NCBI GenBank assembly: GCA_048886685.1
Contig: JBHLKM010000014.1
Coordinates: 1-64,000 of the forward strand
DNA from: Candidatus Hodarchaeota archaeon
Lineage (GTDB): Archaea; Asgardarchaeota; Lokiarchaeia; Sigyniarchaeales; SOKP01
Direction of reading: 5' to 3'
DNA: 64,000 nucleotides
Shown here: one piece after another, positions 1-64,000 of the stretch
Numbering within the stretch: the stretch's first letter is position 1
Layout: the number at the start of each line of letters is the position of its first letter
Program-made: the position numbers and the translations under genes
Notes under the pieces: model-generated
Seen by the model: the letters and a program-made list of their open reading frames with translations, nothing else
Database searches by the model: none
What the model was told of the DNA's origin: nothing

Positions 1-607
1 TGATTTTAAAAAGACACAAAAAGAGCTTTATCAACCTGATGCCAAAGAACCTGTAGTAATAGAAGTACCAGAAATGCAATTTCTAATGATTGATGGGATG
101 GGTTCTCCAGGGGATTCTCAGGAGTACCAAGATGCTCTAGCGGTTCTTTATCCAGTGGCATTTAGAACAAAATTTCTTAGTAAATCCAAGGGTAAAGACT
201 ATGTAGTCCCTCCCTTAGAAGGACTATGGTGGGCTGATGATATGAATGATTTTATAGAGGGTAATAGGGATAGATGGAAATGGACGATGATGATAAGGCA
301 ACCAGATTGGATTACTCCGGATATGATTAATGAAGCTATAGCTATTGTCAAAGAGAAAAAACCCGAACTTTCAAAGTTACTACCAAAACTCCGATTAGAA
401 AAGTACAAAGAAGGGAAAGCGGCTCAGATTATGCATATAGGTCCATATTCGGAAGAAGGCCCTACAGTCCAAAAGGTACATGACTTAATACAGAAAGAAG
501 GTGGCAAATTTGATGGCCTTAAAACAAAACATCATGAAATCTATCTTAGTGATCCCAGAAAAGCTAATCCTGCAACTATGAAAACTGTTATTAGGCAACC
601 GTTTTAA
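1..607 (+). CDS. GyrI-like small-molecule-binding domain protein, 5'-truncated by the window edge
   Basis: The frame is open from base 2 (DFKKTQKELYQPDAKEPVVIEVPE) into the listed ORF. Family-typical motifs: PPLEGLWW, WTMMIRQPD, HIGPY, HHEIYLSDPR. Confidence 0.85.
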   Translation, partial: DFKKTQKELYQPDAKEPVVIEVPEMQFLMIDGMGSPGDSQEYQDALAVLYPVAFRTKFLSKSKGKDYVVPPLEGLWWADDMNDFIEGNRDRWKWTMMIRQPDWITPDMINEAIAIVKEKKPELSKLLPKLRLEKYKEGKAAQIMHIGPYSEEGPTVQKVHDLIQKEGGKFDGLKTKHHEIYLSDPRKANPATMKTVIRQPF

Positions 608-709
608 TTATTAAATCTAATTTTTTTAATTCTTTTTTATCTAAAGCAATATTAACATTTTTAAATACTGAGGTTTTAGTAAGTTTAATTCAATTATATT
701 TTCATAGTT

Positions 710-1258
710 ATGAAAATGAGTAGTGAAGAAAGTCAGAAAATAAATGTTAAAGACTGGATAACATTAAGCACTGTAATGATTGGTGCGGTATTAACAATTC
801 TTGCTTTAATATGGCAAGAACCTCCCGATAACGGTATTGTTACCTCTACATTCTTACTAATGCTTTCATTTATCTTCTTTGTTAATTCTGTATCTGCCAA
901 TTCAAAAGCACATTTTGAAGCTAATTCAGGAGATGTCAGTAATGAGCGAATAAAGCGTTTTGTTACTTTTGCAGAATATTCATTTGGCCTAGGTTTCACC
1001 CTTGTGATTACTGGATTTTCAATTCTTGGCTATGAGTATTTGCTGAAATATGAGGGCCGCGAAATTATTACATTAATTCTCCCTATTGCGTTTTTAGTAA
1101 CAGCCTGGATAGTCGTCTTCATATATAATCTTATAAATTATTTTGGTAAACCTCTAGGAGCTATTAGAAGTTTAAAGCGAAATCTATGGATTTTATTAGA
1201 ATTAATTTGCTTAGTAATAATTATATTTGACTTCTTTGAAGTTTTTACACTTCCCTAA
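710..1258 (+). CDS. Hypothetical integral membrane protein (about 5 TM helices)
   Basis: 182-aa ORF with several hydrophobic stretches. Confidence 0.75.
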   Translation: MKMSSEESQKINVKDWITLSTVMIGAVLTILALIWQEPPDNGIVTSTFLLMLSFIFFVNSVSANSKAHFEANSGDVSNERIKRFVTFAEYSFGLGFTLVITGFSILGYEYLLKYEGREIITLILPIAFLVTAWIVVFIYNLINYFGKPLGAIRSLKRNLWILLELICLVIIIFDFFEVFTLP

Positions 1259-1339
1259 GTTAACTCTTTTTTTATTTATTTTTTAGATCATTTATCAAGA
1301 TGAAGAATTCTCTCATATATTGAGAAAAATATTAAAAGA

Positions 1340-1635
1340 ATAAAGGGACGAGAAGCTGCTAATGAAAATCCGAGAATTTCCATCAGCGATGTATAGGCGA
1401 TTCATACTTACGTATAAATTTTTCAATGTATTAAATCGTTTTGAATAACAGATCCGAGAACCTATTATTCAAATTCTATATCCGAAGATATAGTTTTTCT
1501 TCCTGTGAGGGAAGCACGATTTTACCAAGTTGCTTTACTCGAAAGTAATTCAATTGGCGCAACACATTGAGTTGCTAATACTACTTCTCGACATTCACAT
1601 AAGATGCGAATTGCTTCACACCATTAGATGTGAAC
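1340..1635 (-). ncRNA. Candidate structured non-coding RNA of unknown class (multi-hairpin, pseudoknot)
   Basis: Nine local hairpins, two long-range stems and a 7-bp loop pseudoknot. G-U wobbles and UUCG/CUCG/GUAA loops favour the minus strand. A TATA box lies about 25 nt upstream and a U-rich tail follows. Confidence 0.7.
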
Positions 1636-1657
1636 AATATATGATTTGAGTGATTCA

Positions 1658-1665
1658 TATTTAAA
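1658..1665 (-). promoter_or_regulatory. Putative TATA box (TTTAAATA) for the structured RNA
   Basis: Archaeal TATA consensus at the expected distance from the first hairpin (G at 1635). The genome is AT-rich, so a chance match is possible. Confidence 0.4.
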
Positions 1666-1744
1666 GGAAACTATTAAGGGGTTATTATACCTTTTTGTCG
1701 TTAGATCTAAAATAGTGAATTTTAAAGTCGGAACACCCAAACTT

Positions 1745-4171
1745 CTATATGAAACATGAAAGATCTTTTTGAATCGATTTTTTGTCATAATCGGACTTTA
1801 ATATTTCATCAAGTTCGGGAAATTCGAAGGGAAAAATGTTTTCAAAAGATCTTTTTAGTAATTCCACATATTTTTTTCTGTCATACTCATGCTTTTTCTC
1901 ATCATATAGATCAGAAAGGATCACTTTTTTCTCAGGAAAATCGGGATCTGCTTCGGCGTTGAGAATAATATAGCGAACATTTTTTCCTGCCGATGCTATT
2001 ACTCCTGAGCGCTCTAACTGCCTTGCGGCAACTGCCTGATAAGAGTTCACCTTGTATTGCGAAGGTCTACGGGAGATCTTTTGTCGAATCGTTAATTCCT
2101 CACGAGTAACAGTACCTGAGTATACTCTTTCTACGTATTCATAGAGCTTTTTCTTTGCTTCTGGAATTCTTTTCACGAACTCATCGACAGTCTTTGCACC
2201 TTGGAAAGTGTCAATAAACGCATATTGAGCATCCTTTACAATTTTAGGTATATCTCTGCGCCTTACCTCAATACCCCTCACCTTAACCTCCCCGTCATTT
2301 TTTATTCCCCAATAATGGCTAAGTGCGGGAACCTCTGGTTCTGCGCGTGAAGGCAGGAAAACAATGACATTAAAAAGCCCATCCCAACTCATAGGAATGC
2401 CAGTGCTTTCGGATATTTCTTTGGCAATTTTTTTTGTGAGCTCTTCGAATTCTTCTGGAGTTCTTCCTTTTGTATCTTGAAGCCACATTGAATCAACAAT
2501 TCCGTGAACAACCCTACACCCGTACTTTTTCGCAACTTCAGCAGATCGCAAGAGGAATTCGCGAGCAAAAGCACATACGGTTTGATGTGCCTCGATTTTT
2601 CCAAAACGGGCATTTTTGAATCCCAAATAACCAAAACTTACTACAAGTACCCATTTTAGAGCAATATCAGTAAATTTGTACCGAAGATCATCATGTTTTT
2701 TGTTATATTCCTTGTAATAAAGTCGTTTGTTTAGAGGTAAGCTAATGGATTTGGAGATGATTCCCTGTCTTTTTGTACATATATGAAAATTAGTGCCCGG
2801 GACTTTAATTCCTGTTCCGTCATCCTTACAGCACTTACAATTAAGCGTCTCAGATGAAATATTAAAGTTAGCCATCAGAGACGGATACATTGAAGAAAAG
2901 TCTAACTCTGCTACTTGATCAAAAACACCAATCAGGGGTTCAAAAATATGACCCCCTCGATCATTAATAATGAGATCCATACCATTTCGAAAGTCTTCTG
3001 GACTCTTTTTGAAAGGTGGGATAAGATGATCTAGTTTATAGGCATTGTAATATTGTATTGATTGAAGAGCGCCTCCAATAGTTATCCTACATAATCTTTG
3101 CAAAGGCACTCGAGAGATTCTCGCGACTTCGATAACTCCAGGTATATTTCCCTCGCTAAAGTGTAAGCTCCCATAAGAAGTAGTGTCTAAATGAAAACGA
3201 CCAGTAAGATATACTTGAGTTTTAGATCGACGCATAATGATTCCGTAGGTCATGTAATGATCAGAGTTTCCTGAAAGGTTAAAAATGCAGTTTTTAAGTG
3301 GAGTTCTGGTACGAGAGAGATATAAATCCTTTGATACATGATTCACTGAAGCTCGTGCAACCAGGTAAGGAAATACAAACTCATCTCCTCCATGTGTGAG
3401 AATGATATCGGGATCCAATTTCTCAATCACCTTACTAATCTTCTTGATGGTTTCCCCTTCATCAGCTTCATCGATCAGGATTTTCCTTTTTCTCTGCCCA
3501 TCTGCCCTTGGGATGTTAGCTTTTTCATCTTTTTCAACAATGCTGACTTCAGCATATGCTAGAGGGTCGTTATGATATGATCTTATTCCGCGTTGCTGTA
3601 TTCTAATATCCAACCAAACAGCTTTTAGAGGAGGTAAATCATAAAACAATTTTTCGTTGTCATCTTTTAATTCAATTGATACCAAACGCATAAAATGCCC
3701 CTCAACGTTTTTCTTCTTTTCAAGTTTCACCTTGAAACCACATAGCGACATTGGAAATAGGTCATTAACATAGAAGTACATCTGAGAGATTGGAAGATCT
3801 GTATTGTATAGTGTAAAAAGACCAATTTCATCGATTTCTTTTATTGTCTTCTTAAATACCGAAGGTTTCGTCACAGAAACCCCAAATATTTTTGTTTTTT
3901 CGTGATCTTCCAGTTTGACATATTTCTCACAGATTCTTGTATCCTTAACATTCTGATGAGATTTGAGGATTTGTTTTAATCTTTTAAAATCTTTGCCAGA
4001 ATGTCGTTTTGGTACGGCAAAAAATTCGGGATAGAAGTCGTGATAGATTTTTACAATCTTTTGCTCTTTGACTGTTTTCACCCAAAGAACAACTCCATTA
4101 CTATAAGTGGAGACATCTAAAAGCCAACCATCAAATTTCCTTTGATAATCCAATTTATTCCTTTCCTTCAA
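1745..4171 (-). CDS. polB2: Archaeal family B DNA polymerase, PolB2 (Dpo2-like) group
   Basis: ELDFSSMYPS motif. PolB2-type variants KWVLVVSFGY and HGIVDS (in place of YGDTDS). Degenerate exonuclease motifs. VRGIEVRRRD. C-terminal PIP-like QKDLSCFI. Confidence 0.88.
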   Translation of the reverse strand: MKERNKLDYQRKFDGWLLDVSTYSNGVVLWVKTVKEQKIVKIYHDFYPEFFAVPKRHSGKDFKRLKQILKSHQNVKDTRICEKYVKLEDHEKTKIFGVSVTKPSVFKKTIKEIDEIGLFTLYNTDLPISQMYFYVNDLFPMSLCGFKVKLEKKKNVEGHFMRLVSIELKDDNEKLFYDLPPLKAVWLDIRIQQRGIRSYHNDPLAYAEVSIVEKDEKANIPRADGQRKRKILIDEADEGETIKKISKVIEKLDPDIILTHGGDEFVFPYLVARASVNHVSKDLYLSRTRTPLKNCIFNLSGNSDHYMTYGIIMRRSKTQVYLTGRFHLDTTSYGSLHFSEGNIPGVIEVARISRVPLQRLCRITIGGALQSIQYYNAYKLDHLIPPFKKSPEDFRNGMDLIINDRGGHIFEPLIGVFDQVAELDFSSMYPSLMANFNISSETLNCKCCKDDGTGIKVPGTNFHICTKRQGIISKSISLPLNKRLYYKEYNKKHDDLRYKFTDIALKWVLVVSFGYLGFKNARFGKIEAHQTVCAFAREFLLRSAEVAKKYGCRVVHGIVDSMWLQDTKGRTPEEFEELTKKIAKEISESTGIPMSWDGLFNVIVFLPSRAEPEVPALSHYWGIKNDGEVKVRGIEVRRRDIPKIVKDAQYAFIDTFQGAKTVDEFVKRIPEAKKKLYEYVERVYSGTVTREELTIRQKISRRPSQYKVNSYQAVAARQLERSGVIASAGKNVRYIILNAEADPDFPEKKVILSDLYDEKKHEYDRKKYVELLKRSFENIFPFEFPELDEILKSDYDKKSIQKDLSCFI

Positions 4172-4427
4172 TAATTCCTTCTAATTCTTCAACCCTTTTT
4201 TCTAATCTTTCAATCTTTTTTTCTTGTTCAACCGCAAATGCGATAAATAGCACTTCTGATAGCATTGGACGTGCACTCAAACTGCCGGCGTCTGCATGTA
4301 TTCGAGCATAATTCATTAACTTATTAAATATCTTCTGTTCTTCGGGTTTTAATCCTCTTTTGAAATCTTTCCAGCTTTCAATTTCATGCTCCAATGCAGG
4401 TCTAAAAGAAGGCACTGTCCTACCCAT
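4155..4427 (-). CDS. Small helical protein conserved upstream of archaeal polB2 (arCOG07300-like)
   Basis: MGRTVPSFR... N-terminus is typical of the PolB2-associated small protein. Overlaps the polB2 start. Likely start is ATG 4427, not 4508. Confidence 0.75.
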   Translation of the reverse strand: MGRTVPSFRPALEHEIESWKDFKRGLKPEEQKIFNKLMNYARIHADAGSLSARPMLSEVLFIAFAVEQEKKIERLEKRVEELEGIIEGKE

Positions 4428-4623
4428 AATTATAACCAAGAGAGGTAATTCGTTACAGAATTTAAAAGAAAATACATTGGCAATTTTTCGATTTTGTTCT
4501 GAAGTCATATTTCTAAATGTAGAATGTTTGACATAATTATGGTTAAATACAATGAAATTGAATTTAGAAAAATAAGACTGAAATTTAGCTAAAATTTTTT
4601 ATTTCCTTTAATTTAGATATCAT

Positions 4624-7212
4624 ATGTTTATTTATCTTGAAAACTTGGTTAAAAGCGAAAGTATTGAAGAGAAATTGTTTTTGATTCCTCAACCTCGTTA
4701 TATTAAAATAGAAAATTTTCAAAGATCGAAAATTGTAGAAGATTCAATAATACTTACAGATTTAAAATCAGAAGATTCCTTCATAATCGAACAATTTCAA
4801 AATAAATTAAAAGAGTTTAGGCTTAAAAGTAAATTAAAAATTCAAGAAGTTATTGATAAAAATGACTTTTCAAATGTAAATTCAATTTCAGAGAAGAAAA
4901 GCACATTTTTTCCAGAAAATCTTTTTAGTAAAATCAAAAGAGAACAAAATTTCATTGATCAAGGATACATTTTAGTCTCTACAGAATCTAAAATCTTAAT
5001 AGAAGCCTCTTCTCCTCAAGGATTATTTTATGGGATTCAAACTTTAATCCAATTATTAAACTCAGGCCAAGATAAATTATCTATAAATGAAGTAAGAATA
5101 TTAGATTTCCCTGCTTTAAGAATTAGAGGTGTATCAGATGATATTTCTAGAGGTCAAGCACCTACCGTTGATAATTTGAAGAAATTCATAAAAGAATTAA
5201 GCCACTTTAAAATTAATCAATATTACTTAGTATATATGCAAGATATGTTCAGATATACCAATCATCCAGAAATTGGAAAAGATAGGGGATCATATTCGAA
5301 GGAGGAAATATTAGAGTTGCATACTTATGCCAAAAGGCATTTTATTGACCTTGTTCCTATTTTTCAAACTGTTGGTCATTGGGAAAATATTTTATCTCAT
5401 CCCGATTATTGGAAATATGGAGAATTTCCTGGATCAAATAGTTTAAATCTCGCTAATGAAGAAATTTATGAACTATTAGATGAGATGATTGGTGAAATAA
5501 GTGAAGGTTTTAGATCAGGTTATTTTCATATTGGAGCAGATGAGAGTTGGGATGTTGGTAGAGTTGCTTCGAGACAATATGTCGATGAGATAGGCAAAGC
5601 AAAAGCTTATCTCACTCACTATAAAAAAGTTTATAATATTGTTAAAAAATATGGCTATAAAAAAGTAATCATTTACCATGATATTCTCTATAAGTATGAA
5701 GAAATTCTTGAGGGTTTGCCTAAGGATATAATAATAATGTACTGGAATTATAAACCTCAAAAAGATCACCCGATTATAAAGAAGATTAAGAAATTTGGTT
5801 TTTCAATTATCGTAAGTCCGTCAATAATCGATTATAATCGAATTTTCCCCTCTATTGGTAAATATGAAACAAATATAACTAATTTAGTTAAAAGAGGTTA
5901 TGAATATGAAGTAATAGGAGAAATCACTTCAAGTTGGGGTGATTTTAGAAACAAAGAAATTAGGGAGAATCGATTTTATGGATTTATATTTTCAGCTATG
6001 GTCGGATGGAATCCTTTAAAAGAAATCAATTTATTCTATTTCTGGAAAGCTTTAATCACTCATTTCTTTGGAGTTGAGAATTCCAAATTATTACACGTTT
6101 TTAGTACTTTTCGTAAAATTCAAGATAATAATTTATTACACGTACGACCCACTTCATATTATAATCACTTTTTTGCGCACCCCTATGCTAAAAATACAAA
6201 TAGATATCGAAAAAATATAAAGGTAAGAGGTTTCGACAAATTAATTTCTGAGTTGGATGAACTGATAAACACTTGTAAAGAATTAGAAAAGATTGTTCTT
6301 AAGAACAATATAAATATCAAAAATCTTGCTTTTATCGCAGATCATATGAAGTTTTATTGTAGAAAAAGGAAGAATTCAAAATTTCTAATTAGATTTTTTC
6401 CTCGAAAAGAAAATTTGAAAATAATAAAAATTAAAGAAATTGAAAGTTTAAAAGACGATTTATATTCTCTTCTCGATGAGTATGAATTCTTGTGGTTAAA
6501 TTGTTCGAAAATTGAAGGATTTAACTCAATTAAAATTCATTATCAATGGCTAAATAAATTCTATAATGATAAAATCGAACAGCTGAGTAATAATATTGGA
6601 TGGGAAAATCCTAATATCAAAAGCGAGTTGATCTATTTAGATGCTAAAGAGTTACACAGAGTTCATACCACATTTTATCGCAAGGTCATAAATATTGAGG
6701 GGAAAATAGAAAAAGCATTTCTACAAGTTATTGGGGGAACCTTTGCTAAGATTTATATAAATGATACCTATATCGGTTATACTATTACACGGAATTCACT
6801 TAATTATGTAATTATTGAAGGAAATATTCAAATCTTTAATATAAAAGAATACCTAAGACAAGGAGCTAACAAAATTATTATTGAGAATACAGATTTCATT
6901 GGTGGTGTTGCTCCTATAAACATATATGGCGAAATTGAATTAACCACTAATGAATCAATTTGCATAACAACGGATAAAACATGGTTAGCAACAAGAGAGT
7001 TTGATAAAAATTGGAGTAGTGTGAAAAGTTTTGGTAGGCCCCCTAAAGCAACAGGAGGTTTAACCTATCCGGATTTCGAAAATTTAATGCATTCAAAGGA
7101 AACTGATTCCGTTACATCATTAAATTCAATTGTAAGTAGAAAATCTAAAAGACAATTTCGACTCTTGAAATTAATTTTTTACTTGTTTTATAGGTTTGAT
7201 ATCTTAGAGTGA
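4624..7212 (+). CDS. Glycoside hydrolase family 20 (beta-N-acetylhexosaminidase) with a C-terminal beta-sandwich
   Basis: [12 protein letters not shown][11 protein letters not shown], catalytic HIGADE. No obvious signal peptide. Confidence 0.85.
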
Positions 7213-7305
7213 AGAATTTCAAAAAAATACATAGAAAGCAATAAGAGTAAAATTTTATATAAGTTATTATCTAAACTTATTAAAATAAATTAATGGTTTT
7301 GTTAG

Positions 7306-7719
7306 ATGTCAGAAGATTTAAAAACGTGGCATGCTCCTTGTGGAATTTATTGTAAGAGATGCCCAGGAGTTCAATCTTTTGGATGTAAAGGATGTCGGGA
7401 ACAGAAGGGACAAATTCTTAAGTTCCCCGTATGTAAAACTTATGAATGTGTTACAAGTAAAGGGTACGAATTTTGTTATGAATGTAGTGATTTTCCTTGC
7501 GAAATGCTACAACCAATTGTGAACTTTGAGATTTTTACTCCACATAATTCTAAAGTCTACAATTCTATTATGATAAAGAAATTAGGATTAGAGGAATGGA
7601 ATAAAATTTGTGATGAAAAATCTATTTTCTATTATCAGGGAAAGAAAGTACAATATGGAGGAGATCCCCTTACATTAAAGGAAAAGGACCCGAATATGTA
7701 TAAAAAAAAGGAAAATTAA
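7306..7719 (+). CDS. Cys-rich DUF3795-like protein
   Basis: APCGIYCKRC, CKGC, CKTYECV, FCYECSDFPC. Confidence 0.7.
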   Translation: MSEDLKTWHAPCGIYCKRCPGVQSFGCKGCREQKGQILKFPVCKTYECVTSKGYEFCYECSDFPCEMLQPIVNFEIFTPHNSKVYNSIMIKKLGLEEWNKICDEKSIFYYQGKKVQYGGDPLTLKEKDPNMYKKKEN

Positions 7720-7887
7720 AAATAAATCAAGAATATTGACCGAATATATATTTCACATACATTTTATTAAATGTATAAAAGAAAAAAAAGAATATAAGAA
7801 TTCTTTTAGAATAGTTTATCTGCTATAAATCATACTAAAAAACCTCGAATATTAATATCTCAAATTACGATATCAAAAAAGTTAAAT

Positions 7888-8250
7888 TTACTCCGCCTCC
7901 TTTTTAGCTTTTTCTTCAGCTTTTATTTCTGCCTTCTCCACTTCCATCTTAGCTTTTTCTTCAGCTTTCTCAGCTTTTATTTCTGCCTTCTCCACTTCCT
8001 TCTTAGCTTTTTCTTCAGCTTTCTCAGCTTTTATATCTGCCTTCTCCGCCTTTCGGGTTTCTTCCATTACCGCCTTATCTTCTCTAGTCTTTCTCATTTT
8101 TTCCCTTTCATATTTTGCATAATCATCTTTCGTTGCCTTCCTCAAACTCTTTTCCCCGCATGATTCGCAATATTCTGTTTCAGTATGAGCAAATTCTCCG
8201 CATTTATCACAGATAAATTTGAATGTTTTTTTAAAAATTTTCATATTCAC
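7888..8250 (-). CDS. Zinc-ribbon protein with a K/A/E-rich repetitive helical tail
   Basis: CDKC...CESC followed by EVEKAEIKAEKAEEKAK repeats. Confidence 0.7.
   Translation of the reverse strand: MNMKIFKKTFKFICDKCGEFAHTETEYCESCGEKSLRKATKDDYAKYEREKMRKTREDKAVMEETRKAEKADIKAEKAEEKAKKEVEKAEIKAEKAEEKAKMEVEKAEIKAEEKAKKEAE
7903..8050. repeat. 54-bp in-frame tandem repeat (about 2.5 copies)
   Basis: The unit ttttatttctgccttctccacttcc(a/t)tcttagctttttcttcagctttctcagc starts at 7921 and 7975, with partial copies on either side. Confidence 0.8.
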
Positions 8251-8438
8251 AATTATTCACATCTATCAAAAATTCTTTTACTATATAATACTGCCGTATT
8301 TCACATTACATAAAAGCTATTCTCATTTATATTTTAAACTATTTTTAATTTGATAAAGTCAAATTCACCTTTTTACAAGGATTTAAATAAATAATTTTCA
8401 TAAAATTTTACGATCATTATTGAAAAATATCAAGAGAG

Positions 8439-9188
8439 TTAAAACCAGCAATCTATTGTTGCATTTTTTAAGGGAATTTTCTTCTTAGGAGTACGTGGCT
8501 TCCATTTTAGCAATCGGTTTTCTGGCAAGTAAGGATGCTGAACGAGTGTGTATTCTACATACCGTTCGTCATCATTTATCATCACTAGCACACTCCCAAA
8601 ATGCGAAAGAATTTTTCCCCCTTTTGGTCTGAAAAGAGAATTTTCATGTAAAGGTGCCGTTATAATAATGAGGGGTTTTGTTTTCCAGAGCATTTGTTTA
8701 ATTCCATCAATTGTTCTTAGCAGATCTTCAAAAGTCTGTTTTCTGTAGCCCTCAAATAGAGTTGTAATCCCAGAGATTAACACAACTTTCACATCTTCAA
8801 GAATGGAAAGCCTATTCTCCAAAATTTCAACCATTTGATCCCATGTAAACGCTCGTGAAATAAGAATGTTTTTTAATACTTTCTGGGGGGATAAGTTTTG
8901 CGTAACCGCAAACTTGCTCACATTGTAAGGATTAAAGCGATTATTCCCGTCAATGAAGGCTATTCTAATACCCTCGCCAAGCCCTCCATTGTTAAATGCT
9001 TTTTGAACAATAACGGAAGTCGTTAGTAAAATGTTAGTTGTTAGTTTTTTATCTCCATAGAGTAAATACACTAGATCCCTGTGAAATCCTCCGGAAAGCA
9101 ATTCATCAAGAGTTTTATCCCCGCTTGAAATGGGTGGAGAATGGTTGTTCTTTTCATACACTGTAAATCCTGATCTATAAATCATCAA
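8439..9188 (-). CDS. RadA/Rad51-like protein with a degenerate Walker A (ImuA-like, PolB2-associated type)
   Basis: SSGDKTLDELLSGG and AFIDGNNRF...ILISRAFT. The P-loop is replaced by YGDKKLTT. PIP-like C-terminus NATIDCWF. Confidence 0.78.
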   Translation of the reverse strand: MMIYRSGFTVYEKNNHSPPISSGDKTLDELLSGGFHRDLVYLLYGDKKLTTNILLTTSVIVQKAFNNGGLGEGIRIAFIDGNNRFNPYNVSKFAVTQNLSPQKVLKNILISRAFTWDQMVEILENRLSILEDVKVVLISGITTLFEGYRKQTFEDLLRTIDGIKQMLWKTKPLIIITAPLHENSLFRPKGGKILSHFGSVLVMINDDERYVEYTLVQHPYLPENRLLKWKPRTPKKKIPLKNATIDCWF

Positions 9189-9506
9189 ATATTATATTAA
9201 TTCTTCAAAATAAAACAACAATACACCGACAATTTTCTGAAATACACAGAACTGGTATAAGGTTCAGGAATATCGTTCTTTTACTTAGAAATAGTTTTAT
9301 ATTTAAAAATAGGATTGTTACATGGAGGCAGAGAGAGATGAGTAGAAGTAAAAGTAAAATGCGGTTAATATTTAAATGATATAGGATAGCCGACAAAAAA
9401 AAATCAAACTAACCATCTGTATTAATTAAACTTTATAATAGGTCATGTTATAATAATATATTGTTAATCTTGAAAAAATTGAAAAAATATATGATTGTGA
9501 AAAAAC

Positions 9507-11225
9507 ATGATGCAAGAAATGTCTTACAAAGATAGATTCTGGAAGAAAAACTATGATCCTGGGATACATGATCTAGATCCTAAAGAATTTGAAACCTCTT
9601 TTATTCAAGGGACAAGAAGAACATTTGAAGAAGTCCCTGATAAAGTGGCTTTCTTTTTTTATGGTACTGAGGTTTCATATGGAGAATTAGACAAACTCTC
9701 AAATGAATTTGCCAACATGCTGATTGAAAATGGACTTAAAAAAGGAGATGTATTAGCAATATGTCTTGTAAACATACCAGAATATGTAATTGGCGTTTTA
9801 GGGGGTTTAAAGGCAGGGCTAATCGTCTCTGGAGTTTCTCCGCTTCTTTCAGCTGTTCAGATCCATTATCAATTGAATGATCTAGGATCCGGTGGAAAAC
9901 AACTAGCACTTCTGTCATTAGATGCTGTATTTGCTGGTCACATAACAAAAATTTATGATAAGATTCCCGCACTAAAACTAGTCATTGCTACCAGTATTGG
10001 TGGTTTTATGCCAAAAATGTTAGCAAGGCTAGGAAAGATGTTTCATAAAATACCTAAGGGAAAGATTACCGCACTAGAAGGAAAAATAGTGTATGAATAT
10101 CATAAAGATGTTAAAGGAAATTACTCTGATGAGTTACCAGATATTAAAGTTAGTCCAGATGATATAGCTTTTATTCAATACACTGGAGGGACAACAGGGC
10201 CCCCTAAAGGAGCCATGCTAAGCCACAGAAATTTCGTTTCTGATGTTAAAATATTTCAACATTGGCTTAGTTGGGAGTTTGGTAAGGGTTTTGGTTTATC
10301 AGGATTTCCATTTTTCCACATAGCAGGATTATTCACCTGCGCTAATGTAATAATGTTAGGTTGGAGTCAAATCTTAATCCCTAATCCAAGAGATACTGAT
10401 CACATCATAAAGGAAATGTTGAAATACAGACCAAGTGTACTGGCTAACGTACCTACATTATATCAAATGCTCCTAAAGAACCCAAAATTCAAAAAGATCG
10501 ATAGGGAAATGATTGATTATGTAATTTCAGCAGCAGCACCGTTCCCAAAGGAATCACAGGAGATATTAGAAAGTGTTATTGGGGAAGGAAAGTTAATCGA
10601 ATTATATGGTATGACTGAAACTTCACCTCTAACGATTGGAAATCCTTCAAAAGGTAAAAAGAAGTTAGGACATGTTGGGTTACCCTTCCCAAATGTGGAT
10701 TTCAAATTACTTGATCCTGATACGGGTGCTGAAGTACCAATTGGGGAACCAGGAGAAATTTGTGTCAAGGGTCCAATGGTAATGCAAGGGTATTATAATA
10801 AACCCGAAGAGACTAAGAAGGCGAAAGATGCTGATGGATTCATGCATACAGGGGATATGGGGGCGATGGATGAAGAGGGATATGTAAAAATTGTAGATAG
10901 AACCAAGGACATGATTATTGTAGGAGGATATAAAGTTTTCTCTGCAAAATTAGAGGATACCTTAACAAAACATCCTGCGATTGAAATGGTTGCTACTATT
11001 GGTGTTCCAAATCCAGAAAGGCCAGGTTCTGAAATAGTAAAAGCATTCATTCAACTTGATCCTGACTTTAAATATGATGGTAATGAAGAAGCCCTTAAGG
11101 AAGATATTCTAGCCTTTGCTAAAGAGAATTGCGCGCCATATGAAGTTCCAAAATCCTTTGAAATTACTGAAGAATTACCGCTTACATCTGTGGGGAAAGT
11201 GGACAAGAAGTTATTAAGAGAGTGA
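9507..11225 (+). CDS. fadD: Long-chain fatty-acid--CoA ligase (AMP-forming)
   Basis: YTGGTTGPPKG, YGMTE, TGD, VDRTKD, PLTSVGK. Confidence 0.9.
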   Translation: MMQEMSYKDRFWKKNYDPGIHDLDPKEFETSFIQGTRRTFEEVPDKVAFFFYGTEVSYGELDKLSNEFANMLIENGLKKGDVLAICLVNIPEYVIGVLGGLKAGLIVSGVSPLLSAVQIHYQLNDLGSGGKQLALLSLDAVFAGHITKIYDKIPALKLVIATSIGGFMPKMLARLGKMFHKIPKGKITALEGKIVYEYHKDVKGNYSDELPDIKVSPDDIAFIQYTGGTTGPPKGAMLSHRNFVSDVKIFQHWLSWEFGKGFGLSGFPFFHIAGLFTCANVIMLGWSQILIPNPRDTDHIIKEMLKYRPSVLANVPTLYQMLLKNPKFKKIDREMIDYVISAAAPFPKESQEILESVIGEGKLIELYGMTETSPLTIGNPSKGKKKLGHVGLPFPNVDFKLLDPDTGAEVPIGEPGEICVKGPMVMQGYYNKPEETKKAKDADGFMHTGDMGAMDEEGYVKIVDRTKDMIIVGGYKVFSAKLEDTLTKHPAIEMVATIGVPNPERPGSEIVKAFIQLDPDFKYDGNEEALKEDILAFAKENCAPYEVPKSFEITEELPLTSVGKVDKKLLRE

Positions 11226-11233
11226 ATAAAACG

Positions 11234-12028
11234 TTAATTTTTTTTATATTTTTTTAAATTTTTACCGATTTTTTCCTCAACAAGAGAAACTATTTTTGGA
11301 AAAATTTCTCCAATTTTATCATGAATAACTATCGTTGCCATAGAATCAAAATCAGTTTCTTGGATATTTATAATAGCTAACTTTGCACCATTTGACAATG
11401 CTCTTTGGGGGTACCAAGCCACAGGATAAACAACTAAACTACTTCCTAATACAATTATTAGATCACAGTCCTTTACCATTTGATCTGCTGCCATTAAAAC
11501 TTGGGATTCTAAAGGTTCTCCAAAAAATATTGCATTTGGTTTTAACATTCCATTACAATCTTCACATGAAGGCCTATTACCTTGTAAAACTTGATTAACC
11601 ATAGTAGTAATCGGAAAGATTTTTCCACAGTTTAAACATTTTGCTTCCATTACATTTCCATGGAATTCAACGATATTATTAGTTTTAGCTTTGTGATGCA
11701 AACGATCAATATTCTGAGTAAGAACACCCTTTAATTTGCCAAGTTTTTGCAGTTTAGTAAGAGCCTTATGACCTTGGTTAGGTTTTGCACTAAAAATCGC
11801 CTTTCCGGTTTCTAGCATAAACTCCAAGTTTTTAGTTGGATGTGCCATATATGAATCGATTGAGGCATATTCATAAGGGTCTACTTTTTCCCATAATCCG
11901 GTTCCAGGAGACCTAAAATCAGCGATTCCACTTTCGGTACTCATACCTGCTCCTGTGAGTACCACAATATTTTTTGAGTCAAGAATTAATCTTACAAATT
12001 TCTCAATCTTTTCTTCTAAATTAAACAT
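11234..12028 (-). CDS. cobB: NAD-dependent protein deacylase, Sir2/CobB family
   Basis: TGAGMSTESGIADFR, TQNIDRLH, HG, two CxxC, GSSLVVYP. ATG at 12028 (the ORF extends to 12043). Confidence 0.92.
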   Translation of the reverse strand: MFNLEEKIEKFVRLILDSKNIVVLTGAGMSTESGIADFRSPGTGLWEKVDPYEYASIDSYMAHPTKNLEFMLETGKAIFSAKPNQGHKALTKLQKLGKLKGVLTQNIDRLHHKAKTNNIVEFHGNVMEAKCLNCGKIFPITTMVNQVLQGNRPSCEDCNGMLKPNAIFFGEPLESQVLMAADQMVKDCDLIIVLGSSLVVYPVAWYPQRALSNGAKLAIINIQETDFDSMATIVIHDKIGEIFPKIVSLVEEKIGKNLKKYKKN

Positions 12029-12119
12029 GTAGAAAATACTCAAAAGGGTAATTAGAACTGAAAAATGATATTAAGAATATTTATAATAATATATTAAACC
12101 AAAATTATTTTTTATCTTT

Positions 12120-12749
12120 TTAGAAAAAGAAATCCATTAAATCATAAATATCTAATAACTTTTCTACTGTGAGGTAGGAATACCCTTTTGTGTCATCTAG
12201 AGTTTTATTTTGAACTCCTTTTTGATCATTCCAAAACATGGTAAATATCATTCCAAGGTATTTTCCATATATTAAAAGCCCTCCTTCAAAATCTCCTTCA
12301 TCATCTTTGGTTATTATGCCAAAAGAATTGTCGTCTTCAATTTCAGTTAAAAATTCAATTAATTGTTTATAAAATTTTGAACCCAGAAACGATCTATCTT
12401 TAACACTTGCAACTTTATGATCAAATCCCCTCCCTCCTCTCCTAGGTACTTTTAAATGGTAAAAGCGTAATGTGTTTTCTAATTCGTTTATAGTACTTCG
12501 AGCATTATCAAGTAATTGATCATTAATAGACGCTTCTTCTTCCACATCATCAATTTTTTGAGAACCCCTATGCCTTCCATTGTTATCTATAAACGCAATA
12601 AAAGGTGGACATTTTTCTCCATTTGGATGATTTTTTATTAAGATTGTGAAAAGGCCTGTCTTTTTTTGAAACTCTACTTGCTTTCTAAAACTCTCCTTAC
12701 AATACGGACATATCATATTTACTAATGTAGTTTCCTCTGTCCCGATCAC
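12120..12749 (-). CDS. Hypothetical protein with an N-terminal Zn-binding module and a possible longin/roadblock-like C-terminal domain
   Basis: CPYC...H...C-PPFIAFIDNNG, followed by an alpha/beta C-terminal half. Confidence 0.6.
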   Translation of the reverse strand: MIGTEETTLVNMICPYCKESFRKQVEFQKKTGLFTILIKNHPNGEKCPPFIAFIDNNGRHRGSQKIDDVEEEASINDQLLDNARSTINELENTLRFYHLKVPRRGGRGFDHKVASVKDRSFLGSKFYKQLIEFLTEIEDDNSFGIITKDDEGDFEGGLLIYGKYLGMIFTMFWNDQKGVQNKTLDDTKGYSYLTVEKLLDIYDLMDFFF

Positions 12750-13085
12750 AGTCTTTCATATGGATAATCTAGTTTGAATTTTTAAATTTTAGTAAAAAGA
12801 AAATTATGAATCCAAATCGCTTACGAATTCAGATACTTTTTAAAGAAATCAGATCAAAAATACTTTAAAGTAAAACCAATTTAAAATTATCCTATTAAAA
12901 TTTTTATTCTTAATTTAAAAAATCCTTTAGAAACAATAAAAATTTAATAGAAGTATTTTTATTAATCAAATATATGAATAGTATTACTCAAGCATTAAAA
13001 ATTCAATAATTTTAAAAAAAATAGCTAACATTAAAATTTTGGATTCAACCCTATATTGAGCCATATAGATTAACCAGAAAGGTGA

Positions 13086-13649
13086 ATGGGTAAAATTTCA
13101 GAGAAATCTATCAGATCCTTCATATATAAAGTTTGTGTTGTAGGTGATGGTGGAGTAGGCAAGACTTCCATGGTTCTTCGCTACTGTGAAAATACTTTTA
13201 AAGAAAATTATATCATGACAATTGGATCTAATTTCTCTACTAAGCAAGTTGAGTTAGAAGAATATCCAAATTATATTGTTAAGCTCCAACTCTGGGATCT
13301 CGCAGGACAAAAGCATTTCAGCTTCGTTCGCCCACCTTTTTATAGAGGAAGCACTGCAATTGTATACGTTTACGATCTAACACGCAGAAGCTCCTTCCAA
13401 AACATTCCTGCGTGGAAAACAGAAGTAGAAAAAGTAGTTGGCGACGGTAAGCCGAGTATCTTAGTAGGAAACAAAATTGATCTAGCAGAACAAGGAAATA
13501 GAGAAGTTGGAGCGACAGATGGTGAAGCATTAAAAGATGAAATTAACGCAATTGCGTATTATGAAGCAAGTGCGAAGGATAATATTCAAGTTGACACGAT
13601 ATTTAAAGATATTACATTAGCTATTTTGAAAAACACCCAGAAGATTTAA
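13086..13649 (+). CDS. Rab-like Ras-superfamily small GTPase
   Basis: GDGGVGKT, TIG, WDLAGQ, FYRGS, NKID, SAK. No C-terminal prenylation motif. Confidence 0.93.
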   Translation: MGKISEKSIRSFIYKVCVVGDGGVGKTSMVLRYCENTFKENYIMTIGSNFSTKQVELEEYPNYIVKLQLWDLAGQKHFSFVRPPFYRGSTAIVYVYDLTRRSSFQNIPAWKTEVEKVVGDGKPSILVGNKIDLAEQGNREVGATDGEALKDEINAIAYYEASAKDNIQVDTIFKDITLAILKNTQKI

Positions 13650-13748
13650 CTTTTTATTGACTATAAACATTAAGTTAAAATTCTTTAGATTATTTAGATA
13701 GTAAATTCAAACTATTATTATTAATAGAAAAAGAAGGTTAGAATTGGT

Positions 13749-14468
13749 ATGTTTGGTGGACAAGGTAGAGCTTACGACAGGGCGCTAACAGTATTCAGCC
13801 CAGAGGGACGCCTATTTCAGGTGGAGTATGCATTAGAAGCAGTTAGACGGGGAACTCTTGTTGTAGCAATAAAATCTGAGGAAGATATATGTTTAGCTGC
13901 TCAGATCAAGATTACCTCCAATTTAATGGATGGTGATTCAATAGACAAAATATTTCAAGTTGATGAACATATCGGAGTTGCCATTTCAGGATTACATGCG
14001 GACTCTCGAACACTCATTAATTATGCTAGAGTTCAAGCACAATCGTTTAGATTGACATATGATGAACCAGTTAGACTTAATATGTTAGCTAAAGCGGTTG
14101 CAGACTTGAAGCAGCAATATACTCAGTTTGGAGGCGTAAGGCCTTGGGGTTGTGCACTCTTTTTCATCGGAATAGATGCTATGGGCACCCAGATTTACAC
14201 AACATCGCCTAGCGGAATTTATCGGCCATTCAAAGCCTACGCACTTGGAAATGGGGAGGCAAACGCGAGACAATTTCTTATTGATAACTATAAGGAAAAT
14301 ATGACTTTTGATGAGTTAATTAGTTTAGCTTTAAAATCGCTTAAAGATTCGATAGATGAGGAAGCTACTAAAGATAATATTAGACTTTCTTGGATAAAAG
14401 GTGAAACAAAAAAATTCTATATGGCTAACAAGTCAGAAGTTGAAGAGTTTTTGAATAAATTAGAATAA
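13749..14468 (+). CDS. psmA: Proteasome subunit alpha
   Basis: YDRALTVFSPEGRLFQVEYA signature; YTQFGGVRPWG. Confidence 0.95.
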   Translation: MFGGQGRAYDRALTVFSPEGRLFQVEYALEAVRRGTLVVAIKSEEDICLAAQIKITSNLMDGDSIDKIFQVDEHIGVAISGLHADSRTLINYARVQAQSFRLTYDEPVRLNMLAKAVADLKQQYTQFGGVRPWGCALFFIGIDAMGTQIYTTSPSGIYRPFKAYALGNGEANARQFLIDNYKENMTFDELISLALKSLKDSIDEEATKDNIRLSWIKGETKKFYMANKSEVEEFLNKLE

Positions 14469-14580
14469 TTCTCTTTTTTACTACTTATTATAAAAGGTTT
14501 TATTTTCAGAATTTATATTATAGGTAGGAAAAAATTATTACAAATTTTTTCAGATAATTAAATTTAGGTAGGCGTATGGT

Positions 14581-14973
14581 ATGGCAAAAAAGAAAATTAG
14601 AGAAGAATTTGATAAGGTTTTCAAGAAAGGTGATGAAAAAGCAATAAAGAAGTTGTTAGATAAGAATCCATGGCTTCAAGATGAAATTTCAAGTTCCATG
14701 GATGCTGGTATGGCTGAACAAAACCAAATCATTGCTGCTTTGGGTGTCATGGAAGATGAGCTTGGAGGTGCGGTACCAATTGATGATATTGTGTTTAGTC
14801 TTAGAGTGGACTTTAGTACTCGTAAAAGTGACACTGAAGTTCATGAAGTTTTGAGGAGCGTTGAAAATTTAAATCTAGTTAAAAGAGATTCTAATGGATG
14901 GACTTTGACAACTGAAGGAGGAAAAATTTGTGATGAATTTCTTAATAAAAATTTAGGAAAGTTTGAACTGTAA
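14581..14973 (+). CDS. Hypothetical protein with a C-terminal winged-helix domain
   Basis: VLRSVENLNLVKRDSNGWTLTTEG winged-helix pattern. Confidence 0.6.
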   Translation: MAKKKIREEFDKVFKKGDEKAIKKLLDKNPWLQDEISSSMDAGMAEQNQIIAALGVMEDELGGAVPIDDIVFSLRVDFSTRKSDTEVHEVLRSVENLNLVKRDSNGWTLTTEGGKICDEFLNKNLGKFEL

Positions 14974-15083
14974 TTAATTAAATTTTTATTTTTGATTTAT
15001 GAATTGTAGTATTAGTAGAATTATCAAAATTATTTTAGATATTGATTATTATCAATTACTCTATACTTAATTATTCTTAAAAG

Positions 15084-18000
15084 TTGACGGATATTATGGA
15101 TAAACAAGAAGAAGGAGAAGAGGATTTTGAGCAAGAATTCGATGAAAATGGTTTCGATCCAACAAAAGAAGCTTTTTTTTCAGATTTAATGGGAATGGAA
15201 GAAGATATTGCTTCTGAGGCTTATGAGTTGGTTGAACATGCTATAAATCTAATAGATTCTAAATATTTTGATGATGGAATAGAAGTTTTACGACAAGCTA
15301 TTGGATTATACACCCAAATAAATAGAGAAGAAGAAATTAAGGCTATAAATGAAAAAATATCCGAAGTCTATTTATTAAAAGAACAAGTGTTTAGAGAAGG
15401 AGAAATCGAAGAGGAAAAGGTTGAACAGTTTGAGATCGTGGAAGAAACATTAGCTTCAGATCTTCAAGTTGAGCTGGCAGAAGGAGAAATAAAAGTAGAT
15501 TTATTTGCAGAAGCAGTTCAATTAATAAATGAGGGTAAAGAATTTTTGGAAAATAAGAAATTCGAAGAAGCGTTAGATAAATATGATCAAGCCGTCGAAA
15601 TTTTCGAAAGCCTGGATAAACCAGATGAAGTTGAAAAGATCTTTAAATTAATAGAGGAATGTTACAATAAAAAAGCAAAGTTTTTGCGCGGTGTTAAATT
15701 TCCTATCCCTGAAATAGAAACTGAGCCAAAACAAAAGCAAATCCTCAAAGAAGACCAATTAAAAGACGAAAAGTTAAAAAAATATCTAGAAGCTAAAAAA
15801 AGGGAAGAAGAAATTTCATCACAGGCATATGAACTATTAGGAAAGGCAGCAGAATTGACTAAAAGCAAACAATATGATGAAGCCTTACAATTATATAGCG
15901 AAGGGAGTAAATTATTTCAAGAATTAAAATGGGACTATGAAGTGGAAAAAGTTCAAGAAACAATATCTCAATTGGAGAATGAGCGCTCATCGTATTTAAT
16001 AGAGCTAGAAAGAGAGAAAGCAGAAAAGATGGGACAAGTAGAAATTAGGGTTCAACAAGAAGAAACTATTAAACAACAAGTAGTAGAGCGAGAGGAACAA
16101 GAAATAGTGGAGAGATTAGAAAGATTGAGAGAAATGGAATTTCAGAAGATGGAAACTGAGTTTTTTAAGGCACAAATTGATAATATGGCCACCGAAGCAT
16201 CTCGTATGGTTCGTGAGTATGAATTAGCAATGCAGAGAGCCATTAAAAAAGGAGAATTAATTGAGGAATGTGTCTATCCTCAAGTTATAGAGATCTATAA
16301 AAGAATAAAAGAATTGCTAATTGATAAAGGATGGAGAAATGAAGCAGCAATTTATGATGATACTATTGACATATATATTCAAAAATTTGAACAAGATAAG
16401 AAAATTAGACAAATTGAAGCTGAAAAAGTAATTAAGCAAAAAGAAGCCGAGGAGTTGCTAAAAATTTCAAAAGAAGAAACAACGGTTGTTTTAAATGAAG
16501 AGCAGTTAAAAGTTTTGGAAGAACAACGTAAAAAGGAAGTTGAAATTCAAAATCTCATAACAAAAATTGATGAAATGACCGGCAGAGCAGAAAAATTAGC
16601 AAGAGAATATGAAGTAGCACTAAGAAAAGGAAAATTCGAATTAAAATGTCCTTATCCTGAAATAATAGAGTTTTTCAAAACGGTAAGACAATTATCACTT
16701 GAGAAAGGCTGGGAATCTGATGCGGCAATCTTTTTGAGTCAAATTCAAGCTTTCAAAGAAAAGCTAGAAAAAGATAAAAAATTAAGGCAGATAGAAGCAG
16801 AGAAAGTACAAAAACAGATAAAAGCAGAAGATCTGTCGAAAATACAAAAAGAAGAAAAGGAGATCAGCGTTGATAAGGAAAAATTAAGAAAAATTGAAGA
16901 AAAGAAAAGATTAGCAGAAGAAGAAGAAAAATTTGAACAATTAATTAATGATATGGTTAATAAAGCTGAAAAAATGGGACGTGAATATGATACTGAAATG
17001 AAAAAAGCTGTAAGGCAGGGTAAATTAGCAGAGAATCCTCCTTTTGAGGAAATAATTCAGATTTATGAAAGGGTAAAACAAATGGTACTCGCAAAAGGAA
17101 GGAATGAAGAAGGTACAGTTTATGATAATCAAATAAATTATTATTCTCAGAAATGGGAAAAAGATAGGAAATTACGCGAAGTTGAAGCTCAGAAAATTCA
17201 AAGGCAAAAAGAACTTGATGAAATGCAAAAAATTGGGATTGATGAGAAAAAATTAAAAGTTATTGAAATAAAAAGGGAACAAGAGGATTTTGAAACGTAT
17301 ATAGCTGATATGGTTAATAAAGCTGAGAAATTAGTACGAGAACATGAAAACGAAATGAGAAAATCCATGAGACATGGAGAAATCTTAGAAAGTACACCGT
17401 ATTCTGAAGTTATTGAGATTTATAAGCAGATAAGAGAGAAAGTTTATGCTCGGGGATGGAGAGAGCAAGCAGAAATATTTACTAACCAGATTAAAATTTA
17501 TCAAGATAAGATGGAAAAACATGAAAAATTACTTGAAGTAGAAGCTCAAAAAATTCAAAGAGAAAAAGATCTTGAAGATATGCATAAAGTAGAAAAGACT
17601 GTTGAGATTGATAAGGATAAATTAAAAGCTATAGAAAAGAAACGCGAGCAAGAGGATTTTGAAACGTACATAACTGATATGGTTAATAAAGCTGAGAAAT
17701 TAGTACGAGAACATGAGAGCGAAATGAGAAAATCCATGAGAAGTGGAGAAATCTTAGAAAGTACACCGTATTCTGAAGTTATTGAGATTTATAAGCAGAT
17801 AAGAGAGAAAGTTTATGCTCAGGGATGGAGAGAGCAAGCAGAAATATTTACTAACCAGATTAAAATTTATCAAGATAAGTTGGAAAAACATGAAAAATTA
17901 CTTGAAGTAGAAGCTCAAAAAATTCAAAGAGAAAAAGATCTTGAAGATATGCTTAAAGTAGAAAAGATTGTTGAGAATGATAAAGATAAATTAAAAAAAT

Positions 18001-20357
18001 TAGAAAAGAAAAAAGAGGAAAAGGATTTTCAAAAAGATATCATAGAGATGGTTAATAAAGCGGAGAAATTAGAAAGGGAATATAACTCTGCAATGAAGAA
18101 AGCCTTAAAGAAGGGTGAAATAATTGAACATACTCCTTATCCTGAAATTATAGAAATATATAGACAAATTCAAAACGAAATGCTTGAAAGAGGTTGGGTT
18201 GATCAATCGCAAATATATTTTAACCAAATAAAAATTTATCAAGAGAAATTAAAGAAGAGTGAAATATTACGTGAAGTTGAAGCTAAAAAAGCCGAAAGAG
18301 AGAGGGAAATTAAAGAGATGCATAAGGTGAAAGAAGATTTTAAGCCAGCTAGACCTGATAAAATAAAAGAAGGAGATATAGGAATTAAGGAAGAGGATTT
18401 ATTATTAGATAAGGCTATGAACCTTATAGATGAAGCAGAAAGATTAGTGAAAAATTATGAGGTCAACATAAAAAGCGATGTTTTATTATTTGAAAGTCCT
18501 TATGATAAAGCTATTACAAATTATAATGAAGCCAAAAATCTATTCCAAGAAATTGGTTGGAATGATGAGGCTGGACGTTTGATAAATACAATTAAATTTT
18601 ATAAAGAAAAACAAGAAAAAGATGAGAAATTAAGGGAAATAGAAAAAAAGAAACTACAAGAACCAGAAGCAGAATTAATTGCTGCTAAAACTGGTACTGA
18701 AAAAGAACTATTCGCTAAAGAAAAAAAGATACTCGAATTTGAAAAAAAAAAGAAGGATGAAGAAAAACAAGCAGAAAAGATATTTAATCAAATTCATAAC
18801 GCAGAAAGGATGGCAAAAGAGTATGAGTTAAAAATTAAAGAAGGTTTTTTTGAACACGAACCTCCTTATGAAAAGATTCTCAATATCTATCGAAATGCAA
18901 GAAAATCTTTTGAGGAAATAGGTTGGATGGAGGAATCAATGAAACTTCTAAATACAATTCAATTTTATAAAGAAAAGTTAGAGAAAGATATGAGATTACG
19001 TTCTTTAGAAATTGAAAAGGCAAAGAAACAAGAAGAAGAGCTCTTGATGCAACAGAAACTGTTAGAACAGGCAAAAGTAAAACAAGAAAGATTGCTTAAA
19101 AAAAGAAAAGAAAGTCTACTTGTTAGAGAAGAAAAAGTTAGCGAATTTGAATCTGCAAAAGACAGAGCATTTAGACTTATGGATCGTGCGAAGATTGAAT
19201 TAAATCAAAATAATTTTGAAAAAGCAATTGATCTTTACAAAGAAGGGGAAGAAATCTTTTCTCAAATCAATTGGCAAGAAGGGATTAATATGGTTAAGGA
19301 TTCTATTACTATGATTAAGAGAAAACAACAGTCTTTTGAACTTGAACAAGCGGCTATTGAAGAAAAAAAGGCTAAACAATTGAAAATCGAGGAAAAACTC
19401 GAAGAAAAGTTAGCTAAAGATGAAGAATTGAGGAAACTCCAACAAGAAGAAAAAAGAAAAGAAGTATTAAAAATACAACGTGAGAAAGAATGGGAAAAAG
19501 ATATTTCAGAGGAAGCTTACAAACTTTTAGAACAAGGTACAAAATTATTAGATAAGAAGAACTTCGAAGAAGCTTATGAAAAATATATTGAAGCACGTAA
19601 ATTATTTGATAAAATTTCGTGGAAAAGAGAAGTATCTCGGATAAATAATGATCTATTGTTTAAGCTGAACCGAGAGAGGAAAACTTTTGAGATATTTGAA
19701 GACATAAAAAAGAAAAGAGTTGAAGAAGAAATGGAAATGGAATTATTAAAAAAGGAAGTAGAGAAAGAACGAGATGAGCATGAAAAGAGAAAAAAGGAAG
19801 AAAAACGGAAATTAGCAAAGGAAGAATTTGATAGAAAGATCCTCAAAGAAATAGAAAGAGCAGAAAACCTAATTGAGGCTTTCAAATACAATGAGGGAAT
19901 AATAATACTTAAAAGAGAGGCTAGAAAATTAAATGAATCAGAACATGGAATTCAGATTGAGAGAATCGAAAAAATTATTAGCGATGTGAAAGATCAAACA
20001 GAAATCCCATTAATTGCATTAGAACCTTTGGATGGTATAGATAATTTAGGAAAATTTAAAGCAACATATATTGCATTAGATAAAGCACAAATATCATTAA
20101 TTAAGAAGAGTTTCATGAAAGCTATCTCAGAATTAAAGGAATCTATTTTTCACCTAAAAGACCTTAAGATAAGTAAGAAATATGTAGGAAAAATTGATGA
20201 TAAAATTGGAGAATTACAGGAAAAATTAGGTAAAAAACCTAAAGCAAAGGAAAAAGAATATCAAGGTGAGAAGGAAATATTAAAATCCCGTATTGAGGCT
20301 AGGAGAAAAGAAAGAAGGAAAAAAGTATTAGATCTGTTAGGAAACAGTAAAGACTAA
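15084..20357 (+). CDS. Giant E/K-rich helical-repeat protein (TPR/MIT-like modules with charged helical spacers)
   Basis: 1757-aa ORF with a recurring A-x2-L...PY-x2-I-x2-Y...GW-x3-A...I module. Confidence 0.8.
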   Translation: MTDIMDKQEEGEEDFEQEFDENGFDPTKEAFFSDLMGMEEDIASEAYELVEHAINLIDSKYFDDGIEVLRQAIGLYTQINREEEIKAINEKISEVYLLKEQVFREGEIEEEKVEQFEIVEETLASDLQVELAEGEIKVDLFAEAVQLINEGKEFLENKKFEEALDKYDQAVEIFESLDKPDEVEKIFKLIEECYNKKAKFLRGVKFPIPEIETEPKQKQILKEDQLKDEKLKKYLEAKKREEEISSQAYELLGKAAELTKSKQYDEALQLYSEGSKLFQELKWDYEVEKVQETISQLENERSSYLIELEREKAEKMGQVEIRVQQEETIKQQVVEREEQEIVERLERLREMEFQKMETEFFKAQIDNMATEASRMVREYELAMQRAIKKGELIEECVYPQVIEIYKRIKELLIDKGWRNEAAIYDDTIDIYIQKFEQDKKIRQIEAEKVIKQKEAEELLKISKEETTVVLNEEQLKVLEEQRKKEVEIQNLITKIDEMTGRAEKLAREYEVALRKGKFELKCPYPEIIEFFKTVRQLSLEKGWESDAAIFLSQIQAFKEKLEKDKKLRQIEAEKVQKQIKAEDLSKIQKEEKEISVDKEKLRKIEEKKRLAEEEEKFEQLINDMVNKAEKMGREYDTEMKKAVRQGKLAENPPFEEIIQIYERVKQMVLAKGRNEEGTVYDNQINYYSQKWEKDRKLREVEAQKIQRQKELDEMQKIGIDEKKLKVIEIKREQEDFETYIADMVNKAEKLVREHENEMRKSMRHGEILESTPYSEVIEIYKQIREKVYARGWREQAEIFTNQIKIYQDKMEKHEKLLEVEAQKIQREKDLEDMHKVEKTVEIDKDKLKAIEKKREQEDFETYITDMVNKAEKLVREHESEMRKSMRSGEILESTPYSEVIEIYKQIREKVYAQGWREQAEIFTNQIKIYQDKLEKHEKLLEVEAQKIQREKDLEDMLKVEKIVENDKDKLKKLEKKKEEKDFQKDIIEMVNKAEKLEREYNSAMKKALKKGEIIEHTPYPEIIEIYRQIQNEMLERGWVDQSQIYFNQIKIYQEKLKKSEILREVEAKKAEREREIKEMHKVKEDFKPARPDKIKEGDIGIKEEDLLLDKAMNLIDEAERLVKNYEVNIKSDVLLFESPYDKAITNYNEAKNLFQEIGWNDEAGRLINTIKFYKEKQEKDEKLREIEKKKLQEPEAELIAAKTGTEKELFAKEKKILEFEKKKKDEEKQAEKIFNQIHNAERMAKEYELKIKEGFFEHEPPYEKILNIYRNARKSFEEIGWMEESMKLLNTIQFYKEKLEKDMRLRSLEIEKAKKQEEELLMQQKLLEQAKVKQERLLKKRKESLLVREEKVSEFESAKDRAFRLMDRAKIELNQNNFEKAIDLYKEGEEIFSQINWQEGINMVKDSITMIKRKQQSFELEQAAIEEKKAKQLKIEEKLEEKLAKDEELRKLQQEEKRKEVLKIQREKEWEKDISEEAYKLLEQGTKLLDKKNFEEAYEKYIEARKLFDKISWKREVSRINNDLLFKLNRERKTFEIFEDIKKKRVEEEMEMELLKKEVEKERDEHEKRKKEEKRKLAKEEFDRKILKEIERAENLIEAFKYNEGIIILKREARKLNESEHGIQIERIEKIISDVKDQTEIPLIALEPLDGIDNLGKFKATYIALDKAQISLIKKSFMKAISELKESIFHLKDLKISKKYVGKIDDKIGELQEKLGKKPKAKEKEYQGEKEILKSRIEARRKERRKKVLDLLGNSKD
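17280..17995 (+). repeat. Near-identical 369-bp tandem duplication inside the giant ORF
   Basis: caagaggattttgaaacgta starts at 17280 and 17649. The downstream sequence is nearly identical over about 340 bp. Confidence 0.9.
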
Positions 20358-20446
20358 ACAAAAATATTCTTTAAAAGCTTATTTCTTTATTTTTCTTTTA
20401 TATTCAACATTAAAGTTGAAAAAAATAAGAAAAAATTTTAAACTAA

Positions 20447-20668
20447 TTAAGTGAATAACTTTTCTTCTACTTCATTTGTTATTTCAGACTCTATTAAAGT
20501 AGGGCTAACATTTCTTTCAATTGATTCTTCAATGAGGTATTCTGTTTTAATTAAATCTCGAATCGCTACTCGGATCGCCTCACTTCTATTGGGAAATTTG
20601 CCTTCGGATACAAGTATCTCCAATACTTTTAGATACGATTCAGGTAAATTTACTGAAATTAATTTAAT
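20447..20668 (-). CDS. Ribbon-helix-helix (CopG/MetJ/CdrS-like) transcription regulator, 73 aa, apparent ATT start
   Basis: Manual translation: IKLISVNLPESYLKVLEILVSEGKFPNRSEAIRVAIRDLIKTEY. SD-like AGGTGA 6 nt upstream. An in-frame TGA rules out an upstream ATG. Confidence 0.85.
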   Translation of the reverse strand: MKLISVNLPESYLKVLEILVSEGKFPNRSEAIRVAIRDLIKTEYLIEESIERNVSPTLIESEITNEVEEKLFT

Positions 20669-20893
20669 TAAAAATCACCTTAATTTTTTAGTTTCAATTA
20701 ATACAAATATATACGAGAGTGATATATTTAAAGATTTAGTGGAAAATGACCCCAAGAAATCCGACATAATGCTATTATGTTTTTAAATAATTAAACGGAC
20801 GTATTAAATATTGGATTTTTGCAATTGGCAACACTTCAAAAATCTTAGCTAATCGTGAAAATTTTTCAATACCAAAAATTTTTAAACTAGTCT

Positions 20894-20915
20894 TATATGT
20901 TACATGTAACATATA
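20894..20915. promoter_or_regulatory. Perfect 22-bp palindrome, candidate operator
   Basis: TATATGTTACATGTAACATATA is its own reverse complement and lies between divergent genes. Confidence 0.6.
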
Positions 20916-20968
20916 TGTAGTTGCTAGATAAAATTAGTTTAAAAAATGCAAACAGATAGAGATTTATC

Positions 20969-21289
20969 ATGGCAGATATTGAAGCACAATTAAAGGAACA
21001 TCTGGAGAGTGGAAATGATTGGGAGAAAATGGAAACTCCAGTTGAAGGTGTGAGTGTTGTTAAAGTTCCTGCTACAAAGACAAGACCGGCACTTCTTTTC
21101 TTAGAAATAAATCCCATAAAAGAGGACGGAAAACCTTTAAAGAAAAGAGGTTTGTTTGTTGGTAATAAAGAGATGCTTATTAAATTTGGTGAAGCTTTAA
21201 ATGATGATAAGACATTTCAACTAATTCAAGAATTAGAAAAGGTCAATCCAAAAGTTACAAATAGCAGAGCAAAAAAATTAGAAATGTAG
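20969..21289 (+). CDS. Hypothetical protein, probably a conserved archaeal family
   Basis: 106-aa ORF with a beta-rich core (VSVVKVP, LFLEINP, GKPLKKRGLF). Confidence 0.7.
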   Translation: MADIEAQLKEHLESGNDWEKMETPVEGVSVVKVPATKTRPALLFLEINPIKEDGKPLKKRGLFVGNKEMLIKFGEALNDDKTFQLIQELEKVNPKVTNSRAKKLEM

Positions 21290-21685
21290 GTATAATTTAT
21301 CTTTTTATTTTCTACTCTTTTTATTTTTATATTAATTTGTTAGTCTCTCTCTCATTTTAATTGGTTTCCTTTTAATTCATTCAAGAAATGATACTTGAAT
21401 AACAAATTCTAGACTCTAAAATAAGAAATAATTCTCCTATAAGTCATATTTCTAGGAGGAGATTCTTTTTAATCCGAAATGGAAAAGAAAAACAGAGTTG
21501 ATGAATATTCCCACATAATTCCCATTAAAAAATATTCCTTATCAATCAATTAATAGCAAATAATAATCTTTCTTTCGAAATCGTTTAATTTTTAATTTAG
21601 TATTTTATTATTATTATAAAAAAAATGTATAAAATTCTAAATTTATAGGTTTTTTTTCAAAAAGAATTATTAAAAATGTGATTAT

Positions 21686-21973
21686 ATGGCTCATCAAGAA
21701 GATGGAGTTCATTGTATTGTTTGTGGAAAGGAACAATTTAGTCTAGCACACGACGAATGGATGCGGAGAGCTTTTCCGTTTGTGGAGCAAGGACAATTGA
21801 AAATGTGTGCAGGATGTGGAGCTAAATATTTAGTTTGTCAGAGTTGTGGAGGTTTGTATTGCCGTATCCATCCGGCCTTAGAGAGTTGGGAACTTCCAGA
21901 TAAATGCCCAAAATGTGGCTGGGTAAATAAAGATGTAACTGCTTGGGATGGTACATCTGCTCGCCATTTCTAA
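21686..21973 (+). CDS. Small multi-zinc-finger protein
   Basis: Four CxxC pairs (CIVC, CAGC, CQSC, CPKC) plus extra C/H residues. Confidence 0.75.
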   Translation: MAHQEDGVHCIVCGKEQFSLAHDEWMRRAFPFVEQGQLKMCAGCGAKYLVCQSCGGLYCRIHPALESWELPDKCPKCGWVNKDVTAWDGTSARHF

Positions 21974-22200
21974 CTTAAGACTTTTTGAATTACATTTTCT
22001 TTTTAAATTTTATTTAGGTTAAACTTCTAAAGCGATATCAAATTTTAAAACCAAATAATTATCTTAATTTCTTAATAGGAAAACACCATATTATGAGTTT
22101 ATTATTAATTATAAGTTAGGAAAGTTTTAATTTTAAAGAATCAATAATATTTGTATCAGCAATTATTTTGTAATGTTTAGATATTTAAGGTGATTATATT

Positions 22201-22662
22201 TTGCAAATCCGCGTAGAAATAGCCAATCCAGAGCAGATTAATGATTTACAAGAATTAACTAAACAATTAGTAGAAGGATTGGGGCAAGATTTTGATCCAA
22301 AACGTTTTGATTGGGGGATTAGACGTCGTCTTTTTGATCCTCTTCAACGTCATGGAATTCTCATTGCCATTGATGAAGATAATAATTCTGTGGTTGGAAT
22401 GATTATAGCAGAGCTTCGTATTGATCCATTAGGGTCATCTGAGGGATATATTAAGCAATTTTTTTTAAAGGAAGAATACCGCAGTAAGGGTACAGGATAT
22501 CTTTTATTAGAAAAGGCTTTAGAACACTTAAAAAGAATCAAGGTAGAAAAAGTAAAAGTTAATATTAAAGAAAAAGCAGTAGAGGCTTCAAATTTATATG
22601 AGAAGATGAAGTTTAAAAAAGTATATGAAGTCTTAGAGTTGGACTTAACAAAGGACAGCTAA
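22201..22662 (+). CDS. GNAT-family N-acetyltransferase
   Basis: EEYRSKGTG acetyl-CoA motif; LYEKMKF. Confidence 0.85.
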   Translation: MQIRVEIANPEQINDLQELTKQLVEGLGQDFDPKRFDWGIRRRLFDPLQRHGILIAIDEDNNSVVGMIIAELRIDPLGSSEGYIKQFFLKEEYRSKGTGYLLLEKALEHLKRIKVEKVKVNIKEKAVEASNLYEKMKFKKVYEVLELDLTKDS

Positions 22663-22683
22663 AAAATTGAATTAATTAAGAAA

Positions 22684-23655
22684 ATGAGCATAGAAACCCC
22701 TTGGGTTGAAAAGTATCGTCCGGCGGCTTTTAAAGATATCGTGAGTCAAAATATAGCCATAAATAGTTTAAAAGAATTTATCAGAAGCCCTGATATGCCT
22801 CATATGATTTTTACAGGGCCTGCGGGAACCGGAAAGACTAGCACTGCTTTAATAATCGCAAAAAATTTCCTTAAAGAGGAGGAATTAAGCACTAATCTCT
22901 TAGAAGTGAATGCTTCTGATACTGTGAGAATAGATTTTGTAAGAAATGTTTTAAAAAATTTCGTAAGCCAGAATATCATTAAAGATGGTTCCTTAAAGTT
23001 TGTAATTTTAGATGAAGCTGATAACATTCCAGGTCAGGTTCAGCAAGCTCTCAGAAGAATCATTGAAAAAGCATCAATGAATATTAAATTTATTTTATTA
23101 TGCAATTATATTAATCGAATTATAGATCCAATTATTTCTAGATGTGCCGTATTCAGATTCGTAAATTTGCCTAAAGAAAAAATTGTAGGAAGATTAAAAT
23201 ATATTGCTGAACAAGAAAAACTGCAAATCCCTAAGGATAAATCAGTCCAGTTTTATGACCTTTTATTTTTTATTTCAGGAGGAGATTTGAGAAAAGCAAT
23301 TAATACTCTTCAAATGGCTGTTGCTCTTGAACTTTTGAATAATTTAGATTTAAGTGAAATTCTAAGAATCTCTGGATTTATGGATAAAAAAACTTTAGAT
23401 GAATTAATAGCAGCTCTTAAAAGTAAAGATTTTAAGAAATCGATAGAAATTATTAACTCAATTGAAACTCTTGATAGTAGAAATTTTATAAGACAAATAA
23501 TTGATGCTTTATCACAAGTAAAAATAGAACCTAAGAAGATCCCCGCTTTAAGATCTTTTATCGCAGATATAGACTATCGAATAAGTCAAGGAGCAAATGA
23601 AAATATGCAGGTTTCAGCACTTTTAGCCGAAATTATAGAAAAAATTAAAGCATGA
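22684..23655 (+). CDS. rfcS: Replication factor C small subunit
   Basis: PWVEKYRP, GPAGTGKT, NASD, ILDEAD, SRC, GDLR. Confidence 0.95.
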   Translation: MSIETPWVEKYRPAAFKDIVSQNIAINSLKEFIRSPDMPHMIFTGPAGTGKTSTALIIAKNFLKEEELSTNLLEVNASDTVRIDFVRNVLKNFVSQNIIKDGSLKFVILDEADNIPGQVQQALRRIIEKASMNIKFILLCNYINRIIDPIISRCAVFRFVNLPKEKIVGRLKYIAEQEKLQIPKDKSVQFYDLLFFISGGDLRKAINTLQMAVALELLNNLDLSEILRISGFMDKKTLDELIAALKSKDFKKSIEIINSIETLDSRNFIRQIIDALSQVKIEPKKIPALRSFIADIDYRISQGANENMQVSALLAEIIEKIKA

Positions 23656-23667
23656 GAATTTAGAATT

Positions 23668-24714
23668 TTGATTGAAGATATCCCTATATGGAGAATTAAA
23701 TATTATCCAAGGAATTTAGACCAAATTTGCGGTCGAACAGAAATAAAAAAAGCTTTAAAGAATATTATAGCACGAAAAAATTTCCCACATCTGCTATTCA
23801 TCGGGGCTGAAGGTGTTGGAAAAACTACTCTGGCAACCTTGTTTTCAAAAGAGTTTTTAGGTACAGAATTTGAAGCGAATTTTAAATTAGTGTATGCGAA
23901 TGTTCCATTGAGTGAAGAAGAAAGAAAACAAGCAAGAGCAGAAGCATATATCTCAACAAGTAAAATCGGTAGCATTGCAGGAAGACGAATTACTACGCCA
24001 GCTTTTATTCAGGTTAAAATTAAACCTTTTGCTCAATTAAAAGTATTGGGAACTTCACCCTTTAAAATTTTAGTCGTAAAAAATTTTGAAGCTTTAGGAA
24101 GTAATCAGCAAGGTTTTAGAAGATTAATGGAAATTTATGGCTCAAATTGTAGGATGATATTAATTACTACAAAAATTTCAAGTGTCATAGATCCTATTAT
24201 AAGCAGGTGCCAATTATTTCTAATTCCTCGTGTAAAATTCGAAAATTTTGAAATCTTAATGGAGGATATTGTCAATAATGAATCCTTGAAGTTTTCTGAT
24301 GGAACTATTGAAATCCTATATAAAATTTCTGAAGGCAGAATATTTCAAGCAATAGATCTCCTGCAACTAAGTAGTATAACAGGAAATAAAATTGATAAAA
24401 CTGTCTTATATGAAAATGCTCAACGATTTCAAAATGACCAAATAAGGAGTCTTCTATTAATTTCGTTGAAAGGAGATTTCCCTAAATCAAGAGAATTAGC
24501 TCGTAAAATTCTCTCTAATTATAAATATACTACTCATGAATTATTCAAATTATTACTTAATGAAATTAACAAACTACCTCTAAGTAGATATGTTAGGAGC
24601 GAAATAATTAATCTAATAGCCGAAGCTGATTTCAGGGCTCTTGATGGAAGAGATAGTGATATTCAAATATCTGCTTTATTATCTAAAATCTGTTTATTTA
24701 GTCAATACTTATAG
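23668..24714 (+). CDS. Second, divergent RFC small subunit with a degenerate Walker B
   Basis: WRIKYYP and GAEGVGKT. Walker B replaced by VVKNFEAL. SRC retained. RFC collar domain at the C-terminus. Confidence 0.85.
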   Translation: MIEDIPIWRIKYYPRNLDQICGRTEIKKALKNIIARKNFPHLLFIGAEGVGKTTLATLFSKEFLGTEFEANFKLVYANVPLSEEERKQARAEAYISTSKIGSIAGRRITTPAFIQVKIKPFAQLKVLGTSPFKILVVKNFEALGSNQQGFRRLMEIYGSNCRMILITTKISSVIDPIISRCQLFLIPRVKFENFEILMEDIVNNESLKFSDGTIEILYKISEGRIFQAIDLLQLSSITGNKIDKTVLYENAQRFQNDQIRSLLLISLKGDFPKSRELARKILSNYKYTTHELFKLLLNEINKLPLSRYVRSEIINLIAEADFRALDGRDSDIQISALLSKICLFSQYL

Positions 24715-26076
24715 GTGAATAAAATACCTGAATCTATTAAGATACCATGGGTTGAAAAATACCGTCCAAAAAGTCTTAAAGAAATGGCTTTACCTACTGC
24801 GAGGGTAAACAGTCAAAGAATAAAGCTTAATGAAGAATTGACCGATTTTATTAAAACTTTTTTTATTGAAAGAAATCGAGTAAATATTGAAAATGCAAAG
24901 ATTAGAGAGTATAACAAGAAAGTTATAGAAAAAGAGCAAAAAGACTATATTCAAATTGACTCAGAAAAAGCAGCAGTTCTCTTAGAAGGACCTCCTGGGA
25001 TTGGAAAAACATCAATTGTTTATGCTTTAGCGAATGATTTAAATATGGAGGTTATAGAAACAAATGCATCTGACACACGAACGAGGGCAACCTTAGAGAA
25101 GAGATTGAAAGAAACTAGCAAATCAAGAGGAATTATGGATTTTATTGTCGAGACTAAAGATAAATTAATACTTATTGATGAAGTTGATGGTATTTATGGT
25201 GTTCAAGATAGAGGGGCAGTTCCTACGATTATAGACTTAGTTGAAAATACTCAATTTCCGATAATAATGTGTTCTAATGAATATAAAACAAATCTCCAAC
25301 CATTATATAACAGAATTCGTAGATTTGAAGTTCATCCACTGTCCAAAAGTGAGATATTGAAAATCGTTCATAATATTCTAAAAAAAGAGAACATAACTCA
25401 ACTAAAAGAAGAAGATCTAGAGTTAATAATCGACAAGAATAATGGTGATTTACGGGGAATTATTAATGATCTTCAAGGAATTAGCCAAGGGAATGTAGAA
25501 GGAGATATTAAAGAATTTATTCTTAGTCTACGTAGAGACTCTTTAGAAGAGATTTTCACACTAATAAGAGATTTATTCTATGTCAATTCTCTAAGAGAAG
25601 CTCGAAATTTAACTGATAAATCTGACGTTGATTATAATTTTTTATATAAATGGGTTAACGAAAATCTTCCAACCTTTATAAAAACTAATCGAGAACTTGC
25701 TGATGCTTATGAAAATCTCTCTTTAGCGGACGAAATCTTTGGTAGAATCCGTATTCATCAGTATTGGGGCTTATTACCTTATTTTTTTGACCTTTTTGCG
25801 GGAGGTGTTGCTCTATCTAGAAAAGAAACACCTGAAACGAAAGGTTTTCGAAGAGTTGTTTTTCCAAGATATTCCACAGGCAGTTATTTTTCTATTACAA
25901 CTAGTCAGAAAGAAGTAATTGAGAAATTAAATAAGAAATATGAGATATCTCAGATTGATTTCCTTCAGAATCTACTCCCGTTTTTAAAGATTTTATGTGC
26001 ATCCTCAAGAAAACAGCTCAAAAACATTAGCGATTGGCTGGAATTAGATGCTAAACAAAAAAAAATGTTAAAATAA
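24715..26076 (+). CDS. rfcL: Replication factor C large subunit
   Basis: PWVEKYRP, GPPGIGKT, NASD, LIDEVDG, GDLR, WVNEN, ADEIFGR. Confidence 0.92.
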   Translation: MNKIPESIKIPWVEKYRPKSLKEMALPTARVNSQRIKLNEELTDFIKTFFIERNRVNIENAKIREYNKKVIEKEQKDYIQIDSEKAAVLLEGPPGIGKTSIVYALANDLNMEVIETNASDTRTRATLEKRLKETSKSRGIMDFIVETKDKLILIDEVDGIYGVQDRGAVPTIIDLVENTQFPIIMCSNEYKTNLQPLYNRIRRFEVHPLSKSEILKIVHNILKKENITQLKEEDLELIIDKNNGDLRGIINDLQGISQGNVEGDIKEFILSLRRDSLEEIFTLIRDLFYVNSLREARNLTDKSDVDYNFLYKWVNENLPTFIKTNRELADAYENLSLADEIFGRIRIHQYWGLLPYFFDLFAGGVALSRKETPETKGFRRVVFPRYSTGSYFSITTSQKEVIEKLNKKYEISQIDFLQNLLPFLKILCASSRKQLKNISDWLELDAKQKKMLK

Positions 26077-26157
26077 TATAGATCTTTTAAAATTCTTTAA
26101 TTTAGTTTCATAAGTTTATTATATAATTTATTTACTTCATAGAGATTTTTTGATAAA

Positions 26158-26634
26158 ATGGAAAATATTACAATAGTAGAAGCGACTAATATTGATAAGG
26201 AGCAACTAGCAAGAACATTTCAACATTTCAAAGATGAGACGACAATGAAAAATAGAGCTGAATGTTATCTTTCTCATAATAATACTATTATCGCCAAAGA
26301 TGGAAACAAAATCATTGGAAAAATGTTATGGCTTATTAAAGAAGATCCTAATGTTGGTGTAGCTGAATTTGAAGAACTATATGTTTTTGAGAATTATAGA
26401 AGAATGGGAATAGGAGCAGAATTGGTTAAGGCATCTATTAAAGCAGTTCGAAGACATTTCAAAAATCTTGGTATTAACCCCAGACGTATCTATCTTTTCA
26501 TAAATGAAAAGAATCAAATTGCTAAAACGCTGTGTGAAAAGTTCGGATTTGAGTATATTGCGAACTTAGGGCATTTATTTTCTGAAAATGATAATGAATT
26601 ATTCTATATTTTAGATTTGGCAAAAATTGAGTAA
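26158..26634 (+). CDS. GNAT-family N-acetyltransferase
   Basis: LYV-x2-YRRMGIG; N-x2-A-x2-L-x-EKFGF. Confidence 0.85.
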   Translation: MENITIVEATNIDKEQLARTFQHFKDETTMKNRAECYLSHNNTIIAKDGNKIIGKMLWLIKEDPNVGVAEFEELYVFENYRRMGIGAELVKASIKAVRRHFKNLGINPRRIYLFINEKNQIAKTLCEKFGFEYIANLGHLFSENDNELFYILDLAKIE

Positions 26635-26920
26635 GAATTAAGAACAAATTGGTGACTATCATCAATTTTTCTTTAAATTCTCCAAAAATGGGTAAGCTTA
26701 ATTTTAAAAATTGGATAAGCTTAATGCCTAAACACATATCTATTATGTTAGATTGAATAGAAATTAATGTCTTTTTGGAATTTTATATATCTATCTTTAA
26801 AATATTCGATATAAAGCTTAAGATCAGGGATTAAATTAGGAATCTTAATTACCCGAAAATTTAAATAGGAATTTCTAATTTGCAAAAAATAATAATAAGC
26901 AAAAAAATTAGGAATACAGC

Positions 26921-27568
26921 ATGTCTGAACTTAAACCAGGAGAAATAGAAGTTGTAAGAACAAGAAGTTCACAAGTAACAATTCATATTGCAGGAGGAGC
27001 CATCTTTGGAGCACTTTCTGCAGTTGTATCATTTGTGCTTTCACCAATCATAAATGCTTCAAGGATTCCCGGTTGGCAAATTGCAATGTTTGATCCAACA
27101 TCATGGGTGTGGATTATTTGTTTTTTGATATTTGGGGTTTATTCTGGACTAATATGCTGCTGTACGGGTGCTATTGGATTGTTACTAATTGATCCAAGTG
27201 GGTGGGTCGGTCCTCTCTTCAAATTTTCTGCTACAGTTCCCCTGATACTAATTCCTTTCTTTATCTTCAAACTAAACGAAAGCCAGAAGTTAAAAGATCC
27301 AAAAAATTTTGTGATTAGTGGAGCAATAAGTACATTGGTAAGGATAGCAATAATGTTACCATTAAACTTGCTCTTTTTTGCAACGATATGGTCAGAGTGG
27401 TTTGAATTTATGGATCTAGAAATAATCGGTCTTGGTAATATTACAGGTTTATCAGCTGTTTTAATTTTTAATCCAATAATTAATCTTTATACTAGCGCTT
27501 TAGATCTCACAGTTCCTTACTTCCTTGTATTTGGACCAAAACTAGATGAAAAATTTGGATTTTGGTAA
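26921..27568 (+). CDS. ECF transporter substrate-binding (S) component-like membrane protein
   Basis: About 6 TM helices; GAIFGALSAVV N-terminal helix; FDP motif; LVRIAIMLPLN. Confidence 0.7.
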   Translation: MSELKPGEIEVVRTRSSQVTIHIAGGAIFGALSAVVSFVLSPIINASRIPGWQIAMFDPTSWVWIICFLIFGVYSGLICCCTGAIGLLLIDPSGWVGPLFKFSATVPLILIPFFIFKLNESQKLKDPKNFVISGAISTLVRIAIMLPLNLLFFATIWSEWFEFMDLEIIGLGNITGLSAVLIFNPIINLYTSALDLTVPYFLVFGPKLDEKFGFW

Positions 27569-27758
27569 AAAAATAATTTTTTTTTCTTTTTTCTTCTTTA
27601 AACTTATTCTAAACTAGAATAATAGTATATTTATTTCTTATATTTTGCTGTAAGGTGATAATCATTTGATCTCCTTTAAATAAATATACAAATAAATAAT
27701 ATTCATAACTTTCTATTTTATATTATTTTTTAATTTAAATATTTAGGAGAGGTTTATA

Positions 27759-28544
27759 ATTTCAGAAAAAGATTATAAAGATATTATTTTCAATATGGAT
27801 TCAGGAGTTTGCACCATAACTCTCAATCGTCCAAACAAACTAAACGCTTTACGGTTTCCTACGATAGAGGAAATTTTAGATGTTTTTGAATCTATAAGGA
27901 AAAATGAATCTATTCGGGCTATTGTTTTTAATGGATCTGGCAGATCATTTTGTTCAGGTGATGATTTAGAAAATATGGGTAAGTCTACACCACTCGATCC
28001 TAAATTTAGCTTACCACATCATAAGCTTATTTACTTAATAAGAGAGGTTCAAGTACCTATTATAGCTCTATTGCATGGATATTGCTTGGGTGCAGGATTC
28101 GAGTTGGCACTTGCTTGTGATTTTCGATTAGCAGCAGATAATCTAGAAATGGGAGATCATCGAATAACAAGAGCAATTTGTATGTTGCATGGTGCAAGTT
28201 GGTTTCTTCCTAGATTAATAGGTCTTGCACGAGCAGCAGAAATAGTATATACTGGACGACATTTAGATGCAGAGGAAGCACTCAAGATAGGATTAGTAAA
28301 TAAAGTCTATCCTTTAGATGAATTCAATGAAAAATCTAAAGAATTTATAGAAAAAATTGCACAAATGCCGACTAGATGTTTCGGTTATAATAAAGCTATG
28401 CTAAATTATTCATTTGTTAATGATCTCACTAGTTCATTACAAAATGAAGCCTATTTATTTAATGAGAACATGAAGACAGATGATTCTAGGGAGGGTCATA
28501 AATCCTTTCTTGAGAAACGAGAACCAAAATTTAGGGGAAGGTGA
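27759..28544 (+). CDS. Enoyl-CoA hydratase/isomerase (crotonase) family protein
   Basis: ITLNRPNKLNA, FCSGDD, GAGFELALACD, FLEKREPKF. Probable ATT start at 27759 after GGAGAGG; the first ATG is at 27795. Confidence 0.88.
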   Translation: MSEKDYKDIIFNMDSGVCTITLNRPNKLNALRFPTIEEILDVFESIRKNESIRAIVFNGSGRSFCSGDDLENMGKSTPLDPKFSLPHHKLIYLIREVQVPIIALLHGYCLGAGFELALACDFRLAADNLEMGDHRITRAICMLHGASWFLPRLIGLARAAEIVYTGRHLDAEEALKIGLVNKVYPLDEFNEKSKEFIEKIAQMPTRCFGYNKAMLNYSFVNDLTSSLQNEAYLFNENMKTDDSREGHKSFLEKREPKFRGR

Positions 28545-28614
28545 TAATTTCAAATAACCCGCCATTTATTAAAAGACTATTCAAGTTTATAATTTAAGAA
28601 TAATTTTCAATGAT

Positions 28615-29877
28615 ATGGAAATTTCAAAAGAGATACAAGAATTTCTGCTAGATGAAGTTGTAGAGCGTTTTTTAAGATATGTTAAAATTTGGACTACTTC
28701 AGATGAAAATGGGGAAACTGTCCCCACTACAAAAAACCAATTTGATTTAGGAAAATTATTAGTTGAAGAACTAAAGGCACTAAACTTGAAAGATATAATT
28801 CATAATCAATATGGATTTGTGTACGCATATCTACCCCCCAGTGAAGGATTTGAAAAGACAACTCCAATTGGTTTATTAGCTCATTTAGATACATATTATG
28901 GTGTAAGTGGAAAGGATGTAAAACCTGTTATTCATAGGAATTATGATGGTAATGTCATAAAATATGCCCAAGACAAAGGATTAAAATTGCATTTTAATGA
29001 CTCTCCATTGTTAGAAAAATATATTGGTCTCGATATCATAACATCTGAGGGAGATACCTTATTAGGGACGGATGATAAAGCGGGGATCGCAGAAATAATG
29101 ACAGCTTGTGCCGCATGGAGTAAATATCCTGAATTAATACATGGACCAATATCTATTTGTTTTACCCCAGACGAAGAAACAGGATTAGGAATAGCTAAAG
29201 TCGATGAAAAAAGACTTCCAAAAATATGTTATACTGTTGATGGCGGACAAATGGGAGAATTAGAGTATGAATGTTTTGATGCGTGGCGAGCTAAATTTAA
29301 ATTCAAAGGATTAAATGTCCATCCGGGGTACGCAAAAAGCAAGATGATCAACGCAATCGAAATTGCAAGTAGATTTTTTAGCGAACTCCCTGAAGCTGAA
29401 TCACCACAACATACAGAAAAAAGAGAAGGTTATTATCATTTAACCAAACTTCAAGGAAATCCAGAAGAAGCAACAGCGAAAGTAATAATTAGAGATTTTG
29501 ATGAAAAAAATAATCACAAACGGATGGATTATATAAAAAAATTAAAGGATGCATATGAAATCAGGTATCCAGGATTAGAAATCCAAGTAGAATTCTTGCA
29601 CCAATACCAGAATATGATAAAATTTTTAGAAAAAAAACAAATTATTATCGATTTAGCTAAACAAGCGATAGAAAACTCAGGATTAGAAATAATAATGCAT
29701 CCTATACGGGGTGGGACTGATGGTTCTAGATTAAGTGCAAAAGGAATTCTCACCCCAAATATATTTACAGGTGGATTAATGTTTCATTCAAGAAAGGAGC
29801 ATATACCCACTCTAGCTTTACAGAAAGCTACCGAAGTTTTAATATATTTAGCGGAATTATGGGCAAAAGAAAAATAG
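28615..29877 (+). CDS. pepT: Peptidase T (tripeptidase, M20B)
   Basis: AHLDT, LGTDDKAG, FTPDEE, HPGYAK, IRGGTDG. Confidence 0.93.
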   Translation: MEISKEIQEFLLDEVVERFLRYVKIWTTSDENGETVPTTKNQFDLGKLLVEELKALNLKDIIHNQYGFVYAYLPPSEGFEKTTPIGLLAHLDTYYGVSGKDVKPVIHRNYDGNVIKYAQDKGLKLHFNDSPLLEKYIGLDIITSEGDTLLGTDDKAGIAEIMTACAAWSKYPELIHGPISICFTPDEETGLGIAKVDEKRLPKICYTVDGGQMGELEYECFDAWRAKFKFKGLNVHPGYAKSKMINAIEIASRFFSELPEAESPQHTEKREGYYHLTKLQGNPEEATAKVIIRDFDEKNNHKRMDYIKKLKDAYEIRYPGLEIQVEFLHQYQNMIKFLEKKQIIIDLAKQAIENSGLEIIMHPIRGGTDGSRLSAKGILTPNIFTGGLMFHSRKEHIPTLALQKATEVLIYLAELWAKEK

Positions 29878-29892
29878 AAACTGCTATTAATT

Positions 29893-30678
29893 TTATTTAT
29901 TCAATTTTATAAATGTTCCTAAAGCTATATCACCTTCAAGTTGCACGCACTTTTTATATTTATCGTCACTCCAAGGAATTTTCCACCCTTCAAGAGGATT
30001 GTAATAACTATAAAAAATTGCTCCAAATTTTATATTATATTGATTACATATTGTAGCGAGGACATTAAGTTCCCCATTTTCAATTGATATACAACCCTTT
30101 TTTCTTATATCATAAATTTCTTCTTTATTTATTTGATAAAACGCTTCTTTACAAAAATTTTTCCCGATATGATAATTATCAGTTCTTTTTTTCGTTTCAT
30201 CAATCAACGCTTCTACAACTATTTCATTCAAAGCAGTTTCTTCATCTTTTTCTCGACCATAATGTATTGATGTTCCATCCAAACCCAATCCATGTGTAGG
30301 AATTATATAATCGAGTAATTTAACATTTTCACCAATTCCCCATGATCCACACACTAATAAAATAGTTTTTGCTCCACAATTAATCAAATCTTCAGCAATT
30401 GATGATATTGGAGAAGCACCCATCGGAGGGATTACTACTGTAATTAATATCTCTTGGAATTGTCCCCGATATATTTGTTCTGGTGCTGCATAGGGATGAA
30501 ATGGCATTAACCAGTCATAATTCTTCAGATTAGCTTCTTTACTTAAATAAGTTAAAAGGAATTCAGAAAAAATAATCAAAATGTTAGGGTTTACTTCGAA
30601 ATCTTTCATACTTTTATTAGAGTTTTTAATTGCTTCCCTAATTACATCAACAGAGGAAATACATAAGTTTTCTTTCAT
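29893..30678 (-). CDS. Purine/uridine nucleoside phosphorylase family protein (divergent)
   Basis: MGAS...AEDLINCGAK, GS-x-G, DGTS-x-HY. Likely start is ATG 30678. Confidence 0.7.
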   Translation of the reverse strand: MKENLCISSVDVIREAIKNSNKSMKDFEVNPNILIIFSEFLLTYLSKEANLKNYDWLMPFHPYAAPEQIYRGQFQEILITVVIPPMGASPISSIAEDLINCGAKTILLVCGSWGIGENVKLLDYIIPTHGLGLDGTSIHYGREKDEETALNEIVVEALIDETKKRTDNYHIGKNFCKEAFYQINKEEIYDIRKKGCISIENGELNVLATICNQYNIKFGAIFYSYYNPLEGWKIPWSDDKYKKCVQLEGDIALGTFIKLNK

Positions 30679-30727
30679 TAAGGAACCCACCCACATAAAG
30701 ATTAATATATATGTAAAAAAAGTAAAC

Positions 30728-31972
30728 TTAAAAGGATTTTCTGTCTTTTTGAATAATTTTAGAAAAATCTGTATTGACAAACACAATGATGAATATCAAT
30801 AATAGAATTGCTGTATATAGGAAAGCCCAGGTAAATGAAAATGTATCATAAACAAAACCAAAAAGTAAGGATTCAACTAAAGAGATAAGTCCTACAGAAA
30901 GATAGTAATATCCATAAGCTCGACCTCTTTTATTTTTACCAGCTAAATCAGCAATATAAGCTCTTGATATAGGATCTACAGACGCTAAGTAGAAACCATA
31001 CATAACATAAATAGTAATGATAATTGTAATTGAAAATAGCGAAGATTTAATTGGGAATGCTAAAATTATACAAGAAATCAATAAAATTGATAATCCACCT
31101 ACAATCATAGGCTTACGTCCAACTTTATCTGATAAAGACCCCGTTATCGGAGACAAAACCATATATATTATGTTTGTTAGTAAATAAAAAAGAGGTATTA
31201 GAAAAATTAAATTTGAATAAATAAAATCTATGGATCTTGCTTGTAGGAATGCTATATCTAAGCTTGCAAATTCAATTACTCCAAGAATTATAATAAGTTT
31301 TATAAAATTTTTATCAATCTTATCTACTTTAGGTTCACCATAATATTTTAACTTAGTTTCATCTAATTTTGTTGGATCAACATCTTGTATTAGAAATATT
31401 AATATTATGGCACAAATACCAGGAAATATAGAAAAAAAGATTATTTGAGAATAGCTCCATGCCCAAAATAATAAAAGAGATGCCAAAAGGGAACCTATTA
31501 CTGCTCCAAATGTATCCATTGCACGATGCATTCCAAAAGCTTTTCCTTTTTCAATTGAATAAAAAGAAATCAGTGTATCTCGAGATGATGTCCTTAGACC
31601 TTTACCAAATCGATCTGTTGCTTTTAATCCTAATACATATTCCCAAGAAGGGCTAAAACCTATAAGTGGCTTAGAAAGATTAGAGACAGTATATCCCGCT
31701 ACAACAAAAGGTTTTCTTTTATTAATCTTGTCACTCATCCATCCCGAGACACCTTTTAAAATGTTAGCTAGAGCTGTTGTTACTCCTGCAATTAATCCTA
31801 AATAAAAAGCTGGATTCCTTGGCACTAGATCTATGATAAATAAAGAAAGGATGCTCTGGATCATCTCACTGGATACATCAGTAAAAAAGGAGACCAGCCC
31901 CATTAAAAAGACAGGAACAGAAACACCTAAAATTAGTCGTGTTTTATGATGAAACCTACCTTCTTCAGTCAT
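30728..31972 (-). CDS. MFS transporter
   Basis: About 12 TM helices; DVSSEM, GWMSDKINKRK, DRFGKGLR, GSLSDKVGRK. Confidence 0.9.
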   Translation of the reverse strand: MTEEGRFHHKTRLILGVSVPVFLMGLVSFFTDVSSEMIQSILSLFIIDLVPRNPAFYLGLIAGVTTALANILKGVSGWMSDKINKRKPFVVAGYTVSNLSKPLIGFSPSWEYVLGLKATDRFGKGLRTSSRDTLISFYSIEKGKAFGMHRAMDTFGAVIGSLLASLLLFWAWSYSQIIFFSIFPGICAIILIFLIQDVDPTKLDETKLKYYGEPKVDKIDKNFIKLIIILGVIEFASLDIAFLQARSIDFIYSNLIFLIPLFYLLTNIIYMVLSPITGSLSDKVGRKPMIVGGLSILLISCIILAFPIKSSLFSITIIITIYVMYGFYLASVDPISRAYIADLAGKNKRGRAYGYYYLSVGLISLVESLLFGFVYDTFSFTWAFLYTAILLLIFIIVFVNTDFSKIIQKDRKSF

Positions 31973-32030
31973 ATTATCAAAAATCTTTTAATTAAATAAA
32001 TATAATAAAAATAATTGAATAAAATAAATT

Positions 32031-32726
32031 GTGATTCCAGTGGGAGAAGAAAAAAAAACTTTAAGCGCTCTTGATGAAACAATTCAAGCTGCTGAATCAA
32101 GTTTCAAAGAATTTATTGAGGTGTTAGAGACTTCAAGAAATGCCTTATTAAAACTCGAGAGCGATAAAGAAGAGCTTAGTAAAGAGAAAGAAAAACTCGA
32201 AGAAGAAAAAAAATATTTAGAACAAGAAAAAGGTTCTTTAGAAAATGAAAAGCAACAGTTAGAAAAAGATAAAAAGAAATTAGAAGAAGAAACGAAGAAA
32301 CTGGAAATTGAAAAACAAGAAAGGGATCAAAAAATTGGTTCACTCACGGAAGAACAAATGAAATTATTAGACGAATATCAAAAAGTCAAAGTCGAATTAT
32401 CAAAATTTATGAAAGCTGCGGAGGAAGCAGAAAGCGCAGAATATAATTTTGAGAGAGTTAGGGCTTTACTTTCTATTTATACAGTCTTGGTTTCGGATAT
32501 ATGGTCTGGACAGGCTCATTATCGAATTTTATTAACACTCCATGGAGATAAAGAAGTAATGACAAGAGATGAGTTAAAAACAACATTAGGTATAGGGGGT
32601 GCTTTCGTATTACATTCTGTGCAGGAGTTAGCCAAAGTAGGATTAGTAGAATATGATATGGATACTAATACCGTAAAATTAAAAGAACGTTTATTCCCAA
32701 AAAAGGCATTAGAGGAAAAAAAGTAA
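32031..32726 (+). CDS. Coiled-coil protein with a C-terminal winged-helix domain
   Basis: LE-x-EK heptad array, then MTRDELKTTLG...VQELAKVGLVEY. Confidence 0.7.
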   Translation: MIPVGEEKKTLSALDETIQAAESSFKEFIEVLETSRNALLKLESDKEELSKEKEKLEEEKKYLEQEKGSLENEKQQLEKDKKKLEEETKKLEIEKQERDQKIGSLTEEQMKLLDEYQKVKVELSKFMKAAEEAESAEYNFERVRALLSIYTVLVSDIWSGQAHYRILLTLHGDKEVMTRDELKTTLGIGGAFVLHSVQELAKVGLVEYDMDTNTVKLKERLFPKKALEEKK

Positions 32727-32750
32727 CATTTCTGATAATTTAGTATATTT

Positions 32751-33800
32751 TTATTTAGTTATAACCATCTCGTGGAGTGTTACTCCTTTTTCTGAGTGAA
32801 GTTTCCCATCAATGCGTATATTAAGTTGAAATTTAGAATTTAACCGAAAATAACCAGGTTTTAATCTTAAGAGATTTTTTGCTAAGAAACGTGTTACGGG
32901 GCCTAATTCATAAAGTAAATTATCAGCATCAATGATCTCTTGAACTTGGAGGATAATTTCACCACGACTATCAAAATTAAACTTTAAAACTTTCGGATAT
33001 TTATTTCCAGCTCTTTCATTATATTCAAAATCGTTTTGAAACAGTTCATATTCACCTGTACTAAGGATTGCCTTTTCATTTTTAGCTATCATAAACACCT
33101 GTATTGGATAATTATCCATTTTTTTATTACATTTTATATAAGCAAAAATGACCGTAAAATTATCAGAATATATTCTTCCCCAATACCAATAATCAATTAT
33201 CAATGCAAAATTAAAATTTAACCAATTATGGTCATGATATCCTATACCTTTTACTATGATAGTCTCATTGTTAACTTTAATAGTTCCTTCAACATCTGCT
33301 CGAGGTAGAGCAACAGCCCAACCAAATTGATTTGATTTCCCGAATTCGATATAGCCTTCTCCGGGCTTCCAGCCCTGAACTTTGGCAGTATATTTTAAAT
33401 GAAGCCCATAATTACCTTCATCTAAAAAAATTTCATACTTAGGAAATTCCTTGTTAGAATAATCCACTTTTATGTAATTTTCACCAATTTGTACATCAGC
33501 TATATCTTGGGAAGCTCTAAGATCAGAATGAAGATAATCGATTACTTTCTGTATTTTCTCTCCATTGGGCTTATAGATCGTTATCTCTACCCCTGTTTTC
33601 CCTGTTCGTTCGTGCTTTGCGCGAAAAAATCCTACGACTGTATATCCATTATCAAGACGTGCATCAAAATACCACCATTCTCTTGTTCCTTTCTTATTCA
33701 TATCGATGTGTAATGCATCGTCTTTTGGTTTGATTGGAATAATTTGACCGTCCTTTCTACCTGGTCCTAACCAGGATTCTTTGATTTTTGTACCCATCAC
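32751..33800 (-). CDS. AttH/CrtC-like (lipocalin-fold) hydratase/cyclase family protein
   Basis: EWWYFD, GIGYHDHNW, WYWGR. Confidence 0.75.
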   Translation of the reverse strand: MMGTKIKESWLGPGRKDGQIIPIKPKDDALHIDMNKKGTREWWYFDARLDNGYTVVGFFRAKHERTGKTGVEITIYKPNGEKIQKVIDYLHSDLRASQDIADVQIGENYIKVDYSNKEFPKYEIFLDEGNYGLHLKYTAKVQGWKPGEGYIEFGKSNQFGWAVALPRADVEGTIKVNNETIIVKGIGYHDHNWLNFNFALIIDYWYWGRIYSDNFTVIFAYIKCNKKMDNYPIQVFMIAKNEKAILSTGEYELFQNDFEYNERAGNKYPKVLKFNFDSRGEIILQVQEIIDADNLLYELGPVTRFLAKNLLRLKPGYFRLNSKFQLNIRIDGKLHSEKGVTLHEMVITK

Positions 33801-33835
33801 AATTTAATCTCATAATTATTTTAATAACGTAAAAT

Positions 33836-34252
33836 CTACTCATCATAATTTGTTAAGAACTTAATTCCTTGCAATAATATAAGCAATTTTCTGATTCCAC
33901 GCATTTTTATTTTACGTATTAACCATTTTTTTGCAACTCCGAAGAGTGAAAGCCGATTCATAACAATAGCAAGGAAAGTTTGGGTATCCATCTGTAAAAA
34001 TGCATCCCAACCTACATTTCGCTTTTTTAAATTTTCTTTTGGTTTATTGGGAATGCTCTCAACTCTTATTATTCCCTTATCAATTATAATAATTGCTGCA
34101 TGGTTTAAGTTTAAAGCATTTAAGAGAATTTTAACTTGAAGATTAGCAAACTTCTCTTGAAATTTCTTGTTTTCATTTAAAGGCATTAAGATGCTATTGA
34201 TTAGAATTGCGAAACCCCTAATTTTTTTATTTTCTTGGCTTGATTTTACCAT
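33836..34252 (-). CDS. SCP2 sterol/lipid-binding-like protein
   Basis: DAFLQMDTQTFLAI...WLIRKIKMRG pattern. Confidence 0.6.
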   Translation of the reverse strand: MVKSSQENKKIRGFAILINSILMPLNENKKFQEKFANLQVKILLNALNLNHAAIIIIDKGIIRVESIPNKPKENLKKRNVGWDAFLQMDTQTFLAIVMNRLSLFGVAKKWLIRKIKMRGIRKLLILLQGIKFLTNYDE

Positions 34253-34304
34253 GTGAATTCTCCTAATCTCTTTGTTTTTATCCGTTTCAACTTTTTTTTT
34301 ACCT

Positions 34305-35069
34305 TTATTGATGCTTTAGAAACATTAAGATCTCATTCTTAAATTGTTGATCGATGACAACTGAGAGATGATCCTTGTTAGGTATTCTTACCAATTGAGC
34401 ACCAGGTATTGCATTTGCGAGTTTTTGATCACTTTTGACGTATGGATCGTCATTTTCACCGTTTATTATGAGGACTGGGATGTCAACATCAGCCAACCCA
34501 ACACCTCCGAGCTGAATAGGATATCCCTCAGACCACATTTGAAGGGCTGACAAGGCAAGTGCCTCACGGTCGTTATTTGGGTTTAAATCGACATAAGCTC
34601 GGAAAGCACGTCCGAAGTGATTAGTAATATGTGAAGGATCCTTTGCTCGTAATGCGTCAGCTATGAAGCGTGCATCCTTGCTTTCTTCAGTCTCATCTCC
34701 AATACCACCCATGATCACAGATGTCAATCTCTCTCTTTTATGCCCTAGCAGGTGAGTCGCCATGAAAGCACCCATGGAATAACCAAAGAGATCAGCTTTA
34801 GCAATATTAAGATGATCCATAACACATAAAACATCTCGGGCCATAATGCTATAACTATAGATCTTTTGATCGTATGGTTTATCACTCTGACCATGACCTC
34901 TGCAATCTAATGCAATCACTCTTCTTATCGACAGGAGATCTTTCACCCAACCTGTGTCCACCCAATTCTGCTTCAAATCTGTCCCCCAACCATGTATTAA
35001 TACAATCGGTTTACCTTTACCAAAAGTCTCGTAATAGATCTGTAAACCCTCTGAAATTGTATATGGCAT
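34305..35069 (-). CDS. Alpha/beta hydrolase
   Basis: LIHG, DCRGHGQS, GYSMG nucleophile elbow, GENDD, DH. Confidence 0.9.
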   Translation of the reverse strand: MPYTISEGLQIYYETFGKGKPIVLIHGWGTDLKQNWVDTGWVKDLLSIRRVIALDCRGHGQSDKPYDQKIYSYSIMARDVLCVMDHLNIAKADLFGYSMGAFMATHLLGHKRERLTSVIMGGIGDETEESKDARFIADALRAKDPSHITNHFGRAFRAYVDLNPNNDREALALSALQMWSEGYPIQLGGVGLADVDIPVLIINGENDDPYVKSDQKLANAIPGAQLVRIPNKDHLSVVIDQQFKNEILMFLKHQ

Positions 35070-35086
35070 TATTATTTTACACCTTA

Positions 35087-36664
35087 TTATTTATTTAATT
35101 CCTTTAAACTTGAAATATAATATCCACTATCAGATATATTATTAGGATCGAATACTTCTTTTATTTTTCTCAACCATATATGATAATTTGACATGTGGGG
35201 ACCAAAAAGTTCATGCATTCGGTTTCCTTCAACAAAAAAGGGCGCACCAAGATGCTTTAGCAAATCCATTTGATTACTTTTTTCCATGTATTCAGCCATT
35301 CCTTCAACACTCTTCTTATCAGTTTGATCAAACATAGTGGGGGCTTCCATATGAAAATAGTGTCCTGATTCATATGAACTCATCCATGTACCCTCTCCAA
35401 AATCATTTGCAATTACTCCTTTTTTAAGGAACTCCTGCTTTAAAGAGATATTCGATTTTGCACTTCGAAGGCATACATTTGCACTATCAGCAACACCTTT
35501 AGAAGACTGAAATCCTCCGGTTGCAATAAAACCATGTAAGCCTAAATTTGAACGAAGGGCCTCAGCATAAAAAATTGGATTGGGGGTATAGAACCTTCCG
35601 ATAATATTTTCTAAGTTTAATTCTTCTAGTAAGAAATCCATTACTTTCTGTTTATATTCAAATTCTCGTTTTGTACGAGCAGCTATTAATACTACTAACG
35701 GAGTTTTCATTCTCCCGATAACTATTTTATCCATCAAGCTCTCAATTGAATTGGAAAATATTGCCATAACAGCGAAACCAGATAAAAAACTACACATAAA
35801 TGATATTTCTTCCTCTTCAACTCTCAACATTGTAGATTCAAGCTTTTTAAAATTTCCACAATCCATAACATATAATTTCATGAAATCTGGGATGTCAAAA
35901 TCATAATTTGGTGAATATCCTTTAAGCTTAAAATCTGTTTTACAAGGATATGGAAACAATTTTACCGCAACTTTAGTGAATACTCCGAGTCCCGATTTTG
36001 TGCCCGCCCATCCTCTCATAACTCCTCTTAATGATGGACCAGGTCCATCTCCATGGAACCAATCAGGATTGTTTTTTAGACCATATGATCCTAGTTTCAT
36101 AATCTCCCCATCAGGTAATACCCATTCTACAGCTAAAACATTTCTTGCACTATGTCCTGTAGAAGGAGATGTAAATCCCGGACCGTTCATCGATGTAGCA
36201 CTGGCAAGGGGAGACACTTGAGGTCCTGCTCCAGGCATGTGGCAGGTGAGATTAAATTTCATTATTTCGACTTGAAGCTGGGCTCCACTAACATATGGTT
36301 CAATAACAGAATAAAGGTTTTTCTCATCAATTTTAACAATTCTATTCATTCGACGAAGATCTATAATAATAGAATTATCGGAAGAAGGCTGATTCCAAGG
36401 TCCTAATCCAGTAGATTGTGCCTTAAATTTTATATCATGATTATTACATAATTTTACTATGTTTTGGACTTCTTCTGTAGATGATGGTAACACAACTGCT
36501 TTGGGTGTTGGTGAGAATGGGATTGGTTCTTTACCGTCCATATAATTAAATATTTCCATACACCAATTATAGGCATACACATTAGTGATAACTTCTCCAT
36601 CATTAATGTTTTCCACTCCAACCACTGCTTCAAATTCTTTAAGAATCTCCTCCTCCAATACCAT
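35087..36664 (-). CDS. FAD-binding oxidoreductase (VAO/PCMH/GlcD family)
   Basis: VVLPSSTEEV, IDLRRMNRI, VIEP, EWVLPDG, KEVFDPNN. Confidence 0.85.
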   Translation of the reverse strand: MVLEEEILKEFEAVVGVENINDGEVITNVYAYNWCMEIFNYMDGKEPIPFSPTPKAVVLPSSTEEVQNIVKLCNNHDIKFKAQSTGLGPWNQPSSDNSIIIDLRRMNRIVKIDEKNLYSVIEPYVSGAQLQVEIMKFNLTCHMPGAGPQVSPLASATSMNGPGFTSPSTGHSARNVLAVEWVLPDGEIMKLGSYGLKNNPDWFHGDGPGPSLRGVMRGWAGTKSGLGVFTKVAVKLFPYPCKTDFKLKGYSPNYDFDIPDFMKLYVMDCGNFKKLESTMLRVEEEEISFMCSFLSGFAVMAIFSNSIESLMDKIVIGRMKTPLVVLIAARTKREFEYKQKVMDFLLEELNLENIIGRFYTPNPIFYAEALRSNLGLHGFIATGGFQSSKGVADSANVCLRSAKSNISLKQEFLKKGVIANDFGEGTWMSSYESGHYFHMEAPTMFDQTDKKSVEGMAEYMEKSNQMDLLKHLGAPFFVEGNRMHELFGPHMSNYHIWLRKIKEVFDPNNISDSGYYISSLKELNK

Positions 36665-37969
36665 TTATGTAACCTCCATTGATGATTCTTTAACAGTTTT
36701 AGATGGTGAACTAAGTGTCATTAATAATAACTCACTAATATCGTAGAATCTTAAACTAGAACCTTTTTCATTTATTCCATCTTTTAAGTTTGTGGAACAA
36801 AAAGGGCATGCTGAAGAGATTGTATCTGCTCCAGTGTCTTCGGCTTCTTCAATCCGAGTTTTTGCTGTTTTAGTAGCAAATTCTGGAAATGCTGATTTTA
36901 CTCCACCCCCCGCACCGCAACAGTATGAAAATTCTTTATTCCTTTCCATCTCGACAAGTTTTAATCCCGGGATTTTCTTTAGAACTTCTCTTGGAGCTTC
37001 ATATATGCCATATGTTCCACATCTTTTAGGTTTTTCAGGCATATTAATAGATACTAAAGGTATTAATTCTAAAACATCTCCCTCCCAACCATCATATATT
37101 TCTGAATTACGCCCTAAATGACAAGGATCATGATATGTCACAGTATAAGGAACTTGGTTATTTAATTGCAGTTTAGAACCTGTGATCAATTCATTAAATA
37201 ATTCAGTTGTGTGAAATATTTTGAAATTGTAGCCCTTTTCTAAAGGATAATATACCTTAAAAGTATTATAACAACCTGCACAACTAAAAACAACAGTCTC
37301 AATTCCAGCCTTTTCAATGATATCAATATTTTTGGTTAATTGTTCTACAAATGAAATTTTATCTCCAGTTCTTAGAACAGGACTTCCACAACAAAATTCA
37401 TTTCCATCAAGAATTTTAAATGTATAATTAGCAGCATTCAATACACGAGCAGTAGCTATTGCTATTTCTTTTCTCCTATAAGAAGAAGTGCATCCTACGA
37501 AATATAGTGTCTTTGCATTAGGATCAATCTCGATATCTTTAGGGAGCCAATCTATTCTTTTTGAATGTGGTTCATTATAGGGATTATGATTGTTCTTCAC
37601 AGCTTCAATATATTGTTGATGTTTTGGCATTGGTCCATAACCCATTGAAACTAGCTTTTCTCTGAGTTTACTTATAATTTCAAGCGGTTCTAAAGTGTTT
37701 AAGAATTTACACGACACTGCACATCCTCCACATTCGGTACATTTATATACAATATCCCGTATTTCTTTGGAGGGTTTTACTCTTCCCATTTCTAAAGCTA
37801 GGGCTAAAACAATCCGCCCACCACCACTATATGCATGATAATTAAATAGATCTATAGATGGGCAAATTGTTGCGTATTTTTGGCTTTTAATTTGTAGTTG
37901 TGGAATCCACTTACATATTGAGCAGCGGAGACAGCGTTGTATCATTTGCTGATATTCTTGTTCTTTCAC
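36665..37969 (-). CDS. Fe-S oxidoreductase with two CCG domains (HdrD/GlpC/GlcF-like)
   Basis: CLRCSIC, CTECGGCAVSC, FVGC, CCG, YHDPCHLGR, CCGAGGG, ACPFC. Confidence 0.9.
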   Translation of the reverse strand: MKEQEYQQMIQRCLRCSICKWIPQLQIKSQKYATICPSIDLFNYHAYSGGGRIVLALALEMGRVKPSKEIRDIVYKCTECGGCAVSCKFLNTLEPLEIISKLREKLVSMGYGPMPKHQQYIEAVKNNHNPYNEPHSKRIDWLPKDIEIDPNAKTLYFVGCTSSYRRKEIAIATARVLNAANYTFKILDGNEFCCGSPVLRTGDKISFVEQLTKNIDIIEKAGIETVVFSCAGCYNTFKVYYPLEKGYNFKIFHTTELFNELITGSKLQLNNQVPYTVTYHDPCHLGRNSEIYDGWEGDVLELIPLVSINMPEKPKRCGTYGIYEAPREVLKKIPGLKLVEMERNKEFSYCCGAGGGVKSAFPEFATKTAKTRIEEAEDTGADTISSACPFCSTNLKDGINEKGSSLRFYDISELLLMTLSSPSKTVKESSMEVT

Positions 37970-38145
37970 TGAGGTAGAAACTCCCTAAAATTTCTCAGAG
38001 ATCAATAATTTTAATTAGAAAATTACTCAAATTTAATGAAATTAGTAATTATTAATTGAATAAAACTGTATCTATTAACTATTTCAAATACAATTTTTGA
38101 ATATTTTCTAATTTAAGATGAGATAGAGATAAAAAATTAAGAAAT

Positions 38146-39018
38146 CTATTCGATTTCTAATAATTGCTCCCAATATTTTTTTATATCCCACTCTTTGTTT
38201 GCCTGAATTTTTGACGCGATTTTGCTAAGAACATCTCGAATCATTTTCGATTGTAGGTAATGAGAATTGGGAGTTATTGCACAAAGCATAAACGTTCCTG
38301 CTTCATCTTGCGAATTAAATTTCATTTTATCGACTAATGCATAAGCGTCTACTAAATCTCTAACTACTCTGAGTGTAAATTGACTTGATTCTGACAATTC
38401 CTCGAATTTATACATTTTTATTAATGTAGAATATAATTGAGATGTAAGTTCTTTGAGATTAAGTAAAGGAATTTCGTTTTTAGGATAATAATCATTTAAA
38501 ATTGGCTTAGGTTCACTTTTCCATGTCATATGGAAGATGTAAAAGAAATCAGCTCTATGATGTCTCTTTAGAGATGGTTCCTCATATTTCAATATCTCTT
38601 TTAATTCTTCTTGTAAAATCTTGGAATCTTCAGTAATTTTGATGTTTTTCTTAATTGTCTTTTTGATTCTTTTTAACAATTCTTTAGCTTTAAAAGGTTT
38701 TGTAATGTAATCATCTGCTCCAAGCATTTTACCAAATCTTACATCATCAGGTTCAGCTTTGCCTGATAAAAAGTAGAAAGGAATCCTTGACCAATCGGAA
38801 TTTTCTGCTACCTTCATGTAGAAATCATAACCATCCATTTTTGGCATTAAGATATCACTTATGATAAGATCTGGTAGAGATTCAATATTTGAGAGAATTT
38901 CTAGTCCTTCTTTCCCGTCAGAAGCAGAAATTAATTTAAAATCATTCATTTCCATGAATATTTTTAAATTTTGGACAAGAACATCATCATCTTCGACTAA
39001 AAAGACAGTATGTTCCAT
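38146..39018 (-). CDS. Response-regulator receiver domain fused to a longin/uDENN-like domain
   Basis: REC domain: VEDD, DLIISDILMP, LSG, YITKPF. The C-terminal alpha/beta domain starts IFHMTW...PILNDYYP. Confidence 0.8.
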   Translation of the reverse strand: MEHTVFLVEDDDVLVQNLKIFMEMNDFKLISASDGKEGLEILSNIESLPDLIISDILMPKMDGYDFYMKVAENSDWSRIPFYFLSGKAEPDDVRFGKMLGADDYITKPFKAKELLKRIKKTIKKNIKITEDSKILQEELKEILKYEEPSLKRHHRADFFYIFHMTWKSEPKPILNDYYPKNEIPLLNLKELTSQLYSTLIKMYKFEELSESSQFTLRVVRDLVDAYALVDKMKFNSQDEAGTFMLCAITPNSHYLQSKMIRDVLSKIASKIQANKEWDIKKYWEQLLEIE

Positions 39019-39147
39019 AATTAATAACCTTGTTACTTAAAAGTGCAATATTAAGACTCCTCTATAATAAAAGAATAGATATTTAATATTTATGAAAATG
39101 AAAATCTTTTAAATCCTTATATTAAAAATTATAATTAGAGCTTCAAA

Positions 39148-40608
39148 TTAATCGTCAAAACATAAAACTCCGGGATTTAATATATTATTAGGGTCAAATA
39201 TCTTTTTTACCTTTTTTAAAGCAGTTTGTGTTGAATTCCTATGTCTTTTGAACACTTCTTCTGCCCATAAACCATAAGGCCGATTGAAAAAAGCACCCTT
39301 TTCCATGAGTTTAACACTGAGATCCATATATTTTCCCTTTACAATTTCTAATGGCTTATCTTTAGGATCATAATAAATGTCAAATTCGCAATGGTAAGAC
39401 GTTCCTTGATTTATAGCTTGGATATAAACTCCAAGATCTTCAGACACTTCCATTTCTACCAAATGTATATATTCAGAAATCTTTTCATAATTCGCAATAA
39501 AGAAAATATCTTGAAAGCTTCCTTTTAATCTACATCTCCATGGATTGGAAGTTGAGTTTTTTAAAGCATAAATAATTTCACTCTCACTTATAACACTTTC
39601 CTTTTTCAAATAGTCAAGTTCAAGGTCACTCAAAATATCATTTAAATCTCCATTTTGATATGCAATTTTATCATTTGCCAATTTACCGCGACCTGCTAAA
39701 ATAAATATTAAGTTCCATTTAGACAAAGAATTAATTAATTCTAAGATATCCTCAGATACTTGTTTAACCAAACAAGCTAAATTGATATTATTTAAAATTA
39801 ACAATTCATCACCTAACCTGAATTTTAATAATTCATGTTGAAGTTTCAATAAATCTAAAATGTCTTCTGCTTGAAAATGGACAACTTTTTGAACTGTAGG
39901 CATTAGTTCTAACTTAAGAGTAGCCCATGTTACAATTCCTAAACTACCTTGAGCACCTTGTATTAATCTAAAGGGACTAAATTGAGTCGGCCCCATTGGA
40001 TTTGCCTGTGCTTGCCCAGTTTTTCTTTGTTGCTTTATTGTTCCAGGACCCGCAGCAGTGCCCGTTCTAAAAAGATCTCCTGTCCCAAATACTACTTCAG
40101 TGCACAATAAAGGATCAGAACTATCCCATTGATACCGAGGGATTGTCGTTGGCACTCTTTCTAATGCTGCCATAAGAACAGATTTACCATCTCTAGGATA
40201 AAGAGGTTGTAAAAGCCTCAAACCTTTTTTTTCGAGGATTGGAATTAATTGACCAAATGATACTCCGGGTTCCACCATTATGACTCTATTCTTCCTATCG
40301 ATGCTGAGGATTCTGTTCATCCTGGAAAGATCAATTATTATAGAATTGTCTCTTAATGGAATAGTATCTCCATGATAACGTATAGGTGAACTTGAACTTA
40401 TCGGAATAACTGAAAATCCCAGTTCATTTGCTAATTTTAATATTTGTTCGATTTGTTTAGTCTTATTTAACCAAACAATATAATTTGGTATTTTTCCTTC
40501 AACAAAACTTAAATCTGTAGAATAGCTTTCTAATAACTCTGATTCATTTGATATGAATTTCGAACCACAGATTTTGACTAGTTTTTGGTATATCAGTTCT
40601 TCACTCAT
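39148..40608 (-). CDS. FAD-binding oxidoreductase (VAO/PCMH/GlcD family)
   Basis: IDLSRMNRI, VEPGV, GAQGSLGIVT, KKIFDPNNILNPG. Confidence 0.85.
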   Translation of the reverse strand: MSEELIYQKLVKICGSKFISNESELLESYSTDLSFVEGKIPNYIVWLNKTKQIEQILKLANELGFSVIPISSSSPIRYHGDTIPLRDNSIIIDLSRMNRILSIDRKNRVIMVEPGVSFGQLIPILEKKGLRLLQPLYPRDGKSVLMAALERVPTTIPRYQWDSSDPLLCTEVVFGTGDLFRTGTAAGPGTIKQQRKTGQAQANPMGPTQFSPFRLIQGAQGSLGIVTWATLKLELMPTVQKVVHFQAEDILDLLKLQHELLKFRLGDELLILNNINLACLVKQVSEDILELINSLSKWNLIFILAGRGKLANDKIAYQNGDLNDILSDLELDYLKKESVISESEIIYALKNSTSNPWRCRLKGSFQDIFFIANYEKISEYIHLVEMEVSEDLGVYIQAINQGTSYHCEFDIYYDPKDKPLEIVKGKYMDLSVKLMEKGAFFNRPYGLWAEEVFKRHRNSTQTALKKVKKIFDPNNILNPGVLCFDD

Positions 40609-40755
40609 GATAAGTTTTCTTTTATTAAAACTTCTTGCTACGTAAAATATTTCAATCTATTAAGATATTGTCAAAAAAAGACTAAATTTTATATAATTGG
40701 AAGACACTATTTAACAATTATATTTCTAATAAGAATTAAAAAAAATGAAATTCAA

Positions 40756-42165
40756 ATGATTAAATATGATATAATAATTGTGGGTGCTGGACCAGGAGGT
40801 TCTGTTGCTGCGAAAACTGCTGCAGAAAAAGGTCTAAAGACCGTTTTTTTTGAGCGCGGTCGTAAGCCTGGTGAAAAAAACTCTTCAGGGTGCGGATTGG
40901 GGCCAAGAATGTTCAGAGATTTTCCTGAAATGATGAAAGATTTAACATCAGAGAAATGCCCTTCTATGCGTGCGGGAGTTGCGGCTCGAAATTATTTTGT
41001 TAATAAAGATGACATCGTTGCAGGATATATCATGGCCCGTCCAACTGAGTCTGTATCATATGAGCCAGCAAAAAGTTGGATTACGATGAACGTGTATCGT
41101 AGTGAGTTTGATCCTTGGATTGCTAAATTTGCAACGGATGCAGGAGCAGAGCTAAAAACTTCTACGTTGATTGTAGATTTATTAAAAGAGAATGGAAAGG
41201 TGTCTGGTGTCATTGACGATAAAGGTGAGAAGTATAAGGCACCTATAGTTATTGGTGCAGATGGTGCCGTCTCAACTGTTGCACAGAAATCAGGATTAAG
41301 ATCCAAATGGTCTCAAAATCAAGTAACACTTACTCTTCAATATGATTTTCATGCCCCTTCAGAAAAAATTGATGACATTATGGGTGATGAGACTCTTGCT
41401 GTATGGTGGGGCTCAACATTTCCAGCATCTTATCAGGTTTTTTTTAATGATGGGTTTCACCAAGGTTTGGGGAATTGGATGACATGGTGGGATAAGAATC
41501 CATTGTACTACTTAAATAGAGTTATAAATTTAAAATATTATAAAAGATTACTAAGAATTCTTGAAGCTAAACAACGCGAGCTTCAAGCACATTTACTTCC
41601 TTGGTTAGATTATCCTTACAATACCCATACTGATGGAATTATTTTGATTGGTGATGCCGGGGGTTTTCCCTGTCCCCTCGAAGCAGAAGGTATATATCCC
41701 GCTATGGTAACAGGTAAAATTGCTGCAGAAGTAGCAGCTGAAGCAACATCATCTGGGGATTTTACAAAAGATTCATTAAAAAAGTTTGATAAAAAATGGA
41801 AAAATACAAGTATCGGGGAAGAATTTGAAGCAGGGAGTGAGTTATGGAATATTTGGAAGGCGTTACCTTTTAGCCCAAATGAAACAATGTCATGGTTTGT
41901 ACCGATGATTATGGAGATTTTTGGGGGAATATTCGATTGGTCTCAACCACATGCTAAGCGAGTTAGACAAATAGTAGGCCATGTGAGATCATATATGCCA
42001 AAAGCAACACCTTTCATAATGAAGTATGTATTTCCATTAGTCGCAAAGATTTTTGAGGAAGATTTAGATAAACTTATGGATCCAAAGAAAATTATGAAAG
42101 TTCTACCTAAAGTTTTAGACATGCTTCCTCAAAAAAATAAGAGGAGAGGTGGTCAAGCGAAATGA
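40756..42165 (+). CDS. FixC/geranylgeranyl-reductase family flavoprotein
   Basis: VGAGPGG, RSEFDPW, GADG, IGDAGG, EGI. Likely start is ATG 40756. Confidence 0.85.
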   Translation: MIKYDIIIVGAGPGGSVAAKTAAEKGLKTVFFERGRKPGEKNSSGCGLGPRMFRDFPEMMKDLTSEKCPSMRAGVAARNYFVNKDDIVAGYIMARPTESVSYEPAKSWITMNVYRSEFDPWIAKFATDAGAELKTSTLIVDLLKENGKVSGVIDDKGEKYKAPIVIGADGAVSTVAQKSGLRSKWSQNQVTLTLQYDFHAPSEKIDDIMGDETLAVWWGSTFPASYQVFFNDGFHQGLGNWMTWWDKNPLYYLNRVINLKYYKRLLRILEAKQRELQAHLLPWLDYPYNTHTDGIILIGDAGGFPCPLEAEGIYPAMVTGKIAAEVAAEATSSGDFTKDSLKKFDKKWKNTSIGEEFEAGSELWNIWKALPFSPNETMSWFVPMIMEIFGGIFDWSQPHAKRVRQIVGHVRSYMPKATPFIMKYVFPLVAKIFEEDLDKLMDPKKIMKVLPKVLDMLPQKNKRRGGQAK

Positions 42166-42431
42166 AAATTGACATTGAAAGTCTAACTAAAAGAATTCCT
42201 GGAACTGGAGATTTTATTTCAATTGACCATCTAAAATGTAACAATTGTGATAGTTGTTTATCTGTATGTATAATGAGTCTATGGCGAAAAAAAGAGGGAA
42301 AAATATATATTGTTGAAGATTATCGATCAAAGTGCCTAGAATGTGCTGCTTGTTTCCAAGTATGTGATGCTGGTGCGATAATGTTTAGATATCCTGCTGG
42401 AGGCACGGGTATTGTAATTGAAAAAGGATAA
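42162..42431 (+). CDS. FixX-like ferredoxin
   Basis: CNNCDSCLSVC, CLECAACFQVC, YPAGGTG; overlaps the FixC-like stop codon. Confidence 0.85.
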   Translation: MKIDIESLTKRIPGTGDFISIDHLKCNNCDSCLSVCIMSLWRKKEGKIYIVEDYRSKCLECAACFQVCDAGAIMFRYPAGGTGIVIEKG

Positions 42432-42459
42432 ATAAGGAAAACCAAAAAAGAAAAAATCT

Positions 42460-43341
42460 TTATATCTTAATGTTCAACTTATTCTTTAATTCTTTATATC
42501 TTGATCGAAGTGTAACTTCTGTCACCCCAATCGAACTTACTATTTGTTGCTGAGTGATTTCTAAATCTTTAATCCTACATGCTAAATAGATTGCTCCAGC
42601 ACATAATCCCTTTGGGTCTTTTCCACTGATTGAAAAATTAGAAATATAAGTTTTTAAAATTTTTTTTGTTAAAACCTCAATTTCCGAATCTAATTCCAAG
42701 TCTGAAATATATCGTGGAACAAGTGCTATTGGATCGGTTGACTGGGTTTTAAAGTTCAATTCACGTGTTAATACACTGATACACCTTCTTACATCTTTGG
42801 CTGTGACTGAAGCTTCTTTTAAAATTTCTTGAAGGGTTCTGGGGATATCCTTTTTTCTGCAAGCTAAGTATAAACAGGCAGCAACCATAGCATTTATTGA
42901 TCTCCCACGAAGTAATTTTCTTTTAAAAGCTTCAATATATAACCGCATAGCTTCTTCTCTAACATGATTAGGTAAATTAATATTACTGCTTATTCTTTTT
43001 AATTCAGTAGACGCAATTAATAAATTCCGCTTTTGCCAAGTTATTCGTGTATTCCACTTTGCAGCTCTTTTTAAATCAGGATTAGTTATTTTATTTTTAT
43101 CTATTACTGTACTTAAACCCATATCAGGCAATAAAATTGAAATTGGAGCTCCTGTTTGCTCTCGGTTATTTTTCTCTTGATTAGTGTAAGCTCTTTTCCC
43201 ACTGTGATAATTATCAACTAATCGCTCATTAATTATTAAACCGCATTGTCCACATACAGTTTCTCCTTTCTTCTCAATAAAAATAATTGAACCCCCACAT
43301 TCAGGGCATAAATTTGATTTTTTACTTATATTTACTACCAT
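42460..43341 (-). CDS. tfb: Transcription initiation factor B (divergent paralog)
   Basis: CPEC...CGQC Zn ribbon, RGRS, PRTL, GKDPKG, GVTEVTLRSRYKE. Confidence 0.92.
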   Translation of the reverse strand: MVVNISKKSNLCPECGGSIIFIEKKGETVCGQCGLIINERLVDNYHSGKRAYTNQEKNNREQTGAPISILLPDMGLSTVIDKNKITNPDLKRAAKWNTRITWQKRNLLIASTELKRISSNINLPNHVREEAMRLYIEAFKRKLLRGRSINAMVAACLYLACRKKDIPRTLQEILKEASVTAKDVRRCISVLTRELNFKTQSTDPIALVPRYISDLELDSEIEVLTKKILKTYISNFSISGKDPKGLCAGAIYLACRIKDLEITQQQIVSSIGVTEVTLRSRYKELKNKLNIKI

Positions 43342-43375
43342 TCCTACAATTCTAACTCCTTAATTTTAATATTTT

Positions 43376-44404
43376 TTACATACCTATTGCTTGTAATTTT
43401 ACTAACAATTCCTTTTGGTTTTTATCTAATTTTTTTGGAACTTTTATTTTAATTTTAATAAATAAATTACCTCTTTGTTCTGAATTAATTTTATAAAATC
43501 CTTGATTTTTTAACCTTAGTAATGATGATTCATTAGTTCCTGGAGGAATTGATACATTCAAAGTTTTTTCTATCCCTTTTACTTGAATTTTTCCACCAAA
43601 TACAGCAGTGGTAAAGGGTACTTCTTGATCAATATAAATATCATCATTTTTTCTTTCAAAAATTGGATGCTTTTTAATATGTATTGCTATATATAGATCA
43701 CCAGGGATTCCTCCATTCTCCCCAAGCATTCCTTTTCCTTTTAGACGTAATTTTTGATCGTCTTTAATTCCTCTTGGAATATTTACATTCAAATTTTTAA
43801 TTTGTCCAGATACTGGATCTTTATACTGAACTTTTTTCTTGCCACCATAAAATGCATCCATAAAATCGATTTCCATATCATATCTTAAATCATCTCCTTC
43901 TCTTGGATAATTACCGAAAGGGGATGATCTTGCTCTTGTACTTCCTCCTCCTCTTCTATTAAAAACATCAAAAATATCTCCTAAATCATTAAAAAAATCA
44001 AAACCCTCATTGCCACCTCCCGAATTTCTATCATTACCGAAAATCTCACTAAAATCAAATCCCCCAGGTGAACCAGATGTAGAATAGTAATATGTTGTTC
44101 CATCTGGACTTCGATATGTTCTTCCTCCCCCAGTATTACCAAAACCTCCAGGACCACCAGGCCATTGTTGATATGATGATGGATCTCCTTCCACAACACC
44201 GAACTTATCATACATTTCTCTCTTCTTATCATCACTCAAAATACTATAGGCTTCGTTGATTTCTTTAAATTTATCTCCTGATTTAGGTTCATCGGGATTA
44301 ACGTCTGGATGATACTTACGAGCCATTTTTCGGAATGCTCTTTTAATTTCTTCTTTTGAAGCATTCTTTGTTATTCCTAATACTTTATAATAATCCTTAG
44401 CCAT
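43376..44404 (-). CDS. dnaJ: DnaJ class II (J domain, G/F-rich region, C-terminal domain, no zinc finger)
   Basis: KDYY, HPD motif, G/F-rich linker, PGDLY. Lacks CxxCxGxG repeats. Confidence 0.9.
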
Positions 44405-44480
44405 CTTTTAACCCCTTTTTTAATATTATTCGTGTTAATTTTAATTAAAATAAATAAAAAAATGAAAAAAAAATTCAGAT

Positions 44481-46391
44481 TTATTCATACTCAGCATCCA
44501 CTACATCGTCTTGACCAGTTGCTCTCCTGAATTGCTCTTCTTCGATTTCATCTTGAGATCTTCCTTGGTATCCATAGTTAGCTCCGCCTGGCATATCTCC
44601 CATACCCCCGGGTGGTGTTCCTTGATAGGCTCCTTGAGTAGGTCCTTTTTGTTGTCCATAGATTCTTGCCGATACTTCATGTAATGATCTTTGTAATGCT
44701 TCAATTGCACTCTTTATCCTTCCTACATCATCAGATTCCATTGCGCTTCTTAAATCAGAAATCTTATCAAGGATATTTGATTTCAAATCTCCAATGACAG
44801 CTTCATTTTCTTTTAGTAGTTTTTCAGTTTGATAAATCAATGCTTCTCCTTGATTCTTAGACTCTGTAAGTTCCTTAAATTTCCTATCCTCTTCAGCATT
44901 TCTTTCAGCTTCACGAACTTTCTGCTCAATTTCATCATCAGACATCTTAGTTGATGCCGTAATCGTTATTGACTGACTTTTACCAGTACCAAGATCTTTT
45001 GCTGAAACATTTAAAATTCCATTTTGGTCGATATCAAATGATACTTCTATCTGTGGTACTCCCCTTGGTGCAGGTGGAATTCCAGTTAAATGAAATCTAC
45101 CTAATGTAATATTATCACTTGCACGTGGTCTCTCACCTTGTAATACATGGATTTCTACTGCTGGTTGATTATCTGCTGCTGTAGAGAATATTTGAGTCTT
45201 GTTCGTAGGAATCGTAGTGTTTCTTTCAATTAATTTTGTGAAAACAGAACCTAATGTTTCAACCCCTAATGATAATGGTGTCACATCTAGTAATAGTAAA
45301 TCTTCAACTTCACCAGTTAATACTCCACCCTGAACTGAAGCACCCATCGCAACACATTCCATTGGATCAATGCTACGTTCTGGTGCTTTACCTAGCAAAT
45401 CTTCGAATTTCTTCTGGATTACCGGCATTCTGGTAGGTCCACCTACTAAAATAATTTTATCAATTTGACCTCTTGCTATTCCCGCATCTCTTAAAGCCTT
45501 TAAAATTGGTGCGTCCAATCTCCTTAAAACTGGATCAATTAATTGCTCTAATTTAGCCCTTGTAAGTGTCATATTAAGATGTTTTGGACCATCACTTGTA
45601 GCTGTTATGTAAGGTAAATTAATATCCGTTGATACTGATGTTGATAATTCAATTTTAGCTTTTTCGGCTGCTTCACGAACTCTTTGTAATGCCATCGAAT
45701 CGCTTTTTAAATTAACTCCTTGTTCCTTTTGAAATTCTGATACTAAGAAATCTACTAAGATTTTATCCATATCAGTACCACCTAACTGCGTATCACCTGC
45801 AGTTGAGATTACCTCAAATACTTGATTATCCATCTCCATGATTGTGACATCAAATGTTCCACCACCTAAATCCAATACAGCAATTTTTAAGCTCACATTT
45901 TTCTTATCCAATCCATAAGCTACTGCTGCGGCTGTTGGTTCGTTAATTAAACGCTTTACATTTAATCCCGCGATCCTTCCCGCATCTTTAGTAGCCTGTC
46001 TTTGATTATCATTAAAGTAAGCTGGAACTGTGATTATTGCTTCAGTAACTTCTTCTCCTAAATATGCACTCGCATCTTCCTTAATTTTCCTAAGGATCAT
46101 AGCTGAAATCTCTTGAGGTGTATAGTCTTTACCATCTATTTTTACTGTATAACTTGTTCCCATTTTTCGCTTTATTGCTGTAATCGTACGATCTGGATTT
46201 GAGATTGCCTGCCTTCTTGCTGGTTCTCCTATAAGTCTTTGTCCATCCTTAGTAAATGCAACCACTGATGGAAAAGCCTTACCTCCTAATGTTAACCCTT
46301 CCGCACTTGGAATTATTGTTGGTTTCCCACCAATTAATACCGCTGCTGCTGAGTTTGAAGTTCCTAAGTCAATTCCTATTATTTTTCCCAT
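44481..46391 (-). CDS. dnaK: Chaperone DnaK (Hsp70)
   Basis: [41 protein letters not shown]. Confidence 0.98.
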
Positions 46392-46410
46392 ATTACATCA
46401 CTCCTTTCTT

Positions 46411-47178
46411 TTAAATTTTAATTTTTTTATCTTGAATTATTTCTGTTTTTTCGTTTAAATTTTGTAATTTTGATTTCTTGGAAATCTTGACCTTCGCAGG
46501 TCTTAAAACCTTGTTATTTAAGAAATAACCTTTATCTAATACTTCTATTATTGTATTCTCAGGGAGATCATCTCGTTCCTCCTCGACCATTAAAGCTTCG
46601 TGCTTATATGGATCAAACTTCTGACCCTCTGAATCCATCCGTCGAACCCCTTCCTCATCCATTACTTTCTCGAAATTTTTGACGATGATTTCAAATCCTT
46701 TCTGGATTCCTTCCGCACCGTCAAGCATCTTTAAAAGATTCAAAGCACGTATGAGGTCATCGTAATGACTGACTAACTTCTTTAATAATCCCTCTAAAAC
46801 ATATTGTTTGTAATTTGAGTTTTCACGTTCTTGACGTTTCTTGTAATTGTCAAAATCTGCTCGAATCTGTAAGAGTGAACGCAAGAATTTTTCTTTTTCT
46901 TCCTCTAATTCCTTAAACTTTCGTGCATCCTCCTTCATGTCGTCAAGTTCTTTCATCAATTGATCATTCCACGTCTTTACTTTCTTGTGGTCTTCAACCA
47001 AGGCCTCATATTTTTCTGCTTTTGCCTTAAGTGTTTGATATTCTTTTTCTGTGATTGATACATTTTCTGATGATCTCTGTCGACCGTTAGATCCACGACC
47101 ATTAATAAATGTGTCAAAAAAATCCTCAAACATCATTGATCCTGCATCTCCCTTCTCTCTTCTTGACATATACATCAT
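46411..47178 (-). CDS. grpE: Nucleotide exchange factor GrpE with an N-terminal extension
   Basis: RADFDNYKKR, FDPYKHEA, GYFLNNKVLRPAKV. Confidence 0.93.
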   Translation of the reverse strand: MMYMSRREKGDAGSMMFEDFFDTFINGRGSNGRQRSSENVSITEKEYQTLKAKAEKYEALVEDHKKVKTWNDQLMKELDDMKEDARKFKELEEEKEKFLRSLLQIRADFDNYKKRQERENSNYKQYVLEGLLKKLVSHYDDLIRALNLLKMLDGAEGIQKGFEIIVKNFEKVMDEEGVRRMDSEGQKFDPYKHEALMVEEERDDLPENTIIEVLDKGYFLNNKVLRPAKVKISKKSKLQNLNEKTEIIQDKKIKI

Positions 47179-47458
47179 TTTTTAATTTTTTAATTATTTA
47201 AACTCTTTTTTTTTAATTTTTTTTTTGTTAGGAAATGTTTATTGTCAACCGCAACTTTACAAATCTTAATATAACAATATGAACTTACTTATATAAAGGT
47301 TTGGTTTTTGTAAAATAAGAGGAAAAGGAGTTAATAAAAATTGAATGAGGTTTTAACAAAAATTCCCTCTTAAATAAATAGTGGTCATATAAAAAAGAAG
47401 AAATTTTTACTAAAGATGCTAACTTTTAATTTTCAAGGATATTAGGAGTATTTTAACT

Positions 47459-47938
47459 ATGGAAAAAAAAGCTATTCAAGATTTTTATTCTGAGCAAATG
47501 AGCCAGTGTTATGGGTGTGGGAGACTAAATGATTCTGGTTTGAAATTAAAGAGTATTTGGAACGAAGAAGAGGAAACTAGTATTGCTACTTTCAAACCTA
47601 AATCATATTATATATCATTCCCAGGTTTTGTAAATGGTGGTTTAATAGCTTCCTTAATTGACTGTCACGGTACTGGAACTGCCGCCGCCGCAGCTTACAA
47701 AGCTGAGGGACGAAAAATGGGAACAGAACCAGAATTAAGATATGTAACTGCCTCTCTTCATGTGGATTTTTTAAAACCTACACCAATCGATGAAGAATTG
47801 ACATTAATTGCGAATGTAAAAGAAATTAAAGGCAGAAAAGTTGTAACTAAGGTGAAAGTATTTGCTGCTGAAGTGTTATGTGCCCAAGGAGAAGTTGTTG
47901 CAGTTAAGATTCCAGATTATATGATTTTTCAGAAATAG
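47459..47938 (+). CDS. PaaI-family hot-dog thioesterase
   Basis: CYGCG-x2-N, GGLIASLIDCH, VTASLHVDFLKPTP. Confidence 0.88.
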   Translation: MEKKAIQDFYSEQMSQCYGCGRLNDSGLKLKSIWNEEEETSIATFKPKSYYISFPGFVNGGLIASLIDCHGTGTAAAAAYKAEGRKMGTEPELRYVTASLHVDFLKPTPIDEELTLIANVKEIKGRKVVTKVKVFAAEVLCAQGEVVAVKIPDYMIFQK

Positions 47939-47949
47939 TTCAATAAAAT

Positions 47950-49179
47950 TTAAAGATCTAGTTTGTTGTAAATTTCTCTTTGTATAAGATACCTTAGAAT
48001 TTCTGCAGTTCCACCCCCAATTTGAGCTATTCTTACATCTCTATAATATCTTTCAAGCGGGAATTCTTTAGTGTATCCTATTCCTCCGACAACTTGGAGT
48101 GCATCACTGACGATTTTTACAGCATTATCACTTACAAGACATTTTGCTGCTGCTGCTTCCTTGGTAGCTAGTAATTTTTCATCAATCATTCTAGCAGCCC
48201 TAAGAAGCATCAATCTCCCTGCTTCGATGTTCATATACATTTCAGCTATTTTAAAACTAATTCCTTCGAATTGTCTAAGTTCCTTTTTGAATTGTTTACG
48301 TAATGATGAGTATTTAATAGCGATTTCAAAAGCCGAACGAGAAATACCTAAATACTGACTACCAACGAATACTCGCTCTGCATCAAGTCCGTATAACATA
48401 ACATTAACGCCTTCATTTTCATTCCCAATCAGGTTTTCTACAGGAACTTCACAATTATGGAATTTTAGATGAGAATTCACGCATCCTCTGCGACCCATCA
48501 ACTCGAAATCTTTTACTACCTCAAACCCCGGCGTGTCGGTTGGGAATACAATAGCACTTATACCTTCTCTTGGGTGTACATTAGGATTTGTGATACAGTA
48601 AAGAAGAATATATTTTGCTACACTACCATTTGTAATGAATCTTTTCTCTCCATTGATTATGTAATTATCACCTTTCCTTACAGCAGATGTACGTATCCCT
48701 CCAACTGCGTCACTTCCTGCGGTTGGTTCTGTAATACCTAAAGCCCCAAGAGCAGATCCGTTCATTATAGGTTTTAGAAATTTTTCATGCTGCTCATTTG
48801 TCCCAAAATGAATAATAGGAACCCCAAAAAGATTACAGCTACATCCATATATAACAGCAGTTGGATAATGAACTGCGGAAAGTTCTTCCCCAAATATCAT
48901 TCTATATACTGTGCCTTTTCCGAATCCCCCAATTTCTTTTGGAAATGCCAAAGGAAAATATCTATCTGCCAATTTACGTATAAGTTTTAAGGTTAATTCT
49001 ACATTATGCTCTCGATCAATTTGTGCAACATAAGGGTCAATTTCGTTTTTGGCATATTCTCTAATTTCTTGACGAAATTCGTTTTCTTCATCAGTAAACA
49101 TAAAAAGGCTACCTGGAGTCATACTCTCTCCATATTTAAAATTAAGATCTTCAAAATTAATATGTCCGTCTTTACTCAT
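47950..49179 (-). CDS. Acyl-CoA dehydrogenase
   Basis: ITEPTAGSD, NGEKRFITNG, RKQF, GGIGY, YYRD...IGGGT. Likely start is ATG 49179. Confidence 0.92.
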   Translation of the reverse strand: MSKDGHINFEDLNFKYGESMTPGSLFMFTDEENEFRQEIREYAKNEIDPYVAQIDREHNVELTLKLIRKLADRYFPLAFPKEIGGFGKGTVYRMIFGEELSAVHYPTAVIYGCSCNLFGVPIIHFGTNEQHEKFLKPIMNGSALGALGITEPTAGSDAVGGIRTSAVRKGDNYIINGEKRFITNGSVAKYILLYCITNPNVHPREGISAIVFPTDTPGFEVVKDFELMGRRGCVNSHLKFHNCEVPVENLIGNENEGVNVMLYGLDAERVFVGSQYLGISRSAFEIAIKYSSLRKQFKKELRQFEGISFKIAEMYMNIEAGRLMLLRAARMIDEKLLATKEAAAAKCLVSDNAVKIVSDALQVVGGIGYTKEFPLERYYRDVRIAQIGGGTAEILRYLIQREIYNKLDL

Positions 49180-49404
49180 AAGCTCCACCGATGAGTTTCT
49201 AAGAAATATATGAAATATTAATAGATTATATAAATAAAATTCCAAAATAAAATTATTTGATCGAATTAGTTGGTATTAGAAATAGAACCTGAATCGAATT
49301 CATTTTATATATTCTTATAAATATATATCCTATCGGAATCAATTCTGAAGCAAAAGATATCCCTAAAGGTACTTTAGTTGGACTGATAATTATATATTAG
49401 ACTG

Positions 49405-50055
49405 TTAAAATTGAAGATCTTCAGGATAAGGATAGCTCTTAAATGATCCTTTTTTTTTTGAATGCTTTTTAACTTCATCGCCATAAATCCATTCTAAATG
49501 TTGTTTGTATTCATTCACAGGACCACTAAGACAGAAAAAGTCTGGTGGAAGTTTATCAGGACCTGCCATCCCAGCACAGAGATATAAACCTTTCCGAATC
49601 TTTCTAACTTCATCAGTCATATCAATTATCCCACCATCATTCTTAAAAGAAGCATATTTTAATTGAAATGTAGGCTTCCCATCGATTAGTGATTCACTTA
49701 TACCTGTACGGAAACGCATATGCTGTTCTTCTTTTCCATCAATTTTCCATCGATTGTATCCTTCTCCTCTTGGCTCTAGTTTATTCGAATAAGGAGTAAA
49801 AGCTTTTCCTAACCAGTATCCTTTTTCAGTATCATAGAGCCACCATTTTGAAATTTTTTCGTTTTTTTCTGATATAAACCCTACCATAGCGCTATCATAT
49901 TCTCCATCCATTTCCTCAAAATCTGCTGATGGCAATGATTTATACAAGTCCATAATTTCTTGGAAACTAAGCTCTTTTATCTTTTCTATGGCCAAATCTT
50001 TAACAGAAATTTCTTCATGATGAGTCATTTTAAACACCATACTTAATAATTTCAT
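49405..50055 (-). CDS. Hypothetical protein, GXWXG/DUF4334-like
   Basis: LYKSLP...EEMDGEY, WLGKAF, DEVRK...YL. Confidence 0.5.
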   Translation of the reverse strand: MKLLSMVFKMTHHEEISVKDLAIEKIKELSFQEIMDLYKSLPSADFEEMDGEYDSAMVGFISEKNEKISKWWLYDTEKGYWLGKAFTPYSNKLEPRGEGYNRWKIDGKEEQHMRFRTGISESLIDGKPTFQLKYASFKNDGGIIDMTDEVRKIRKGLYLCAGMAGPDKLPPDFFCLSGPVNEYKQHLEWIYGDEVKKHSKKKGSFKSYPYPEDLQF

Positions 50056-50062
50056 CTAATAA

Positions 50063-50923
50063 TTAAATAATTTTTTCATAATCAACATAAGGACGAAATA
50101 TTCCTTGTTCTTCTGCCTTTTTCAATTCTTGGACATATAATTTTAAGTTTCCTTTCGAACCAACTCTCATTAATTTCCAATCAGTTTCAATTGCTTCTTC
50201 AGGACAGGCTTTTTGACAATATCCACAGAAAATACACGTTTCTTTTTGAATTTCAGGGGGATTTGCTTCGACATCGATAGCATTAGTGGGGCAATTTTCT
50301 TGACAAGTGAGACATTTTGTACAAATATCCTCGTTTATTTCAAATTTAGGAAAAATTCTTCTCAAAATATCTAAAGTTAAAGTCTTTGATTGTTTTGCCC
50401 ACCATGTATCCTCAATTAAATTAAATTTGGGAATCAGATCTATTTCTCCATTTTTAACCCTTAAACTAACGTTGCATATACTCCTACCAAAATCTAATGC
50501 TTCTTGAAGTTCAGTTTCGTCTGGATGTTTTATAGTATGCATAATTTCAGGATAGAATTGTAGTGATGATGCTGAATATGAGTCAAAATTACCTATTACT
50601 AAGTATTCATTTTTGCTTAATTCTTCTTTCATATAATAAAATGTATTACCAATTACACTTCCATGGGTGCAGAATATAAAACAATTCATATCATCCCCTT
50701 TTTGCATTTTTTGAATAAAATTCTTAACATTGATCGGTTCTCTATAATAAAAAGTTGGAGTACCAATACCTATTAAATCGTACTTATTCAGATTTATATT
50801 TTCAGCCTTTTTCATTTCAATTATATCGCAATTATTATCGCTATTTAAAATACCTTCTTGAATTTTAAACGCTATTTTTTCTGTTCCACCCGTTTGAGAG
50901 AAATAAATCAACAAGACATTCAT
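50063..50923 (-). CDS. Flavodoxin plus 2[4Fe-4S] ferredoxin fusion (EFR1-like)
   Basis: YFSQTGGT flavodoxin loop; two CxxCxxCxxxCP motifs. Confidence 0.88.
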   Translation of the reverse strand: MNVLLIYFSQTGGTEKIAFKIQEGILNSDNNCDIIEMKKAENINLNKYDLIGIGTPTFYYREPINVKNFIQKMQKGDDMNCFIFCTHGSVIGNTFYYMKEELSKNEYLVIGNFDSYSASSLQFYPEIMHTIKHPDETELQEALDFGRSICNVSLRVKNGEIDLIPKFNLIEDTWWAKQSKTLTLDILRRIFPKFEINEDICTKCLTCQENCPTNAIDVEANPPEIQKETCIFCGYCQKACPEEAIETDWKLMRVGSKGNLKLYVQELKKAEEQGIFRPYVDYEKII

Positions 50924-51120
50924 TAATCTTACCCTTTGAAGATATTAAATATAATATGATAATAATTCTTTCTGAGATATAAATTATCATAAATAGGAAA
51001 AATAGGATATTAGAATAAAAATCTAATTTTAGTCTCGAAGTTTGTGGAAAGTTCGCAAAATAAAACTATAATATAGACTTTGATCTACCATTATTTAGCA
51101 CAATCGGAAGTGATAATAAA

Positions 51121-51522
51121 ATGGTAGTTAGTTCACAATTCAAAAATAAAGGTTTTCATGACATACTTATATGTGGAATTTGCCATGGAGAAATAACGCA
51201 GGAAGCCGCAATTTTCCAGGAAGGGCTTCATTTTGGTGTTATTTGCTCTGAATGCTTTGTTAATAATTCGGAAAATGATATTGAGCTAATGTCTAACATG
51301 TTTTTAGCCTTTGGTGGCTTTTTTGGTATGTTAAGGGATCCTGATTATTCTATCTATGAGATGTTAAAGGATTTAATTGGGAAGATTCATGATAATAAAA
51401 AATCAATAACATCAGTAGAAATGAAAATTAGGCTACTCCATATTGCCTTACTACACGGAATTACTCCACGGGAGTTTGCTGAGTTAGATAATGGCCTCTT
51501 AAAGTTTATGTACCAGTTCTAA
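51121..51522 (+). CDS. Hypothetical protein with an N-terminal C4 zinc finger
   Basis: CGIC...CSEC. Confidence 0.65.
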   Translation: MVVSSQFKNKGFHDILICGICHGEITQEAAIFQEGLHFGVICSECFVNNSENDIELMSNMFLAFGGFFGMLRDPDYSIYEMLKDLIGKIHDNKKSITSVEMKIRLLHIALLHGITPREFAELDNGLLKFMYQF

Positions 51523-51549
51523 CAACCAGATGGCTAAAGGAGGTAAAAA

Positions 51550-51723
51550 ATGGTAAATTTTCACGCACTTCAGGAATCTTTTGCATGTAGATATCGTCAT
51601 TGTAGTAAATGTGAGGTAAAATTAGATATTTCTAATGATGAGGAAGTGGTATGCACTTTATGTGGCGAAACTTTTTGTTCTTGCTGTATATATTTACATC
51701 AGAAGAATTGTTATGGGATATAA
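51550..51723 (+). CDS. 57-aa AN1/B-box-like zinc-finger microprotein (below the ORF-track cutoff)
   Basis: Strong SD AAGGAGG. Translation MVNFHALQESFACRYRHCSKCEVKLDISNDEEVVCTLCGETFCSCCIYLHQKNCYGI. Confidence 0.75.
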   Translation: MVNFHALQESFACRYRHCSKCEVKLDISNDEEVVCTLCGETFCSCCIYLHQKNCYGI

Positions 51724-51771
51724 AGACCATTAAGGTCAAAAAATTTTGTAAAGAGATTCTCCATTATCTTA

Positions 51772-51996
51772 CTATATTTTCAACTTGAGACGATTATTAT
51801 AATTAATTCTTCTTCGCCGCCGGTAAGGTCTCTCAGGTCTTTTTAAAAAGCATTCGGGGCAATATGGGATGATAAACGGGTCTTCCCATAGATTATAAGC
51901 TGTTTCCATCGATAATGTTGGATTATCTCTTAAAAATATTTGAAAAGGTATTAATTTCCCACAATCTCCACATTCTCTAGTTTTTCCTGATTCCAT
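51772..51996 (-). CDS. Small C4 zinc-binding protein with an Arg-rich tail
   Basis: CGDC...CPEC; RPYRRRRR. Confidence 0.7.
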   Translation of the reverse strand: MESGKTRECGDCGKLIPFQIFLRDNPTLSMETAYNLWEDPFIIPYCPECFLKRPERPYRRRRRINYNNRLKLKI

Positions 51997-52117
51997 TTAT
52001 GTACACATAAGATATTTATAATTTACTTAGTAGGAGTAGAAAAAATAAAACCCTAGGAGAGTTAGCATTTTTTAAAAAATATTATGTATTTAAGACTTGC
52101 TAGAAAATAAGGATGAA

Positions 52118-53887
52118 TTAGAATTTTATAGTACCATTCATAAGATTTTGATATTTTTTTTTATCTAATATTTTATAAATGTTTGAGGTAGAGTCCCAGA
52201 AATAAATTTTATCCTTTATTTTATTGATATCATATCCTTCTTTTTTGAAGTTTACTTTTCTTAATTTATGAGTTCCTGTAAAATCTAGTTTATCCTTAAT
52301 GCGGAGAAAAACTGGGATTGAATATTTTGGAAGGTTTTCACTTAAGAATTGGGAAAACTTATTTAGATCAAGTGGAATTTCATTGCCTAATATTATTGAA
52401 ACCATACCTGCCCTTCCTTCTGAATTCGGAATTTCAACACCATATACAGTACACATTTCAATATTATCAAAACCATTTATGATCGATTCGACCTCTAAGG
52501 TTGATACATTTTCTCCTTTCCACCTAAAAGTATCTCCGAATCTATCCGCAAAAGAAACCCAGTTATTATCATGAAGAGTGACTAAGTCACCTGTATTGAA
52601 ATAAACATCTCCTTCCTCAAGAACATCCCTAAGAACTCTTGTCTTAGTTTTCTCTTTATCTTTATAACCTAGAAAGTTTGAGGTTTCTGCTATCTTAACT
52701 AACATCATGCCAGTTTCTCCAGGTTTACATTCAATATATTGGTCATTCTCATCTTTGATAAAGTCGCCCCTTTCTTCATCAATTTTCACTATAACAATTG
52801 TTCCCGCAACAGTTATTCTACCTATCATTCCAGGTACCTCTTCAATATTGAATAGACCTCCAGCACCATCTGTTGCTCCATAAAACTCTAAAAGATGGTC
52901 AATATGAAAACGGGATTTAAATTTATTCCATATATCTTTCCGGAGTCCTAAACCTAACATTTTTTTAAGTGTAGTATTTTCTACATATTCAGATTCAGGT
53001 CTATTAAGAAGATATCTCGGTAATTCTCCTATGTAAAGGACGCAAGTGGCACCATATTTTTTGATATCCTTCCAGAATTCTGATGCTGAAAATCGCTTTC
53101 TTATTGCAAAAGCGCAACCTCCATTTATAACACTACCCCATCCATTAACCATTGCGTGTGAGTGATATAGAGGTAAGGGACAATAAAGTACATCGTTTAT
53201 GGTTAGTTGAAATGCTAAATATCCAAATGGATTGAGAAGTCGTACGTTATTCTGTAAGGCTGCTTTTGGAAGCCCTGTTGTTCCAGAAGTGAATATATAC
53301 ATGGCCATATCACTTAAATATGAATTATAGGTTGTTTTAGGATTAACCGTAGAAACCAATTCTAATTCTTTACGCAAATCGACATAATTATGTTTAATTT
53401 CGTTAGGATTGTTGATAACATATATATTATTTTCATTGATCTTAAGTTCTTCAAAAACCTCGTTAAAGGCAGGCAAGCTATCCCCGCCAATAACTATCAG
53501 TTTTGGCTCGCTAATTCTAAATGCATGAATTAGAGCCTTCTTTCTTTGATTTACATTAATTAGAGAAACGATACCTTGTATTTTATTAATACCTATCGTA
53601 ATAAAAAGAAATTCGGGAGAATTTTCCATCATCATTGCAATTATATCACCAGGATTATTCCCAATTTTGAGAAAATAATTGGCAATTTTATTGCTTTCCT
53701 TATTTAAAGCTTGCCAAGTCCATGAAAGATCCTTATATAATAAAGCAGTTCTATTAGGAATATTTTCAGCATGTTGTTCTATTAAAATTCCTGGGCTCCG
53801 ATTCGGATTTTTGATCACCTCTTCAATTATTTGATTAAGCCTTTCAAGGTAATCTGCTTCTTTTTTTGTTAATTGAGTTTCTTCCAT
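52118..53887 (-). CDS. FATP/very-long-chain acyl-CoA synthetase (FadD6-like)
   Basis: YIFTSGTTGLPKAA, LPLYHS, YIGEL, DRFGDTFRWKGENVST. Confidence 0.92.
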   Translation of the reverse strand: MEETQLTKKEADYLERLNQIIEEVIKNPNRSPGILIEQHAENIPNRTALLYKDLSWTWQALNKESNKIANYFLKIGNNPGDIIAMMMENSPEFLFITIGINKIQGIVSLINVNQRKKALIHAFRISEPKLIVIGGDSLPAFNEVFEELKINENNIYVINNPNEIKHNYVDLRKELELVSTVNPKTTYNSYLSDMAMYIFTSGTTGLPKAALQNNVRLLNPFGYLAFQLTINDVLYCPLPLYHSHAMVNGWGSVINGGCAFAIRKRFSASEFWKDIKKYGATCVLYIGELPRYLLNRPESEYVENTTLKKMLGLGLRKDIWNKFKSRFHIDHLLEFYGATDGAGGLFNIEEVPGMIGRITVAGTIVIVKIDEERGDFIKDENDQYIECKPGETGMMLVKIAETSNFLGYKDKEKTKTRVLRDVLEEGDVYFNTGDLVTLHDNNWVSFADRFGDTFRWKGENVSTLEVESIINGFDNIEMCTVYGVEIPNSEGRAGMVSIILGNEIPLDLNKFSQFLSENLPKYSIPVFLRIKDKLDFTGTHKLRKVNFKKEGYDINKIKDKIYFWDSTSNIYKILDKKKYQNLMNGTIKF

Positions 53888-54087
53888 ACATTTTATCCTT
53901 AATAATTTTATTGAAAACGATTTTCAATTTGATATTGAGTACAATAATATTAGTTATATTGATATATAAATATTCTAGACATAAACTTCAAGATTTCTAA
54001 TTGAGACAGTATTGGGCTTAGATCAAGATTAATTTAATATTCAGCAATAAAGATAAAAAATTTTAAATTTGAAAGACATTACCATTT

Positions 54088-54663
54088 ATGATTTTAAGAA
54101 TTGATCATGTTTCTTTAGCGGTTAAAGATTACGATAAAGCTGTCGAATTTTTTACAAAAATTCTTGGAGCTGTTTCACAGTATAACGGTACAGATAATCA
54201 TCTAAAGTACTATTGGGAGACTTTTGCCTTAGGAGATCTTTCTCGGTTTGAAATAATAAAGCCAACCGGAAAAGGTAGTTTTCTAGAAAACTTTTTGAAG
54301 GATAAAGAAGGGGGCATACATCATCTTGTCTTACAGACACCGGATATTAATATGACAAGAGAAATTCTTGAAAAAAATAATATCCCTTACTTTGGATTCC
54401 AAAATTATGGAGAAAGGTGGAAAGAACTTTTCATTCATCCAAAAGATGCTTTTGGGGTTTTACTCCAGATTGCGGAATTTAAGGCTTCTGATTGGCTATC
54501 TCCGTCTTATAGTATGCCTGAAGATCAAAAATGGTCTGTAGTAAGAAAAAATAATGAATATATTCTCACTTTTTCTCATCCAGGTGGAGGGAAAGTAAAA
54601 ATAAGCTTAAATAGAGAAGAAGTTAATGAGTTAATTGAAGATCTTAATAAATTGTTAGAATAA
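54088..54663 (+). CDS. VOC-family protein (methylmalonyl-CoA epimerase-like) with a C-terminal extension
   Basis: IDHVSLAV, GGIHHL, FIHPKDAFGVL. Confidence 0.8.
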   Translation: MILRIDHVSLAVKDYDKAVEFFTKILGAVSQYNGTDNHLKYYWETFALGDLSRFEIIKPTGKGSFLENFLKDKEGGIHHLVLQTPDINMTREILEKNNIPYFGFQNYGERWKELFIHPKDAFGVLLQIAEFKASDWLSPSYSMPEDQKWSVVRKNNEYILTFSHPGGGKVKISLNREEVNELIEDLNKLLE

Positions 54664-54677
54664 ATTTTCTCTAATTT

Positions 54678-55565
54678 TCATTCCGTGAGTTTTTCTTTTA
54701 TCTGAACAACTAATTTTTCAGCTTCCTCAGAATCAGTTATAAATTCAATTTCATTAGGAGATGTTATTCCTACTCCTAGTTCTACTGCTCTTTTAATTTG
54801 TTCTTGCTCAAAGATTGGACCTTTTGTTACTTCAGGAGTGGTACCAAGAATTCGTAATAGTGCAACTCCAACAGCATCAATTGCAACTTTATCTGTACCC
54901 GCAACAAAGACATTTGCATCTTTACGGGTACCTTCCATTGGTCCACGATCTACGAAAGCTATAATGCCGTCCATAATGATCAAGTCAGGTTTATATACAG
55001 CATTAATTTCACCAATCATTTTCCTTTGATTCTTTGAAGAATGCAATTCCCCCATATATTTTTTATGCACTAATCCTACGGCGTTCTTAAGTGATAAGGT
55101 AAAGTGACCCCCATACATATGAGTCTTTAAGCAACAAGTTTCAACGATGCATTCCGCATCATCATAAATTTTAGCAAACAGGAATCCATCTTTCCAATGA
55201 CAATCTTCAGTTTTTTTAAGGACATATTCATCATCAGAAATATCAGTTAAATCAACGATCTTAAAACCTAATTCGTCTGCTAATGCATATAATCCTTTTT
55301 TCTCAAACGTCTCAGATGTTTTGGCAGGACCACTCCGTTCTGCAACTGTAATAGACTTTGCACCCATTTCTTTCATTTTAATAAGAATTTGTTTGACGGT
55401 ATCCATTGAACTTGATGCGGGGGGTGGATCAGCAGTATTAAAATTTGGTTTGAATACCACATTTTTATCTTTAATGGGATTAATTCCTAATAGCTCTAAT
55501 GATTTATTTACTCCGTCAATATGATTGTTCGTACAAATAATTGCGACTTTAGTCATATTAATCAC
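54678..55565 (-). CDS. DUF362 family protein
   Basis: KPN, LKTH, TLSLKN, DG-x5-GP, VAIDA. Confidence 0.85.
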   Translation of the reverse strand: MINMTKVAIICTNNHIDGVNKSLELLGINPIKDKNVVFKPNFNTADPPPASSSMDTVKQILIKMKEMGAKSITVAERSGPAKTSETFEKKGLYALADELGFKIVDLTDISDDEYVLKKTEDCHWKDGFLFAKIYDDAECIVETCCLKTHMYGGHFTLSLKNAVGLVHKKYMGELHSSKNQRKMIGEINAVYKPDLIIMDGIIAFVDRGPMEGTRKDANVFVAGTDKVAIDAVGVALLRILGTTPEVTKGPIFEQEQIKRAVELGVGITSPNEIEFITDSEEAEKLVVQIKEKLTE

Positions 55566-55721
55566 CTCACATTAGATAATAAATTGTAAGTAGGAATTTA
55601 AGATTTGCTCATTTAAAAATTAAGAATTTAACTACCCAGTTAAATACCCAAATCTTGAATTTTATGAAATAAAAAATACATTAGAAAATAAGAACTATTT
55701 TTTTAATTCCTGCTATTATTA

Positions 55722-56372
55722 CTAAAACTGAAATCCACATCCAGGACAAAATTTAGAGGTATAATCAACTTTAAATCCACACCTAGGACAATAGTTAAGG
55801 GCTCCTAAATTCTGGGTTTTTTGTATTTCATGTGTAGGAAGTTTTTTATGAGGAATGATAATTTTATCCTTTGGTCTTATTAAAAGATAATCCATAATAT
55901 TTGTAGTTATTATAATTTTATTAAATATAAATCCTAGAATCGTCAAGCTTGCGCCTGATATTGCTCCGGTTACGCCAAAATCTATAATAGCATAGTCTAA
56001 AACTTTATAGCCCTCAGGTACGAAATAACCATCCCCAAAATTATCAACATAGATAATCCAAAATAACGTTCCTGAAATTATTAGTAAGGGATATAAAACC
56101 CAGGTTTTATTTTCATCATTAAAAGATTTTTTCTCAGTCCTAACAATATTTGCAGAGTATACTAATTTAATTCCACTTATTAGAATCAACATACCAATAA
56201 TTATGCCGATAATTAAGATATCAAGCTTTTCAGTATTGAATGATAATCCATCAAAATCTTCTAATCCCCAAATCCAATAATAATAGATATTAGGATATGT
56301 GGGGAGGTATATTGCAGAGCTAAAAATCGTAATAATACATAGGATTCCTCCCACCAATGGGATAAAAAACAT
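55722..56372 (-). CDS. Membrane protein with a C-terminal zinc ribbon
   Basis: 4 TM helices; CPRCG...FCPGCG. Confidence 0.75.
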   Translation of the reverse strand: MFFIPLVGGILCIITIFSSAIYLPTYPNIYYYWIWGLEDFDGLSFNTEKLDILIIGIIIGMLILISGIKLVYSANIVRTEKKSFNDENKTWVLYPLLIISGTLFWIIYVDNFGDGYFVPEGYKVLDYAIIDFGVTGAISGASLTILGFIFNKIIITTNIMDYLLIRPKDKIIIPHKKLPTHEIQKTQNLGALNYCPRCGFKVDYTSKFCPGCGFQF

Positions 56373-56423
56373 ATTGCTTTTTTCTATTCTTTCTATATCT
56401 AATCACTTATAACTTTGTTTTAT

Positions 56424-57068
56424 TCACACATAAGGTTGTATAGGAATGAGTATATATAATATTTGCACAAAGAATAAACAGCTAAAAGTCAAAAAAAACC
56501 TATTATTTAAGTAAATTGCATATAGGAATATTATTATTATCGCTGCTAATTGAAGACAAAGAGATAATATTTCTAAAGCTAAAGCATAATCATTAAAATC
56601 AAATAAAGCTTCAATATCATTTTGATATATGAAATATTGCATCAAGGAATGAACTGTCAGCCTTAAAACACCTCCAACAATTATAAGAATTGGTGTGTAT
56701 ATCAACATTTTCTTGTAAAAATCTATATTTTTATAGAAGAAAATTAGAAAAGCAACTCCGACAATTATAAAGATGGAATTAGGTAAAATAATATATAATA
56801 TTAACACTATTGAAAAAAATGTTAATTTATCCGACTCTGATGTTATGCTAATCCCAGTAGGTATGAAGAATCTTGTAATGTACCATAAGATACTTATAAT
56901 TCCAGCAATAAATAAACTATTCAAAAATCTAGGGGCATCTTCTTCTCCTTTTAAAAAATGACTTCCAGCAACTAAAGAACCACTCTGAATGATCCATAAC
57001 ACTGTAATAATGACAAAAAAATAATTATAATCAAAATATGAAAAGGTTATTGTCATGAATAAGATCAA
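56424..57068 (-). CDS. Hypothetical polytopic membrane protein
   Basis: About 6 hydrophobic segments. Confidence 0.65.
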   Translation of the reverse strand: MILFMTITFSYFDYNYFFVIITVLWIIQSGSLVAGSHFLKGEEDAPRFLNSLFIAGIISILWYITRFFIPTGISITSESDKLTFFSIVLILYIILPNSIFIIVGVAFLIFFYKNIDFYKKMLIYTPILIIVGGVLRLTVHSLMQYFIYQNDIEALFDFNDYALALEILSLCLQLAAIIIIFLYAIYLNNRFFLTFSCLFFVQILYILIPIQPYV

Positions 57069-57212
57069 AATTTTTTTTTACTTATTCTATAAAGAAATAT
57101 ATTTCACTCTATCAGAAGAAATTAAAACGCTATTATTTATAAACTATTAATACAAAATTTTTATCCCTCAAATAATTCTCAAAAATAGAAGATCTCTATA
57201 AGACAATTAATA

Positions 57213-58496
57213 ATGTATGAGGAGCAAAAAATAAGAAATCGCTGGATTGTTGTCATTGGAGCGATCATGATCCAATTAGCGTTAGGGACGATTTATTCTT
57301 GGGGAACACTTACTGTATTTATTAGTCCGTATTTAAGTGAAATTAAAGAGGTAACTGTTTTTATTTTTGGTATTGGGTTATTATCGTTTGCAGTAACCAT
57401 GATTTTTGCTGGTCAATTACAACAAAGATATGGCCCAAGGAATATCGCTATTCTTGGAGGTGTTCTAATGGGAGGTGGTGTTATATTATCAGCATTCATG
57501 ACCACATTTATCGGTTTGCTCATCACATACGGTATTATTTTTGGGGCAGGAATAGGATTTGGATATGTGTGTCCTATAGCTTCCGCAGGTAAATGGTTCC
57601 CGGATAAAAAAGGTTTCATAAATGGGATTGCTGTTGCAGGGTTTGGAGCCGGATCATTTATTTTTAATTATGTAATAAAAGCATTAGCAAATCCTACAAA
57701 TCTTGAAACAGATCATCCAAATTTCGAACCGACTATTTCTAATAACATTCCTCTAATGTTTATTATTCTGGGAATGATATATTTAATCCTAATAATTGGT
57801 GGAGCGTTCACTTTAAGTAATCCTCCTGAAGGTTGGAAACCAGAAGGTTGGATTCCTCCAGCTCCTTCTGAGAAAAGTGGTATTTCAGGATTTGAATTTG
57901 AACGTAGTCAAACGATAAAAACACCTCAATTTTGGATGCTTTGGGCTACATTTATATTAAGTGCGATTTCTGGGTTGATGGTGATAGGATCGTATGCAGC
58001 CTTTGCAAAGACAGTAGATGCAAGTGACAATTTCATTTATACTATTGGAACAGCTGATTTTGTATTAATTGGAAGTTTAGCTGCGCTATTTAATGGTTTA
58101 GGAAGAATAATATGGGGAAAGATGGCGGATATTATAATATACAAAAGAGCGATGTTATTGATGTTTATTACACAGTCAATACTATTGTTTATATACTTTA
58201 CAACAAATATTAATGAGATTTATTTCCTAATAATGACGTGTGCTATTTATTTCTGCTTCGGAGGCAATTTTAGTTTATTTCCTACTGCTACTACTGACAT
58301 ATTCGGTTCAAAAAATTTAGGACCTAATTATGGTATGGTGTTCACAGCATATGGTATTGCTGGATTTATAGGGGCAACAATGGTAAGTGCTTTTGTTTCA
58401 ATATTTGGAAGTTATTTAATACTTTTTATAGTTATGGGACTAATGTCAGTTGGAGCTGCGATTATTGCATTTCTAATTAAACCACCAGAACGTTAA
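57213..58496 (+). CDS. MFS transporter, oxalate/formate antiporter (OFA) family
   Basis: G-x-IYSW, KWFPDKKG, NGLGRIIWG, FGSKNLG-x-NYG. Confidence 0.9.
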   Translation: MYEEQKIRNRWIVVIGAIMIQLALGTIYSWGTLTVFISPYLSEIKEVTVFIFGIGLLSFAVTMIFAGQLQQRYGPRNIAILGGVLMGGGVILSAFMTTFIGLLITYGIIFGAGIGFGYVCPIASAGKWFPDKKGFINGIAVAGFGAGSFIFNYVIKALANPTNLETDHPNFEPTISNNIPLMFIILGMIYLILIIGGAFTLSNPPEGWKPEGWIPPAPSEKSGISGFEFERSQTIKTPQFWMLWATFILSAISGLMVIGSYAAFAKTVDASDNFIYTIGTADFVLIGSLAALFNGLGRIIWGKMADIIIYKRAMLLMFITQSILLFIYFTTNINEIYFLIMTCAIYFCFGGNFSLFPTATTDIFGSKNLGPNYGMVFTAYGIAGFIGATMVSAFVSIFGSYLILFIVMGLMSVGAAIIAFLIKPPER

Positions 58497-58512
58497 ACTA
58501 AGAAAAGATAAA

Positions 58513-59676
58513 CTAGAATTTTCTAATACCATCTATTTCAGAAAATTCCTCTTCCGTGAAAAAATCTTTCTCGGATGGCGGATAATGTATAATCTCATTT
58601 CCGTCATTATTAAATTGTTTTACAAATTCTCGTCCATCCTTATCAATATAGACTTTTCCTGAATTAATCAGCATATTATAAAGTTCTTTTCTTTTTTTAG
58701 GATCAGCAACACAGATGAAATTACAGTTCCCACATCTGGGATTTGTATTGGAAAATGGACGAAGTCCTACATTTTCAAGTACTCCCACATTAGCAAAGGA
58801 TTTTGCAATTGTCTGGTTGAATTTTCGAATATTCTCAGGTGTATCCTTATCTGACAAAATTTTCATAAAGAGGTTCCTTCGAAAGTCACTGTTCCGCCAC
58901 TCTTCTTCTGGAATATTTTTCAAACTTACATGACCAGGAGTCCAAGTACTCCAAGAACCATCCTCAGAAAGCCCATACCACCCAGCACAGCCTATTCCAC
59001 ATTGAGAAAAGGTACCTCTTTTTGCATAGATTTCTTTAAATCCACCAATAATTACTGGTTGCATATCTTCTTGTTCATTTTCAGAAAAATATCCTGTTGT
59101 ACATACTTTAGTGCAGATTTTACATTTATTACAATAATTTTTTTCAGCCATTGGGTCTGGTTCAAGAGGTGCTGTAGTCAATACTCCACCCAGGTAAAGA
59201 GATCCCCCATATTCTTTTGTTACTAAATTTCCTGACCATCCTAGATGACCTAATCCTGCGGCTACAGCTCCATACCTCAATGAAAAGTCAGGATATCGTA
59301 TATCTCCCATAATATAGTCAGGAATATCTTCCCTTGGCCTATATTTCGCATTTGGTATCACTGGAAATGCTATGTAATCTGAATTTTTTTCGATGAATTC
59401 TGAGATAATTAAAGCTGTTCTCCATGAACCAGCATATCCAATCTGCTGTGCTTTTTTAATACTCATTCTTTCTTTCTTTGCAAAATAATTCTCAAGTGCT
59501 TCAATAGGATTTGGATATGCCCATATTATACAGCTCTGGCTACCTGGTAAACAATAATCCATATTTCCAGATGGAGGTGCCTCTTTTAGGCGTTCTTGGC
59601 TACCAACTCCTATTAATTTTGCACCCTCATTAAACGCAATTTGCTTTATTTTATCTTTAAGCTCTTTTAGATTCAT
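58513..59676 (-). CDS. Epoxyqueuosine-reductase/reductive-dehalogenase-like cobalamin Fe-S protein
   Basis: AVAAGLGHLGWSGNLVT-x2-YG, LTTAPL, CNKCKICTKVC, CGNCNFIC. Confidence 0.75.
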   Translation of the reverse strand: MNLKELKDKIKQIAFNEGAKLIGVGSQERLKEAPPSGNMDYCLPGSQSCIIWAYPNPIEALENYFAKKERMSIKKAQQIGYAGSWRTALIISEFIEKNSDYIAFPVIPNAKYRPREDIPDYIMGDIRYPDFSLRYGAVAAGLGHLGWSGNLVTKEYGGSLYLGGVLTTAPLEPDPMAEKNYCNKCKICTKVCTTGYFSENEQEDMQPVIIGGFKEIYAKRGTFSQCGIGCAGWYGLSEDGSWSTWTPGHVSLKNIPEEEWRNSDFRRNLFMKILSDKDTPENIRKFNQTIAKSFANVGVLENVGLRPFSNTNPRCGNCNFICVADPKKRKELYNMLINSGKVYIDKDGREFVKQFNNDGNEIIHYPPSEKDFFTEEEFSEIDGIRKF

Positions 59677-59803
59677 AAATATCAGAGACGAATATCAGTT
59701 TTTTATGTTAAATATTTATTTTCTTAAGATTTTTAATTTTTTGCTTAATTTGAGTATATATTGTGATTAAATTCTATTTCAATATTTAGGTGGATAAATT
59801 TAT

Positions 59804-60970
59804 ATGAATCCTATATCAAAAAGTCTAGATTTTTTTCAAGAATCTGTAATTAGAGAAATGACGAGGAAAGCTATCGAAAATAATGCGATCAACCTTTCTC
59901 AGGGAATGCCGGATTTTTCCCCTCCTTTAGAACTTATAAAAGGTATAGAAATAGGAATTGAGGAAGAGGAGCATCAATACTCGGTTACATATGGTAGAGT
60001 TGATTTACGAGAAAAAATAGCTAGGAAACTTCAAGACTACAATAAAATAATAGTTGATCCCTATAATGAAATTACAATAACATGTGGTGCCAGTGAAGCA
60101 ATTGCTTCAAGCATCTTTGCCATTACAAATCCAGGAGATGAGATTTTAATTCTTGAGCCTTGGTATGAAAATTATGTTCCAATAACATATCTAGCTCAAG
60201 GCAAACCTGTTTTTGTCTCTTTAGCAGAAGATACTTATAATGTTGATGAGGAACGATTAAAAAATAGCATTACGAGAAACACCAAAGCGATAATTGTAAA
60301 TTCACCTCATAATCCTACTGGCAAGGTATTCTCTTCAGAAGACTTCAAAACAATCTCAGACTTGTGTATAGACTATGATATCGTCGCAATAACAGATGAG
60401 ATATATGAATATATTTTATTTGACAACCTAAAACATCAAAGTATTGGTAGTTTTGACTCTATGCATGAAAAAACCATCACGGTTAGTGGTTTTAGTAAAA
60501 CATTTTCAGTAACAGGATGGAGGATTGGTTATGTAGCAGCAAATAAAGAGTTGATGGAAGGTATCAGAAAAGTTCATGATTACCTTACTGTTTGTGCTCC
60601 CTCATTATTGCAATATGCATCGTTAAATGCTTTTACTTTAGATTCTTCATATTTCAATAACCTTAGGAATAGATATCAAACGAATCGAGACTATTTTTAT
60701 AACCAACTTACAAAAATAGGAATGCAGGTGTTTAAACCAGAAGGTGCTTATTATATGTTTGCTAATATTTCTCAATTTGGCATGGATGATTTAGAATTTT
60801 CAGATTTTTTAGTAAAAGATGAGGGTGTTGCGGTGGTTCCAGGATCCAGTTTTTATGATGGTAAATATAAAAATAGAAATCCGGGATCTGATTATGTTAG
60901 GTTTTCAATTTCACAAAAATTAGAAACATTAAAACAAGCTATAGTGCGAATTGAGACAAAACTAATTTGA
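59804..60970 (+). CDS. PLP-dependent aminotransferase class I/II
   Basis: INLSQG-x-PDF, NSPHNPTG, DEIY, SKTFSVTGWRIG. Confidence 0.92.
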   Translation: MNPISKSLDFFQESVIREMTRKAIENNAINLSQGMPDFSPPLELIKGIEIGIEEEEHQYSVTYGRVDLREKIARKLQDYNKIIVDPYNEITITCGASEAIASSIFAITNPGDEILILEPWYENYVPITYLAQGKPVFVSLAEDTYNVDEERLKNSITRNTKAIIVNSPHNPTGKVFSSEDFKTISDLCIDYDIVAITDEIYEYILFDNLKHQSIGSFDSMHEKTITVSGFSKTFSVTGWRIGYVAANKELMEGIRKVHDYLTVCAPSLLQYASLNAFTLDSSYFNNLRNRYQTNRDYFYNQLTKIGMQVFKPEGAYYMFANISQFGMDDLEFSDFLVKDEGVAVVPGSSFYDGKYKNRNPGSDYVRFSISQKLETLKQAIVRIETKLI

Positions 60971-61020
60971 AAATTAAGTGTCTATTCTTATTTTTATAAA
61001 TTCCTATTATTTAATCTCAT

Positions 61021-61140
61021 ATGCCAGAAGAGGCAATTAATAACAAGCAAAATTATAGAGTTATAATATATCATGGTCACCTCCACAAAATTCCTATAGA
61101 TGAGAACACAGAAGAATTTCAAGAGAAAAAACTGGTTTTA
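61021..61140 (+). CDS. Possible 39-aa small protein
   Basis: ATG...TAA ORF MPEEAINNKQNYRVIIYHGHLHKIPIDENTEEFQEKNWF; protein-like composition. Confidence 0.35.
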
Positions 61141-61240
61141 AAAGAAGAGTCAATTAAATGATACAATTTATAAAAAATCTCATTATCTTTTTATATATTA
61201 GAAGAACCTAATAAATTAATCATTTTTATCTCTAAATTGA

Positions 61241-61810
61241 TTGTATATGGATATGAATAAATCAAGGAAAAGAGAAATTAAAGGAAATCTCTTAAGTCCT
61301 TTACCAGTTGTTTTGGTAGGCGCTCTGGTTAATAAAAAACCGAATTACCTTGTGATAGGATATATATGTCCTTTCGACTTCGGGAGATATATATTCTTTA
61401 GTCTATACAAGAAGCGGTACACTAGGATTGGTATTCATGAAAATATGACTTTTAGTGTAAATGTCCCAAATGAAGATATTTTAGCTGAAACAGATATTTG
61501 TGGCAGCAAGTCTGGTCATGATTTCGATAAATCTTCAATCTTTAACACTTTTTATGGAGAATTACAAACGGCTCCTATGATAAGCGAATGTCCTGTGAAC
61601 ATAGAGTGTAGAGTAGCTGAAATTCTCGATTACGACCCTAATGAAGGTATCATAGGTGAAGTTATTAAATCATATGCAAATCCTCATTGCTTAACGGGTG
61701 ATAAACTAGATTGGAGAAAAATTCATCCTATTATATGGGCAACGGGAGGTGATTTTAATTATTATCAACTTGGTAAAAGAATTGTACCAGAAGAAGTTGA
61801 AAAGGATTAA
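61241..61810 (+). CDS. Flavin reductase-like (flavoredoxin) protein
   Basis: P-x-PVVLV, FSVN, CGSKSG, APMI-x-ECPVNIEC. Confidence 0.88.
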   Translation: MYMDMNKSRKREIKGNLLSPLPVVLVGALVNKKPNYLVIGYICPFDFGRYIFFSLYKKRYTRIGIHENMTFSVNVPNEDILAETDICGSKSGHDFDKSSIFNTFYGELQTAPMISECPVNIECRVAEILDYDPNEGIIGEVIKSYANPHCLTGDKLDWRKIHPIIWATGGDFNYYQLGKRIVPEEVEKD

Positions 61811-61871
61811 ATGACATCTTTCATTTTTTGGGATTATTAAAATTGATTATAAACATATGAGGATTTTTTAA

Positions 61872-62375
61872 ATGGGTGAAAGCGAGCAGATTAAATTGTT
61901 AAAGGACAGAAGAAGTATAAGAAGTTATGAATCAAAGCCTATTGATGATGATATTTTAACTAATATTCTTGATACAGCTAGATGGTGTATGAGTGCTAGA
62001 AATAGGCAACCATGGACTTTTTACGTCATTAGAAATAGAGAATTAATTGAAAAAATTGCTAAGGAATGCACTACTGGCCCTTTTGCTTCAGGAGCACCTC
62101 TATTGATAGCAATTGTTGGAGACAAGGAATTATCGCCAAATTGGTATCTTCATGATACATGTTTTGTTTCATTACAATTAGCTTTAGCTGCGTGGTCATA
62201 TGGTATTGGAACATGCTGGATTGGTAGGATAAACCGAGATAATGTAAAAAGTCTACTAAATCTTAAAGAAAGTGATGATTTATTAACTGTTCTTCCATTA
62301 GGATATCCAAAGGGAGCAATCCCTAAGCCAAGGCCTCGAAAACCATTAGAAGAAATCGTTAAATATATAGATTAA
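61872..62375 (+). CDS. Nitroreductase family protein
   Basis: RRSIRSY, SARNRQPW, GIGTCWIG, LGYP, RPRK. Confidence 0.92.
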   Translation: MGESEQIKLLKDRRSIRSYESKPIDDDILTNILDTARWCMSARNRQPWTFYVIRNRELIEKIAKECTTGPFASGAPLLIAIVGDKELSPNWYLHDTCFVSLQLALAAWSYGIGTCWIGRINRDNVKSLLNLKESDDLLTVLPLGYPKGAIPKPRPRKPLEEIVKYID

Positions 62376-62462
62376 TTCTTATTTCAACATCTTTTTTTTC
62401 AAAACTTCTAAGTAGAAGTAGTGTAAGCATTATAAATCGATAAATCCTATTAATAATGAAAA

Positions 62463-63449
62463 TTAATATTTTTTCAAAATTTCATTAAACACTGATTCTT
62501 CAATATTACCGCCACTTATCACCGCTACTACATTTTTACTTAGGAACTTTTGTTTTTTCTCGAGGATATGAGCAACGACCGTGGCTCCAGCCCCTTCAAC
62601 GATTTGACCTTCATTCTCCCACAAAAGGTAGATTGCTTTTTCAACACTATCCTCCTTTACCAACACAATCTCATCTACACATTTTTTTATTATCTCAAAA
62701 GTAATGGCATCAGATTCAAGCCCACCTAACAGTCCCTCTGCTATAGTATTAAATTCTTCGATGTCTACGATTTTACCAACTTTCCAAGATTCATACATAG
62801 TTGAGGCTCCTTTAGTTTGAACACCAATTATTTCAATATTTGGATTTAGGGATTTAGCAGTGAAAGCGATTCCAGAGATTAAGCCGCCCCCTCCGATGGG
62901 GACAATTATTATATCTACATTTTTAAGATCCTTATAAATTTCAAGAGCTATTGTTCCCTGACCCGTTATAATATTAATATCATTATACGGACTAATATAA
63001 GTTATATTCTCTTTTATAGACAAGTTCCTTGCTTTTGTCTCAATTTCATTGAAGTCTCCTTCTTGAATGATAGATACATCGTATTTTTTGATTTTATTTA
63101 ATTTAACTTCAGAAATATTAATAGGAACTACGATTTTAGCAGGGATTCCTAAATGTTGTGCTGCTAATCCTATTCCTTGAGCGTGATTTCCCGATGAGGC
63201 TGTAATAATTCCATGTATCTTTTCATTGGAACTCAACTGTAACATACGGTTTAAGGCTCCACGAATTTTAAAAGCATTAGTGAGTTGTAAATTTTCCAAC
63301 TTCAAATAAACATTACTATGACATAATTTACTAAAATATCCTGAATGAATGAGAGGAGTTTTTCTAATAAATCCTTTAATCTTTTGATGAGCTTTTTTAA
63401 TTGCTTCTAAAGTTAAATCATTCATTTTTATATTTCCTAATCTCTTCAA
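62463..63449 (-). CDS. Threonine/serine dehydratase (catalytic domain only)
   Basis: KLENLQ-x-TNAFKIRGA, SSGNHAQG, GGGGL, SGGN. No ACT domain. Confidence 0.9.
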   Translation of the reverse strand: MKRLGNIKMNDLTLEAIKKAHQKIKGFIRKTPLIHSGYFSKLCHSNVYLKLENLQLTNAFKIRGALNRMLQLSSNEKIHGIITASSGNHAQGIGLAAQHLGIPAKIVVPINISEVKLNKIKKYDVSIIQEGDFNEIETKARNLSIKENITYISPYNDINIITGQGTIALEIYKDLKNVDIIIVPIGGGGLISGIAFTAKSLNPNIEIIGVQTKGASTMYESWKVGKIVDIEEFNTIAEGLLGGLESDAITFEIIKKCVDEIVLVKEDSVEKAIYLLWENEGQIVEGAGATVVAHILEKKQKFLSKNVVAVISGGNIEESVFNEILKKY

Positions 63450-63548
63450 TTTCTAAATTAACATCATTTTAGATAGTATTTTTATTAGAATCAAATTATT
63501 TAAGAATGGATTTAATAATAATGATATCACATAAAAAAAAATAACAAT

Positions 63549-64000
63549 ATGTTAGATAAGATATGGAATCTTCGTGATTATGTTTAAAAAATTGAAGATA
63601 CTAAAGAGGAAATAATAAATCACTTAAAATCCATTAAAGATCTGGATGATTCAACTAGAAATATATGGACTGCTGACGTTAAGGAATTTTTCCATAATGC
63701 TGTTTCTGCTTGGGAAGTACTTACAGCGATTACAGAAGGGGAACCTGATTTGAAAAACGTTGACAATTCAAAAAGTTTCTTATGTGCTGCCAGAAATCGC
63801 CTTTCTCAAATAATGAGTGAACTCAAAATGTTTCATAGTAAAGAACCGTCAATTCTTATTGAAAAGATTAAAACAGCTTTTAAAGAATGTTGGGACTCGT
63901 TTTGGATTGTTTTTAAGAGTTTATTACCTGAAAAAGAATTTGTGAAGCCTAAAAAAAGAGTGATTAAAGTATCTGATTTAGAATATCACCTTCCTTGTTC
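63549..64000 (+). pseudogene. Hypothetical gene with an in-frame TAA at codon 13, running off the window end
   Basis: MLDKIWNLRDYV*KIEDTKEEIINHLK... then open to 64000. Confidence 0.5.

Follow-up and report, generated by a model that had tools for sequence, protein, structure and literature searches.

A separately transcribed, intricately folded non-coding RNA from a family of Asgard archaea, with a conserved core and variable modules

We found that the intergenic region 3′ of polB2 in the window (that is, the whole stretch of DNA analysed, 64 000 nt from an assembly of a Candidatus Hodarchaeota archaeon) is a real and separately transcribed gene for a non-coding RNA of intricate fold. The RNA, of ∼295 nt, is read from the minus strand at positions 1342–1638 (both ends being approximate), and it is flanked by two convergent ORFs: a 182-aa ORF (orf182; 710–1258, plus strand) and an 808-aa ORF (polB2; 1745–4171, minus strand) which codes, according to Pfam, for a family B DNA polymerase. 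The data show an RNA which is under purifying selection for a complex fold, expressed, non-coding and equipped with its own promoter. We consider it probable that the locus is a gene in its own right, whose product, a stable and abundant structured RNA acting in trans, represents a new lineage-specific family in three genera of one Promethearchaeota family.

Folding of region 1340–1665 gave a minimum free energy of −101.7 kcal/mol on the minus strand, compared with −62.1 ± 4.8 kcal/mol for dinucleotide shuffles (z = −8.26; 0 of 100 shuffles as good), whereas the plus strand only reached a z-score of −1.86 against its own dinucleotide shuffles. Both values agree with an earlier reading of this DNA, made without database searches (the sequence-only reading), which had anticipated a fold better than that of shuffled sequence and had chosen the minus strand from the G-U pairs that form there; moreover, all twelve pairings which it had listed were found in place by a pair-by-pair check. 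No conserved ORF exists in the RNA: stops are present in all frames and the longest ORFs vary between members in strand, frame and place. Since no ORF is kept across members, a protein-coding function was rejected. ARAGORN detected no tRNA or tmRNA gene in the 64-kb window.

Conservation of the fold was assessed on an alignment (A3) of 15 homologs, from three genera, which share the short architecture of this RNA. With the structure of the sequence-only reading, 88.6% of the cells are paired and 34 pairs have changed on both sides, a result unmatched in 500 column shuffles; slid controls paired at 38–43%. Once the structure was corrected by inclusion of a helix P2 and extension of a helix P3 (both described below), 91.2% of the cells were paired and 36 of 104 pairs covaried (slid controls, ∼40%). 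The expectation that the stems would covary was borne out for almost every helix, the exception, and sole failing element of the initial structure, being a poorly kept hairpin at 1559–1575 (57.5% of cells paired on A3). In a second, longer type of the RNA (16 members), RNAalifold predicted 106 pairs, and compensatory changes occur in 32 of these.

Three helices, P1, P2 and P3, are supported across 44 members. P1 pairs 1584–1592 (GUCGAGAAG) with 1347–1355 (CUUCUCGUC) and closes the whole RNA body; its GAGAAG/CUUCUC segment is invariant in 44 of the 44 members while neighbouring, outer pairs covary (GC:33 AU:4 and CG:37 UA:2 UG:3). P2 and P3 covary freely. P2, which was absent from the list of the sequence-only reading, joins strands 1574–1581 and 1391–1398 (1581–1578/1394–1391 plus 1575–1574/1398–1397); it is 94% paired on A3, with four compensatory cells at each of two pairs, and it varies family-wide as GC:22/AU:14 and GC:20/AU:8. 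Where P3 is now drawn, the sequence-only reading had proposed a pseudoknot between the loop of hairpin 1559–1575 (1564–1570) and 1423–1429. That loop pairing is indeed conserved; however, it forms the outer part of a nested helix of greater length, between 1570–1561 and 1432–1423, which replaces the 3′ half of the hairpin and stacks on P2 and P1. P3 is 92% paired on A3, shows compensatory changes in 6 of its 10 pairs, varies across the family (CG:21/UA:16 at one pair, GU:23/GC:13/AU:6 at another) and was found independently by RNAalifold. Because the competing hairpin is unconserved and P3 is a longer nested helix, the conserved topology is nested rather than pseudoknotted.

The 5′ stem-loop domain (1593–1634) had been drawn as two hairpins, 1615–1634 and 1593–1611, which are 94–97% paired on A3. 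It can be redrawn as one long hairpin made of an outer stem (1634–1628/1600–1594), an inner stem (1622–1615/1610–1603) and a GCAA loop; each of these stems is 98% paired, one outer-stem pair reads CG:7 UA:5, and two sequences slightly favour this second drawing. The outer stem is homologous to the single 5′ hairpin of the family, and a 22-nt insertion forms the inner stem with its GCAA loop. Between the two strands of P3 are found a bulged hairpin with a UUCG loop (1525–1557; 94% paired, four compensatory pairs, one of which reads CG:8 UA:6 AU:1) and a three-hairpin junction (1433–1522). The closing stem of the latter (1522–1516/1439–1433) is 79% paired and has four covarying pairs; its hairpins, at 1514–1499, 1493–1476 (with a cUUCGg loop) and 1472–1441 (14 bp, CUCG loop), are 93% paired and have one, five and four covarying pairs, respectively. 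Hairpin F (1400–1419), closed by a GNRA loop (GUAA), belongs to the 3′ core in 43 of the 44 members aligned; its loop is mostly GNRA, its inner stem is 95% paired and its closing pair varies (CG:7 UA:4 UG:3 GC:1). Hairpin G (1358–1387; 13 bp, CUCG loop) occurs in all family types and is 80% paired, with four covarying pairs. The 3′ tail, (U)CCCUUU followed by an oligo-U terminator run (1334–1348), is characterized by a conserved GUCCCUU and a conserved U-run; the latter, 3′ of the last helix at 1344–1334, is the U-rich tail already seen in the sequence-only reading. The universal core of the family comprises the 5′ hairpin, P1, P2, P3, the GNRA hairpin F, hairpin G and the CCCUU tail with its U-run. 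Two other motifs were rejected by inspection: a triple helix in which the pyrimidine tail would bind the purine strand of P1, for which the registers mismatch, and a K-turn within hairpin G, the stem of which is regular.

Conservation extends to a block of ∼100 bp upstream of the RNA, which contains two CGACWWAAA boxes ∼30 nt apart, an element TAATAAYCCCTTAATAG and a TATA box. The TATA box, TTTAAATA (1665–1658), is the box that had been noticed ∼25 nt upstream of the RNA; it is identical in 19 of the 21 members first aligned, the other two having TTTATATA, and its spacing predicts a start near 1635–1641. It is preceded by the upstream element TAATAACCCCTTAATAG (1671–1687), a putative regulator binding site with two TTAATAR half-sites one helical turn apart, which is kept family-wide and is unique to this gene in its own genome. 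Of the two remaining boxes, the proximal one (CGACAAAAAG, 1691–1700) displays a CGAC(A/T)WAAA motif kept in nearly all members, and the distal one (CCGACTTTAAAA, 1720–1731), of the CCGAC(W)TAAAA type and ∼65–95 nt 5′ of the RNA, is kept in members of three genera. A CGAC(A/T)WAAA box ahead of a TATA box occurs at this one place in the 4.4-Mb genome, and a genome-wide search found the combination of promoter boxes nowhere else in it; since the boxes co-occur at the RNA gene alone, a shared regulon was rejected. The block travels with the RNA wherever the gene sits and is conserved at four different genomic locations. Such a conserved and genome-unique promoter argues for a dedicated, and probably regulated, transcription unit. 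By analogy only, the layout of 1658–1731 (minus strand) may be likened to the upstream-element-plus-TATA promoters of eukaryotic small-RNA genes.

Expression was examined in metatranscriptomes. Parts of the stretch are present in eight runs, four of which (three from wetland in 2020 and one from soil in 2022) were mapped to 1100–1950; these represent four studies but maybe only two campaigns, as three of them may share one. In all four runs, the contigs found at the RNA and its immediate flanks are confined to 1346–1621, and cover is zero on 1245–1331 and 1622–1950, i.e. on the spacer, the promoter and the 3′ end of polB2; farther downstream, a relative contributes a single low-depth contig in run X11, which spans 1106–1241. 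Word depth reaches into the hundreds to thousands for all three wetland runs and is 3.5 for the soil run, contig depth being a poor measure of abundance. The RNA contigs cross the whole body at own-sequence identity, with no recurrent internal break. Contigs end exactly at 1346 in three runs and an Illumina adapter abuts 1346 in the fourth, a weak hint that this position is the 3′ end of the RNA. Since cover is limited to the predicted RNA and the flanks are silent, these data show a discrete RNA species, as had been predicted, and not DNA carry-over or read-through from polB2, although metatranscriptome contigs give neither the strand nor an exact level.

Does this RNA belong to a known family? 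None of the 4227 models of Rfam 15, among which are OLE, GOLLD, ROOL, HEARO, 6S, group I/II introns and small ribozymes, matched the 64-kb window at gathering thresholds. A permissive search on the element returned chance-level matches only (E ≥ 2, 15–19 bits), and 15 homologous loci gave no match to Rfam at E ≤ 1. The sequence-only reading had set aside RNase P RNA and SRP RNA, rightly so. The archaeal RNase P RNA model (RF00373; gathering threshold 84 bits) does not match the element, even among hits of E ≤ 10 on 1200–1800, nor does the archaeal SRP RNA model (RF01857). Because the genes for both RNAs lie on other contigs of the genome, at G000:C2:190707–191027 for RNase P RNA (131.6 bits, full length) and at G000:C10:160736–161049 for SRP RNA (L002; full length, 66.7 bits, E = 1.7e-14), a divergent version of either was rejected. 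The score of the SRP RNA is below the Rfam gathering threshold of 96.5, and SRP RNAs of this lineage would therefore escape standard annotation. A 5′ riboswitch, which had been judged unlikely, finds no place here since the next gene is convergent (710–1258, plus strand) and the contigs stop at 1346; neither the own locus nor nine long-type loci have a same-strand gene downstream. Also rejected were a Y RNA, as no TROVE domain (PF05731) is encoded in the own genome (100% complete by markers), and a virus-borne RNA, as the pattern is missing from 2.9 million IMG/VR viral contigs. A full-text literature search retrieved no published description. The own promoter, the confined contigs, the lack of Rfam match and the lack of a paper all agree with the proposal of an undescribed, independently transcribed Asgard ncRNA; judged from these searches the family is new, and it may still exemplify a known functional kind.

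BLASTN in relatives identified full-length homologs at four loci in three genomes. In many more genomes, it matched the 5′ and 3′ 50 nt only, ∼390 nt apart, which corresponds to a longer form with another interior. The distribution was then established with R1, a covariance model of the 3′ 109 nt; because R1 misses a three-unit form of the RNA (see below) in a genome scored negative, its counts are lower bounds. At least 36 of the 52 own-genus genomes have the RNA, as do at least 8 of 42 and 1 of 6 in two sister genera; R1 detected it in none of 19 genomes from the other three families of the order, nor in any of 126 genomes representing 26 other families of the phylum. In several own-genus genomes that are 97–100% complete, neither a relaxed R1 search nor a 5′ pattern with up to three mismatches detected anything; the sole candidate for a divergent copy in such genomes (G063:C12) proved to be a membrane-protein ORF. 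Being missing from several near-complete genomes, the RNA is therefore dispensable or replaceable, and this fits an accessory role better than that of a housekeeping RNP. A pattern scan of 185 579 species genomes yielded 30 loci, 25 of Asgard type and five non-Asgard. The 25 are from metagenome-assembled genomes (MAGs) labelled Promethearchaeota/Promethearchaeia, uncultured archaeon or, once, Thorarchaeota; the named matches are all Promethearchaeota MAGs, and one copy is adjoined by a gelsolin-domain gene, which fits an Asgard origin. All 25 have the 3′ domain (with weak scores in L100 and L087) and the five non-Asgard matches are without it. To date, the family is known from only three genera of a single Promethearchaeota family (Lokiarchaeia-type).

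The size of the RNA is very variable: ∼245, 300, 360 and 673 nt, plus a three-unit form of ∼750 nt. The variable part is the interior between P3 and its return strand. In the own type (∼265–304 nt), it consists of the bulged UUCG hairpin and the three-hairpin junction; in the long type (∼360 nt), it is another domain, made of five hairpins. The RNA of one g23 member measures 245 nt. Two g20 genomes possess a 673-nt RNA which combines the short and the long modules with extra helices (L067:1451–2123, plus strand; L071:1490–2162, minus strand) and which lies directly 3′ of an hsp20/alpha-crystallin-like gene. In two MAGs, the RNA extends to ∼750 nt (753) and is made of three tandem homologous units under one promoter (L100:5990–6770, plus strand; L087:6290–5510, minus strand; fold z = −9.3), with a single global P1 joining the 5′ strand of the first unit to the 3′ strand of the last. 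Another genome, G024, has two complete genes in tandem (L006:1018–1321 and 1530–1833), each with its own promoter and ∼82–88% identical to the query. The family has a conserved core with variable peripheral modules. Known RNP and scaffold RNAs tolerate gain, loss, combination and triplication of modules.

The function that we prefer, and propose tentatively, is that of a protein-binding scaffold or protein-sequestering RNA which would not operate by base-pairing to targets. The RNA would act in trans through its three-dimensional shape: a protein would recognize the sequence-invariant P1 (GAGAAG/CUUCUC) and the 5′ hairpin, the GNRA loop would lock the fold, and the peripheral modules would plug into the conserved core (5′ hairpin, P1–P2–P3, F, G and CCCUU tail). 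This choice was made because the conserved unpaired stretches are short (2–6 nt, which disfavours antisense targeting), no gene follows on the same strand in the own type or at nine long-type loci, P1 and the 5′ hairpin look like recognition sites and the modules are swappable. The mechanism is modelled by analogy on bacterial 6S RNA and CsrB/RsmZ and on eukaryotic 7SK, which are abundant, trans-acting and structured, have regulated promoters and vary in module number between species; there is no homology with them, and the present RNA has neither the rod-with-bubble of 6S nor GGA repeats. Against a protein partner speaks the variability of the neighbours between loci, which include PolB, membrane, Zn-ribbon, hydrolase, gelsolin-domain and similar genes. 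Long-type copies often have a 125-aa membrane ORF on one side and a 159-aa Zn-ribbon ORF on the other; these were rejected as obligate partners, since the own genome lacks the Zn-ribbon ORF and its membrane ORF sits elsewhere.

Alternatively, the RNA could be a purely architectural one, forming putative homo-oligomers in the manner of GOLLD, ROOL and OLE (which do so; PMC12286853), the three-unit variants then being covalently linked protomers. The large size and many helices of the RNA together with the absence of a conserved partner gene, the grouping of three units under one promoter and one closing helix in two MAGs, and the tandem duplication of the whole gene in one genome are all compatible with this model. 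OLE (RF01071), GOLLD (RF01998), ROOL and raiA are, like this RNA, stand-alone, structured, many-helixed, abundant, lineage-restricted and function-unassigned, and were found by comparative genomics. However, they are bacterial or phage-associated whereas this RNA is archaeal and usually ∼300–360 nt long; it has no sequence or covariance-model similarity to them, and its common ∼300-nt form is half the size of GOLLD, ROOL and OLE. We therefore view homo-oligomerization as unlikely.

A ribozyme, self-processing or acting on another substrate, is an improbable candidate too. The compact multi-junction core, long-range helices and conserved GNRA loop of the RNA would suit catalysis, RNase P and group I ribozymes are typically of this size, and the multi-unit transcripts could need processing. 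The resemblance to archaeal RNase P RNA goes further, and includes size, a helix closing the 5′ and 3′ ends, a multi-junction core, long-range helices, a variable periphery and an own promoter; in contrast with RNase P RNA, the present RNA lacks CR-I and CR-V, has another helix order and is missing from many complete relatives. Moreover, it matches no known ribozyme family, its most strongly conserved nucleotides are mostly in helices (P1) and not in junctions, and the uninterrupted contigs described above do not point to self-cleavage.

The sequence-only reading had also envisaged a functional tie to PolB2. The RNA would then be an element within the 3′ UTR of the polB2 mRNA, or would serve the polymerase as an RNA cofactor. 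The gene order polB2 → RNA ← orf182 is found in the own subclade and recurs in a second genus, which makes an inherited rather than accidental adjacency of it, and to that extent the synteny with polB2 was upheld. However, 44 of the 52 genus genomes have a polB2 ortholog, including RNA-negative ones and long-type ones where the RNA is on another contig, and some RNA-carrying genomes have no polB2 match. In genomes with the RNA elsewhere, the long-type ones among them, or with none, polB2 and orf182 abut (spacer of ∼25–40 nt), and the 673-nt form follows the hsp20-like gene. In addition, the RNA has its own promoter, and no contig covers the 3′ end of polB2 or the 100-nt spacer. The tie to PolB2 is thus largely refuted and very improbable. 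As no neighbour is constant, the adjacency looks inherited rather than functional: an ancestral position of the short type, and not an obligatory one. Under the scaffold or sequestering reading, the site 3′ of polB2 would be an inherited place between convergent genes, without functional coupling.

Some features of the site itself can be added. The protein encoded by orf182 (710–1258, plus strand) has no Pfam match and is membrane-protein-like; its gene adjoins polB2 across two genera, with the RNA between them or not. The in-frame TAG flagged in many polB2 orthologs of relatives (L134–L136) is the stop of an abutting small upstream gene, and the polymerase is neither recoded nor broken. At RNA-less sites (L118, L120, L121 and L124–L126), polB2 and orf182 converge across a spacer of ∼25–40 nt. 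Filled sites contain a ∼480-bp cassette with imperfect direct repeats at its borders (1732–1744 and 1248–1266), namely AAGTTTGGGTGTT at the left border and ACTTAGGGAAGTG at the right one, which are clearer in G017 and G003. These repeats may be what an old insertion left behind, or a substrate for later deletion.

A patchy distribution over several different loci and the direct repeats around a cassette whose site is ‘empty’ in relatives could suggest a mobile-element remnant or guide RNA (a MITE, or an omega RNA of an IS200/605 TnpB or of IscB), a reading which is hardly tenable because there is one copy per genome (a single one in the own 4.4-Mb assembly by BLAST and nhmmer, one or two per relative) with no dispersed copies, no transposase, TnpB or IscB gene beside the RNA at any locus examined, no terminal inverted repeat seen, no viral contig with the pattern and a synteny which is stable within clades. 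An extra 34-nt BLAST match (C25:31396–31429) is due to chance and lies inside a 204-aa ORF. The omega RNAs of TnpB and IscB (reRNA; HEARO) are likewise structured, 150–300 nt long and 3′ of a large gene; here, however, the upstream gene codes for a family B DNA polymerase instead of a nuclease, and the RNA, which is single-copy and has a promoter of its own, keeps a stable chromosomal position.

To our knowledge, few RNAs are at once large, intricate and strongly covarying, and nearly all those known are ribozymes, RNP cores or RNA-only assemblies. Beyond the rRNAs, the classical examples of large stand-alone structured RNA in archaea are RNase P RNA and SRP RNA. The present family would be a third, lineage-specific, large structured RNA in this domain, coming from Asgard archaea and expressed in nature. 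Its natural size variants (∼245, 300, 360, 673 and 750 nt) mark the core and the dispensable parts, so that the family lends itself readily to structure determination, partner pull-down and activity assays. It is doubtful, at this stage, that the RNA is the core of an Asgard-specific RNP or RNA-only machine, i.e. a candidate catalytic or self-assembling large RNA with a P1–P2–P3 core and exchangeable modules. Asgard archaea are the closest prokaryotic relatives of eukaryotes; if such a machine does exist, the multi-box promoter would mark dedicated regulation of a non-coding RNA in the closest archaeal relatives of eukaryotes.
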